Positions 1 through 64,000 of a stretch of DNA of 64,000 nt are shown piece by piece. Location of the stretch: positions 1-64,000 of the forward strand of contig LVLI01000202.1 in assembly GCA_001687465.1 (NCBI GenBank). The letters are read 5' to 3'. Positions within the stretch are counted from its first letter, which is position 1. Every line of letters starts with the position of its first letter. Both the position numbers and the translations under genes were made by a program. The notes under the pieces were generated by a model. That model worked only from the letters and a program-made list of their open reading frames with translations. It ran no database searches and was not told where the DNA came from. The DNA comes from Halocafeteria seosinensis (Eukaryota).

Positions 1-171
1 GATCCTGCTGATGAAATGGAGGCGGCGCATAGGGATGACAGTACGCAGAGCGAACGGGAAAGCATGGATAGTGACTCCTCTTTGTAGCTGGTTTTGTAGC
101 TGTTCTCTTTTCCTTTCGTAGCTCTCTTTGCCCGTAGGCCTATAATATACTCGTCGTCGTCGTCATTACCT

Positions 172-200
172 TGTATATTCATGTGGTTATACGGAAATAC
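172..200. repeat. Short repeat motif A, copy 1 (TGTATATTCATGTGGTTATACGGAAATAC)
   Basis: Inverted near-identical copy at 759-786 and a 21-bp same-orientation copy at 1209-1229. Confidence 0.85.
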
Positions 201-750
201 TCCCCCGTAGGACGACAAGACGAACGAGACAAAGGAATCTGAATCCACGTTGGAGCGATATTTGTTTATTTTCGCTGCCTCTCTGAGGCAGGTTGCTCCA
301 TGCGGGTCCGAAACCTGTTTCCCGAGCGTGCCGTCCTGTAAGGGGTCGACCACGGAAACGTCAATAATCTGGCCCCCTTCTGGAAGAAGCAGACGAACAT
401 CACCCCGGTGTTTGGAGCGAGATTGAAGGAGAGGTTCCGTGTGGGCCGCCACACCCCATGCCGAAAAGGCCTGCGCTAGCCTGTCCCGGACGAAGTCATG
501 CCTGTGGTTATGAGAATTTCGGAGGAAATTGTGGCCACAACGCAGGACATGACGACCAGTAGCATCTACCGGGTGTCTACGCAACACAATTGGCAACCAG
601 CCCAATTTCTTTATGCGGACAGTAAGCCCCGATATCTTGAAGGAACCACTGGATAGTTTCAATCAAGAGATGCTCTTTGGACTGTCCCATATTCTCCAGT
701 GGCACCCCGAGGTCGAACTGCCGCACCACATTACAACAAGAGCCATGCTA
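201..750 (-). mobile_element. Degenerate C-terminal fragment of a CRE/SLACS/R2-type non-LTR retrotransposon (zinc knuckle plus restriction-like endonuclease)
   Basis: My translation of a minus frame absent from the ORF track reads ...HPVDATGRHVLRC...HRHDFVRDRLAQAF...HTEPLL...HRGDVRL...QIIDVSVVDP...REAAKINKY...FVSFVLSSYGG. This shows HxxxC, RHD, E, RxD, D-V-S/T, KxxKY and S/E-x-x-G motifs of RLE domains. An upstream RQFDLGVPL...YCPH...NC segment is in another frame (frameshift near 580). Confidence 0.8.
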
Positions 751-758
751 CCAATCGG

Positions 759-786
759 GTATTTCGTGTAACCACATGAATATACA
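759..786. repeat. Short repeat motif A, copy 2 (inverted)
   Basis: GTATTTCGTGTAACCACATGAATATACA is the reverse complement of 172-200 with one mismatch and one indel. Confidence 0.85.
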
Positions 787-1208
787 TGAATACTGTCAAA
801 ATGGGAGGTCTAGCACTCACTCAGTCGAGCACAGTGAGAGCCGCGGCATACATGGCGGCGTCCCTGACGAGTTCAGATACGTGTGTATTGTATACGTCCT
901 ACCGGAAGAATCTACGAGCAAGATGATACCATTCTACTACTACTTACGTTTCAAATTGCGCGGTAGTCACGAAATGACGGATCATTTTGACGTTCTCTCT
1001 CATCAAGAATATGTGGAATGTCTTCGAGAAGGGTTGTCTTGTCGACTTATGAAGTCCAATGTCAACCTACTTTCTAGGTGGTTGCAGTTAGTTCTACCGA
1101 AGAAGAGTGGAGGTGTAGCTGTTTATGTTCCTAGTTCGGTAACAGGCGCTGCTTACAATTCCAACTCGTCTTTGTAATACTCCAAAACCATCAACATAAT
1201 ATACATGA

Positions 1209-1229
1209 TGTATATTCATGTGGTTATAC
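1209..1229. repeat. Short repeat motif A, copy 3
   Basis: TGTATATTCATGTGGTTATAC is identical to 172-192. Confidence 0.8.
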
Positions 1230-1269
1230 TCCCCTAACGAGTTTAAAGGGAGTTCGGATCCCCTGAAAT

Positions 1270-1640
1270 GAATTTTTTTCGACTGGCTCCATCGAAGTGG
1301 ACGACCAGTTCGTGATCCACTTCCTCCGCCTGACACGTCACTACTCCATCTTCTTCCTCCACGTTTTCCGAATCCTGTGCCTCGTTTCCAGGAAGGGGAA
1401 ATATGTCATGCATGTGGACGTCGTCGGGGTTATCTGCACTGGTATCTGCAGGGGAAACAAACTTACAGGACAGGAGCAAGCTCCGCCAGTTGCGGACAAT
1501 GTCCGCCTGGTATTTGGAGACGGCACAAGTAAGCTGATTTACCAACCGGGCCGACCATCGAGAGGGGTTATGGACGAAGACAGCCGGAGGGCGTTTCCCG
1601 GCTTTCAAAAGCGTTGTGAAGTTGTCCAACAGCCAAAAAA
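1270..1640 (-). pseudogene. Retroelement pol fragment with the start of an RNase HI-like domain
   Basis: ORF 1243..1752 contains ELVVHFDGASRK, which resembles the FDG(A/S)(S/A)R first motif of RNase HI in retroelements. It is preceded by WLLDNFTTLL...AVFVHN, which resembles the end of an RT-associated RNase H/tether, and it is truncated right after the motif. Confidence 0.45.
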
Positions 1641-1656
1641 TCCGGGCCGTTTGTGA

Positions 1657-1740
1657 TGGTCGAGGTGGGGTTCGAACCCACGCGTGCTTACGCACATCAG
1701 GTCTTAAATCTGACCCCTTAGACCACTCGGGCACTCGACC
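1657..1740 (-). tRNA. tRNA-Leu (anticodon TAA)
   Basis: Reverse complement GGTCGAGTGCCCGAGTGGTCTAAGGGG-TCAGA-TTTAAGA-CCTGA-long variable arm-GTGGGTTCGAACCCCAC-CTCGACC-A. Acceptor stem pairs, A and B boxes are present, and a T6 run lies downstream (A6 at 1635-1640 on +). Confidence 0.93.
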
Positions 1741-3254
1741 TCGCCAAAACATCCTCCGAAACGAAACGGGTTTGAGATATTTAAAGTACCGTGGAAAGCA
1801 CCTTCAAGCACCAATCCCAGAGTCCAATTCAATGATCCCTTGCAGACAAGGATTGTAGGGGCAATACTATCTTAATATACCAGTTGTCTTTCTTAGTTCT
1901 ATTCGTTCTATTTGCTACTTGGTACCTGCCCATAGTCAACAAGTTGGGGGGCCCATACGCATTCGGTTTACGGACGCACCTCACCACGGACCACCTGGGA
2001 TTTCACCCATGCGTATGATTGTCACGATCTACGGATAATGACACGCTACGAGTTTCGTCAAAAAAAAGTCCGATTGAAGGCACGTACGACCCATCAAAAG
2101 ACCCATTAGAACAGCGTCCGTATAGAATGGCTCACTTTACCCACGTTCTATACTGCCAGATTGTGTAAATTTCGGATCACTTTTTTCACTGGCCGACGAG
2201 TCGGCGACGACCGGCGAACCACAAGGGGGTTGAACAAATAACCAGGAAATAGAGGTCGAGTGCCGGGGGAAACTGAGAGATGGAGGGATTTCCCAAGATG
2301 AACGTCTCGAAGAAATCGATTGTCTCCATGTCGCCACATATTCAATACGTGTACGGGATGCTTGACCCGTGTCATATTGGACTTCGGCAGCAAACAAAAC
2401 GACCTCGCAAAACAGACTATATTGAGTTGGCGTGTGTAAACGATTCACATCTATGTCTTTTGTACGAGCGGGGGAGGAGTGCCGAGTTCTGTGTGATCAA
2501 CGTTCCCTCGGCAACAGCGCTGAGTCAAATAAGCAAAGGCGCAATCGTGAATGGTTGATTATACGGGAACAATGGCGACATCCTTCGCTTGCGCCAGGGA
2601 TGGCTCCCAGAAGCAACGAGGGCATTAAAAGATCCTGAGAATTGGTGTGAAATCTATGGAACTGGAAAATTCAATGTAGATGTAAGCGGAAATCCTCTAG
2701 CTTCGATGAAAGTCTCCGAGCTGACGCATGTTCGTCAGATCCCGTGTGATGCTCCTGGAGCTTAGTATCTCGTGAACCTGCTTGCAAAGCCTCCCAGAGA
2801 GATGAAGCCCTCCGGTAAAGAGATATTCCAGCCATTGCCGACACGTTCTCCATTTTGTAAAGCAATACGTCGAGAGTATGGTCATCAACAGAGAAAGACC
2901 TGGATAACATGGGCATCTCGGATAGTTCGGGTTAATGGCAATATTGGAGTAAGTTAAGTTTTGTTTGGCATCATGCTTTTCGCATTAATCCGGTAACTAC
3001 TGAGACAAGTCTTTTCTCAGTATTCTGTGTGACACGAAATGCCCCTGGCAAAAAGTCGTCGTTCTGGCTGTTTTTCAAAAACGACCCCGCCATGTTTGCT
3101 GCACATGCAGTACGAAAGCGGGAGCACATGTAATGAGGCACTCACTCTGCAGAGTGATGGTAACACGACCAATGTATGCCGACATTTGATGGCCCATAAT
3201 GGATGGGAGAATGCTCTGGAACAGCGGAAGGAAAGAAGATAGAAGCGGCTCCCT

Positions 3255-3288
3255 GGCCGGTGGGCTATCTGTCACATATGTGTGTGTG
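3255..3288 (+). repeat. 34-bp dispersed mini-element B, copy 1 (GGCCGGTGGGCTATCTGTCACATATGTGTGTGTG)
   Basis: Identical inverted copy at 38232-38265 and a one-mismatch copy at 56599-56632. Confidence 0.92.
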
Positions 3289-3470
3289 AGCAACCTAGTT
3301 TGTTGCACCACACGACGTCCATGGGTGGAAGCAAAAGACGAAGGGAGGAGACGATTGATAGAATAGCGACATTCACCGTTGATGAGAATATACCCTTGAA
3401 TTTCAGCCATTCAAGAGGATGCTGGAGAGCGGCGCTGGCATAGTGTCTACTGCATGCTCAACAGATTCCT

Positions 3471-3690
3471 TTCTCTTGGAAATTGGCCAAAACGATTCGA
3501 GTCTTGATGGTCGATTTAGACCCTCAATGCAACCTCACGCAAGCTGTTTTGATGCCGATGATACAAAGGGGGCTTGGATATAGAGGGGGATAGAGGAACA
3601 GGTCGTTATGGAGGAATTTTATAAGGAGCATCCTGAATCGTCTCTGTTGACCACTTTACGTCCGTGGTTCGGCGACCATGATTCGAAGCC
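3471..3690 (+). pseudogene. Frameshifted fragment of a bacterial-type ParA/Soj (AAA_31) ATPase
   Basis: Reads WKLAKTIRVLMVDLDPQCNLTQAVL (ParA Walker A' motif VDxDPQxNLT). After a frameshift and stop near 3580 it continues as VMEEFYKEHPESSLLTTLRPWF. The deviant Walker A (KGGxGKT) is missing. Confidence 0.7.
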
Positions 3691-4626
3691 CGGGTTTTCC
3701 TTTGTGTTTAGCCTTGCCATCCAGACCGAAACTACACCCGACGATGAATTGACTCAGTTTGAGGAAGAAGCTAGTGCGTCTTTAGTGAAAGCGTTTGCAA
3801 AAGCTGGGATGGCGCATGCCTTGAACATTCCGTACATATATATTCCACGGTAACCAAACGGAGTACGTGGCGTCCGTTCAGCGATTGTGCTACCAAATAC
3901 GACACCCGTGGGAAGGCATTTCCGATGACGAGGGTACTCGAATGAAGTGTCTTCAGAAAGCGACAAACTATCCCCCTTTTGCCCACGTACACGAAGAAGA
4001 TTCCGGAGTCGGCGTCGTCTTTACAGCGCATTTACCGTAACGTGCCGAATGAGACTAGGTTAACAAGAAATAAACGACACAGAAAATAATACACAGAACT
4101 TCTATGGTAAGTCCGGCTCTGACAGTTGCAGGAAAATGTAGCTCCAAAGGAGTCCAAACCCTCACGTTCCAGACGGGGATGTGGGCTTGTAGGCGGCTCT
4201 GTTTTCTCCCCAGCAAGTCGAACTAATAAACGTGAACTGTTTGGCATTCAGTAGATTGATGTTAATAGTTAGTAAGTACGACCCGAGGCCGCTGGAATTC
4301 CGATTTTAGCGACCAGTTGCCGCAGCGTCACAGCACTTCTTTAGGAAGCAACCGGGCCAGGCTATCCGCCGGGAATTCTAGAGCGGAGGCAAAGGCACAA
4401 ATTTTGACCCCTGGAGCTCTGTGCACGACGAGTATTGGTGGTCGCATTATATATTGTTATGGTAGCGTACCAACCTGGGATGTCCCTAGTATGTGGCCAG
4501 GGAACAACCTATATCTCGATAACGAATGCGAATTTCGGAAAACCCTGTGAGCACAATAGAAAGTGCGTATTCTTTCACCTGGTACAACTGGTTCCATTTC
4601 CATATCTATACAGTGCTTGTACGCAG

Positions 4627-5982
4627 ATGGCAAAAATAAGGGCGAAAAAGATTTCGCCCTTGTTTCTGATATCGACAGTATTGGCATTATTGAGCATAGT
4701 GGATGCGATTTCGATTGAGGAGTTTGGCGCCAAACCATTTGTTTCAAGCGAAGAAGTTGCCAGCATAAACAGCAAAGCACTGCGCAAGGCATTTTTCTGG
4801 GCGAATGCCAGCTCCAACGACAGAACTGTGGAAATTCCGGCCAATAAGAACTTCGTCGTGTTCAATACAACTGTGCAGGATGTGACTAACGTATCGCTTG
4901 AAATCAGCGGGAATCTTACGATGGCAGCGAATATTACGTGGTGGCCATACAAGAAGCAGCGTCCAGAGTGGTTCTCGATGCTAGCAATTCTTGACTCATC
5001 CTTCATTGAGCTTCGCGGAAATGGCACCGTTGATGGACAGGGTTATGACTGGTGGTGGGCAAAGTTCTTAGTAGACCCGGTGCAAAGACCTTACATGTTT
5101 ACTATTTCTCGTTGCTCAGACGTTACTATACAAGGCTTCACAGCTCTTAATTCTCCAAAGTATCATTTCAAACTGTTGAATGTGTTGCGCGTATATGTCA
5201 ACAAAATTACAATTCTTGTTGACGTCTTCAAGCAAAAAGAAATGATGCAGACGCATGGCTATTGGAAAAAGAGCAATAATGCTATCGGGGGACTACCTGT
5301 GTTTCCACTCAATACTGACGGGTTCGATCCGCGAGGAAAGAACATGCTCTTTGAGAACCTCTTTGTGCAGAACTTCGATGACGTCGTTGCTGTGAAACCT
5401 TCTCACCAAGGTGACGCCTTCACGAACTGCACCCAAAATTTAACAATAAGGAACTCGACGGTGCGACTTGGAGTGGGAATGACCATCGGGTCTGTGCCAC
5501 CTCATCCTGGCACCAACTGTGTCCGGAACGTAACCTTCGAGAACATCATTTTTGACACTCCAATAAAAGCAATATATATCAAGACGAATCCGGGAACGAC
5601 TGGCGATGGAATAATTGATAACATATTGTATAGGAATGTGACGGCCACCAACAGTCTCTGGTATCCTATTTGGATAGGACCACAACAGCAACAACAGCCT
5701 GGATCTTCTGGTACCGGTTGTAGTTTCCTCTATCCGATTGTAAAACAATGCCCTACTCAACCTCGTGTGCCAATCACGAATATTTTCCTCAAGGATATGA
5801 ATTTCACGGGTGGACTAACATTACCGGGAGTGCTGCTTTGCAATGAGACGAATCCTTGTCAGAACTTCCAATTCGACAATGTGCAAAATAATGGAGAATT
5901 TCTCATTCAGAAGGACTATGTTTGTGAAAATATCGTCTCTAGCAACAGCTCAGGAAGCATGCCTATCCCTAGCTGTTTCTAG
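4627..5982 (+). CDS. Secreted glycoside hydrolase family 28 (polygalacturonase-like)
   Basis: Intronless ORF with a likely ATG at 4627 followed by a hydrophobic signal peptide. Motifs are GNGTVDGQGYDWW, NSPKYH, NTDGFD, NFDDVVAVK, GMTIGS and IYIKT. Confidence 0.9.
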   Translation: MAKIRAKKISPLFLISTVLALLSIVDAISIEEFGAKPFVSSEEVASINSKALRKAFFWANASSNDRTVEIPANKNFVVFNTTVQDVTNVSLEISGNLTMAANITWWPYKKQRPEWFSMLAILDSSFIELRGNGTVDGQGYDWWWAKFLVDPVQRPYMFTISRCSDVTIQGFTALNSPKYHFKLLNVLRVYVNKITILVDVFKQKEMMQTHGYWKKSNNAIGGLPVFPLNTDGFDPRGKNMLFENLFVQNFDDVVAVKPSHQGDAFTNCTQNLTIRNSTVRLGVGMTIGSVPPHPGTNCVRNVTFENIIFDTPIKAIYIKTNPGTTGDGIIDNILYRNVTATNSLWYPIWIGPQQQQQPGSSGTGCSFLYPIVKQCPTQPRVPITNIFLKDMNFTGGLTLPGVLLCNETNPCQNFQFDNVQNNGEFLIQKDYVCENIVSSNSSGSMPIPSCF

Positions 5983-6394
5983 AAGCAGACGCCCGAAATA
6001 GTCAGAAATTTCATTGAAGCTTTCTAGAGCGGCGAGATACGATATAATACTTCGCGGCATGAAGTCAGCTACGTAGGTTCGTTGTACTATTTGCATGACC
6101 CGTTTCTAGGAAGTAATGTTGAAGTCCACGCTTCCTCTGCTTGCTCAGACTGCTTCCCTTAGCAGACCTGAATTGACATACCTACGCTTCTCGTCCCGCT
6201 TATTCTATCCGCACTCGATAGATACATGGCCATAATCAAGTTTCGTGAATCCTTCCAAATCTTTCTGAACCCTGCATCTTTGGTTTGGCACGATGCCGCA
6301 CGAAGTATTTCGCGGAAATCAATGAGAAGAGGTAGGCAACTGGCCACGCTCTATAGGTAGTACTAGACCTTCACAAGAAAGCCGATATTCGCTT

Positions 6395-6475
6395 GCGAAG
6401 GTGCCCGAGTGGTTAAGGGGTTGTGTTTAGGCCGCAATGTGTACGCACGCGTGGGTTCGAATCCCATCCTTCGCA
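6395..6475 (+). tRNA. tRNA-Leu (anticodon TAG)
   Basis: GCGAAGG...CCTTCGC-A acceptor stem, TGCCCGAGTGGTTAAGG D arm, TTGTG-TTTAGGC-CGCAA anticodon arm, long variable arm and GGTTCGAATCC T loop. Confidence 0.95.
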
Positions 6476-6486
6476 TTTTTTTTTTT
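6476..6486 (+). terminator. Pol III oligo-T terminator of tRNA-Leu(TAG)
   Basis: T11 run immediately after the discriminator base. Confidence 0.8.
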
Positions 6487-7208
6487 GGCTTGCCTCCGAG
6501 CGAATGACAGTTTACTGGTGACAATGCGCTACGATAGTGTTTTGTTGTTGATACTGAAATTTTTTTCTCAATATTTCCTTATATGGAATTTCCATTGGAC
6601 AGAATTGTTGGGCACGGCAGTACTTCAACTTCGGGATCGGAATTTTGAATTGTTGGTGAGTTCATGGATTGAGTATGCTACAGGGTTGCATTACCACAGC
6701 GGATAGTATATTTGCAAGATGACTATATCTGCCATTTCTTTTCATGCTCGTCAACCCGGTAGGTCTTGGTTGTGACGTACTCCGGCCACTGACTCGGTGA
6801 TGACGGCAAGGACGCCACTGACGGCGTCCTTCCAATTGTACAATTGTACAACGGCTACTCACATTCTCACGAAGCAACAGTAAGAACCATTGTGCGTCGA
6901 AAATTTTGATCCTAAAACACCAAGCGTAAGGTTCTGCACGAAAGGTCGGTCTCTGCGCCGTTCTAAGGGGAGCGCGAGGGTGCACGAAGTAGCCCTGCGT
7001 ACATCAACTTGGACATCCCTATCCCGTAAGCGAAACATTGCTTGGAGAGAAGTAATTTACGCTTAGTAGAGAGTTGACAAAAGTTCTCATTGCTTCCATT
7101 CGAGACATCGGCATGTACATATTCCGAACGGCGGAAGAAAGGCTACTGGTTCTGAGCTCCAGGTCTTCGACCAGATGTCCTTAAGTTCATGCTCTATTAA
7201 TCTCCAAT

Positions 7209-7848
7209 TCATGAAGCAGTACCTTGTGTTCCTTGCTTGTTTTTCTCTTTTGCATCATCATACAATTTCTGGAGCCCCTTCTTTGTTTCTTCGATTTTGC
7301 TCTGGTATTCGCACAGTCTCTTTGCAAGCATCGGGTCCAACGAATCAATGGAATCTTGAATAGTTTGACCTAGTTGCTGCAACTCATTGTACAAATTGAT
7401 AGGTGAACAACCCTTGATGCTTCATTTGTGTCCAGGTCACAAAACTTACTCCAACCACGAAGGTGTATTGAGCTCCCAATTGACGCAGTTTTTTCTGATG
7501 CGCTGCTGCCGATGTCCCGGACGAGTTCTCACCCCCATTTGTAGCATAATGCTCCCGAGAATCCGTCAAAGAGCTTTGCAACTCTTGACAAGTGCTTTCG
7601 ACAATCTCCAGTAGCTGTAAAGCTTTATCCTCAGCCCCTTCCAAATCCTCCAAGAGGTTCGAGTTCACAAGAGTATTCAGACTCATTTGCACCTTGTCCG
7701 TCTCTTCCGCCGTACCATTCATGGGTTGGTCCTGTTCTGTCTTAACAGAGGCATCACATTGGCTCCCTGAAGCTGATGCGGCGCTCCCATTGCCGTGTGT
7801 TGTAGGCTCTTGATTCTCTGAGGGGGCTGACGAAGACTCTGCCATCAT
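7209..7848 (-). CDS. Small coiled-coil protein, possibly Mediator subunit Med11-like (at least 2 exons)
   Basis: Exon 7848-7450 ends at GTAAGT, and an in-frame exon follows TTGCAG at about 7376. The LEGAEDKALQLLEIVESTCQEL helix loosely resembles the Med11 N-terminus; that identity is tentative. Confidence 0.55.
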
Positions 7849-8100
7849 TCACCAATCAAGCAGTGTTGTTACAGTCTGTAATTTACAAATTCAGAGCGGA
7901 TTGTCATAGATACTCCCGAGTATGCAATTTTATAAGCATGAATTTCGCACGAGACGCACACAGAGAATCAGGCACCAACAACCCAGACAATTCGACCTCA
8001 GTTCAGTGAACACCTGGAGCAAGACCAAGCCCGGATTGCCGAAGAAGCATGAAGAAGCCTACCACAGCCGAAAACACAGTCGACGAGGACTTCGGGGCCC
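7663..8100. repeat. Diverged tandem segmental duplication, copy A (head-to-head promoter unit)
   Basis: Collinear with 8911-9312. Shared blocks include TGGGTTGGTC, GTCTTAACAGAG, TGCCATCAT, ATGAATTTCG, GAGCAAGACCAAG and CCGGATTGCCGAAGAAGC. Confidence 0.88.
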
Positions 8101-8910
8101 TCCAAGACGCGAGGATGAAGAGTGTAGTCTCCCAGTTCCCGAAAAACAGTTGAGTTTGGGATTGTGTTGTTCACGCGCTGGGATGTTGTACCGATTTCCG
8201 ATTCTGTCCCGAGAATGCTCACTGAAAGGCTAAGACAACAGTCGTTTCTGGGGCTGAAAGACCTGTTTTTATTTCAATGTTTATGGGCGAGTGCTCATTT
8301 CCTTTCCCACTGGAAAAACCTTCATCATTCGTTTTGAGCAAGAATACGTGATCCGAAAATCAATGTCATACGATTCATGGGTGAAATAAACATACCACAT
8401 TGTCTAGGTCCGAACCCAGAGTATGTTATGACTTGAATCGGGAGTAATTTTGACAAAAAATTTGATAATATGTAGTCGATTGTCAATTTGTCGCCAAATA
8501 GTAGTTGACGATTGCTACGGTCGATTACAGGGGTTCATTCAACCGAACATCACATTTTCTTGCTACAGTGTGTTACGTAATTTCTCCTTCAAGTACTGCT
8601 GATGTCAGCATGCTGCCCAATGGACTCACGTTGGACGGCTTCGTTCAAGTTCTCGTGCCTTCCCTTTCCTTTGCAGCCTCGTGGACGAGTCGTGGTGACT
8701 GGCAGATAGATTGAAACTGCTCCGCAGAAACCGAGAAAGCCCAAGGTGGTAGCGATCAGCTGGATGAGCCATCAGCGGATGATCAGCCGAGCAGCCTGAA
8801 TCCATTAGTCATCCGATGATGAGAGAAAGCATCAAGGATTGTGGAAGCAGTTAAAGGACGTCCTGCAAGAAAAAAAATACGTGCGGCGCAGTGTGACGGC
8901 GGGTGCCGGG

Positions 8911-9312
8911 GTTCACAGGAGCATTCAGACTTGCTTGCACCTTGCCCGTCTCGTCTGCCGTTCCATTTTTTTGGGTTGGTCTTGCTCCGTCTTAACAGAG
9001 CACCGCTTTGGCTCCCTAAAAGTGACGCTGTGCTTCCATTGCCATGTGTTGTAGACTCTTGACTCTCGACTGAGGAAGACTGCCATCATACAGTACTCCA
9101 GAACGACCTTGGATTGTGATAGATACTCCTGGGGATACAATAAAACAAAAATGAATTTCGTACGAGCAACAAAAAACACAGACCGCCGAGAATCCGGGAC
9201 GAAAGAACCCAAACAGTCTGGCTTCACTGAGCAAGACCAAGTCCGGATTGCCGAAGAAGCCTCTCAGGCTTATCACAGCCGAAAGCATGGACGACAAGGA
9301 CTCGGAGCCACC
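8911..9312. repeat. Diverged tandem segmental duplication, copy B
   Basis: See copy A. It contains a decayed 5' piece of the minus-strand gene and the intact start of the Tudor gene. Confidence 0.88.
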
Positions 9313-10110
9313 CAGGATATGAGGACTAAGAAACTCAAATCGGACGCAACGCAGACAGGAAATGACGCTCCACCAGTTATATCGTCTTCTGGTCAGAGTG
9401 CACGGGAGAAGCGCGAGAAGTTGAGGGCATTCGCCCGACAGCAACTGGAGCATGTATCGCCCACGACGCAAGCGAAAGAAGATACCCAGGCGACAAGTTT
9501 TTGGGAAAGCATAGATAAAGCAATAGGGAGGAATCGACCTCTGGATTCGTCTGAAATCGATCAACGCCACAGCGATGCAATTTTTGGAAGCTCAAGTGGC
9601 GGTAGTAAGACAGCTGCCAAGAGACTTGGCAAGAGTGGCAAGGACATCCACCAATCTGGTGAACATTCAGACGACAGCTTTGATTTCGATGCCGTGTATG
9701 CATCTTCTACGTTACAGAGTGACCACGAAGCAGTGGAAGATAATAGTGCACCTCTCTACAAAATCCTTCAGAAAGGCGACATAGTTCTGGCCCGCTGGCC
9801 AAGAGATGGCAACTTCTACGAGGCGGTTGTGGACAGTGTGACGCATGGTGGATACCAAAATGCTCGCTACGGTGTATGGTTTACAGAATATCAACATCAC
9901 CAGGGCGAGCTCACACATGAAGATATTCAATTCATTTCGCGCCCTTCACAAAAAATAGATGAGGTACTGACTACTTCGGAAGACGTCTCCAAGAGGTCAA
10001 AGACAGAATCCTCAACTGACCAATCAGAGGGGACGAGCACAGAGAATGAAAACCCTCAGAAGAGCAATTGGAGATATAGACTGCAACAGAAAAGACAGGG
10101 TGCTCACTGA
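9151..10110 (+). CDS. Tudor-domain protein (SMN/SPF30-type Tudor)
   Basis: KGDIVLARWPRDGNFYEAVVDSV...YGVWFTEY is a Tudor fold with aromatic cage residues. First in-frame ATG is at 9151. Confidence 0.8.
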   Translation: MNFVRATKNTDRRESGTKEPKQSGFTEQDQVRIAEEASQAYHSRKHGRQGLGATQDMRTKKLKSDATQTGNDAPPVISSSGQSAREKREKLRAFARQQLEHVSPTTQAKEDTQATSFWESIDKAIGRNRPLDSSEIDQRHSDAIFGSSSGGSKTAAKRLGKSGKDIHQSGEHSDDSFDFDAVYASSTLQSDHEAVEDNSAPLYKILQKGDIVLARWPRDGNFYEAVVDSVTHGGYQNARYGVWFTEYQHHQGELTHEDIQFISRPSQKIDEVLTTSEDVSKRSKTESSTDQSEGTSTENENPQKSNWRYRLQQKRQGAH

Positions 10111-13100
10111 TTGTAGTTGTAACTATGAAGAGACCCTACCCCGGTATTAGGCTTGACTTCTTCTAATGGCTGTCTTTTGTCCCCCGCGCCAAAGTAGGGA
10201 GACTTTGTATGCTTGCCAGGATTTGGTTTCGGAAGGGGCGTTATCGTGCTGCCACTGTTTGTTGAGGCAGTTGTAGTCTTTGGTGCCTCAGTCTTCCTTT
10301 TTTTGGCAGCGCTCTTCGGAGTGCCTCCTCGACTTTGTGGTCGTTTGGTGTTTTTCTGATTGCTGTTACCATTATTGCTGGAGGAGACTGAAGAACTGCC
10401 AGTTCCAGCACGTGGCGCCGGGGTTAGTCCTTCCGCTTTTAAGTATTCTTTGACCTTATCGACAAAGAACTTTCCAAGCGAGTTGACACGAGCACCAAAG
10501 CCTTCCACCTTCTTGATTTCCTCCAACGTAACAGGGACGTCGCACGCAATTGCCTCAACTACATTCTTCGCACAGAGAGTTTGAGGAGCGGAATTTGGGA
10601 ATTCCTGTTCTGCGTACTTTTCGAAGCGCATCCAGAGGAAATTGTACAAGCCCTCAGTTTTAAATAAGGGCAGTCTTCCATTTGCAAACGGGTTTGATTC
10701 ATCGGGAGAGCCAGTGGCATTGTTCCAACCTCCCTCGTCTTCATCAGATTCACCTTCGTCCAGGCAAATGACCTCTTCCGTGTTAACTGTACCTTGCGTA
10801 TTCGAAGCAGAAGCGGATGTGCGTCCTTTTTTCTCCTTGTCATTGCCGGCAGACTTCCCCTTGGTTGCTGCTTTCTTAGTTTTCTTAGTCTTACTCTGCT
10901 GCTGTTCCTCGGGTCGTTTCTGTTGCTCCACGACGAAAGGTACTACTACCTGTTCTCGAGGATTTTGAAGCAGAGAATGAGCCTTTTGACCTAGTATTAA
11001 TCTGTCGTTGCGGAATCCCATTTGATTTTCGACGGGTTTTTCGCTGATATAGCCTTGCATAGCCAGGTGCTGGATTATCGTCTGAGCGTCTTTCTTTAGA
11101 TATTTGGCCCCTAGTCCGTAAACTTCACTGCTTTCCAAAGACTCGAATCTGGCTCGGTTGCGTTTGTCAAACTTCCCCCCTGTGTACAAGGTGACCAGCT
11201 GTTTCAGAGTCAGCTGTGAATGGTGTTGTTTGAGCAAACGGACGATAGCCTTGGCGTCCTCCGTCACGTCAATGTTCTTCTCTTCCTTGGCGTTCTTGCA
11301 GTTATCGCAAGTCTTTCTGCAAGCGCTCTTGTCGAAGCTTTCCCCAAAGAATTGCAATATCATGCTCCTTCTGCAGCGCACCTGGTTTTCGCAATAATTT
11401 ATAATTGAACTTAAATTATCAAGCTGGAACTGTAGTTGCGATTGCTTTGTCACACTTTCTCGTATCAATTTTTCGATACGGCGCCTGTCCGAAAAGTGGT
11501 AATAGAGAATGCAATCCGCTGATTTACCGTCGCGACCCGCTCTACCAGATTCCTGGTAATAATGCGTCAAGCTTTTCGGTAATGAATGGTGGATTACGTA
11601 TCTCACATCTGGCTTGTTGATCCCCATCCCAAAGGCAACTGTTGCGCAAATTACAGGGACTTTGTCTCTGCTCCAGAGGGTATGGCACTTCTCTTTCGTG
11701 CGCTTGTCCTCAATCCCTGCGTGATAGTAAGTGGCTGTGCCTTCACCGAGTTCTTTGTTAATCTTCGATGCCATTTCTTCACAGTCGTTCCTACTCAAGC
11801 AATATACGATACCACTATGCTTTGGTCTCTCTCTGATGTAATCGACAATCTGCTGATTGACTTTTCTCTTAGGAATGACATAGTATCTAAGGTTTGGTCG
11901 GTTAAACGACTGCTTGAAAACAACAGTGCTCCTGCTCATCCGAAGAGCACCAACGACGTCCTTTACCACATGATGGGTGGCCGTAGCCGTCAGTGCCATA
12001 AGCGGGACATGGGGAAACGTCCTTTTCAGTCTACTCAGCATTAAATAATCTGGACGAAAATCATGCCCCCACTGACTCACACAATGTGCCTCATCAATTA
12101 CAAATCTGTTAAGCTCTCCCCGTTCATCAACTTTCCCTAGCATGCGAAAGAGGCTATCACTTTGTGATACCTTTTCCGGGGTGATATAAAGCAGATTGAC
12201 CTCTGTACGGGGAGACCATAGGCGCGATATGACTCGACGTCGATCTTCTTCACTTTGGTCTGATGACAACAACTCTGCTTCGACGTTTATGGCCCGCATT
12301 TGTTCAACTTGATCTTGCATCAAACTGAGTAATGGAGAAACAACGACGGTTAGGCCTTTTTGCATGCATGCAGGGAGCTGGTAGCAAAGCGACTTCCCAC
12401 CTCCCGTAGGCATTAACACGAAGACATCATAATTAGCTAGAGCAGCAGCCACGACTCCTGCTTGCTTTCCTCGAAAGGCTTGATGACCGAATATATCCCT
12501 ATTGGCAGCTGCTGCCTCTTCGTATGAAACACCATAACGTCGAAAATATTCCTGTGGGGCCAAGGAGTCGTCTTCCGTAGCTTCCGCATGCGCGCGTTCT
12601 TCTTTGTCCTCATTTGGTTCGAAATGTGATGATGCATTCAGAAAACCACTATTTTTTAGCGAGCCACGCCCAAAATTCTCTAGGATATCGGCAGTTGCAG
12701 CAGCCACAGAGGGATCGTCGAAGTCTGGGAATAAATTAGCATACTCATCGCTATCCGTTGTCGCCGTATCTGTCATGGTGCCAGTGGTTGGTACCGAGGC
12801 AGGCCCACTATTTACAGTATTTTCGGCTTGCCCAGTGAAGGAGTCGCCTCCCTCGCGGAAATCCATATCAACATCGTCATCACCCCATAGAGCCGCAATG
12901 TCTTCTTCTACGTCCCACATATCTGTATCTCTGGTACCTGGCGTTGTAGGAGCCTTCGAAGTTGTACCGGTGTAGGTAGGGGTGTGAGAAACACTGCCTC
13001 CTGTTTGAGCACGTGGCGCTGTTTCACGGTCACGCGTTTCATATGAGTTTGTCTCCGCAATATTTGCCGTAATGAGGGCAGAGGTAGCCCTATGTTGCTG

Positions 13101-14061
13101 TTGTTTACGTTTGAGCGCTGCGAGGCGGTTTTCAGCCACTTGGATTTGAGTGCTTAGCTTGTTGTTGCGTTCTACGTCTTGCGGATCAAGCATGCCTTCC
13201 CCGGTAGTCAACATAGACGACAGCTTGAGTGCTAATTGCTGCCTTTCTTCTTTCAGCTCCTTGATACGCTTCTCCGCAGCCTCAATATCGTCGGTTAAAT
13301 GATCGTATCCTCCAGCAGGTACTGAATCCCGTGGAGCCTGATCGTTACGCCCACTCGATGGTAACCCAGGTTCCGGAGTGAGTAGAGGATTCGTCGTGTG
13401 TGTGTGAGCATGCCCGTTATGATCTGATGTCATCGAAACGCCTTGGTAGGGTCGATTAGATCCTTCAGTCGAAAAGGAACCTTCGTCAAGGACCGCAGCT
13501 AGAACGTTATCGTCCAAGTCGTCATTATGAGGAAGAGTTGGAGCGGTTCGTCTATTGTCTCGTTGTGGACGTCGGTCCACAGAATCCGTCGCTGGATGTC
13601 TCTCATTGGAAGTGCTAGCTGTATGCAAACTGACGCGACTGCTCATTGGGCCATCTGCAGAGCCAGTGACAGCTTCTTTCCGATTGGAACAGCTAGCTGT
13701 ATGCGTATTGGGGCGAGCGCCCATCGGCCCATCTTTGACTACTTTGTCAAGATCTTTGAATGGCACTTTAATCAAAGATTCATCGACCGGTGCTAGCTGT
13801 GTCCAAGAGGATCTGTACAAGAGCGTGCCAAAGATTACAGGTCAAAAGCTACCCTGGGCTGTATCCACCCTCACTTACATGTCTCCACATCTGTGATCAC
13901 CAGACAGCACTTTTCCCCTGTCCAGTGAAGCATAATATGACTCAGATGGATTCTGCGCCCCCTATATCGCGTCAAGAATAGCGCAGCTGACTGTCAATGG
14001 ACGACGTGCTTACCTCGTGAAGCTTGGCAAGATGCTTGTCAAGATTGTTTCGAACCGGCAT
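10104..14061 (-). CDS. BLM: RecQ-family DNA helicase, BLM/Sgs1-like
   Basis: Motifs MPTGGGKSLCYQLP, VIDEAHCVSQWGHDFRPDY, ATVAFGMGINKPDVR and QESGRAGRDG; RQC Zn site CRR...CRKTCDNC; HRDC-like C-terminus. A short first exon MPVRNNLDKHL (14061-14014) carries the BLM-type NNL motif and ends at GTAAG. Confidence 0.93.
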
Positions 14062-14809
14062 TCTCACTGCTTCAGCAGCTAATCAATGCAACAAAACTGA
14101 CCCACTTCGACCAAGCTCTGTATGTTGTATTCAGGCAAAGCTACAGAACATAAGAGATGGGAAGGTCGTTCTTTTGGCAAATTCTCTTTGCTCTGATGTC
14201 TAAACGGCAGGCTTTATTATCACTCTCCAGCTTGCCACCACAACAGTCCACTAGCTGTTGGCAATGGCCATCGATACCTCAGATCCTGAGAATGTATGTC
14301 TTGGTGTGAAAGTCTAGATTTAATGCTATATAGAGCTGATAAACTAAAACAAGAATTCTTCCATCGTTCTTCTGTAGCAACGCTATCCAAGAACAGACAC
14401 CGGTCAAGCCTATTCAGCTTTATATCGATATGATGACATACATTATTTCGCGATCTTTTATCAACCCTATTGTTGTGGGCAACTTGTGCTTTGTATAATT
14501 GAAGCCGTAAAGTCGAACAACGATAGGTGTATTTGAATTGTGGAATTCAAATAGAGAAGTGAGTAATCCCCTCCCCCTTCAAGGGGGCCCTTGGTTTGAA
14601 GGTTCCAGTTGGAGCTCATGTCGTCTATTCCTTATGAATAAATACGTCTTTTTATCTTAGACGAATTCAAAAGTACTCGTGCATTGAAATTTGGTACAGT
14701 AGCTACTACCGGGGTCGTACTTCCCCATGCAGAATTGTGGACAATAGCAGTGTCACAATACCTAGTCAGAATAACCTTAAAACGTGAGAATCAATCCATT
14801 AAGTTATAA

Positions 14810-15823
14810 TTATTGTCCATATGTCATTGCCGTCTTAAGGTATTCCTCTTCTTCTGGAGTATTTGTTCGTCCCAATGACTTGTTACGGTAAGGAAATCTT
14901 CCGAATCTGTCAACGCTAAACCACCTGTATACTAAACTTTGTTGAAACAAGTTTCGCACATAAAATTAAATTACCTTTTAATTACGTTATAGTGGTCCAT
15001 GAGTATGTCACGAGTGGATCCATCTTCAAACATTTTTAGCTGTCACGGACATAGCAACAACACTCTCTCGGTCAGATCTTCACTTCTAGCTGGACATTCG
15101 CTATATTGTTACCTTGGTAAATTCCTCGACGCTCTTTTCTTGGAGATCCATGTCTTCCGCGTGCATCAGTGGAGTCAGTGCAAAAAGCCGCATTGTTTCA
15201 GGCAGTGCATCCCACCTCCGGTCTGACAAACCCTTGAGACACAGTTCTTGAGCCTGCTTTGACAGCTTTATATATTAAACCCTACCATTCCTTGAACAAA
15301 GGCAGCGTATGAACTCACATATTTGTCGTACGCAAAAGCTTTCTCAGTCCCTCTGTAAATGTTCCTGGGAAACTGGTCTAGGAGAATGGTTTTGGCCAGT
15401 CCTCCCATGGTAGTCTTGTTCCACTCGTCCAAACTAGCTGTGTGCAAACGTCGAATGCACGCTATAAACGAATAGCGGAGTCGCTTAATGATATTGTTCC
15501 CTTACAAGCATCTTCTTCAAACCGAAGCAAAAGTGGTTCAAATTGTTCACGAAGTTGGCGGTCGAGTTCCTTACTAGACTGGAACCACCATCTGCGGTAT
15601 GCAAGAATAGCACATCCAGTGGGCAATAGTTAATAGGTTAGAAGGCGATTAATTTCCACTTGGCTTACGGCTGGAATTGTGAAGTGCCTTTGTCGTCCGC
15701 TTCTGGAAACCAAAACGAAAGAACTGGAAACCATGGTTGACCGTCCTCGCGCTTCACTAGGTCTGGTAAGTTAGTGCTGCAATCTCCGGCGGAAGTGCAA
15801 AACGAGGAAGAAGCAGATGACAT
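14810..15823 (-). CDS. DUF924 family protein (intron-rich)
   Basis: Exon pieces read by eye: VLSFWF, ILLDQFPRNIYRGTEKAFAYD, PLMHAEDMDLQEKSV and FGRFPYRNKSLGRTNTPEEEEYL. These are hallmark DUF924 motifs. Confidence 0.85.
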
Positions 15824-17234
15824 CGTAGACGTGTATGATAGAGAGAGCACCGAAATAAGATTATAAATGCCCCCACAGACACCTCTAAACGGTACGCTCC
15901 TGTAGATGGAAGATCGCACAACTCCTCGAGTCCGAGGCTTTTTGGTACACTGATACAAGGATCGACGCAACATACCCCACTTTAAATGTATTTCTAGCTA
16001 TGCGGATTCAAGATAACAAACCAAGAATGACCAGGCTCTGTAGAGGATAAAGTCGTCGTAAACACAGCGTACTGGGGTTTCTAGAAAGTATGTCTTTTGG
16101 TTGCTTCTAGAAACCCATGTTGTGAAGTAGTCTAAGCTACTACCGCACCGCCGCGGACTCCGCGGAGTACGACATAGAGGAGAAGAACTGGTGACAATGC
16201 TCTCTGAGTTGGAGCACCTCGTTGCATTTCGTACGAGTAGATAGTAAGCCTTTCATTAACGACGATACGCAGACTAATCAGAGGTAGTGCGGCCGGAGCG
16301 TTGAAGTTCCACCGTAATGGCGTTTGCGCCGTGTATCCTTTGGCGATCAATTGAGCACAGAACTTATTTGAAACAAATGGGCTATCTCACACCCTCAATG
16401 TTCTCGTTCTAGCCAGCTGAGCACAGTTCCTTCCTGGTCCTTTGCAACGTGGTTTACATAGCTACAGGGGTTGTACAATTGTATTGAATCTTGTTAGACT
16501 CTTGTGCAAATTTCGGCAGAAAATGCTCTGAAAGTGTATGTAGTGTATTTTGCAATAGGGATATCCAGATGCAACTCTACAGGTCGACTGGAACTTCCAA
16601 GTTGGCTTCTTGAGTTCTTGGATGAGAAGCTTGTTCCGTGGTTGACGTTGTCTACAACTCATTAAAATAACATTCGATTTTGGGTATCTGTGCTATCTGA
16701 TTGTATGATCAACCCTTCCATTAGCATGCTCACAATGTTATGAGCCTCCTTCAGAACGTGGTACTGTATGGCACCAGTGCTACCAAGGCGGTAAATTGCG
16801 GTAGATCCTTGCCGCAGTTGCAGTGCCGCTGGACAGACAACTCGCTTCACAAACATGCCAAGCTACCGGATTCTGCTTTAATCATTAGAGTTTAACACTT
16901 GTAATTCCGCGGTTTGACGTGCTCGGATGGTGCTTATCTTGGGATTCGCAAGTGTTTCTATTAAGCATCCAGGCTGGTAACGGCAGCACTCGTACTTCAT
17001 TGAAGAAGTTGTTCGGAATAGACTTCGGTAGATGATTCAGTGGCGTCTATACGCTTGTTATGGCGCTTCATATCGAATATCTATAACATAGAAGGACTGC
17101 CATTCGGAGTGAATATACAATACGTTGGGAGGTTTAAATCGGACCAGCCAGAGACAGCTATATCAGTGGAAACCTTAAGGGACAAAGCGAACACGCACGC
17201 AGAGAGTTAGAGAGAGTTCCCGAGAACACGAATA

Positions 17235-18401
17235 ATGGTTGATGCCAAAGACGAAGCTACAGATTCTGCAACATATTCACAAGTCGCTGATGGTTCATAT
17301 GCGCAAGCAGGGCGAGGGACCCGCTGTGTCCAGGAGAGCGAACACGTGCGAAGTCCCAAACAGCAGCCCATTGAAGCAGACAACCAAGGCACAACGGCCA
17401 AGAAAACATCATATGCTGTATCGAAATCGTTCATTGCCGGTGGTATTGCTGGATCTACAGCCAAAACGTGTATTGCACCGTTGGATCGTGCAAAAATATT
17501 GTTCCAAACGAGCAAACGTGCCTTCAGTATACGCGCTGCCCTTGCTGTTCTGTACGACATTGCAAGAGAGGAAGGCTTCAGAGCGATGTGGAGGGGCAAC
17601 AGCGCTACAGTAGCACGTGTTTATCCTTATTCTGGGATCCAGTTAATGTCTTTTGATCAGTTCAAGAAGATCGTATTAAAACTACACGGGAAGGACCGCA
17701 CAAGACTAAGGAAGAGAGAAAAATTTCTGTGTGGTGCTTCCGCTGGCGCAGTCTCTGTTATGATTACCTACCCATTGGATTTAATGCGCGCAAAACTGGC
17801 GGTACAGCGCGGAGAAAACAGGTACTACAAAGGAATGAGTAAGTAACTCGTGGTCTTTGGTGTTCTGGTATCCAGATGTTCACGTGGTTTTCCTGTGTTC
17901 TTAAATGCCTACACAGTCGACGCGTTTCGTAAAGTCATTAAGCAGGATGGTATACTAGGTTTATATAGAGGATTGACTCCGACGATTCTAGGCATTTTGC
18001 CGTACGCTGGTCTGTCGTTCTTTACCTATCACCAGCTTCAACAAGTTCTCTCTGACAGAACGGGAAAGAAGGCTTCCATGATCCAAAAAATGGGATGTGG
18101 AGCTGTGGCTGGATTGGTAGGACAGTCTTTCACGTACCCCTTAGATATTGCCCGTCGACGGATGCAAACATACACACCAAAAGGGATAGAAGATTCTGCT
18201 ACCAATCCTGAGACAAGGACAGTGCCACAACAGATGTTGCGAATGACTGAAATCCTGGTAACCGTGTCCCGGAATGAAGGAATCAAAAAAGGACTATTCA
18301 AGGGTCTATCGATGAATTGGATAAAGGGCCCCATTAGCGTTAGCATTAGCTTCACTACATTCGATTTGTTGAAAAGATTCATGCACATCGAGAATGCTTG
18401 A
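17235..18401 (+). CDS. Mitochondrial carrier protein, CoA transporter (SLC25A42/Leu5)-like, 2 exons
   Basis: Three Px(D/E)xx(K/R) repeats (APLDRAK, YPLDLMR, YPLDIARRRMQ), plus WRGNSATVARVYPY and LFKGLSMNWIKGPI. Intron at about 17839-17916. Confidence 0.9.
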
Positions 18402-19521
18402 GAGGAAACATGGAAAAATAAGGTGGAGGGCAGTGTCAGTCCCTAGTTAACCTTATTACTCAAGCGACTTCCATTCTCTGCGGTGGAATAATTGTTTCAG
18501 GTGGTATTTCATCTGATTTTTACCGGGGTTTCTACACCACCACCTGTATCGGCTACGCCCTACCGGTATATTCTGCCAAAATAAAATCCGAACCTCCACG
18601 CACAAGAACCCGCTCCTCATCGAAAACGGTGTCTTTGCCCTTTTGGAATGAAACATTTCCCGTTGTCGCGAATACTACCAGCGAGACGAACACGTTGCAA
18701 TTCATCAGTTCGGGCTTGAGAGGTTTGCTGTCCTCCTCGACCAGGATCTTGTTCCCAAATACGTGCCCCCCTCGTGCCGCTTTGCTTGAAACATTGCAAA
18801 TGATTGAGGCCACTAACATACCCCAATCTCAAGATAGCATCCTCGCTGCTTGACTTCTCGGTGCGAATATAATAGCGATTCGTTCCAAGTTTTTATGAAG
18901 GACTATCCAATCTCGCAACACGAGGCTGATACCCTCAGTTTTGGGGAGTCCGTGGTTATCGAATCGATGGGCTTATTTATAAACTTAAACACAGTTTCAC
19001 TTCTTTCTTTCTTGTTGTAGTCAACTTGTGGGTTCTTGTCGTGGCCGTGATAGTACCACGCTTTATCGCTGGCAGTGTATGAACGCCATCAATTCGAGCT
19101 TCGAAACTCCCAAACTCTGATCCATTCAAACTTTGAATTTCAAAGCGAGTAGCATGTCGAATTCTCGCAAAATCGAAAAGAGGACGGACCGCCTAGAAAC
19201 TTCCATCGCCATTAGTATCCTATACTTCTACACAGGTAATCCATACAACAAGCATAAATAAATCACCTGCTTGATCCAGGTCCCTCCAAAGCCCTAGCAT
19301 TGCTAGCAACTACAATCGTTGCTAACAATGCAGCTGAAAACTAAGTAGACGAAAAGTTTGCCATTTCGACATCACACAAACACACCAGTGCATTGCAATG
19401 TCGATTAGTCATTAGTGGTTCCATCTGGCTTGCTTCTAGGTAGTATTCTCTTGTATTAACACTCAGCTAAGGTGTTGGTTGTTAGGTGCACCGTATCGAG
19501 GTGTAGAACAGACGAATAAAG

Positions 19522-22283
19522 ATGTCCTCCACAAAAAAGACCAAGATCTCGCTACGTGATATACCGCGTATGGACGAGGCGAAGATGCGTATGGCTCTCA
19601 AACAGCTCTCTGATGACAAGGACACCGATTGGGAATCACAATCACGCGATAACCTGGCGTCAAAGCTTGTGGAAACTATAAAACAACATGGAAACAAAAC
19701 TGAAGTGGAGCTCCCTGTGGAGCAAAAGGCTTCCTCTTCCTCCCATAATGACGCCAGAGATGACCATTCCTCTTCGGAACAAAGTAGTCGAAAGACTAGA
19801 AGAGACCCATACGAAAACGGACAGCAAGGGGAAGAGGATGACGAGGACGTGGGACCGGCGGTCCCGGAGACAGCAGCGCCCTTGGTGAAGAAACGACGGA
19901 AAGGTGAGCCATTTTCCAGAGTTGAGTGACTGGTGTCCTTTGGTCACGTTTGAGAAAAGATGTTGTGGTGAATTTTTTGCAGAACTACCACATGAAAATG
20001 TTTACTTGGAAAGTCTTCCGAATGCGGATATGTACGAAAAAAGTTACATGCACCGAACTCCAGTTACGCACATTAAGATATCGCACCAATATGACTTTGT
20101 TATCACGGTGAGTGTTTCCCTGTATCCAGTGGGAGAATAATTACAATCAAGAAATCAGTTGGACTCTTTTAATCTATCAGGCATCTGAAGACGGGCACTT
20201 GAAATTTTGGAAGAAAATGGAACAAGGGGTTGAGTTTGTCAAACACTTCAAATCACATTTGGGAACTATAACAGATATTGATATTTCGTACGATGGCTCC
20301 AAATTACTTAGTGTCGCTGAAGACTGTGCGATGAAGATCTATGATGTCATTAATTTTGATATGATGCACATGCTTCGCCTTGGTTTTGTCCCTTCCTGTG
20401 CAAAAGTAAGTTTTCGGGTTGCTCACCCTTTTAAATTGAGCTAGAATGCAGTTTGTGACCGCACCACCCTTCCTTGTTTCAGTGGATTTATCCTAGCGCT
20501 TCTTCGCCTCTGTTGGTGGCTGTAGCCGCACGAGGCGAGAATAACATCTACATATACGATGTAGAGAAAGGCAATGAGCCAATCAGCGTTGTAACACTGC
20601 ATTCGTAAGTGCTTCAGACCGAATTTTCGGTCTATTGTCTAGGGCCATATACGTGAGATCGTTTTACAGAGCATCCGTGCTATGTATGAGTTATAATCAA
20701 AAGTATAACACTGTCATTTCAACGGATGCAAGGGGGACTATTGAGTACTGGAAGAGTGATACCTTTGAACCGCCGGGAAAAGACATTACGCGGTTCTCGC
20801 TGAAGGTAGGCGTCCGTTAATCGAATATGTCTCTCTTCACAGAAGCGTGAGTGCTGGCTAACAACTGCTGCAGATGGATACGTCATTGTATGCGCTGACA
20901 CAAGACAATGCTATTCCATGGTCGATCTCCGTGTCGCATGACGGCGAACGCTTCGTTGTTACGTCAAACGATCGAAAGATCAGAGTGTTTAAGTTCCGAT
21001 CTGGCAAGCTTATGAGAACATACGATGAGAGTCTGGAGGTGTATGAAGAGGCCCAGAAAGCAAGTAAACTGCATCTTGACGATATCGATTATGGAAGAAG
21101 AACAGCAGTAGAGCGTGACATGGAAGAGTCGTTGAACGATGTCACAATGCGAACTACTTCGGCCAACGAAACACAGGCACAGTCCCCTGATACCTACGCC
21201 ATTGGGAAATACGTACCTCCTCCAAATGCCATCTTCGATTATAGTGGTCATTTCGTGATTTATCCTACACTGCTCGGGATTAAGGTTGTAAATATTGAAA
21301 CAAACAAAGTGCGCAAGTCTTTGGGTCGAATGGAGCATACCGAGCGCTTTTTGTGCGTAGCATTATATCAGGGCACCCCCAAATTGACCACCCAGCAACG
21401 CCAGTTACAGCAAAAACGGGGAAAATTAACTGGCGATGCATTGGCGGAGGCTCCAAAACCGGACCCTACTGTCTTCTGTGCAGCGTTTCGGAAGCAACGC
21501 TTTTATTTGTTTTCTCGGCGTGAACCTGATGAGGAAGAGGACGAAGGACGGGATGTTTTCAACGAGAAACCGTCTAAAGAAGAAGCAGTAGTTATGGCCG
21601 AGTCCAAACGTAGGGAATCTCTCGGAACGGCGGCGACGCTCCATACTACGCAAGGCGATATATACATAAAATTGTTTCCCGATGAAGCTCCAAAAGCAGT
21701 GGAGAATTTTTGGTAAGTGACCATACTTATGACAGGGACAATTTGCTATTTTAACACTTAAGACTGTGTGCTGCAGTCGTCTCGCCCGTTCGGGATACTA
21801 CGCTCATACAATATTCCATCGTGTGATAAAAGGCTTTATGATTCAAGGGGGTGATCCCAACGTAAGTTAGATGCAGGTATCCTGTGCCAAATTCGATCCT
21901 TGAACCGCGTCGATGTTTGTGCAGGGTGATGGAACCGGTGGAGAGAGTATTTGGGGAGGGGAATTCGAGGATGAATTCCACCGCAATTTGAAGCATGATA
22001 GACCGTTCACAGTATCAATGGCTAACGCCGGCCCGAACACAAACGGGAGTCAGTTTTTTATTACAACAGCTCCTTGCCCCTGGTTGGATAATAAACACAC
22101 GGTATGTCTCTTCGGTTGGGCAGCGCTTTATTCCTGCAGAATGAGTGTGTCATTTCGATGCAGATTTTTGGACGAGTGACCAAGGGTTCCGATACTGTGA
22201 CGAGTATCGAAAACGTTAAAGTAGATAAGACAGACAAGCCGTATGAAGATATCCAGATTGTCAATATTGATATAAAGACATAA
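19522..22283 (+). CDS. PPWD1: WD40 plus cyclophilin peptidyl-prolyl isomerase (multi-exon)
   Basis: Motifs [56 protein letters not shown] and [19 protein letters not shown], with several GT-AG introns. Confidence 0.95.
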
Positions 22284-22303
22284 TTAGCTTGATCTGACTG
22301 TCT

Positions 22304-24397
22304 TCATTTGTTCCCGAGTACTTCGGCCACTTTTTGACCATCAGGAAGTGCAGGAACAGCGGACGAAAACAGCACTCGGTTCTGACCAGTCAGGTACTGT
22401 GTGTAGGACTTTTGTGGACTAGGCGCAGAATTTCTTCTCGTGGTTTCACTATTGTCATGCAGCTGCTCGTTTTCTCCATTTTGTAAATGGGAAGCATCTT
22501 CGGAATACTTTCGTATAGATCTTCGCATTCTCTGAGGCACATCTTCACACTTTTCTTGAATAAACTTCTGGAGCAGTTGCTTCCTCTTCTCTTCACTATG
22601 TTCCCGTCCAGCTGATCGGCTCGAAGGAGTCGTCTCGACCCGTTCATTTCCTTCTGCTTCAGCTCCTGTTCTCAACATCGCCGGTTGAGCCCCCTCTGCC
22701 GGTGTATCGGCTTCTGAACCCACTTCTTGACTATATTGCATCACCAGTTTGTTGAGCTCCGCATCCGTCATTTTATCCGATGGTTGGTCCAGTGTCGTAC
22801 CAGACATATTGCGCGTGAGAGCACCCTCATCATTGTCACGTTTTGCTTTATACTTGTTTAGCCCCTTCCATCGGATTTCTTTGTCCTGAGAGGCAGTTCC
22901 CGATCCTCGATTTCTAGGAACAGGAGGCGGCGGGGGAGGAGTAGGTGGTAACTCTGTGTTGTTCGGATCCTGTTGAGACTGTAGTATGTTATCTCTAGCC
23001 GCCGCTCCTTGCTTCTCGGAATGAAGTCTCGAGAAAACGGTGTCTCGCACTAACGCCTGGGTTTTGTCACTTAAGGAAGGCTTCGATCCTGCCCGTTGAG
23101 AATGTCCAATTCTCCTAGGATTCTTGGACCTCGTAGATCGAGAAGGCTGAGACACCATATGGGAATGCTTTTTTGGGCGTTCGTCAGCCTTTCGCCTTGC
23201 AGTCCTTAATGGTCCATTTTCGTCCTCATTCCATCTATTATTAGTAGCCTTGCTCTTATTGTCATCTTCTTCGTTGATTCTTGACAATAGCTTCTCACGT
23301 ATTCGAGAATATTCTTTTTTGTTTACTCTTCTCTGTTGACTTTTTCCTTCCAAGCTCGGTTGTCCCCTTGGCACGGACTGCTGCTTGGGAACAGCGGGTT
23401 TTCGTTTCTCCCTCTTCGAAGTTGTAGAAGTAGACGGCTTACCGTCCTGCAACCGTGGCGGGGCCTTTGTGGTACTTCTAGAGTTGGTGGGAGGCCTATC
23501 CTCCGAAAATCGCGGCGAGGTGCTTCCAAATGGAGCAGTTTTCCCCAAGCGAGAAGTGCTTGATGGTGAGACTGAGGGTTTTGACTGTGTCGTTCCACCA
23601 GGGGAACGATGAGTACCGTTGTCTGCATGTTGTCCAGCAGCCGAGTTGTAGTCTCTGGTGGTGGAGGAGTTCCCTCCGTCCGTCGCAGAGTTTTGTTTTG
23701 CCGCTGCGTCTTGCGAACTTCGTCTTTGTGCATCTTCTTGCATAATTTGTCTCTTAGCCTCCACAAAGGGCTGGTAGACTGTTTCAAGGTAGGTCTTTAG
23801 GGGCATTGGCCGAGCGGTACTTTCTTCCGGACGGCGAACCATAACATGTGGGACATCGTCGATCATTTTCACACGAACCCTGAGTTTTTCAACAGAATGG
23901 GAATTGCGGCTACCTGTTTTCTGCGCTGTTACTTTTGCCTCTTCAGAAGGAGTCGTTGCAACACTGGGGTCCGCGGTAGTAGCTGGTGTTTCGATAGGTG
24001 GGGCTCCTCCCGTTTCGCCCGCAGAGAGTCTACGAAATTTGATGGGCATAATAGAGCCTTGCTGCGTTGTTACCGAGTTTATGACATTGGCAACGGCACT
24101 CTCCACCGAGTGGCAAGCCGTGGTGTAGGCCAGAGTAACTCCACTATGACGGTTGTCCTCTTCCTGACCATCCGCCGCCGTACTTGTGGTAGCATTCGAC
24201 CCCTTGGAAGGCGACGACTCCCGCGTAGGACTCTTTTTAGAAGGAGATGACGGCGTTTTCGATCGCGTTTTCAGACGTCTCAAGGGATCATTCACAGTAT
24301 ATCTGTAGTCCACGGACGCTCTTTCACATGCCAGACTGGAGACATGCTGTGCAAACTCTTGAATGACATCTCTCCATACTATGGACTCTGTGCTCAT
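22304..24397 (-). CDS. Hypothetical low-complexity (S/T/P/R-rich) protein
   Basis: Uninterrupted ORF of about 700 codons with first ATG at 24397. No recognisable domain. Confidence 0.7.
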   Translation of the reverse strand: MSTESIVWRDVIQEFAQHVSSLACERASVDYRYTVNDPLRRLKTRSKTPSSPSKKSPTRESSPSKGSNATTSTAADGQEEDNRHSGVTLAYTTACHSVESAVANVINSVTTQQGSIMPIKFRRLSAGETGGAPPIETPATTADPSVATTPSEEAKVTAQKTGSRNSHSVEKLRVRVKMIDDVPHVMVRRPEESTARPMPLKTYLETVYQPFVEAKRQIMQEDAQRRSSQDAAAKQNSATDGGNSSTTRDYNSAAGQHADNGTHRSPGGTTQSKPSVSPSSTSRLGKTAPFGSTSPRFSEDRPPTNSRSTTKAPPRLQDGKPSTSTTSKREKRKPAVPKQQSVPRGQPSLEGKSQQRRVNKKEYSRIREKLLSRINEEDDNKSKATNNRWNEDENGPLRTARRKADERPKKHSHMVSQPSRSTRSKNPRRIGHSQRAGSKPSLSDKTQALVRDTVFSRLHSEKQGAAARDNILQSQQDPNNTELPPTPPPPPPVPRNRGSGTASQDKEIRWKGLNKYKAKRDNDEGALTRNMSGTTLDQPSDKMTDAELNKLVMQYSQEVGSEADTPAEGAQPAMLRTGAEAEGNERVETTPSSRSAGREHSEEKRKQLLQKFIQEKCEDVPQRMRRSIRKYSEDASHLQNGENEQLHDNSETTRRNSAPSPQKSYTQYLTGQNRVLFSSAVPALPDGQKVAEVLGNK

Positions 24398-24917
24398 ATT
24401 TGGGGGAGTGTCTGAGTCTGTGGAACCTTTGGAGCGTGTATATATAATACAATAAGCCGTAGAATCTGCCCTCCTCCGAAACAAAGCAAGAAGATCTGGT
24501 TTATTTGCTCATTTCTCTTGGTACCACACTGAATCAATGTACACCACTTTGTTCAGTCAATAAGTACTTCTTCATCCAGCGAAAATTGACCAACAATACT
24601 GGCTGTACAACCAATAATTCAAGGAGACACGGGCCGGGAACTTCAAGGATACAGTCTTCAGCCGAAGTTCAGCGTCCTCCTGCCATGGACAACACCGGAA
24701 GCAGGACCACCATTCCGGCATTGTAAAGAGGCAATGAATGGTACTGGAATAAGTTTGTTTGTATGGTTGTGGCGGTGCGGAGAACTTGTTAATCAGAATA
24801 ACTTCCACGGGTCACCCAATTGGACTACAACGTACGTCCTACCAAGGAGTATTCAACTGAAGAACCGATGCACATTTTTCCGGATACTACACGTTTTGAA
24901 AAGACAAGCTACGCAAT

Positions 24918-27900
24918 CTACTCCGAAGACACACTATTCGCAACTTTGGACAGAACCTCATACGTTTCTCCACTCAGCTTGCCTTCTCCGCTGTTATGAG
25001 AAGCAAGAAGATTGTTGACCTTCTGCACAACGAGATTCTGTTGTTTTGGTGGCAGTCTAGTTACAGAAGAAAAGATCCTAGCTACAGCAGAAGCTACATG
25101 AGGGTTCATCTTGTCCAAGCGCGCGATGCTCTCCCGAATGAACTCGTAACCGCTTCCATCATGGGCGTGGAAACGCGAAATATTTCCCCGAGCAAAACCA
25201 CCAATCAACGAGCGTACTTTGTTGGGGTTCTTCCAATCAAGGAAATCTGGATGCTCTGTTAGTCGCTTCACGTCTTCGAGCGAGCCGTACATTGCTTGAA
25301 TCGAGATCCACCTGACGAGACCACGACAATATTCAGATTTGCAAGCACTTCTCATAATAGTATCCCGTCGGCACTTACTTGTCCACAGCTAAACTTTCGT
25401 GGCAAAATCTGGAATGAAACAAATCAATGCTTTTTTGTCGTTCTTCATGTGTCGAGGGCACCGACATAAGAATGTTGAAAGCAGTTTGAGCTTCAGTCAT
25501 CTGAGGGAATAGCAGAACAGTCGAGTACCAGTCCTGTCTAATACACACGATTGTAAGTTCTCACCACTTACATTTTTGCACTGCTGGAGCATGTAGAAGG
25601 CAGACGTAACCGTGTTGACCTCAGCCTGAGAGACGTCCAAAGATGGCCCTTTCCCCATTGGTGTTTCGCAAAAAGGTGAGTTCATTATATTGAAAACTAC
25701 AGACCGTAAAGTTCTCTTTCCTTGTTCAGTCAAATCCAAAGAATACGGATACTGCCCAGTAAAATCTTCGTCGCCCAGCTGGGCACTGAGTGCTCGGAAA
25801 CAAGCCAACAAATCTTCTTGTAGTTCATGAGCCATATGGCGCCGCATAAGACTCTTTGCTTCTGCTAATGCAACAGGATCCGCTACTCCCTGTGGATTCT
25901 GGGTAGTGGCGTCTCCCACCAAAACAGAGAGCGGTGGAAGTCCAATGATTCGAGCCACAGTCGCCTTATCCGCTCGTTCGTCTTGAAGAAGTTGGCGAGC
26001 TGCCGTCAAAAACTTCTGACAAAACTCACTTAGTTGATCACAACTCTCTCCGTTTGCAAGCTTTTCGAATAGTTCGAGAACAACCTTCGTAGCCAACTTG
26101 TTGCCTGCTTCCCAACGATTGAATGGGTCCGAATCAAACGCCATAAGGAACAATGATTCCATAGTTTCTCGTTCACTTTGCGTTTCTGACTTATCAGAAA
26201 ATACCTTCTCTTCCCCTGCATTATCATTTTGCTGTAAGCGAATCGGAGCCGAAAACCCTCGTAGCAAAGAGGGAACCACAGGACATTTGTTCAATTCAGT
26301 GGCTGGGAGCAGGCGCTCACTCTCAACGCCCCGGTTTGACTTGGCTTTGTTTACGGCCTCACCGAGATTGGTGAACTCAAATGTCTGATGCCGCGTAGTC
26401 AGATGCAAGATAACGTATTGATCTCCCCAATCTTGTGAATTGTTACCGAGGCCCTGCGCGCCAGAGCTGGCTCCCGCAATGCCCTGTCCATACACTGGAT
26501 CCTTCGGATCTGACACCTGGTTTCCGTCTCGAGCTACCGGCTTGAGATCTTTGCCGTCTGGGCCTAACAGACCAAACCGAATTGGAATGTGCAACGGAGG
26601 CTTCTCTTCTTTATTCTCTTCATTCGGAGTAATAGGTACCCGTTGAGATAGATGAAGGGTATAAGTTCCCTTGCTTTCATTCCACTCTCCGCGCCAGTAT
26701 ACTTGCGGTGTGCCTGGGGTGCTGTACCAAAGGCGGAACTGCGCCATAGGCAGCTTCATCCGCTTTTGGGCTTCCTGTTCAATACTCTCTTGGCCTCCAG
26801 CCCACTCGTTTGCTTTCCCAAAGTTTGTTTTAAAATTGTTAAGCCACTCAGTAGAATCAACTATATTGGTACTCCAAGGTACTCGCTCCCCTGCGTGCTC
26901 CACCAAAGCATCCTCCAAAGCCGTTACCCAATCCTCGCAAGTAACTGCCGAGCCATCATGGCGATTAAAGTATAGCTCTGCTGCTTTTCTAAAAGCGGCA
27001 GGGCCCAACAGTGTAGCAGACATTCGGATAACTTCTGAGCCCTTTTCGTAAACGGTTGCAGTGTAAAGGTTGTTCATCCCAAGAACTTTATCAGGCCGAA
27101 CAGGATGAGCCATTGAACCTTGGTCTTCGGTAAACTGGGATGCACGCAAGCCGATAGTCTTTTCAATACGGCGCAGTGCACGCGAGAGACGGTCGGAGGA
27201 AAATTCTTCTTCGCGGAAAACTGTCAGCCCCTCTTTCAAGGTAAGCTGCAGCCAGTCCCGCAGAGTCACTCTATTGCCGGACCAGTTATGAAAGTACTCA
27301 TGGCCAACAACAGCCAAGATTGTATTGAAGTCGTCATCCGTTGCAACCATTTTGTCTGCCAAGATGAATTTTGTGTTGAAGATGTTCAAAGACTTGTTTT
27401 CCATGGCACCTGTAAAGGGTCATTTTGAAGCAAAACAATAGAGGCGTTGCTGACTTTTTAACTGTGTATGACCGCACACCTACCAGAATTGAAGTCATCA
27501 ATAGCCACGAGATTGAACACGTTTGAATCATATTCACGGTCATAAGCAATTTCGTCCCATTGAATAGCCATTTTCACACTCTTCATTGCATGATAACATT
27601 TGTCGATGTCTTTCTTGTCCGCAAAGACACGGATTTCAACATTGCGCCCACTCTTAGTTGTTAGGGTCTCACTGATATGACTTTTATCTGTCGCAACTAG
27701 AGCGAAAAGGTAAGATGGTTTGTAGAACGGGTCCTCCCAGCGAACCCAGTGTTTCCCATTTCCAACCTCTCCTTGTTCAACAAGATTCCCATTCGACAGC
27801 AGGACGGGGTACTTTTCTTTATCTGCCTCCATGTAGACCGTATACTTCGAAGTCACGTCGGGTCGATCAACGTGATAAACGAATTTCCGCATCCCTTCGG

Positions 27901-28622
27901 CTTCCATTTGAGTGCAAAACGTATTCCCACTCTTGTAGAGTCCTTCAAGTGTGGTGTTCTCCGCCGGATTCTCTTCCACGTTTATTTGCACCTGAGCCTC
28001 TTGAGTGGAATCTGAAAGGCCCAGGACATCTGCAGGAATCGTAAGTTTCTTTTGCTCCTCGTCTTTCTGCGGTAATAAAGAGAATGAAGCAATCAGTTGA
28101 GTCTGATCTAAAACAGTCAGGCGTACCTGAAATTGAGACTCTGAAAGCACGTTCCCATTGACCTGGATGGACTTCAACTCAAACAGCGAGGAGCCATCCA
28201 ACACAAGGGGATGAGGCGCGTCTTTCGAAAACGCTCTCTGAGGATTGCGTTTGACGGAAAGCGTGTTCTGCACACGTGTAACGGGGGTATCCAGCCATAC
28301 TTTCAGCTCCACCTGCAAGCTCACATATCGCTCAGGATATGGTTGTGATTAAAAGTCTTGGTCTGAGAGGAGATCTTACATCAGGCACCAAGTACGCCGG
28401 AGGCGTGTAATCACTTCGATCCATAGACATTTTATGAAATTCGTTCGGCGAGTTGTAGTGAAAATGACGAGTTCCAGGAGCAATGCAAGGGGTGCTAGTC
28501 CTCGAAAATGACAAACACGGGTAAGATATGCTTCGTAAGGGAAGAAACCGGGAGGTTGTGGGTTTGGATACAAGTCCACGCAGTGGCTTACAAGAGGCAG
28601 TGAATCCTCTTCGTATCAACAT
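24918..28622 (-). CDS. pepN: Aminopeptidase N (M1 family, bacterial PepN type), probable organellar targeting peptide, multi-exon
   Basis: FCTQMEAEG, WEDPFYKPSYLFALVA, GAMEN (split by an intron), HEYFHNW...LKEG zinc motif, YEKGSEVIRM and C-terminal NPNKVRSLIG. The N-terminus is R/S-rich. Confidence 0.95.
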
Positions 28623-28921
28623 GGAAGGAGAAGAACCAATCAGCTACCCTACAGGTAACAATTACTTTTGACGTCTGTTACACAAGGGACTAATCACAAC
28701 AGGAAGGCTTCTTCATCACTGTTCGAGTCGAAGCCGCAAGGGTTAAGCGAGCAATCTTTTCTTGACCTCATAACTTCAACTTGAAGACAGCTTGAAAGGT
28801 GTTCCTTCTCCTTTTCATTCATCGTATTAACTAGGTGTCGCCCGTGGAATTGTGGAGATGAGGATGGTCGTATAAGGCGAGGAATACGTTGGTATTGCAG
28901 CACTGGCTTGTATCGTAGCGT

Positions 28922-31900
28922 ATGGAAGCGGTACGGCCTGAAAGTCGAAGTAGAAGTCAAGAGACTCCTACGACTTGCGGCAAGGTTGCTACGGTTTCTC
29001 ATAGCGTTAAACACGACACTACGCGTTCCAATGAAGGAAATACGACAATCGAACACGGTCGTCCGCCTCCCACACCTCCTGTGTATATCCATGATGGATA
29101 CTTTGGCAACGATACTGAGCTAAAGGAATCGTTCTCCTCCGGCTCGAACAAAATGAACGGCAACCAGACCTCTTTGAATGGCTCCAAAACGGCAACTGCA
29201 GGCGCCTCAAGCACAGCCAAGCCCACAAATGATGGAGAAATCCGGACGAAGCGGTCATCGGCTTACAGGAAAAATGATGTGAATTCACTAACAGGGAGTA
29301 CGGACCAACTGTCACTTGACAACCAACCGCGTCAGTCTTCGCGCGAGAGCACGGGAAACTCTTCAAATACTCAGCATAGTCCCCTATTTCATAGCCGTCA
29401 AGGTCGCTCACGAAGTGGCGCTTTTAGCGAAGCTTCTGATGACGGGAGGAGAGTCCGTTCAGCTATACAGCAAGGGAAGGTCACCGAGGCGTTGGGGATC
29501 CTGCAGAGCAATCCAGTGATACTTAGCTTACCAGATATGAATCCTCTTCACGATATACTACCCTTGATATTACACTCCTTGGCGGAAAGTTATGATAGTT
29601 ATGGAATCCAGGGAAATGAAGGCGTTTACTTTGATTTCTATCGCTACTTGCACAAGTGTATGACACGAGAAGAGAAGGCATCTACTCAGACGCTGGCAAC
29701 GATGTTCTATGCGGCCTGCAAGTTTAACCAAACCGATTTTGCTGACTGGATCCTCGTCGAAATATCTTCCAAGACTCAATTGAGTATCGACCGTCTGGCA
29801 GTGGATAGGTCGTACCGGTATAATCGTCTTCGGCACTGTGGATTGCACTATGTGGCTCGCAACGGAAACGTTAGGCTTCTCCAACACCTTAGCAAGTACT
29901 GCTCTGCGTCGCCGTTGCTGTTGGAATCTTCGTTATTAATGCAGTTTCCTCAGGGTCAAGAAGGAATGGAGCTCTCGTCGCTGTATATTGCTGCATCTCA
30001 GCGTCACAAGGGATTTGTCAGACACGCCATAGAAAGCCANCGCCACAAGTTCGACGATGAAGGGATGACTGCAGAATCTACAACGGCAGTGCAGAACTCA
30101 TCTTCGACAGGCTCCTCTGATAATAGGCTACGAGTTCCCGCCGGCCTGCGGCAGCTGGTGATGTGCTTAATGATACATGGGCTTGTTGCCTTAGATGACG
30201 TACCCACCGCTGAGTGGATTCGAAGGGAATGCATGTCTCTTGATCCCATTGTTTTGACTCTCCCTATGGCTACTTCGGCGGATGGACAGGGAAACTTGCG
30301 TTTCCCGCCTTCGATGGATAGGTCTACTGATGGACAAGCAGCAGCGCCTTTGTCACTACCGAAGGAAAAGAACGGGGAAAAGAGCCCCGAAAACTCTGAG
30401 TCTCAACAAAAACTCTCAGACGATAGGAAGTATATCCTGGGACGTAAGAGTCAGAACGTCCCGAGTGCCCAAAGCACGAACGAGGCAACGAACTGTTTGG
30501 CGCTACATTTGTGTTTATACCGTCTTCCCCCTTCCCCGCACCAAGCGAAGAGTGTTCCTTCGGCAGCCACTGCAGCTGGTATTTCTCTTAACCCCTCTGG
30601 CGGCCCTGAAGATGTGGTTCCTCGGCGGAGTGCGGTTGAACGCCTAAGAGAATATACCGCAGAATTTCGGCAGGAATTCCGTGGAGAAAAATCTCAGCAA
30701 AAAAGAAACGACCAGCAGCAGGAGAGTGACAATGCTGCCGTAAACTCTATCTTGCATCAACATATATACAATTATAGTGATCAAGGTCGTCCTGCTGCAC
30801 CTCACCCTGCGTTAAACATGTTTGGTTGGCTGCTGAACCATTTCCCCTGGTTGGCCAGCCGGCCGTTCTGTATTATGACTGGAGAAGCAAGCCAAAAGCG
30901 TTTAGAGTGGAGGAATGCGTTCCACAGTGCGTGCAGTGTAGGCTGTCGTTCTGCCGCGGAACAACTCCTTGATGTTGATCCTGAACTGTTACACACATAT
31001 TCGTACAGTGTACAGTTAGGAACTTGCTCGAAACTTCAAGATCCCTCTACGTGCTCTGATGATGTGATCGAGTTCCACCCACTGTTTATCACTATTGGAC
31101 ACTGCAGACTAACTGGGCAGTTCGACTTCCTCAGATGGTTGTTAAGTCACTATGAAGAGCAAACGATCGACCGCGAAGTTTACGAAGCATGTCAGGGCCT
31201 GCATGTAATGGTTCCTGATTTTGTTAAGGATGTATGTAAGAATACCGGACTAAGCTTGAGAAGGATGATGGGTATGCCTTCGCGATCCAAAGTATCCAGT
31301 GGTCGGTGGTCTTCCCAAAATACCAGTCGTTTAAGCAGTCAGAGTCGCACCGAGAGTATGGAAGGTGGGTCCAATATCAAAGGTACATCGTTTAACAGTA
31401 ATCGCTCCAGAAGTGAGACGGATAGCACATCTGAGACACCGATTGCATCACCGCAGCAGTATGGAGCTTCACGAGGCATTTCATTGGATAACAATTTTCA
31501 CTTAGATTCTTTTGGTGCCGACGATGCATCTGATGCGTTTCCGGATGACAGTTCCCATACATCGGATCATCAAACAAGACCTGCAAAAAACAAGAAGAAT
31601 ACGTCTGAGAAAGGAAAGAGAAGAGGTAACGAGAAGAATAGAAAGAAAGAAAGGGGGCGGAGAAGGAAAACCAAAGGTGCGCGTGATACGGACGTGGACG
31701 AGAGTGACACACCGTCTCACCAACGGTCTCGAGGGGATACCTCACAGAGCGCTGACGCTCTGCTGATGAGCCATCAGGATGACGAGACAGATGTAGACAG
31801 GTCCAGGTGTCTACTGAAGCACAGTGGCGGAAGCAATGTAAATGATATGAGCCGGATTCCAAGCTATGAATCAAACATATCTGAAGCGGAAGCCCAGCAT

Positions 31901-33802
31901 ATGCGCGCATTTGCCCTTCATGAGGACACAGCCAGGTTAGACAAGCGTGGCCCGAGTGCTCTCAGCACAATTCACTCGGTTTCTCCCTCCTTCGGAGCTC
32001 AAGACTCTCCTGTTGGTGTTGAAGATGATCCCAAGAATTCCGCACCAGATTGTACCAATGTATCTTCTACATCATTTTCGCTGGATAATGAGCAACGTGA
32101 GAAAGAGGAATATAGCACTGCTGCGATGAACTCAGACGCTCCCTTTGCCGCATCAGTTCAACCTGACATTCCTTCCACTGCATCCCTAACGCGGTCGTCA
32201 CAGAAGTCAGTAGACATTCCAGGTGCCCAGACCTGCGCCTCAGCTTCCACAAAGTCTCATACTGAGGAAACTCAAAGGAGTGCTAGCGTCCGTGTACTAG
32301 AGGAGGATAATCATAGCGAATGCTCCTCAGAGGAGGGAGAAGATATACGGATTAGGAACATATCTTTCAATGACGCGGACATCCTCTACCTGGGCTCAGG
32401 TGGTCTGGAGATTTTCCGCGGGTGCTGTGGGAGGCGGGCAGCAGCTATAAAGCGAGTGCGACGGCGCCTGTTCCCTAATGCATTGCGAGAAAAGATTGTC
32501 AATATTATGTTGACACTGTCAGAGGACTCCGATGAAGGCAGTGGGCGGTACATTTTGAGGTATTTCGATGATACAACGGATAAAAAGTATTGGTATTTGG
32601 CGACCGAACTATGCGAAAATAGCCTCGACAGAGCAATCGAGCAAGGGTGTGATCAGACTCGTGCTCACTTTACCACACGCTTTCCGAACAATGAATCGTC
32701 CACGTGGGTAACATTGCGTTCATTGCAGAGTATGCCTGTTGACTTTTGTAGGCAGCTCTTAAAAGCAGCGGATCACATACACAGTAAGGGGTTTGTTCAC
32801 GGCTTCATTAGCCCGAAGAGTGTTTTGTTGAAGAAAGGTACTGTTAAGCTTAGCGGCTTTGGAACATCTCTCTTCTTTAAACACGAGAAATTACCGGACA
32901 ACGTTAACCAAGAGTGGCTGGCACCAGAGGTTATGGGAAGTAAGACCAGGAGCGGACATACGGAGTGGAGTCAAGCGGTTGATTCGTTTTCTGTAGGATG
33001 CATAATTTTTTACATACTTTCAGGGGGAAAGCATCCTTTCGGAACTCCCAATGAAAGATTATACAACATGCTACAGGTGGGAAAGCCACCATACTCTAAT
33101 CTCCGGAAATCCTGGTGGGAGAGCTTGCCCGAGTTCTCTACGGAGGCTGCTTCTTATGCAAGCGTATCCTACGCTCCAGCATCCACAGCATGTAGAGAAA
33201 TTCCGTGGCAATACTACTACGGGGGGATCCATTTGGTCCGCGAACTAATACAGCAAAATCCGAAGAACAGACTCTCAGTTCATGCGGCTTTATCTCACCC
33301 AATGTTCTGGACAACTCGTCAGCAGATTGAAACAATTGCTGCTTTCAGTGACGTCGCTAAACAGTTATACGGAATGCTTCCTATTTGGGAGAGCTCAAAA
33401 GCCATCGAGAGACTAGAAAAAGCCTTTCGCCATTTCGAGGGAAGCTCTGAAGAAAAGCTAAATTGGGTCAATAAGCTGCGCGTAGATGATGAGCGCGCGC
33501 ACCGACAATGGGAAGTAATTTCCAGTTCTTCGTCAGAGTGGAAGTCTCCGCAAGAGTACTTCAAAATGTATACAGCCAAAGAAAGGCAACTTCACGCTGT
33601 GGGCCTGTGTCGAGCTATCCGAAACATAGCTTACGCTCATACTATCGAATACGTTTCTGCCGGATTGTTCGCATCCGTGGAGCAAGTCCATACATACTTC
33701 CTTGGAAATTTTCCCTGGCTAATGGTGGAAATCTACGATATAGTTACAAGTGGCATAGACCCTCAACTGTCACAAGAACTACGGGGACTTTTGCCGACTT
33801 AA
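28922..33802 (+). CDS. Ankyrin-like repeats plus IRE1/RNase L-type pseudokinase plus KEN ribonuclease-like domain
   Basis: 1626-aa intronless ORF. Ankyrin-like segments: GLHYVARNGNVRLLQHL, SLYIAASQRHKGFVRH, NAFHSACSVGCRSAAEQLL. Kinase fold: LGSGG..IFRG..GRRAAAIKR, ILRYF..YLATELCENSL, WLAPE, VDSFSVGCIIFYILSGGKHPFG, ALSHPMFW. KEN-like: LCRAIRNIAYAH...YFLGNFPWLMVEIY. Confidence 0.85.
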   Translation: MEAVRPESRSRSQETPTTCGKVATVSHSVKHDTTRSNEGNTTIEHGRPPPTPPVYIHDGYFGNDTELKESFSSGSNKMNGNQTSLNGSKTATAGASSTAKPTNDGEIRTKRSSAYRKNDVNSLTGSTDQLSLDNQPRQSSRESTGNSSNTQHSPLFHSRQGRSRSGAFSEASDDGRRVRSAIQQGKVTEALGILQSNPVILSLPDMNPLHDILPLILHSLAESYDSYGIQGNEGVYFDFYRYLHKCMTREEKASTQTLATMFYAACKFNQTDFADWILVEISSKTQLSIDRLAVDRSYRYNRLRHCGLHYVARNGNVRLLQHLSKYCSASPLLLESSLLMQFPQGQEGMELSSLYIAASQRHKGFVRHAIESXRHKFDDEGMTAESTTAVQNSSSTGSSDNRLRVPAGLRQLVMCLMIHGLVALDDVPTAEWIRRECMSLDPIVLTLPMATSADGQGNLRFPPSMDRSTDGQAAAPLSLPKEKNGEKSPENSESQQKLSDDRKYILGRKSQNVPSAQSTNEATNCLALHLCLYRLPPSPHQAKSVPSAATAAGISLNPSGGPEDVVPRRSAVERLREYTAEFRQEFRGEKSQQKRNDQQQESDNAAVNSILHQHIYNYSDQGRPAAPHPALNMFGWLLNHFPWLASRPFCIMTGEASQKRLEWRNAFHSACSVGCRSAAEQLLDVDPELLHTYSYSVQLGTCSKLQDPSTCSDDVIEFHPLFITIGHCRLTGQFDFLRWLLSHYEEQTIDREVYEACQGLHVMVPDFVKDVCKNTGLSLRRMMGMPSRSKVSSGRWSSQNTSRLSSQSRTESMEGGSNIKGTSFNSNRSRSETDSTSETPIASPQQYGASRGISLDNNFHLDSFGADDASDAFPDDSSHTSDHQTRPAKNKKNTSEKGKRRGNEKNRKKERGRRRKTKGARDTDVDESDTPSHQRSRGDTSQSADALLMSHQDDETDVDRSRCLLKHSGGSNVNDMSRIPSYESNISEAEAQHMRAFALHEDTARLDKRGPSALSTIHSVSPSFGAQDSPVGVEDDPKNSAPDCTNVSSTSFSLDNEQREKEEYSTAAMNSDAPFAASVQPDIPSTASLTRSSQKSVDIPGAQTCASASTKSHTEETQRSASVRVLEEDNHSECSSEEGEDIRIRNISFNDADILYLGSGGLEIFRGCCGRRAAAIKRVRRRLFPNALREKIVNIMLTLSEDSDEGSGRYILRYFDDTTDKKYWYLATELCENSLDRAIEQGCDQTRAHFTTRFPNNESSTWVTLRSLQSMPVDFCRQLLKAADHIHSKGFVHGFISPKSVLLKKGTVKLSGFGTSLFFKHEKLPDNVNQEWLAPEVMGSKTRSGHTEWSQAVDSFSVGCIIFYILSGGKHPFGTPNERLYNMLQVGKPPYSNLRKSWWESLPEFSTEAASYASVSYAPASTACREIPWQYYYGGIHLVRELIQQNPKNRLSVHAALSHPMFWTTRQQIETIAAFSDVAKQLYGMLPIWESSKAIERLEKAFRHFEGSSEEKLNWVNKLRVDDERAHRQWEVISSSSSEWKSPQEYFKMYTAKERQLHAVGLCRAIRNIAYAHTIEYVSAGLFASVEQVHTYFLGNFPWLMVEIYDIVTSGIDPQLSQELRGLLPT

Positions 33803-33862
33803 GTACACCAAAATAAACGTACCCAAGTATCCGCAGCCCTACCTCAAGTTTACGATTCCCAC

Positions 33863-35460
33863 TCATACAGCACTGTCTTGTCGACCTGTTTCCTCATCGC
33901 TTCCATCTTCATGCTGTTCAACTAGCCTAGGGCGATGCGTCCGAGGGACGCCTCGCGGGCGTCTAGGTGAAGGGGGTCGTGCCTTTCTCGGACCAACGTA
34001 CGAGCGCTGTGAGTTTGGAGTCTGCTCTTGCAGTCGCTCGCGCCGAGAGGCATTGTTCTGCGGAGAAACTAGCTCTTCTGTCTGCGGCTTTGGCGTTAGT
34101 GCGGAGCTTCGACGTGGAGCAATTGGCATCGATGTCGGGTGTTCAAAGACAGTGGGCCGTCGTGCAGTCGAGAACGGCGTATACGACCGTGCTCTTCCCG
34201 TTCCGTCTGAGACCTGCTCTGTGCCGGGTACAGGCAGTTGTGCGGATGAATCCCCACCTGGTTGATATCTAAGATGGGTCGGTCCTTCCACTATCGAGGG
34301 GGTCTTAGGATGTTCAGGGATAAAGTAGTCTCCCAACGACCGTATAAAGTGTGAATCCCATTCTTTGAGCATTTTAAAGTTTTGATCTCCAAGATATGCG
34401 CTAATCATCAATGCGAAGTGCAATAAAAACTCTGCTGTGTTTACTAAAAACGGTGCGTCCATCGAGGAAGGGGTAACCAGTAGGGCTACCAAATATAAGG
34501 AAGCTGCTACAGTAAGTGAGGCCCATGGGTTAAAAATTGTGGCTCGTACATCAGTAGAAATGCTGGTACCGTATCTCCAAAATGAAATTCCAGTGTAGAA
34601 GCTTTTGGCAAACAGTATCAGTGGGACAACAAAATCCATCACTGAGCTGAACGTCACATCGTCTTGGCGATCCCCTGACCCAGGTATCTGTAATTTCTTG
34701 TTGGTAAACCTGCCCTAACAAAAATCAACACTGTAGTGGTAACAACATTACCTCGATCAGTGATAGATATATAACCAACCTGTATGTCTCCGTAAATCGA
34801 TCAACATCCGATATGTGCGTGGCGGACGCTATAATCGAGACAATAGCCAAGAATAAAGCTGTGACCCAAATGCTGTATCTCGATACTTGTGATGCAAATC
34901 CATATTTTTTCCGATGGCCTTGCTGTAGGGGCAGTAACAAGTAACTAGCAATCCTGTCGCTTGGAACTCGTCTTCCAATTGACGCGAACTTACATCAAAC
35001 GTAATGCAGCAGAAGAAATTTGCGCTTCTAGCTTTATGCACTTCATAGTTCAGTTCAAATTGAGTTATAATGAGCATCGGTGCAATAAAGCCTGAAAAAA
35101 TAAGATCGTACACAACTTTGTACGTTCCGCCGAGGGTTCTTCCCTTCATTGACTACGTACTCGCCACCGCAAATCGTATTTGCAGTAATGCTTCGGGGCG
35201 TTCCGGTTCCACCGCGATGGACGCCGCGAGGGTCCCATTTTCCAGAGCCATGAAAAACGCTGTCACAGGCTGCAGCACAAACGGTGAACATCTACAAGCT
35301 GACGCACGTTGGGCGGGCGTTGACGTACCATGAACAAATAGCCCACTTTATTCGAGTAGGGCGACGCCAAGTACCCCGTCACGAACATAGCCACGAGGAA
35401 CAGCGCCATTAGTAACCAGAAGGGCCATGCCGGCCCTGAGAGGTCCTGATGGTCGCTCAT
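33863..35460 (-). CDS. Hypothetical multi-pass membrane protein (about 7 TM) with a disordered C-tail, multi-exon
   Basis: Consecutive hydrophobic exon ORFs (35460 start MSDHQDLSGPAWPFWLLM; 34829-35149; 34725-34940; 33863-34657) with GT-AG boundaries. Confidence 0.7.
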
Positions 35461-36061
35461 GACTGGATTAAACACTTGTACAGATCCCCTCCGACAAGCT
35501 TCTGCGCGCCATATGTGCTGCCGACGGACGCTATTCGTCAGTCCTGTTTGCGCGTCTGACCGAAACAAATGGATATTGTCTACTGCACGCAGTGCTACTA
35601 ATACAATCGGTACATAGCATCTGAACACTCCGTAAGAAATGCCAAACGGCCATCCATCAATGCGACGGCCGGGCGAGTCAACGTGGGCAACAACGACCTC
35701 CCTCGAGATTCTCCTGCTACAGTTGGTAGAAGCAACGCAAAAAAAAAAAAAAAAAGAAGAAGAAGAGTTGCTTGTAAAGTCCAAACAATATATTAGGATC
35801 ATTTAAAAAACAGAAAAGAGCAAGATGCATTTGTATGACTACAGCGGACCCGGGATAAGTGCGCCAGCCTAGACTCGCGAGTCGCGATTTGTGTCCATAC
35901 TGAAAGAGTGGTATAATTCTGAATGAATCATTGCTATTAATACCGGACATTCGCTATCATTCCAACTCCAGGATAGGCATGTCAACCGAACATTTGTTCG
36001 AGAACCTTATCTTTCGTTGGAAGATCCTATATCTAATTCATTCAGGTCATCAAACGCCTAC

Positions 36062-37012
36062 TTATAAGGAACCGACCTGCCATACACGGATGATGTTATC
36101 GGTGTAGCCGGAGAAGAGGGTAGCACCATCGGCTGACCAGCACAAGCAAGTGCAGTAGGGGGTCAATGCCTTCTTGGATCTTTCCTCGAATTCAGGGTCC
36201 AATTCAGCAACGAGAGCCTTGCTCTCCAAATCCCAGATCTTGATGTTCTTGGTGGTAGCAGCGCAAAGCCAGTAACGGTTGGGGGAGAAAACCAAACTGT
36301 GGATTTCAGATGCGGCATCCAACTTGTACAGTTGCTTACCCTCATGGAGATCCCAGAGCATAGCAGTCCCATCACGACCACCGGAAGCACAGAGTGATCC
36401 ATCTGGGGAGATGGTAACGGTGTTCAGATATCCACGATGTCCGACGAGGTCGAATTTCAACTTGCAAGTGCTCAAATCCCACACTTTTACAAGCTTATCC
36501 CATCCACAGGAAACGATGAGCTCGTTGTCCTTGTTGGGGGAGAAGCGCACGCAGGAAACCCAATCAGTATGGCCATCGTCGGAGATTGTGTACTTGCATT
36601 CACCCAAGACGTTCCACAGCTTAATGGTTCTATCACGAGAGCCAGAGACGATCTTGGTGTTGTCAGCGTTGAAAGCCACAGAGAGAACATCCTTGGTGTG
36701 TCCAATGAATCGTTCCGTAGTCGCTCCGTTGTCCAAATCCCACAGACGGAGGGTCGAGTCCCAGCATCCAGAGAGGCAATACGCTCCATCACTAGAGAAC
36801 ACAACGTCCTGGACGAAGTGAGAGTGTCCATGGAGGGATTTCATGGGGAGACCATACTGCTCGGGATCCCGGACGAGTTTCCATACAATGATGGTACGGT
36901 CACGAGAAGCTGAGATAATGGTGTTCACGTCCTGGTCGGTGGTTGAGATGGAGGTCACCCAGTTGGCGTGCCCCTTGAGAGAAGCTTTGAGCGAAATACC
37001 TTCGGAGCCCAT
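36062..37012 (-). CDS. RACK1: Receptor for activated C kinase 1 (WD40 ribosomal protein)
   Basis: [49 protein letters not shown] and [13 protein letters not shown] probable 5'UTR intron lies at 37017-37350. Confidence 0.97.
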
Positions 37013-38231
37013 TTTCTGCAGGGAAACGTGTATGAAAGTGGTCAAATCGTGAAAGTCAATGCTGACACCAAACCCCGCCAGCTACGTCCATTGCTCCCTC
37101 ATGCAGTCCTCCGTCGGGGCTGGGCTCAATTAGCCCACATAAGACGCAGTTCATCAGCTATATGCTCCTATTGCGGTTCTTATAATTGGCCGAAAAAGAC
37201 TGTTCAATGAATAAAGCCTCGACAGACAGGTAGCATTCCAGCAGATGCCAACGCCCCTATACCCTCCCCTATCCAGTTGACCCAGACCCTTTTCGGTATT
37301 TTCGGACACCTGACAGGGGACAGTTCTATGTATACACGGCCACTACTTACATCTTGATGTTGTTACGGTCAACAAATAATGCAGAATACAAATAGAAAGT
37401 TTGTAGACTTCCCCTCTTCGAGGTCTTAATAACGAAGCAGCCACAATGTCCGGTATTGTCCCACTCACGGTGCCGGTGCGCCGGGTTTCCGGACCGAACG
37501 GGTCCGAACTTCGGAAAGCGAGGAGAAGATAGGCTCAAGGTCTGTGCCATTCATTCTCCAACAGGAACAAAAAAGGTTCGGTACAAAGATAGGAAAAACA
37601 AGAGGACGACAATGAGCAATTCTACTTTTACACATATCATTGGAATATCATACGTGGAAGAACTTGATTTCACGATCTTCGGAGCATAGAAAAATGGATT
37701 TTCTCTGCCTGTTCATTGACTGACTGGAGCTGGTTTGACTTTGAAAAATAGCTGGCCTAGCATGCAGAGATCATTGAAAAATGGAAACAGGTGTCAAATC
37801 GATGTCTCATTCAAAACATGTACCATGTGTCACCTTCCAAGAAAACTCTTTCCTTCTCCGCTTGACGGCACACTGTGTCGCACACATCGTTGAGCGTTGT
37901 TTGAGGGGAAGGACGGAAGTTAGGAGCTCTTTCTATCCTCCGTCTACTCCGGCTAGAGCAGCTTCGTTGTCAGACCACCCTGTTGCTGGACCGCAGGCCA
38001 GTGGCCACTAGGAGAACCACTCGCTCGATCGGCGTCCGAAAAAACTCTTTCCCCGCCTACATCCTCGACGAACACACTGTCCATCGTTTGAGCGAGGAGC
38101 TACGAGGTATTATTATCCTTTGGCTGCACTGGTGAGAGCAGGTTCCTTACCGGGCCACACTCCTCTTGCCGAGTAAGCCGGTCTTGAGTGCACGCCGAGA
38201 AACTCCACTCCACACCCGAAGACAAGAGAAC

Positions 38232-38265
38232 CACACACACATATGTGACAGATAGCCCACCGGCC
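38232..38265 (-). mobile_element. 34-bp mini-element B, copy 2, with target-site duplication
   Basis: Exact reverse complement of 3255-3288, flanked by direct repeat AGAGAACCA at 38225-38233 and 38266-38274. Confidence 0.85.
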
Positions 38266-38664
38266 AGAGAACCATGAAACACGTACGCCAGACAGAAATC
38301 CTATATGGTACGAGAATCCCTTCGCATTCCTCGGCAAGCAAATCCTGCATGTTTTGTCTTGCCTTTTATCGCAAACGTAGACAACCGGCCAGCTGCTCCC
38401 AGCTGTGCTTCACAGGCTCACCGAGCCGTACAATGTATAAGCGATGCATGATGCATCGCGATAACACTCTCCAGCTTCACAAGGTCATCTTCACCAAAGT
38501 ATTAGAGGCCCTGATAAACACAGGTGAAGTAATTCACATGGATTGATAATACAATCGAGAAATTGGCAAGCACACTCAGTCCCAACACTCTGCCACTGAG
38601 TTAGGTAAACCGATAATTTTCTTCGACATCAAATCTTAACGAGGGATCGCTCTCAATATTTACA

Positions 38665-39342
38665 ATGGATCCATCCAAACTCGATCATTCCTATATTCAA
38701 TGGCTCATCGACATGCTTGGCACTCTAGATTTATTGCAAGCCACTCTAGCCAGTTTTACCGGGATCGAGTATCCGGTCGTCGATGTGAGCGAGCCACCCA
38801 ATACTCGGAAGAGGTTTGAGCAATGTGAAGGACAGATTGCTGCCAAGAAAAAGACAGGCAAGCAACCAAAACGAGTATTGGACGACGGTCTTTATTTTGT
38901 TGACGCTCACTGGTTCTGTGTTGTTGACGGGGTGGTCCGAGAATCCTTTGGGGAACACTACCAAGCCACTGGGACTGCCCATTTTTGCCAAACCTTTGCT
39001 CTGCTCATTTTTCTTCAGCGGAAGCATAGAGAAATCTTCAACGGTCTAGGGATTCGATTGTATCCCGACGAATTCGAGAAGAACGTCGAGGCCGTCATGG
39101 GCTTTTGGCTTCATGTCTTCGAACATCACTCCGAACTAGCCCTATGGCTGTTGGATCAGGTTGTTTCGGACGTCCATGCCGGCCAAATTGAAAATGTTTA
39201 CATTGAGCTTCCTCAAAATCAGGGGTTTCACCTACAACATATCACCTACCAGAGGTTTCTCCTTTATCTCCAAACAGTGTCCAGGTTTTCTTCCGTGTTC
39301 GCTTTCCCTCTGCGAGCGCGAGTTTTTTTCCGCGCTATGTAG
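38665..39342 (+). CDS. Orphan intronless protein with an adenain/Ulp1-like (clan CE) cysteine protease signature
   Basis: 225-aa ATG-started ORF. AHWFCVVDGVVRESFGEHYQATGTAHFCQTFALLIFL gives the order HW...(E)SFG...Q...C. The ORF is supported; the function is inference. Confidence 0.55.
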   Translation: MDPSKLDHSYIQWLIDMLGTLDLLQATLASFTGIEYPVVDVSEPPNTRKRFEQCEGQIAAKKKTGKQPKRVLDDGLYFVDAHWFCVVDGVVRESFGEHYQATGTAHFCQTFALLIFLQRKHREIFNGLGIRLYPDEFEKNVEAVMGFWLHVFEHHSELALWLLDQVVSDVHAGQIENVYIELPQNQGFHLQHITYQRFLLYLQTVSRFSSVFAFPLRARVFFRAM

Positions 39343-39988
39343 ATAGATCAGGCACAGATAGCATCGAAGAATAAGAAGTTTAGTTTTCGTCTCGTAAACC
39401 GCGCGAGGTAGCTGCCAGTCTTCAAGACAAACACTCGCCATCTCCGTCCGAGAAAACTCTTCGCTCTGGAGAGCAGGGAATGGCCTGTCTCTGCAACCCG
39501 AGTTTGAGTATACACAATCACACGATTTGACTCTCATCAACGCAGGCACATGATGGTAAAAGAGCTCGAATGCCTCCCAATAATGTTGAACACTACAGTA
39601 TAGTGTGTGTGCACCCAGGGGACCCGGTCTATGCGTACAAACAGAACGCAGCTAACGCAGAATTCGTTTTACAACGAGAGTTTTACCCCTATTTAAGTTT
39701 GCATATAAGTATATTCAATCAACGCCTTCCAAAAATCATTAAAAAAAAAAAATACACATCGCGTCAATCCCTGATTGAACACAAGTCTAGTAGAAAGGCA
39801 GTCTACTTCAAGTTCCGGCGTTGTAGTTACAGTACGCCACCGCGTCGCCACGAGATGTGTCGACAACATTGTAAGCACATTTGTGAACCCATATTATTCT
39901 GTTCATTAATGGATCATCCTATTGCTTTTCCTAGCGGAGGTATTTTACTAAATAAAATAAGTTACGCCTCTTTGCTCCCTCTTCGGCT

Positions 39989-42791
39989 TCATCCGCCAAC
40001 ATGAGATACCTGCACTGTTACCTTCTCAATATTGCACTCATTCTGTATTATATCTTTTACTGTTTTTGTCATCGTCTCGATCGATGTCCCCTTCCCCACT
40101 AGAACATTAACTGTAGCAACAGGGGTGGTCGAGTCATACTGCCAGCAGTGTGCGTCTTCTATACGATGCACTTCTGGAAGCTTTCCAATGGACATCAATG
40201 CTTTTCGAAAACGAGGAAGTAAACTCGTTGGTGTTCGCAACAATAAGGCGGTAGCAGTGGCTTGCAAAAACGGAAGGACGCTTAGCAAGATTAAAACCGC
40301 AATCAAAAGTGATGCAACTGCATCCGCCCAATACCACTCGTAAAGTTCTATCAGCAGTGACGACACTATAACACCGGCGCTTCCTAAAGTATCCGCAAGG
40401 ACATGCAAGAACACTCCGTGCATGTTCTCGTTGTGGGCTGATTCTCCCTCGTATGCAACACTTGTATGAGCATGTTGCTTATCTGTACCGGCAACGTCTT
40501 CATGATCGTCAGTCCCGTTGGTATGAGTATGCCCATGTCCGTGCTCATGTGAGTGTCCGTGGCCACCGTGTGAGTGTCCATGATCGTGGCTATGCCCATG
40601 TGAATGTTCATGAAAAAATGCAAGGCCTACCAAGTTAACCAGCAACCCAAGGAAGGAAACTAGAAGAAGGTGATCACTGCGTATTTCCGGTGGCTCACGA
40701 AGGCGTTCAAGGCCTTCGATGACGACTGATACAGCGATGAACACCAGGAATACCCCGTTCGCGAATCCAGCTAACGTTTCGTACCTCGAGTAGCCATACG
40801 TATAAACCTCATCAGACTTCCACTTTGACATATAAGCAGCATAAAGCCCAATGAAGAGCGAGGCATTATCGAAAAACATGTGGCCGGCGTCTGATACGAG
40901 GCCTAAAGAGTTCGTTAATAATCCCACAAAAATTTCAACAAACATGAAAGCCAAATTAATAGAAAGAAAATAGAGAATTTTCCGCGAATTTGAGTCACTC
41001 ATGACATGCTTCAGTAGTCGCCGTAGCCTCACAGTGAAGTTTCCTCCTTCTAGTGCATTGGAAGTGCCCTCCCACTCAGCAGCGACCTGTCCAGAAGGAG
41101 TTCGTAGAGCTGCCATGTGGCGCTGAAGTATCCAATAACTGCCTACTGATGTGGCACCGCCCACAATTTTAATCATTGTGATCCTCTCGAACAAAAGACT
41201 GGAAATCAAAGCTGCAGAGGCAGCAGGGATGTAAAACCATATCCTCAAGTCAGTTGAGCCAATCCTCCTGCCTATATTCGTGAATACTTTGTCCTTCAAG
41301 CATATGTAGAAGAAAGCCAAGATTAGAGCTGATGAAACGGAGCTATATGTCAACAGGGAGCTAAGGGCACTTGGAGTCTGCGGGAGCAATTGAATAGTTG
41401 TGTCAGATTCGCTCAAAATATGTTATGCCAAACAAACACCCCATACCTTCATGCAGTATCCGGTAGAGGTGAGCAAAAGCAGCACGCAAGCTTGAAAGGT
41501 AGAAATCCGAGAGCCGATGGCTACAGTTCCTCGGGCCGATTTGGTTTGATCTTCGCCTCTGTTCCCCGGGACAGTCCGTAAACGAGTTTCGCCATATCCA
41601 AGCAACACGATCGAAGCACACTTAAAAAACTGCATAGCTAAGTTTACTTTTAAGAACGTCTCCGTTTAAAGCAGATCCCCATCTTGCAAAACCAAGCACT
41701 CACATTTGCTACCACAGTAGACGATTCCATTAAAGAGAGTATTCTTATGCAAGCGGAGAATATCACCGCACTCCTGCTAGAGACCGGCTGAACTGATTCA
41801 TACTTGCCTTCAGTGGTGGCTATCTGGAAAGGGACCGGAGTGCCGTCCGAGTCATATACCAGTGGAACTAGAACCGCAGCTACCAAGAGCGCAGTTCTTA
41901 TCTGTAGCTCTTATCAAGTAGATGCACGAATTTTCTCGAATGGACACACACGCGACTTGTCTAGAGCTTACCTGAAAAACAATTACACCTCTAGATTCTA
42001 TTAGCTTTGCAAAGAGTCCGTCGAGTCCCACAAGTAACATGAAGGGGAAAATGCCCATAGTATGAGGAAGGTAAATCAGAAAGACTGTCGCTACGGCGTG
42101 ACAAATTGACAACGGGATTTGATCGTATTGCTGTCCAAAGCAGAGAATCCAGTAGTGAATACAAACAGAATTGCTGCAAAAACAAAGGAGAACTGAAATA
42201 TGTGTTGCATGCACCCTACCTTGATACCCTGCCAAAGAGTTAACCTAGCTTCCTGTACGTATCTCCTGTTGATTCCCGAGTACGAGTCGTCTTTCGATTT
42301 CCGGCGCAATGATAATAAAACTGCAACAGAACCCATGAGTCGTTGCCGAATGAACCCATCATTTTTCGCTTGCATATGGTCCCTTCAGCACACGTACCAT
42401 GACTAATCAGCAGTTGGAAAACAGAGGTCAGCGCTGCCAGGACGATGCTGACCATGATAGGGTTAAATTGGGGCTCTTTCTGCTCCGTAACCTCTTCTTC
42501 TTCATTGGAGCCGTGTGTGGTTTGATCATGTGAGCCTAGAGAGGTGCTAATAAGGGTCTGATTCATGACATATAGACTTGTGGACGCTGCCATGCCTGCC
42601 ATCACCAGGGCAATTCTATCCCCAGACTGGTTCAAACTGCCTTTCCCTCCAGCATTTGAGCTTCCAGAGATCATCATCGGTAGGACGGACTCCTCCCCAT
42701 CGCTTCGCTTAGTAGAGGATGTACTGGCGCCTCCATTGCCTGTAAATGAGCTGAAGATGGAGGCCAGAGGCTGCTTCCGGTTAGATGTCAT
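39989..42791 (-). CDS. Cation diffusion facilitator zinc transporter, ZnT5/ZnT7/Msc2-like with an N-terminal membrane extension, multi-exon
   Basis: NSLGLVSDAGHMFFD, YTYGYSRYETLAGFANG, a His-rich loop and NMHGVFLHVLADTLGSAGVI. Upstream hydrophobic exons on the same strand are assumed to belong to the same gene. Confidence 0.88.
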
Positions 42792-42913
42792 TGCCTTTCC
42801 TGTATTGATTATGCGCAATCTACTCCACCTCCACAGCCTCCACTGCAACTAGTATATGCATACATATATAATGTAGTATCAATGCGAACCTATTGTATGA
42901 CAGTAAAAGCGCC

Positions 42914-43552
42914 ATGGAGACAACTGACAGTATATGGGCTCTTTCGGGAGGTCCTCCCATTTTCAACCCCTACGAGAAGCATAACAGGAGCTCCACGAGC
43001 TCTCAGACTATCTCCTACAGGGAGAGCAACAGTACTGCCACGCACAAGAGGGGCTTAGACGAGGATGGAAATGACCAGGGGAGAAGAAAGGGGACTAAAC
43101 GACAAAGAACCACGGTATCCAAGGAACAACAGGAAGGTGCAGTCTCCTCCTCCTCGGAGACAGAGCCACAGCCACAGCCACCTCGTGCTGCTCTGTATGA
43201 CATGTATGGTGCCGATAAATTGGAATCTCGCTGGAAGGAAGAATATGATAAGATAGTCCACGAAGAACAAGGGACGCAATCCTCCGGCTCGAGCAGCCCG
43301 GCAACTACTCGACCCTCCTCTTCATCATCATCTTCGTCTCAACAAAACAGACCTCCCGCGGCGGCAGCGCCAGACTCGAATGATGCACCAGTGGCTAGGA
43401 GAACAAGATCGAAACGGAGACAGTCCGTAAATAACCTCCTCGAAGAAATACAGTCAGAGAAATCCACAACGGAGCACTCTTTAAAACATCTTTCAGAAAG
43501 GGTAAAGGAAGGAAAACGACAAAAAGTCCAACAAGAGAGTGACAACCAGTGA
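42914..43552 (+). CDS. Hypothetical low-complexity protein
   Basis: ORF of about 212 codons from ATG 42914, divergent from the zinc transporter, S/Q/E/R-rich. Confidence 0.6.
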   Translation: METTDSIWALSGGPPIFNPYEKHNRSSTSSQTISYRESNSTATHKRGLDEDGNDQGRRKGTKRQRTTVSKEQQEGAVSSSSETEPQPQPPRAALYDMYGADKLESRWKEEYDKIVHEEQGTQSSGSSSPATTRPSSSSSSSSQQNRPPAAAAPDSNDAPVARRTRSKRRQSVNNLLEEIQSEKSTTEHSLKHLSERVKEGKRQKVQQESDNQ

Positions 43553-44323
43553 CATCCAGTGACATATTGGGCCATGAGAACGTCTCGTCAAAGCACATAC
43601 ACCGCGGTTAATCACCGTCTAGAGAGTGTATTTGTATTTAGATATAGCACCCTTGCTATATGGAATTATGGATAAGCGACTGCAGGGGCTTTTCCAAAGA
43701 ACAGTTGGATTTTAGCTCTGTTTGTGTACTGGACCGTCTACGCGGTGCGTTAGGATACTTGCGATACGCGACGCGCGTTTGATAATTGTGCGCATGAGAT
43801 AGTAAGTGGAGCACCTTGGTGTGGATTGCGTCACTAATCATCGCGTCTAATGACACTCTTAAGAGTCTACTGGACCACCAGTTCTTACTTGGTATGTTCC
43901 CGATTTCACTTTATTGCGGCACTGCTATGCGTGGAAGCATGGATGCAAATTCCGCTTCCGTATCTTAGTCCCAAATGTGTTCCAACAGGGTCTAGTCTGC
44001 ACCAGCTCACTAGATCAAGAAACACTACCGCTTGACGTAGTTTTGCTTTGTGATCTCTATTGGAATCGGATAGTTTGTTTGCTCCCCAGAGATAAATATG
44101 GGACATGCTCTGGGCATATCTCAGGATGTACCGCCGCCACTGTCTTGTTGACACGGTGTCAACTGCACCTTCACATCCCTCCCACGGACGCAAATCGCTG
44201 CATTTCCGTTGTTTTGTCAAGCACATACATTCAATACTTTTAAGTTTATTTTATGCGCGTAGAACTTACCATTCCGTATGGAGCACAGGGGCCGCACAGC
44301 GTGGTGTTTAAGGGATACTGGTG

Positions 44324-45826
44324 ATGGAACAGGATGGAATTCTGACGATTAACACGATGAATGCCAAAGATGAAGACGAGCAGCTAATTTCCGGTCGTTC
44401 AGTCTCAAGTTCAGATTCGAGGCCACACGGAGGGACGTCAGATGGTCTCAGGTACGTCACTTTGACTGTATGTGCTATTGCGCAGTTGGTATTCGGAAGC
44501 TTGTACGCCTTTAGTAGTTTAGCCGATGGGTTTGAACATCCATCCATCGGCATCGGGAAGACAATTCCCGTTTCCATTATTGGCGTGGCCGGGAACACTG
44601 GTACATTTGTGCTTGGGGCTATTCCCGGCGCTCTCGTAGACAGATATGGATCCAGCAAAACTATGCTGTATGGAACCGTGGTCGTCGCGATTGGATGGAT
44701 GTCCCTATGGGGCGTCGTGGAACTGGCGGAAGCTAACCAGCAGGGACAAGTGTCGGCGTCGAGTGGGCTCATTGATTCATTGGCCGTTGTCGCTTTGCTC
44801 ATAATTGGACAAGGAAGCGTTGGGGGATTCCTCTCAGCATGGATTGCCATGGGGAGCCTGTTCAGCAAAGAGAGACGCGGTGTGGTAGCAGGTACATTGC
44901 TAGCTGGGTACAGCTTAAGTGCTGCTGTTTGTGCCGTTCTCTATCAAAGCATTTTAAATGCTAACGTTGGAGCATACTGCATTGTCTTAGCTGCTTTTGG
45001 AGCGGGATTGGGGGCGGCGTCGACCGGGTTGCTTCGAATGTCTATGCGACGATATCACTTGATAGATAACACGACCACCTCTCCCAAAGCAAATATTAGT
45101 GAGAGTGCCAACGAAGGAAATAATGCAACACCCGAGGGGAAAGAGAAGAAGTATTGGTTCTTAAAGGAATGGAAATTTTGGATGCTCTACACAGTGGTAT
45201 TCATGAATCTCGGAGCTGCACTGATGTATGTGAATTCAGCGTCCCAGATGAGTGAAACGCTTACTCGCGATTCGAGTAGTAACTCTGGTGTTGCGACGGA
45301 ACGGTTAGTCCTAACATTCGCGCTTATGAACGGATTTTCCCGCATCGTTGCTGGGTATACGTCAGACAGTATGATTTCCAGAGGATACTCCCGTTTGTTA
45401 ATGTTCGTAATATCCCTTTCCTTTCTCACTCTGGGAGCGATCTTTGCCCTCTTTGCTAAAGCATCCACACTGATAGTGGTATCAGTACTAGTTGGAATTG
45501 CTGAAGGAAGTTGTTTCGCTACTTGGCCGGTGGCCACGAGAAAATGGTTCGGAGACGGAGAGTCTGTACGCAGCTCAGGACTCTCATTCGCCATTATGAA
45601 CACAAGCATTGGGTTCGGTTCTTTAGCGTTTAATGGGATCTTCGCTTTGGACTATCGAATTGCTGAGGATCACACAGGTAGCAGCGAATGTGGAGGGGCA
45701 CACTGCTATCGAGCAGCCTTTATCGTGGCGGCGGTTGTGAACGGTGCTTCACTGGGACTTGTCTATTGGCTTATACGGATTGAGAAAGGGGAGAAAGGGT
45801 ACACATCCATTGGAGAAAATGATTAG
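44324..45826 (+). CDS. MFS transporter, nodulin-like/Mch1 family
   Basis: About 12 hydrophobic segments, GSLYAFS, GALVDRYG, SRIVAGYTSD and C-terminal CGGAHCY. Confidence 0.88.
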   Translation: MEQDGILTINTMNAKDEDEQLISGRSVSSSDSRPHGGTSDGLRYVTLTVCAIAQLVFGSLYAFSSLADGFEHPSIGIGKTIPVSIIGVAGNTGTFVLGAIPGALVDRYGSSKTMLYGTVVVAIGWMSLWGVVELAEANQQGQVSASSGLIDSLAVVALLIIGQGSVGGFLSAWIAMGSLFSKERRGVVAGTLLAGYSLSAAVCAVLYQSILNANVGAYCIVLAAFGAGLGAASTGLLRMSMRRYHLIDNTTTSPKANISESANEGNNATPEGKEKKYWFLKEWKFWMLYTVVFMNLGAALMYVNSASQMSETLTRDSSSNSGVATERLVLTFALMNGFSRIVAGYTSDSMISRGYSRLLMFVISLSFLTLGAIFALFAKASTLIVVSVLVGIAEGSCFATWPVATRKWFGDGESVRSSGLSFAIMNTSIGFGSLAFNGIFALDYRIAEDHTGSSECGGAHCYRAAFIVAAVVNGASLGLVYWLIRIEKGEKGYTSIGEND

Positions 45827-45938
45827 ACGATATGTTGTACTAATAATACAGGGCGTTGTCTTCAAATTAGCATTCATAACAAAGCTCGGTGATTCTACCC
45901 CGTTATTTTGCGTGGGTTGGTTTTGCTGTGGCTGGCTA

Positions 45939-47195
45939 TCAAATTCCAGTATTTGCTTCGTTAGCTCCGACGTACTGTTCGTGGAACAAGCTTTTAGATA
46001 CTGATGTGTACCATTGGGCTTCAGACTCAACACCTTCCTGGCAATTAGGTGCGTCTATGCTTGCAGTTCGCAGCGTATTCGTTGCCTCAGCCAGCGCCTG
46101 CGGTGTATCTTCAACATGAGTTGGTTCGGCTTTCGGGGAGCACGAGTACTCAGGTGGATTTTCGGATTCGGTACTACACGGCGACGATCTTGAGATAATA
46201 GGATGCAAAGTTTCCTGAGAACATCTCAAAGCCTACTTTGATGAGCCCAATATTCCACAACGTTAGAAGACAAGCAACACCGTACCTTGTATTGAGGAAG
46301 ATGCTCGATCATCATTTTGCAGCATTGTTCAACTACTTCATAGATCGATACTTCGTTGTTTTCAATTTCCTGCCAACAAAACAGTTGTGAACACGTAAAA
46401 AAATAAAATTAATTGCTCTTGGGGAATAATCACGTACAACATCCCAAGAGAAATTTTCATAGAAACTGCGCGCTGTTTCCATCCATTGCCTATCGTTCTG
46501 CCTAGTCAACATAGTGTAAGTTAAAGAGCGGCAGTTTTTACTTTAGAGAGCTTCACATACCTCGTTGTAGCGATAACGATGTGGTTCACGTTGCAGTCGT
46601 TCTTGAATGCGGCTCCACAGAAGCTCGGGTTCTACCTGGAATATTCCATGGTATTCACTACTTGCTGAGTGGAAAGCCAACGAAATCCGAAAGCTTAAGC
46701 ATCTTACCTTGACGTGTAAGGTGCGGATAAAAATGCCCGCATCGCGTTCGGCTTCTCTCATATGCTCTTTCACCACTGGTTTGAGTAAGTGGCCGTTTCT
46801 TCCATAAAACACCGCTGAGAACGGTGATCGATCGGCAATGAATACAGAATTGGCAAAATAGTCGTGGGGATTTTCGATACCACTTTGCTTGAGTTGGCTT
46901 TTCTTGCGAAGGTCGTTAGCTTTCTTTAGTAGCCTTTCGAACCAGCTGCAAACCCATGTAGTTTCCATAAGTAGTGATTGCGGATGTAAAGCATAGTCCG
47001 GCATATCCAAGAACCCCTGCGCACGCAAAGCGTTGCCCACAAAACTCCTAACTTTAATTCCGCATTATTTGTAAAACATTGAAAAGTCGTATGTATATGT
47101 ACCTCATCAAGGACGGTCATCCCGAGCTTTTGGAAAGCCTCGCAGAGGGCAGTCTTGCCGGATCCGTGGCATCCTTCAATGCAAATTACCAGCAT
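45939..47195 (-). CDS. P-loop nucleoside/nucleotide kinase-like protein (dNK/TMPK-like), multi-exon
   Basis: N-terminal ICIEGCHGSGKT Walker A, FIADRSPFSAVFY (DRS motif) and lid-like RIQERL. The 3' end is approximate. Confidence 0.75.
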
Positions 47196-47850
47196 ATTTC
47201 GTTGTTTACGCGACCCACAAGAGAATTAACTGATAAGATTCTTTTGCGCAACGGATTGTGTGTGTCAGTAGGTAGCTTCTACTGATCAATGCAGCTTAAA
47301 TAGAGCCGTAATACAGTGTGTACAATTCAAAAATTGCAGGCGTTAACGGCCGCGTTTTGCTGCGCTTTATTTCTTTATTAGTTGAATGCACAAAGATTCC
47401 CACCTCACATATGAATTGGTGATTAAAACAGCAAGCAATGATACCAACGAATACCAAAAAATATACCACGGATGCGTCTATAGCGGCCGTAAATCCCTCC
47501 CGGGCGCCCATTTGAATCCGGGATCCGCATGTTGAAGTTCGGGTGACCGCAAAAAATCCGGTCCGAAACAACTCCGGTTGAAGGTGGTTGGCCAACGGCT
47601 GAACCTTGCGCGGCGCCACGGTGGCAGCGACGGCTGCGGATAATCCGCGAATTACGCCTTTTTCATGCCACCCACTAGGCCAAGAAAAATCTACTAGTTT
47701 GTTGCACCGGTACGACTAGATTGCGAATAAAGCATCGCTGCAAAGCATAGAGCACCAGTCATCGGAGGTGTAGTTGTCGTTGTTCGTGTTCGTCAACTAA
47801 CGAGCAACATTCTTAGCTCCTTTTCCGAACGCCCAAAACACACTTTTATA

Positions 47851-49192
47851 ATGACTGTCAAATACCAGAAGAAAGGCATTTCCAGTATCGACTCCCAGAT
47901 GGAGGATGTAGATGCTGTGAAAGCACCTCCGAGCGAGGAAATGATCCAGAAACAGGGAGTCAAACGAGGTGTCGGTTCAGCCTCGGCGGATACAGGTGAA
48001 GCTACGGCTAGCTCAGCAGAGGTAGCCGATTTTGAGTGGTCTTACACAGAGGAACCTCACGCCACCAGGAGAAAAGAGATCCTCCAACATCATCCGGAAG
48101 TAAGTGGTGCCTCAAATTTGTCCATCTGCGCTCCTAATGAGGGCGCTCATGGTACCTAAAGGGAGGGATATGTTGGGAAGGTATGGCCATGGCTCATCTC
48201 TCCCCTGGAAGAGCGCCGTGTCCTCTTGCCCGCGTTGAGAGACTCAGGTTCCCCCACTTCCACTTCACTTACTACTTGCTTCGCTGTGTTCCCCTGATAC
48301 TTTGCAGGTGAAAAAACTCTTCGGGATCGATCCTAACATCAAGTGGAAAGTGTTTTTTGCCGTCTCTGTGCAAATTCTCCTCGCTTCGGTCATCCATGAA
48401 GCGCCGTGGTGGGCACTTACCGTGGTCGCCTACACCATTGGAGGAACTATCAACCACAGTATGACCTTGGGAATGCACGAAATATCCCACAACTTGGCAT
48501 TCCGTAAGATCTTGTATAACAGGATTCTGGGAATCATCGCAAACCTGCCCTTTGGCATACCCGCGTTCGTAAGCTTCAAACGGTATCACATGGAGCACCA
48601 CAAATACCAAGGCGAAGATGGAGTGGATACTGACGTACCAACGACAATGGAAGGTCATTTCTTTGTGACGCCCTTACGCAAACTCGTGTGGTGCTTCTTG
48701 CAACCGCTCTTCTACGCACTGCGCCCAATGACGATCGTCCCCAAGAAACCGGGCAAAATGGAAGGGATCAACTTCTTGTGCCAATTCCTCTTCAACGCGG
48801 CCATTGTCTACTTTTTCGGAGTGAAGTCTTTGGTTTACCTAATTATCAGTACTCTTCTCGGGATGGGATTCCATCCAATGGCAGGTCACTTCATTGCTGA
48901 ACATTACACGTTCATTAAAAGCCAAGAAACCTACAGCTACTATGGCCCGTTGAACTGGTTTAGTTTCAACGTTGGCTACCACAACGAGCACCATGACTTC
49001 CCTAACATTCCTGGTTCACGACTTCCAGAATTACGGAAGATTGCACCTGAATACTATGATGTTCTTCCTTATCACTCCGGCTGGATGAAAGTTATTTTGG
49101 ACTACATTCGCCTACCACCAATAACCCCCTTTAGCCGAGTTATCCGAGCCACTCTGAGTGATGAAGAACGAAAAACTATAAGAGCGCAATAA
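47851..49192 (+). CDS. DEGS1: Sphingolipid delta-4 desaturase, 2 exons
   Basis: DFEWSYTEEPHATRRKEIL and His boxes HEISH, HMEHH and HNEHH. Intron at about 48100-48308. Confidence 0.96.
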
Positions 49193-49367
49193 GAAGGAAT
49201 TCTAAATTGGTTTAGATGTGTTAGCGTTAGATTTTATCTTGCATGTGGCTGATCTGCTCCCTCAGAGCAGACATTAGCAAAATAGACTCTGACCCAGTGG
49301 TTATTAACCTAACACCACTGGTTTTTCTTGTGTTGACGTAATGGGTCCTTCCCCATCCATTGCTGGA

Positions 49368-50933
49368 CTACACTTCCACTGCTTCGTTGCTGTCAATGGG
49401 TCCAAACTGGGAGTTGGAAGCTGAAACTCCGGCAGCACTACTTCGTTCACTCCCGCCGCTGGAGTCACCAAATATGTTACGCATTCTCTGGTCGTGATTT
49501 CTCTTTGCTTCTTCCTCCCTTTCCCGAACCTCATCCCGAATTGCTTCCGGTAGACCGGATGCAACAGACATTGAAGCAAGGGCGGTTTCCTCAGGATTTT
49601 GTTTGTTTATTTCGTCAAACCATGGATGGTTCATCGCATCCGCGCAGCTAATTCGTCTCATAGGGTCATACGTAAGCAATTTCTGTACAACTCAGGCCGA
49701 GGGGAATTACCTCACACTGCACCAAGATCAACGAGCTATTAAAAGCTTACCACCAACAGATCCCTGCCAACCTCATCCAACTCTGGCACAAGTTTTATCA
49801 GAGGCTTCTGGGGCCAGCACGGAAAGTGCTCCATATAGTTAGGCAAGCTGGACACTCCTTTCCATATTCGCTCGTTTGGGGTTCCTAAGCCCTGGAAAAT
49901 TTTGTATAGCTGGTCGATTTCGGAGTCCCCTGAATACCACCAAGTCGCAAAGCGGAATATTTGTGTGTAGACAAAGGGCTCAGAGTATAGCTTTCTTACC
50001 AGCAAAGAGAGGACTTCCGTTTATCATTTCTGCCATCATGCATCCGACACTCCAGCTGTCTACTTTGGCATTATAGTTCGCTGCTCCTAGTAACACCTCC
50101 GGCGCCCGATACCATAGAGTTACAACTTCATGAGTATACGGACGAATTGGCAATGTAAAAGGCCTTGCTAAGCCGAAATCCGCCAACTTAAGATGTCCGT
50201 TCCGCGACAGCAATACATTTTGGGGTTTCAAATCACGGTGGAGAACCGCATTAATATGACATTGGTGAGAACCGTTCAAGAGTTGGAAAACGTAGCTCTG
50301 GGCCAAACAGTACCATCTCAGGAATACACACTGTTGCTAGCGAACTGGAGAAATAGGCTTACTTTTGCCAAGAGTCTATTTATTCCGATGGAGCGAAAAT
50401 GATCCATATACTGTTTGAGGTCCCGATCTAACAACTCGAAAACCATGTATAGGTTGCCGCTGAAACTAACGAAGACATCGTCGAGTCTGGAAGACATAGA
50501 GCAAAAGAGCCACCATGTAGACAGGCAAAGATTTTCGTAGTTCAAAAATGACGTCAACTTACTGTACAACATTAGGAGAATCAATCTGTTTCAAGACGGA
50601 TATTTCTCGGAGTGATATTGCAGACATTCCTTCCCCCCACGCATCGCATCTCACTTTTTTGAGGGCCACAAAAATGCCTCTGTGCTGATCTTTGGCTTTA
50701 TATACAACTCCGTATGTTCCTTCTCCCAATTTTTCGACTTTTAAGTATCGTTCCTGCTGTTGCTGTGATCCTTCAGCGGTACCTCCACTTTGATTAGATT
50801 GTTGCTGTTGCTGTTCGTTCTGTTGGGCACTGTTATTGGAGCCCCTCGAGATATTTTGCGGCGGTTCGTTTTCATCGCCATGCTCTCCCGTAGCATGGCC
50901 ACTCTGGTTACTTTTTTGTTCTTGTCCACCCAT
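49368..50933 (-). CDS. Cyclin-dependent kinase (CDK1/2-related), multi-exon
   Basis: [39 protein letters not shown] and GDSEIDQL. The cyclin-binding helix reads SAISLRE. Confidence 0.93.
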
Positions 50934-51296
50934 TGTGGCAAGTATAATAGTCCCGAAAAGGGCACAGAGAAAAACCTACCTCGCGTGTGTATCCTTTGGC
51001 TCAACACGCTTTTACCCTCAATAAGTAACCACAGACACCGTTTTATCGTGTATCCACAAACTGCACTGGCGCTTTCAAACAAGCGTCAGGCAATACATAC
51101 TGGAGAGACCCATCATACCCATCATAGGACGCCGTATACAGGACTGGCTCTGCGTATTTGAATTTTTTTGAAGTCTTTCTGAGTCTGCGAAATGATTGTC
51201 CGGTAAGCCGTTAAACGAAGGGTAATGCAGTTGGAGGATGAGTTTGGCGTTAATCATCATTAATTATCACCGAGAGTCTCAGTGGGGAAGAATACA

Positions 51297-54200
51297 ATGC
51301 CAGGGGATCCGACAAACAGCGCTCGGCGGCCGAGCCGCAGTGCAGGGCGTTCCTCGGCTAGACGCCAGTCTTCGGCGAGTGGAACTGGCCAAGGTGGGCA
51401 GAAAGGAGAGGTAAGTGGAATTCTTTATTGAACCGAGAAGCTTGGTGTTTTCGTAGAGTGACTGAAGTATTGCGCGAATGGTATGAATTTGGATGTACAG
51501 GAAGCTGGTGGTGATGATCACCCGCACTTAGTGGATGAATCTGGACGTGACGTTACTCCTAAGTCGTTGCTGCCAAGTGCAGCTCAGGAAGAAAATGCTG
51601 CTGTCTTTAAGATCTTCTCCCGCGGTAATCAAGTGAGTTCATACACTGTTCTTTCGTAGTCTGTTCTCCTCGTCACCTCGGTGGATGCGTTATGCAGCAT
51701 GGTACGTCTATGGAAAACGCCATACAAGGTGAACAGGACGAAGCCGCAGCCGATACCGAAGATATTATAGGAGGTGGAGGTTTCTCTGTATCCGGTGCTT
51801 CGATAAGAAGTGGGGATGCGAGTGAGGATGAGTCGGACGAAAATGCAGAAAGTAAAGATGAAACTCCTCGAGCTGATGTCGGAGAGGGCTATGCTGCTCA
51901 GCTCGAAGGGAAGGGCGACGATGACGATCAGTCTCAACCTGAGATGGGTGTTGACCGTGTGAGACAAGCTGTGCGGTCTTTGATGGTAAGTGGCAACTAC
52001 CGATGACTTAAGTCCTTTACTAGTCTGTTGTTTACTGTTGACGTTGCTTTCAGAGCGAATATGACGCGAATACGCTTTTATCGCTGCAATTAGAGGAAAC
52101 GGATACTGACATTCTACTAGAAATGAAAAGTAGCCGGGTCATGTCTGACACGCCTTACGCTGAGCAGGTCCAGTCCCGAAACGACCGTTACGGAGAGTAC
52201 ACCGCCCACATGTCAAGGAGTGGTGACGGGTATGTCGGGAAGTACACCCAAACACTGCACGGAACAGGCTCCGCGGGAGCAGGCAAGTTAACAAAGGGAA
52301 TACAAGCTCGCCCTATTCCAACAGATGATGCGAGCGTCCAGGCATCTGTGTGGGACATTGCCGATGCCAATTACGCACTACAGAAGGCTGCGGCTTCTCA
52401 GACTTCGGAAGGTTTGGAGCTGCTTCAACGTTCTACCCAAGAAAAATCCAGTGAAAATGCTGGCGAGGATTTCCAAGAGGATGAAGGAGCATCGGAAGAG
52501 GAAGATGCCTGGGCCAGCGATGAAGAAGGTGAAGGAAAGCATAGCAAATCGAAGAAGAAAGATGCGGTAGATGAATATGCTATAGCGGCACTGGAGAGGC
52601 AGGTGAATGATGTTCTGAGTGCCGGGAACTCTGCCCCCGGTTTCCTTCTTGACTCAGAAGGTAGTGTAAGAATTGCTCCAGTTATGGAAAAAGTCGAGGA
52701 TGACAAGGAGGTGAGGAGACGAGCAATCCAAGAGGGAACTTCCCGCAGTGGTAGAACCAGTTCCAGGCGGGAGTCTCAAAGAAATGCAGTGGGAATCAGT
52801 GTCGGGGAGAGCTTACGGGGATACGGAAACAGTCAAAGTAACAATACATCGAGATCTAGCAATGAATTGCGCCACGGAATAGAATCAACAAATAATTTGG
52901 AAACATCGACCCAAGACAGCTCGTCGGTTAGTCACGATTCGAACGAAGGTGAAGAGGAAGATGGGGAAGATGGCGGCGGTGACGAAATGCATGACAAATT
53001 GGCCAGAGAGAAGCAGCTTCAGGAGTTAATCTCCAGTCGCCAACTCATGTCTGGACTAAGCGTTGTAGAACGCGCTGTTCAGCAGAATTTGTACCACCAT
53101 GCGCATCGACTTTATCGAAGTCGCGCGGGGTTAGAGGCTGTCGAGGGACTGCTAGCCGGTATGCGAAATATAATTGTTGCTGCTGTCCGCTTGGAACAGA
53201 CCAAGTTTGGCAGTGACGCAAAACAAGGCCCAGGGTCAAATGACCTTTTTACTCTTGCATCAAAGATTCGACAAATGAAAGCGGAAGAGGCTCGCCTCCA
53301 AAACCAAAAGAGTGTTCTGCAAACAGAGAAGCCTGAAGACCAGGAAGAAACACAACAGCGAGGACTTGACAGCGAACAGAGACAGAGTTCCTCCGACGCT
53401 GGTAAAAGAAGTCCCGATGAGTCTGAAGCGACTGAAGAATCCGCTAGCAGTGACGACAATCAGGAAGCTGAAGAGGAAGGTGAAGCAGCCGTGGATGCCG
53501 GAGAGCGGTCTGAACATGAGCCTGGAATGCATCTGGGAGAAGATGCGGGAACTGAGCTGGCATCAACTCTTGCTGTACTTGCGGAACGAGCAAATGATGT
53601 TGGAAACAGGAACGTCGCTGCTCTTCTCGAAGGTTTACAGTCCTTGGCATTAGGGCCTAAAGCTTCCCCGGGTTTGCTTTTGCTTTTTAGCTATTCTTGC
53701 GCTGATGTAAAGAACATGGCAGTAAACTCAATTGCTTGGAATCGGATCAACTCAGACTTGCTCGCTGCAGGATACGGGCCGTCGTCGTACATTCCTCCGT
53801 CAAAGAGCCGTGGCTACCTAGCCTTGTGGAGTATTAAGAATCCTGAATACCCTCAGGCGCTAGTTAGGGTGGAGTCCGGGGTTACGGCGTTGGACTTCTC
53901 CGCCGCTCATCCTAACTTACTTGCTGTTGGACTGTATGATGGTAGAATTGCGATCTATGATGTGCGGCGCTTGTTAACTGGTGACGCGTTCGTGTCTCCT
54001 GAGGCAATTTCAGAGCCACTTGCTCCCGGAGCTCATACGGAAGTCGTATGGGAGGTAAAGTGGGTAGATACTTCTCCTAGTTCCAACAACACTGAAGAAG
54101 ATAAGCAGGGCTCTACGGAGGATGACTTCGGTAGCACCACTACCGGAACGACAGCTTCAGCGCCTGCGTCGGAACGCCTCGTTTCAATCAGCTCTGATGG

Positions 54201-55500
54201 TAAGGTTAATGAGTGGAATACGAAGAAAGGACTCCAATGCAGAACGCTGATACATCTAAAGCAGCCAAGAACCGAAGACCTTAATTCTTCTGATCCGCAG
54301 CAGGCTGCATTATCCTCTACTACTAGCGAAGAGCTTTCTACAGCACTTCAAAATAAGAAATACGGTAACCTTACTGTTCCAAAACCGGTGCCAAATCACA
54401 GTGCAAACATCAGTGGCCTTACTGTTGAAGACGCAGTGCGGAACGCAGACTCAAATAACCAAACGGCCACGCGTGACCGTGGTCCAGCAGGAGCTGCGTC
54501 GAAACATGGGTCGAACGATGTCCACGAAGCACGAATCAGTCGTACGGTTAGCGGGCTCTGCTTCGACTTTCCTCAGTCAGATCCCTCCTCGTATCTGGCA
54601 GGTGCCGAAGACGGCCACATGCACCAATGCTCAGTTAGTTACAATGAACAGACGCTTCGGAGCTACAAGGTGCATGGAGGACCAATCAACAAACTGCGGA
54701 TTTCTCCCTTCTATGAACCTGCTGTCATTACTGCGGGGGGTGATTGGTGCGTCCGTTTATGGGATCTTGCTGAGTCATCTGCCGAGGAGGAAGGGGTCAA
54801 ATCGAAGGAGCAGCAGCAAGATGACGACAAGTCGGATAAAGAAACAGCGAATCAGAAAAACTTTGTTTCCGATATGGAGACTCCAGTAGCTGGCTTTGCA
54901 TCCCCTGATTCTAGAGATGCTGTAGCAGACTTGCAGTGGCATCCACAGGTCAGTACATGGCTCGGTAGTGTCTCCGGTGACGGCCACATCTGCGTTTGGG
55001 AGGTTGGAAGTGGTGCTCCTCTGGTGGACCACATTGCTCGAGAACCGGAAGAAGGACAAGAGCATAACCAGGGAATAATTGGGCTGATCAAATCAGCAGG
55101 AGAGGAACGCGTAGATAAAGACCAAGGAGAAGAAAGCGATGAGGAGAGCGAATACGGCGGAAAAGAGGACAAAGACCATCGGAAACCCAGCCAAAGTGCT
55201 CAACACAGGGCTCGTAGCGAGAGCTCCGAGTCTAGTGACAGTGGCCCCTCAGAAGACAGTGGCGAGGATGCCAAGGAACGAGAACTACCAACGAAGCGCC
55301 TAACTTGTTTCCTATTTGCAAGGGATGCCCCTGTGGTAGTTACGGGTGACAGCTCAGGTCGCATCGACGTTTATCGGCTGATGGGATCTGTATCCCAAGC
55401 TAAGTTTACTGGATATACTGAGGCTCAACTTACGGAAGAGTTATATTATGCCATGCATCCAGACAGACAACGAGCAGAGGAAGATGAGGCCGAAGGGTAA
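51297..55500 (+). CDS. WDR78: Axonemal dynein intermediate chain WDR78/IC138-like, multi-exon
   Basis: DESGRDVTPKSL, VVERAVQQN, WNRINSDLLAAGYG, WSIKNPEYP, HPNLLAVGLYDG, LVSISSDGKV and HQCSVSYNEQTL, with long acidic insertions. Confidence 0.85.
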
Positions 55501-56538
55501 ATAGTTGTCCAGAATAGCGTTTGGTATTTTCGGGATTTGCACCTGTGCCTTTGATACGCATATAGACATGGCACTTCACCGCGAATACACATGATGTGCT
55601 CGCGTACCCCTCACCATATGGAATGATAATTAAAATTGCGAATTGTTGAGCCAAGGAATAAACGTGTACACTGGTCATCTTGATGTATATCACCATACTG
55701 AGCAGGAGACTGATGAAGAGGGCAGCACTTCTCATTTTTCGACAGATAGATGTGTCGAGAGAGAAGTTCATTTCTGGTGCAGAGTCGTGTCATTGACGGA
55801 CTCCACATTCTCAATACGTCCACGGCTGTCTCTCTCAAGTTCATGCGGAGGTACACGTACTGTATAGCAAAGTCCTCTGAGTAGGCTTTCACTTCTGTGG
55901 AAGTTGGAGTTAATGTTCCCGGAGATATGGTATTGCTGACCAATAAGTACCGCCTTAATCAACGAGTAGCAAGGAGGAAACAATTTATTGACGTTATTTT
56001 CTTTGCTTCCCAGGTTCCGGAGTGTGTATTGTTGTATTTACCAGCATGAATATTTCCACTAAACTTATTCTGCACTGGAAACTTTTTAGGAGATTAGCCG
56101 TTCGAATGTTGGGAGACTGCAACGGGACTTGTCGTTCAGGTTGTAGTACGTGGCTCCATCACCAATATGTATTCAGAGTCCGACGATGCAGGAGTGGTAG
56201 TCCTGGGTTGCAAGGAATGCGACTATGAGAAGGAATTAGCAGCAGAGGAATCTGATCGTGCGTAACGACTGGCATTGACCGTAGCACACACACATACACT
56301 GACAAATTGTTAGATCGCCCACCGATCAGGAATTGGGGTGAAATTTGGAGTAGCACGAGCGATGATGATTTTAACGATGCCGCCTCTCAATTTAGGAAAT
56401 CACTGGAAACGATTCCGAGCACTGGTATTGTGGGCGCAGGCATGGCTCCTCGGAGCCTCCTCCCCCGATGCCTCCTGAGCATAACCAGTGTTGTGTTCCC
56501 TCACGGCGCATGTCAGCAAGGCTGCAGGAACAGCGGGC

Positions 56539-56597
56539 CCGTCGCTGCTTAACACGGGCGCATACCGCTCCTCGTTAAGAGGATGCGGTCAACGTCC
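56539..56597. repeat. 59-bp direct repeat with hairpin, copy 1
   Basis: 55/59 identical to 56876-56934. Contains the stem-loop ACCGC-TCCTC-GTTAA-GAGGA-T-GCGGT. Confidence 0.88.
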
Positions 56598-56598
56598 C

Positions 56599-56632
56599 GG
56601 CCGGTGGGCTATCTGTCACATTTGTGTGTGTG
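56599..56632 (+). repeat. 34-bp mini-element B, copy 3
   Basis: GGCCGGTGGGCTATCTGTCACATTTGTGTGTGTG, one mismatch to copy 1. Confidence 0.9.
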
Positions 56633-56875
56633 CTGACAACTTGTGGCACTGTTGGAACAATACGTTCTCACGGTAGAGGAGACTTTTAATGCTATGGCAT
56701 TTGACTTTTAGTGGTATGGCATCTATGCAACCCGATGGATGTCGTTATACGAGATTTCAATATTGCTGAAGCTTGATTCACTGGAGCAGTTGCTCAATCG
56801 AACACCGTCTCTAGCAGTCGTTATTATCATATAGGTAGATACTCAAAACACTTGGTCAAACAACCAGCAGAGCAA

Positions 56876-56934
56876 CCGTCACTGCTTAACACGGGCGCAT
56901 ACCGCTTTTCGTTAAGAGGATGCGGTCAACTTCC
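56876..56934. repeat. 59-bp direct repeat with hairpin, copy 2
   Basis: See copy 1. Confidence 0.88.
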
Positions 56935-58035
56935 TACTGCCACAATGTCTGAGAAAGATCGTGAGGCTCATAACCTCAAGGACCGCGGATCGAAATCGCG
57001 AGCCGCAATTATCTTTTTGTTTTTCACTTCGTAAATGTGCACCTTTCCATGCCGTAGTTTTCCATGTGTGGTAATTCTTGCTTGAACAACGGAGTTACCT
57101 CACCTCACACTGCAGTACACTCAGTGGGTACAGTATACTTGGCTGACTCAAGGCTGTTTCATTTAGCTAATTGATTTAGCTCAGCAACTACACAAACTAT
57201 TGAACAAAAACCAGGTGCCCAGACGGTGCCATCATAATCAGATGTGTTACTTATGGTCGACCGGGAAATCCGCAAATCCTTGCAACTTGTACAACACACT
57301 GTACACACACTTAAGTTAACTAGTACTTGTACTCAGAAAGGGAAGTCCTGTGAGCACGAACTGCTTCTAGATGGTTTGCAGATTGTGTTTGCTGAATATA
57401 ACGGAAAGAATACGGTTTACGGTTTCCACTCTCCAGCGATACCTCATTAAGCGTTTGATGTCATCTGACGGAGTACACACGTGAGGAGATCTAAAGGTTC
57501 TCAAGTAGCTCAATACCACAGTAGTCAGTTCATAAAATGTGTAAACCCAGCTCAGGACTCTGAACTCCAGCAAAACTCGTTGCTAGCGTGGATGGCTCCT
57601 TAAAGTTGATGAAGACAGTTAATGGCAGCTATAGGCGCGGAACTGTGATAATGGCATTAGGAAAGCCTCGAAAAGAAGTACACTGGGTATCGGTCGGAAC
57701 TTCGGAAGAATCCAGCCATCGTTCCTTAATTCAATATCATTGCACTGGTTAACTAATTGAACAGTGTCTCTGCAACGGGTAGAGAAGTCATTTTTCGCTA
57801 ATCGCGTTTGAACCTTTTACTCTTTGAACTAAGACTTAGCGGTTCTGAGTTCACAAATCACTGTCGGGTCGACTCAACACTACCATACCCGGTATAGTGG
57901 GCGACGCACCAGTCGATAGCAGCAGCATATGTTTGTGCCACTATGACCAGAAAGTAATTGAAATCTAGCATTGAAAACATCCATCAAATTGCAAGTTGCA
58001 TATCGTACAAAGGTTCCGACGTGTTGTGTTACAGG

Positions 58036-58525
58036 ATGTCGTTCAGCCGTGTAATACGATTTCAAGCCTCCAGAGCTATACGCCATACAACCGCTATTCG
58101 AGCACAACCGACCCTTATCACTCCCAGGATCAGTTCAGCATTGTCGACGCTTCCACAAGAGCAGGAAGCACAGCTACTGGTGAAACGCGGCGTCCGGCAC
58201 CAGAGTACCAGCCAACATCAGCAGCCGCCGAACTCAGAGGGAGACCGTACACACACAAACCCTGGAGCTGATGCAGACAAGCCGCCAGAGCCCCCTACAG
58301 CCAGTAATATTGCGCTCGGGCTAGTTCTCTTTGGGTTCATCTGGGCCGTGTATCAGTATACAATGCAGCAAATGAAAGCGACAGTAAGTCTCATGAATGC
58401 GATTGTCCTCACACACGTGGCCTACGCGATTGTCGTTCCGAATACAGGATGCGCTAATGCAAGTGGAGGAGGAGATGAACGAGCTTGAAGACAAAAATAC
58501 AAATGAAGAAGATCGAAACAGATAG
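58036..58525 (+). CDS. Small mitochondrial single-TM protein, COA3-like (2 exons)
   Basis: R/S/A-rich presequence, then SNIALGLVLFGFIWAVYQYTMQQM, resembling the COA3/CCDC56 TM motif. Intron 58384-58447 (GTAAGT...TACAG) and an acidic coiled tail. Confidence 0.65.
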
Positions 58526-59219
58526 AGCGAGCTCTTGACGTCGTATGCAAGCACTCGAGGCTGTACGAGGACAGCTACGTCAGCAGCTGGCCAGGTTCAG
58601 GGTACTAAACGAATGTTGCCTAGACTATATGTTGGTCCGGATATGTGAGGCAAACTAAGCCAATAATGGTTCTGTCGTCTCAAATTGAGCAAAATTTGAA
58701 ACCCGGTAGCATGGCAGAGACAAGTGCGTACTCTGCATGCCGTATTACCATTGGGTAATAAACGTATAGCAACAGTTTTGTACATGTGTGTATTAGTTAC
58801 CGGCTATAGTCTGTATACGATGTATAGCGTCGTTCGCGTGGCATATATGAGACAGCTATTGACATCTCGCCAATAGAAGCGGATTGTCAAGTCTTCATCG
58901 CAGTACCTGATATCCGTGTGTGTGCCGCGTTACCTCCAACTACAACAACAGCTCACATTTCAGTAAAACACTCTGGTTCTTAACAGACAAACACTGCATC
59001 TCTAACAGCCAGTGTTTGTAGAGGAATTCGAGAGTGGGAATCCCATTGAAGATCTGGCTGCGGGTTTGACGAATCAGTATTTCTATGGGTAGCGTAGGGT
59101 TGTGCCGCTTCCTACGGATGAGTTAACAAGAACTTCCCATGCCCCCTTCTTTGTATGTCGTAGTTCATCTAGCTTTTCTCACGGGCACAGGTTACCATCA
59201 TAGAACCTTTTCTCTGAGA

Positions 59220-60363
59220 ATGGCGGCTCGGTCTCACCAAGATGGTCATTTGAATGAGCAAGAAGAGGACGGCGAAGGGGAAGAGCAGGCTTCCAAGGAG
59301 CTCCAAGAGGAGATTAGAGGTTACTTTGCAGATGTCGATAGGAGTGGTTATGAACAAGAGGAGGAGGAGGAGGAGGAGGAAGATGATCTCGATGAGGAGG
59401 AAATAATCCATTCGTCGCCTTCCTTCCGATATAATGTGAATCAACTGAGTGAAGAACGGCGTGCTGATATTCATAAAGAATTACGAGCAAGGATAGACGC
59501 ACACAAGAGGCTAAAGAAGTGGGGCATCAAGGACACGTTTTTAGACGTCTGCTTGTACTCCCGCCATTACCACCTAGACAATGCCATGAGACTCGTGACG
59601 AACTTTGTACACTTTGTGGAGAAGCACGTACGTTACTTGTATAACTGGCTTAAAATGTGTATGGGTGTTCTTTCACATGCGAACACGTAACTTTGCTGGT
59701 GCAGAATTGGGCTAACTCCATATATCCTAAAGGTCTGGAGGGCCCTCTCCGGACAGGATTTCACAGGATGTTCCCTGTCGGGCATACTGATTGTGACGGG
59801 CACGAAATCATCACACTTGAGCTAGGGAAACTAGATTTCGATAGTTTTTCAATTAAGCATTTCCAACAACTTAGCCTGTATGCCATCTCAAAAGTAATGG
59901 AGCGTGAAAACTCGAAAAAGAAAGGTGTATCAATGTAAGTCAGGAGAACGCGATCTCGACCAACGTGAATGTTAAAGAAAAATACCGTCCATGCTACAGG
60001 GTGGTAGATTTTAGCGGGCTGGACTGGAATACCGTCAAGAAGGTGTCGACCGACGATTTTAATCGGGGACGCACTCTCGTGTACGATACTATCCCTCTGA
60101 AGGTTCGAAATGTGTTTTTCGTTCGACAAGGGGTGATATCACGAACGGTGCTTTCCATGGTCAAACCCTTCATGTCAAAACGCGTAAAGCAACGAATGAT
60201 AATGTGCAAAGATAGTCGACCCCTGACGAACTTCATTCCCAGGGAATACGTCCCGGAAGAGTGGGGTGGAACAAACAGTCAGTTTGCCGCTGAATGGCAA
60301 AGACAGGTAGACGAATATATTCAGCAGGAACACCATCCAATGTTCTCGGCTACCTCTAGATGA
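59220..60363 (+). CDS. CRAL-TRIO (Sec14/alpha-TTP-like) lipid-binding protein, 3 exons
   Basis: DTFLDVCLYSRHYHLDNAM (CRAL-TRIO N), VVDFSGL, IPLKVRNVFFV, MVKPFMSKRVKQRM and VPEEWGG. Confidence 0.9.
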
Positions 60364-60425
60364 ACAGTCAAAAAAATTAGTAGCAGTCTAAACCAAACAT
60401 CAGGATTGCAGTGCCGTCGCACGCT

Positions 60426-61676
60426 TTAGGATGTCTCGAACAATGCGTGTGCACTAGTGTCTTGCGAAGCGTTGTTCTTCAGAAGACTTCGTCTCGACTG
60501 CCCTGCGGAATTGTCGCTGCCTTGGGTACGAGGGCTGTTTAGTCTTCCAAAACTAGTAGGAGGACTTTCATGTGGGGACTGTTTTGCATCGTAAATTCCG
60601 CTCCGATGTGACTGATAGAAACCCGTACTTGTCGAACGCCTGGGCTTCACTCTTGTAGCAGAAGTAGTATTAGGTGGCTTCTTTTGCGGTGGGCTTTCTA
60701 TCCTCTGAGATAAGCGGGACATGAACTTGGTCGGTTGGTGTTTGTCCCGTTCTGAGTCCATCGTTTTCCGAACCTCCTTTGCTGTCTCCTGGGCAATTTC
60801 GTGAACTTTAGTCATGGAATCCTCCATGCTTTGCATCTGTATCGGGCACAATAGCCTATTAAGTCAGCAAAACCACTACCAATGCTCGCCAATCTACGGT
60901 ATATACCTCTTTCTGCATATCCTCCAAGACTTCGGCGTCTTCTGCAAAGGCTTTGGGGAACTTGTCCAAGAACCTCTCTACGTCATTAAACTCATGCTCA
61001 GGCGCAAAATCCTCAAACCTGTACCATCGATATACCAAAATAGGAGTCTTCAAATTCTTCTGAGGGTCTCAAAGCTTACTGATTATCCAATCTATGAGAT
61101 ATTTGTTGCATTGCTTCGTGCTTTCGTTCAATGGAAGCAAAACTATCCTTTAGCTGCCGATCATATTTTCCTGTTTCGCAGCAATCAGCAGTGTTGCAGC
61201 CGTGCGTTTGACATCCACAGATAGCATGTCATAATAAACTTACCAAAGATATCTGATACTTTGGAAATCAACGGTGTGCTTGTATCAGAATGGTTAGGAG
61301 CTAGTGGTGAGTTCCTCCGAAGTCGATCGGTGCTGTCACTATTGCCTGATTGGCCACGCGCTACTCTTCCTAACGACCCACTGCTCTGATCGTGTTTGAG
61401 TGGCGATGTCCCTATCTTTCGCATTGACGAAGACGCCGCTCGATGATTTCCTCCTGATCCTTGCGATTCCTCGTCAAAGGAACCACTGGACCCGCCACTC
61501 TTACCGGAATTGCCTCGATGTCGTCCTTTCTGAGGATATTGGCGTCCTGGTGCATCCGATATTCCAGCTGCCGCGCTCGTGGACGGTGAATTCGATCTCG
61601 ACCGGGTTCGAGACCTTTGCTGAGGCTGTGCACCCTCATCTCCACGAGCAGCAGCACTGCTGCCTTCAGCAGACAT
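60426..61676 (-). CDS. Hypothetical protein, multi-exon
   Basis: Same-strand exon-like ORFs (61676-about 61250, 60859-61053, 60426-60851) separated by GT-AG introns. No domain recognised. Confidence 0.6.
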
Positions 61677-62003
61677 TGTGTGTAGTTGTCGTCAATTACG
61701 TAGTATCTCTCTCTGTATGGAAGTGGCACTCATCTCATGAATACCAACTACCCTTTATACATCCACTAGTAGTGCCGTTCAGGTGGGACATACATAATAA
61801 TAACCCTCTTCCTATGTACTACTGATATACAGTAACTGTATCATACATGTGTGTGTATGCCATAATGTCATTCTACAAGGGCGCTTCAACCTCAACTTTG
61901 TTGGATTGGGCCACCATTGACTGCGTCTGGACCACGTTTTATGTGGGGTTGACTGTAGGTATGCAGCTGTCGGTCACTTGGATGGAAACGAGAGAGCTAT
62001 AAT

Positions 62004-64000
62004 ATGGGAGGGAACCACAGCAAAGGTAAGCTCTATGTCCCCTGGGCCTTGGCTGCAGTATTAGTCAACGTAGTGCCTTGCGTTGTCTTGCTATGTGGGT
62101 TTACAGAGGTGCCTGACGCCTCCCATACCACGAGGCGCTCGAATACTAAGCGAGGAGGGCGCAAACATGCTGTGGCGGCGGCTGAAAGTGCGCCCAAAAG
62201 CCCAGCAGCTTCTTCACTGGCAGACTTGATCGAGCAGGATACTTCCCGAATGTATATTCACTTGGATCCGGATGTACGTGGACATGGACCGAGATTGCAC
62301 TCTCCTTGTACTCTTATCCACGAATGCGTGTATGCATGGGCAATACAGAGCATCATTCGGTATGTCTCGGCGGCCAGTGAAAGGTTCTTGGGATACTCTT
62401 CAGAAGATATGGTGGGTCATCGAAACTCATCCTTCATACACGAAAACGATCGAGTAAGTCTAGGTCCGAAAAGAACTCTCAAGTAAAGGTATTTGATAAC
62501 TTGCATCCAAATTGGTTTGGTTTGCCGCAGGAGACTGTCGAGAACAAGTTCTTGGAAGCAAAACGCGCACCACACACTGCCATCAGCGTCAAATTCCGAA
62601 GAAAGCACAACAATGGAATGCATACGCGAGTTGGTAAGTAAACGTGATCAATTACACCCAGTTTTCCTTCCTCTTTGATGAATTTTCCCAACTGTATGTT
62701 ATTCCAGAGTTTTACGGTCATTGGATCTGCAAACACGATGAACCTATTGGTATCACTGGGTGGGAGCAAGATGCTGAACGTGGCAAGAACGAGCAAGAAG
62801 AGCTTGTGGAAGAAGCGTCGACGACCAAGGATCAAACAGCCGCTGAAAATAGCAAGATTATGACATTTGCGCTTCACGAGTTACGCAACGCCATCCATGC
62901 CTTAGATGCTTCAGCAACTTACATTGAGGAAGTGAGTCTCATAATGCTCTTTAATACTCCCCCTCCCAAACGTAGCGAGTTTGGCTTTTTGTTTTGTTTT
63001 GTACCTAATACAGCTTACCGGTGAAACAATGGATGACGAGGTGAAAGAGTCGGTAAATGACATGATGTTCGCGGCCAAGAACACCAATGTTCTTGTCGGG
63101 GATATATTGTCGTTAATTGGACTTCGTGAAGGAACTGTTATTACGAATGCTGAAGACTTTCCAATTAGAAGTTATATCAAAGATCTTACTGCCTCCATGC
63201 AAACACTAAGCTCTGTTCCCGTTGTACCCGTTGTCACAGAGGAAGTCCCTGTAGTCGTCTGCGCGGACTGGGACAGCATAGCACAGATTTTAAAGAACGG
63301 TCTAATGAATGCAATCAAATACTGTGGCCAAAACACCGAACCAATTTATGTTCGTGTTTCGAAAGAAGAAACACATCTGACTTTCGAAGTACGAGACAAA
63401 GGTACTTCTTTAGGAGATGTATCTCAGGAAAAGCTGATGAAAGCTCTAACCCAAGGCATACCCCTTCGGGGAGCACGAGCGCAGCGAACGAGTCTCTTTC
63501 TACCAATTGCGGATAACGTTGTCCGGAAACTTATGTTTGGGAAGGTAATAGCAGCTGTTGCTAAATGTCCAGGGGTCAAACGAGTTTCACATCTTCCTGA
63601 TTCGTGGTTCACAGGTAGGGATAGATTCTCATGAGGGTGTTACCAAGTTCTGGTTTACGGCTAAGTACTCACCGACATCCGATTCTAAGAAGAGTATGAT
63701 GGCGGTCCGTGAAGAAAAAGAGTGGTCTTTAGTAGCTCAAGTACTGCCGGGTTCATCAGAGAGGCCAGAACCAATATCGACCAAGCAATCTTCATCCGTG
63801 GCCACTCCCACGGACAAGTTCTTACAAACAATCACGCCTGAAGGCTCCGCCTCGCCAACCAGCACGCCTAAGAGAAGTCGTGAAAAGAAAGTTATCGGAG
63901 TGGAAGGAGACGGGAAATCGCTTAATTTGCACGTATTGCTGGTCGATGATCAAAAGGTTGTAAGACGTCAAGCTGCCTCGTTTTTGGATCAGTTAGGGTG
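62004..64000 (+). CDS. Hybrid sensor histidine kinase (PAS-HisKA-HATPase-receiver), runs off the window end
   Basis: PAS IRYVSAASERFLGYSSEDMVG...FIHEND, H-box FALHELRNAIHAL, N-box QILKNGLMNAIKY, FEVRDKG and receiver start LHVLLVDDQKVVR, with multiple introns. Confidence 0.88.

What the first reader, a model, noticed from the sequence alone, without database searches (positions are those of the whole stretch)
28922..33802. RNase L-like architecture (ankyrin + pseudokinase + KEN RNase, no membrane anchor) in a protist
Seen: N-terminal ankyrin-like repeats, a long disordered linker, then a kinase fold with IRE1/RNase L hallmarks (YLATELC, GCIIFYILSGGKHPFG, HPMFW). A C-terminal domain follows with LCRAIRNIAYAH and YFLGNFPWL. 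The catalytic HRD reads HGF and DFG reads GFG, so it is a predicted pseudokinase, and no signal peptide or TM helix is evident. Known: IRE1 is an ER membrane protein with an active kinase-KEN, whereas soluble ankyrin-pseudokinase-KEN defines vertebrate RNase L, the 2-5A-activated antiviral nuclease. KEN belongs to the HEPN superfamily (R-x4-6-H; here R-x5-H). Inference: this may be a ligand-activated cytosolic ribonuclease, a candidate antiviral or stress effector in a unicellular eukaryote. It could be a convergent build from IRE1 or a deep RNase L relative.
Basis: partly seen in the sequence, partly recalled or inferred. Interest (0 to 1): 0.88.

Follow-up and report, generated by a model that had tools for sequence, protein, structure and literature searches.

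The report
RNase L look-alike built from IRE1
A single-celled eukaryote has an intact gene joining degenerate ankyrin-like repeats, an IRE1-type kinase fold that has lost its catalytic residues, and a predicted RNA-cutting domain; the layout resembles the vertebrate antiviral enzyme RNase L but likely arose independently, and its closest relatives still keep the kinase residues.

Summary
ORF 28922-33802 (1,626 aa) encodes a degenerate ankyrin-like solenoid, a ~360-aa disordered linker, an IRE1-type kinase fold lacking HRD, catalytic Asn and DFG, and a divergent KEN domain (profile match to IRE1 KEN, probability 96.6%) that keeps R1567, N1568 and H1573. No membrane helix is seen, and a contig spliced at neighbouring genes crosses the ORF without a joint.

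New here: it belongs to a small family. Three full-length orthologues keep HRD/DFG; this gene and three distant paralogues lack them. R-N-I-x3-H is invariant in 8 of 8 KEN-bearing clusters. The kinase C-lobe has decayed (29% identity to orthologues) while KEN (47%) and the first ankyrin block (70%) have not. The kinase matches IRE1, not RNase L. The best reading is a convergent, ligand- or partner-gated cytosolic RNase, not an RNase L orthologue. 2-5A activation and an antiviral role are untested.

Independent ankyrin gain by kinase-RNase proteins is already in print (PMC10400998). This scan found similar layouts on other DNA (e1-7185690, e1-9515428) but not this family.

The parts
28922..33802 (+). 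Whole gene, single ORF of 1,626 aa; in-frame TAG at 28916-28918 just upstream of the ATG
   Evidence: X3 contig covers 28844-34706 without a joint while introns of the neighbour are skipped in the same contig
28922..29428 (+). Disordered N-terminal tail (aa 1-169), no signal-peptide-like stretch
   Evidence: low hydrophobic content; 11 of 169 positions invariant in 4 orthologues
29429..31276 (+). Alpha-solenoid with degenerate, interrupted ankyrin-like repeats (aa 170-785); predicted sensor module
   Evidence: 236 positions invariant in 4 orthologues, 76 invariant with the distant paralogues too
29678..30037 (+). First ankyrin-like block (aa 253-372: FYAACKFNQ, LHYVARNGN, LYIAASQRH); most conserved part of the protein
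   Evidence: 67-71% identity to three orthologues; VIA Z 7.0-7.6 to FEM1B and TRABID ankyrin regions
30899..31276 (+). Second ankyrin-like block (aa 660-785: AFHSACSVG, HPLF)
   Evidence: VIA Z 7.8 to LegA11, 7.2 to TRPC1/C5 N-terminus; Ank_5 E 1e-4 in P0003
31277..32341 (+). Disordered linker (aa 786-1140) with a basic Lys/Arg patch near aa 890-920
   Evidence: 17-22% identity to orthologues; 367 aa here, 315-370 in orthologues, 689 and 1152 in paralogues
32342..33310 (+). IRE1-type pseudokinase (aa 1141-1463): beta3 Lys1177 kept; HRD to HGF (32798-32806), catalytic Asn to Ser1300, DFG to GFG (32855-32863)
   Evidence: no listed difference at HGF or GFG in 4 runs
33311..33799 (+). Divergent KEN (HEPN-type) RNase domain (aa 1464-1626): R1567 (33620), N1568 (33623), H1573 (33638); Tyr partner is Y1546 or Y1550; one residue more between R and H than IRE1

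Best explanation
This gene encodes an IRE1-type kinase fold that has lost its catalytic residues, fused to a KEN domain that keeps Arg-Asn-His and to a conserved ankyrin-like solenoid, and it likely works as a latent cytosolic endoribonuclease that is predicted to switch on when the solenoid binds a ligand or partner. Shown: domain order, loss of HRD/Asn/DFG, kept KEN residues, no hydrophobic membrane-length segment, and a family with both intact-kinase and dead-kinase members. Inferred from IRE1/RNase L chemistry: (1) the solenoid binds an unknown cytosolic signal and clusters; (2) because it hangs on a 300+ residue disordered tether, it would raise the local concentration of the kinase-KEN units, as IRE1's lumenal domain does, and not clamp the kinase directly as RNase L does; (3) kinase N-lobes pair back to back (Arg594- and Arg627-equivalents R1172 and R1213 are kept); (4) the paired KEN domains cut single-stranded RNA without metal. 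In the orthologues autophosphorylation could add a second input; in this lineage it cannot. The job (stress-regulated mRNA decay versus defence) is not resolved; regulated decay is somewhat more likely than a 2-5A-type antiviral role.
For: Family: full-length orthologues P0003/P0153, P0168 and P0169/P0207 (38-40% identity to the window protein), partial P0004, distant paralogues P0026, P0170, P0035, P0142/P0206. R-N-I-x3-H is present in 8 of 8 clusters that reach the KEN domain; P0170 ends before it. In a 65-row alignment these residues fall in the columns of the IRE1 catalytic R, N and H (R 63, N 63, H 64 of 65), which PMC3149027 shows to be catalytic (H1061N at least 3e5-fold slower). Selective decay: window versus orthologues 0.29 in the kinase C-lobe but 0.47 in KEN, 0.47 in the N-lobe and 0.70 in the first ankyrin block, whereas two intact-kinase orthologues show 0.60, 0.62, 0.71 and 0.79. 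Tree: family 99/96, outside the canonical IRE1 set; AU rejects joining it to the other ankyrin-kinase-KEN protein P0104 (p 0.004) or to two animal-type IRE1s (p 0.003). Back-to-back pairing and its arginines: PMC4536996, PMC7547215; residues (mapping to human numbers partly recalled).
Against: No activity data. The KEN is very divergent: below Pfam's cut-off, no IRE1 or RNase L hit when the KEN-only profile is run on the PDB at E up to 10, Atlas score only 0.89, a lead. It has one extra residue between R and H, which could displace the His. The Tyr partner is ambiguous and reads Phe at one candidate position in three orthologues. The Asp620-equivalent is not cleanly alignable, and the distant paralogues P0026 and P0035 lack the Arg594-equivalent in the alignment (P0035 may be cut there). 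No usable structure of the kinase-KEN part was obtained (pLDDT 37). No ligand or ligand-making enzyme could be looked for, as no genome is held.
Confidence: 0.55

Rival explanations
1. The KEN domain folds but is catalytically weak or dead, and the protein is a scaffold or RNA-binding regulator; in the orthologues the kinase is the output.
For: R-x5-H spacing against R-x4-H in IRE1; sub-threshold Pfam score; no KEN match in the PDB by KEN-only profile; uncertain Tyr.
Against: R, N and H are invariant in 8 of 8 clusters, including all three dead-kinase members that reach the KEN. R-x4-6-H is the general HEPN active-site motif (PMC3710099). KEN stays more conserved than the kinase C-lobe in this gene.
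Confidence: 0.2
2. It is a convergent innate-immune effector gated by a nucleotide second messenger (2-5A or a cyclic oligonucleotide), working as RNase L does against viruses.
For: Same domain order as RNase L. Polar and basic residues of the first ankyrin block are invariant even in distant paralogues (K267, N269, Q270, D295, N301, R304, H305, N314), as a small-ligand site might be. HEPN RNases are often defence effectors (PMC3710099).
Against: PMC10400998 found OAS-related proteins only in amoebozoans, choanoflagellates and animals in its sample, and this organism's lineage is undetermined. RNase L's ankyrin-kinase linker is structured and takes part in 2-5A binding (PMC4718504); here it is 367 disordered residues. 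The pseudokinase lacks the metal ligands RNase L keeps. No copy-number expansion was seen among the hits, and no defence genes neighbour it.
Confidence: 0.18
3. It is a true deep orthologue of vertebrate RNase L.
For: Domain order only.
Against: The kinase matches IRE1 far better. The closest relatives have intact kinase motifs. The sister clade is a multi-membrane-span family. PMC10400998 places RNase L's origin just before jawed vertebrates. Caveat: no RNase L sequence was in my tree.
Confidence: 0.04
4. It is an ordinary ER-membrane IRE1 whose signal peptide or membrane exon was missed.
For: IRE1 is the best solved relative; one partial orthologue is labelled IRE1A in NCBI.
Against: No hydrophobic segment between solenoid and kinase here or in three orthologues (maxima 1.54-1.72, inside the kinase in the orthologues, against about 2-3 in most full-length IRE1-type hits). 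A contig that is spliced at the neighbouring gene runs 28844-34706 without a joint and includes the in-frame stop before the ATG. The divergent pepN-like gene lies about 500 bp upstream.
Confidence: 0.03

Closest known systems
IRE1 (yeast Ire1p, human ERN1; PDB 4u6r, 3p23, 2rio, 3fbv)
   Same: Kinase fold most similar (E 3.5e-41 by family profile); kinase-KEN junction HPxFW; KEN with R, N, H; N-lobe arginines of the back-to-back dimer; sensor tethered by a long disordered linker.
   Different: No lumenal domain or membrane helix; ankyrin-like solenoid instead; kinase dead in this member; R-x5-H instead of R-x4-H; KEN too divergent for Pfam's cut-off.
Vertebrate RNase L
   Same: Soluble ankyrin - pseudokinase - KEN order; predicted dimer-gated RNase.
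   Different: Degenerate interrupted repeats; 367-aa disordered linker instead of a structured one; pseudokinase lacks the Asn and DFG Asp, while RNase L binds ATP with two cations (PMC4718504); twice the length (RNase L's ~740 aa is recalled); closest relatives have intact kinase motifs; 2-5A binding not shown.
Non-RNase L kinase-RNase proteins with independently gained ankyrins (PMC10400998), and P0104 found here
   Same: Ankyrin + IRE1-type kinase + KEN without membrane anchor, outside the RNase L clade.
   Different: P0104 has canonical repeats, an 81-aa linker and a separate place in the tree (AU p 0.004). Whether the paper's unnamed cases include this family could not be checked (supplement unreadable).
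Soluble IRE-like kinases of amoebozoans (e.g. Dictyostelium purpureum P0087; the name Irl is recalled)
   Same: Kinase-KEN with no membrane helix and a long helical N-terminal region.
   Different: No homology to this family's solenoid; separate branch in the tree.

Membership tests
RNase L | N-terminal ankyrin repeat domain | tested here: met
   Met loosely: sub-threshold Pfam Ank hits in window and orthologues, VIA Z 7-7.8 on two blocks, Atlas Ank clusters at 0.95; repeats are degenerate and interrupted.
RNase L | 2-5A binding site on the ankyrin domain | tested here: inconclusive
   An ankyrin-only profile found no ankyrin protein in the PDB at E up to 10 and RNase L was not listed in fold searches, so the residues could not be mapped.
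RNase L | Structured ankyrin-kinase linker that takes part in 2-5A binding (PMC4718504) | tested here: not met
   367-aa low-complexity linker, 17-22% identical among orthologues, 315-1152 aa across the family.
RNase L | Pseudokinase that still binds ATP with two cations through conserved kinase residues (PMC4718504) | tested here: not met
   By sequence: catalytic-loop Asn is Ser1300 and DFG Asp is Gly1312. Binding itself was not measured. Closest orthologues have intact motifs.
RNase L | Falls in the RNase L clade of jawed vertebrates (PMC10400998) | tested here: inconclusive
   No RNase L sequence was available for the tree. Indirect evidence is against: IRE1 E 1e-41 with RNase L not in the 60 rows shown; sister group is a multi-TM family.
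RNase L | Partner OAS enzyme in the same genome | not testable with these tools
   No genome held; no nucleotidyltransferase family among the 26 window ORFs scanned.
IRE1 | Signal peptide, ER-lumenal sensor and single membrane helix | tested here: not met
   Hydropathy maximum 1.54; unspliced bridging contig with upstream in-frame stop.
IRE1 | Active Ser/Thr kinase motifs (beta3 Lys, HRD, Asn, DFG) | tested here: not met
   Only Lys1177 kept in this gene; all four kept in P0003, P0168, P0169.
IRE1 | IRE1-type kinase followed directly by KEN | tested here: met
KEN / HEPN RNase domain | R-x4-6-H motif with polar residue after R (PMC3710099) | tested here: met
   R1567-N1568-x4-H1573; invariant in 8 of 8 clusters.
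KEN / HEPN RNase domain | KEN helical fold and dimeric active site | tested here: inconclusive
KEN / HEPN RNase domain | Metal-independent RNA cleavage | not testable with these tools
   Needs an assay.

The most novel reading that the evidence does not exclude
A protist lineage independently built an RNase L equivalent: a cytosolic KEN nuclease switched on by an unknown nucleotide second messenger bound in a conserved ankyrin solenoid and used against viruses. The family preserves both the intact-kinase and dead-kinase stages of the IRE1-to-RNase L transition, and its sister clade wired the same dead-kinase-KEN unit to multi-pass membrane receptors.
Probability: 0.18. Interest if true: 0.87.

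Novelty: new variant of a known kind. Interest (0 to 1): 0.53.

Why it matters
RNase L is thought to have arisen from an IRE1-like kinase-RNase by gaining ankyrins and losing kinase activity. This family repeats that path on its own and holds both states in orthologous full-length proteins. One can therefore test directly what kinase death does to RNase control, and hunt for the activating signal of a protist nuclease. It also shows that KEN domains below Pfam's threshold hide a wider set of sensor-RNase fusions in protists.

Tried and rejected
Whole-genome search for a canonical IRE1 or OAS/cGAS-like genes: no genome held.

Folding and fold searches: the single-sequence fold of kinase-KEN gave pLDDT 37 and its fold search only generic helical bundles, best Z 6.8; uninformative. 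Foldseek on the solenoid model: no match at E up to 0.001. RNase L was not listed in either fold search, which excludes nothing. Dimer prediction of kinase-KEN was not available; nothing was folded.

Profile searches: ankyrin-only and KEN-only profiles against the PDB gave only chance hits. A search meant to bring in RNase L sequences through P0104 returned 3 proteins and no RNase L. The first homologue search, on the kinase-KEN region, found 1 protein among 5,508 candidates.

Loci: viral contigs gave 41 pattern matches and no relative. Metagenome contigs gave 1 locus from 276 pattern matches, too little for synteny; its upstream frame is a Bin3-type methyltransferase, unlike the window.

Runs: no RNA holder listed on record. 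All four runs are one study, at most three samples, and may be the window's source. Allelic differences: 6 of 10 listed kinase differences change a residue against 2 of 10 in the solenoid, and none is listed in KEN (one search showed 40 of 49 rows). These are too few to weigh, and the difference-free tract extends into the next gene.

Trees: a single origin of the three family pseudokinases in the tree is not rejected (AU p 0.17); a single origin with the membrane-bound sister clade is only weakly rejected (p 0.038), so the number of kinase losses is open. The careful 64-row tree did not finish. Rows dropped: P0110 (no motif found), P0148 (63-aa fragment); P0170, P0142 and P0004 were not included, nor near-duplicates.

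Lineage: RACK1 look-ups gave no lineage; it stays undetermined. Two RNase L structure papers were not held.

Full report
Observation. The window holds a 1,626-aa ORF at 28922-33802 (+), with one ambiguous base at 30040. Pfam gives a clear kinase (E 1.4e-21) but only sub-threshold Ank_2 (E 0.001) and Ribonuc_2-5A (E 0.014) hits, so both ends were tested further. The host is a eukaryote with 59-71 nt GT-AG introns in neighbouring genes and a RACK1 whose exact sequence is in EukProt. Its lineage was not determined, so 'protist' is an inference.

Gene structure. Three of four public runs (X2-X4) skip the introns of both neighbours, and X1 does not; X2-X4 therefore behave as spliced RNA, though none is on record as RNA and all belong to one study that may be the window's source. 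One X3 contig runs from 28844 to 34706 without a joint and is spliced further on in the neighbour. It includes the in-frame TAG at 28916. In that form no upstream or internal exon adds a membrane helix. Contigs cannot show a transcript start. The hydropathy maximum is 1.54, against about 2-3 for most full-length IRE1-type hits. No listed difference touches HGF or GFG or breaks the frame.

KEN is real but divergent. A KEN-only alignment of three family members matches an alignment of 16 IRE1-type proteins at 96.6%, E 5.9e-10. An HMM from 52 non-family KEN domains finds only this ORF among 609 window frames (E 8e-6) and scores all five family KENs tested above every reported shuffle. R1567, N1568 and H1573 align with the IRE1 residues R1056, N1057 and H1061, which PMC3149027 (passages read) identifies as active-site residues, the His being worth at least 3e5-fold and Y1043 about tenfold. 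The family carries one extra residue between R and H; this fits the HEPN R-x4-6-H motif (PMC3710099, passages). The Tyr partner is Y1550 by profile alignment or Y1546 by MAFFT. Against: a KEN-only profile finds neither IRE1 nor RNase L in the PDB, the Atlas gives only 0.89, and no reliable model was obtained.

The N-terminal region. Residues 170-785 fold as an alpha-solenoid in a model of mean pLDDT 49.7, confident only at the two ends. Two blocks align with ankyrin proteins at Z 7-7.8, but the top rows are generic helical repeats and the tool treats this range as non-specific; Foldseek found nothing significant. Weak Ank hits recur in the orthologues and several Atlas neighbours at 0.95 are Ank clusters. 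I read it as degenerate, interrupted ankyrin repeats preceded by other helical repeats. It is the most conserved part (70% identity in aa 253-372), with polar residues invariant even in distant paralogues, which suggests a binding site (inference).

The family. A search of 1.84 billion representatives and a profile search found three full-length orthologues (P0003/P0153, P0168, P0169/P0207), a partial one labelled IRE1A of Symbiodinium sp. KB8 (P0004, near-identical to part of P0169; I could not verify that label), and distant paralogues P0026, P0170, P0035 and P0142/P0206. All but P0004 and a contig filed as an archaeal MAG (P0206) are unnamed metagenomic records. The orthologues keep Lys, HRD, Asn and DFG; this gene and P0026, P0035 and P0170 read HG instead of HRD and lack DFG (P0170 has DVG). 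The alphaC Glu here is probably Ile1192 by the family alignment, although a single-sequence alignment puts Glu1190 there. R-N-I-x3-H is present in 8 of 8 clusters reaching the KEN. Relative to its orthologues this gene has lost identity mainly in the catalytic C-lobe (0.29) and not in KEN or the N-lobe (0.47 each), whereas two intact-kinase orthologues are equally alike in C-lobe and KEN (0.60, 0.62). That is what one expects if phosphotransfer was dropped while the scaffold and the RNase were kept.

Ancestry. The family profile finds IRE1 structures at E 1e-37 to 1e-41, then unrelated kinases at 1e-17 or weaker; RNase L is not among the 60 of 241 rows shown. In a 64-row quick tree and a 22-row careful tree (386 columns) the family is one group (99/96), sister to multi-pass membrane proteins with an HGN-type pseudokinase and KEN (100/98), one of them labelled Picozoa. 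Long branches and biased composition may help to join these two groups. AU tests reject joining the family to P0104, a separate protein with canonical ankyrins, pseudokinase and KEN (p 0.004), or to two animal-type IRE1s (p 0.003). They leave open whether the family's kinase died once or twice (p 0.17). No RNase L sequence could be included, so non-orthology rests on indirect evidence.

Mechanism. RNase L is activated when 2-5A binds its ankyrins and drives back-to-back dimers with ATP bound in the pseudokinase (PMC7547215, passages); its linker is structured and it binds two cations (PMC4718504, passages). Here the linker is 367 disordered residues and both metal ligands are gone, so direct clamping is unlikely. 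I propose an IRE1-like tethered scheme: signal binding clusters the solenoid, the kinase N-lobes pair, and the KEN pair cuts RNA. The equivalents of Arg594 and Arg627 (PMC4536996, passages) are kept as R1172 and R1213 (numbering partly recalled), while the Asp620 equivalent is uncertain. All of these steps are inferred. The signal and the biological role are unknown; nothing here shows antiviral function, and OAS-related genes could not be sought.

Prior knowledge and novelty. PMC10400998 (parts 1-2 of 6 of the text and passages read; supplement unreadable) states that several kinase-RNase proteins outside the RNase L clade gained ankyrins independently; its sample had 13 protists and 4 chromists, and I could not see whether this family is among them. 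PMC3710099 lists KEN-kinase fusions with ankyrins. PMC6025073 (passages) describes membrane-bound Dictyostelium IreA only. Seven paper searches (listings only for papers not named above) showed no description of this family. Earlier notes of this scan report other ankyrin-kinase-KEN and soluble pseudokinase-KEN genes on other DNA, unchecked by me, and none similar in sequence to P0003.

Verdict. A real, intact, probably expressed gene; a new variant of the IRE1/RNase L kinase-KEN kind. It likely works like RNase L in outline but is not filed as RNase L (two defining features not met) nor as IRE1 (two not met). Interest 0.53.

Noticed in passing
proteins P0131, P0063, P0076, P0122, P0072, P0075 (hits): A clade of multi-pass membrane proteins (weak PF06011 TRP-like hits; Cys-rich TNFR-like ectodomain in P0063) fused to an HGN-type pseudokinase and a KEN domain; P0131 is labelled Picozoa in EukProt; P0075 is a fragment without the membrane part and P0072 has Gln for the KEN His. 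Sister to this family. Looks like a cell-surface-receptor-gated RNase; no earlier scan note matched.
   Followed up: partly
protein P0104 (696 aa, 7 metagenomic members): A separate ankyrin + pseudokinase (HNN) + KEN protein with canonical repeats and an 81-aa linker, closer to RNase L in size and layout than the window's gene; groups with Pigoraptor P0086.
   Followed up: partly
protein P0002 (Sinanodonta woodiana label): IRE1-type kinase-KEN behind VWA and PF06701 (MIB/HERC2, name recalled) domains with no clear membrane helix; another sensor swap or a fused gene model.
   Followed up: no
window 4459-5982 (+): Glycoside hydrolase family 28 gene, E 5e-32.
   Followed up: no
window 62004-63634 (+): PAS and HATPase_c pieces, probably exons of a sensor histidine kinase.
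   Followed up: no
window 25497-28430 (-): Bacterial PepN-like M1 aminopeptidase (DUF3458 domains), divergent from the gene studied, with two introns skipped in X2-X4.
   Followed up: partly
window 33863-35647 (-): Convergent spliced gene with four 59-71 nt introns, weak CDP-alcohol phosphatidyltransferase hit; assembled into one contig with the studied gene in X2 and X3, so their 3' ends may overlap.
   Followed up: no
protein P0206 (NCBI RYE84879.1): A KEN fragment of this eukaryotic family is filed under a Methanosarcinales MAG; likely a binning contaminant.
   Followed up: no
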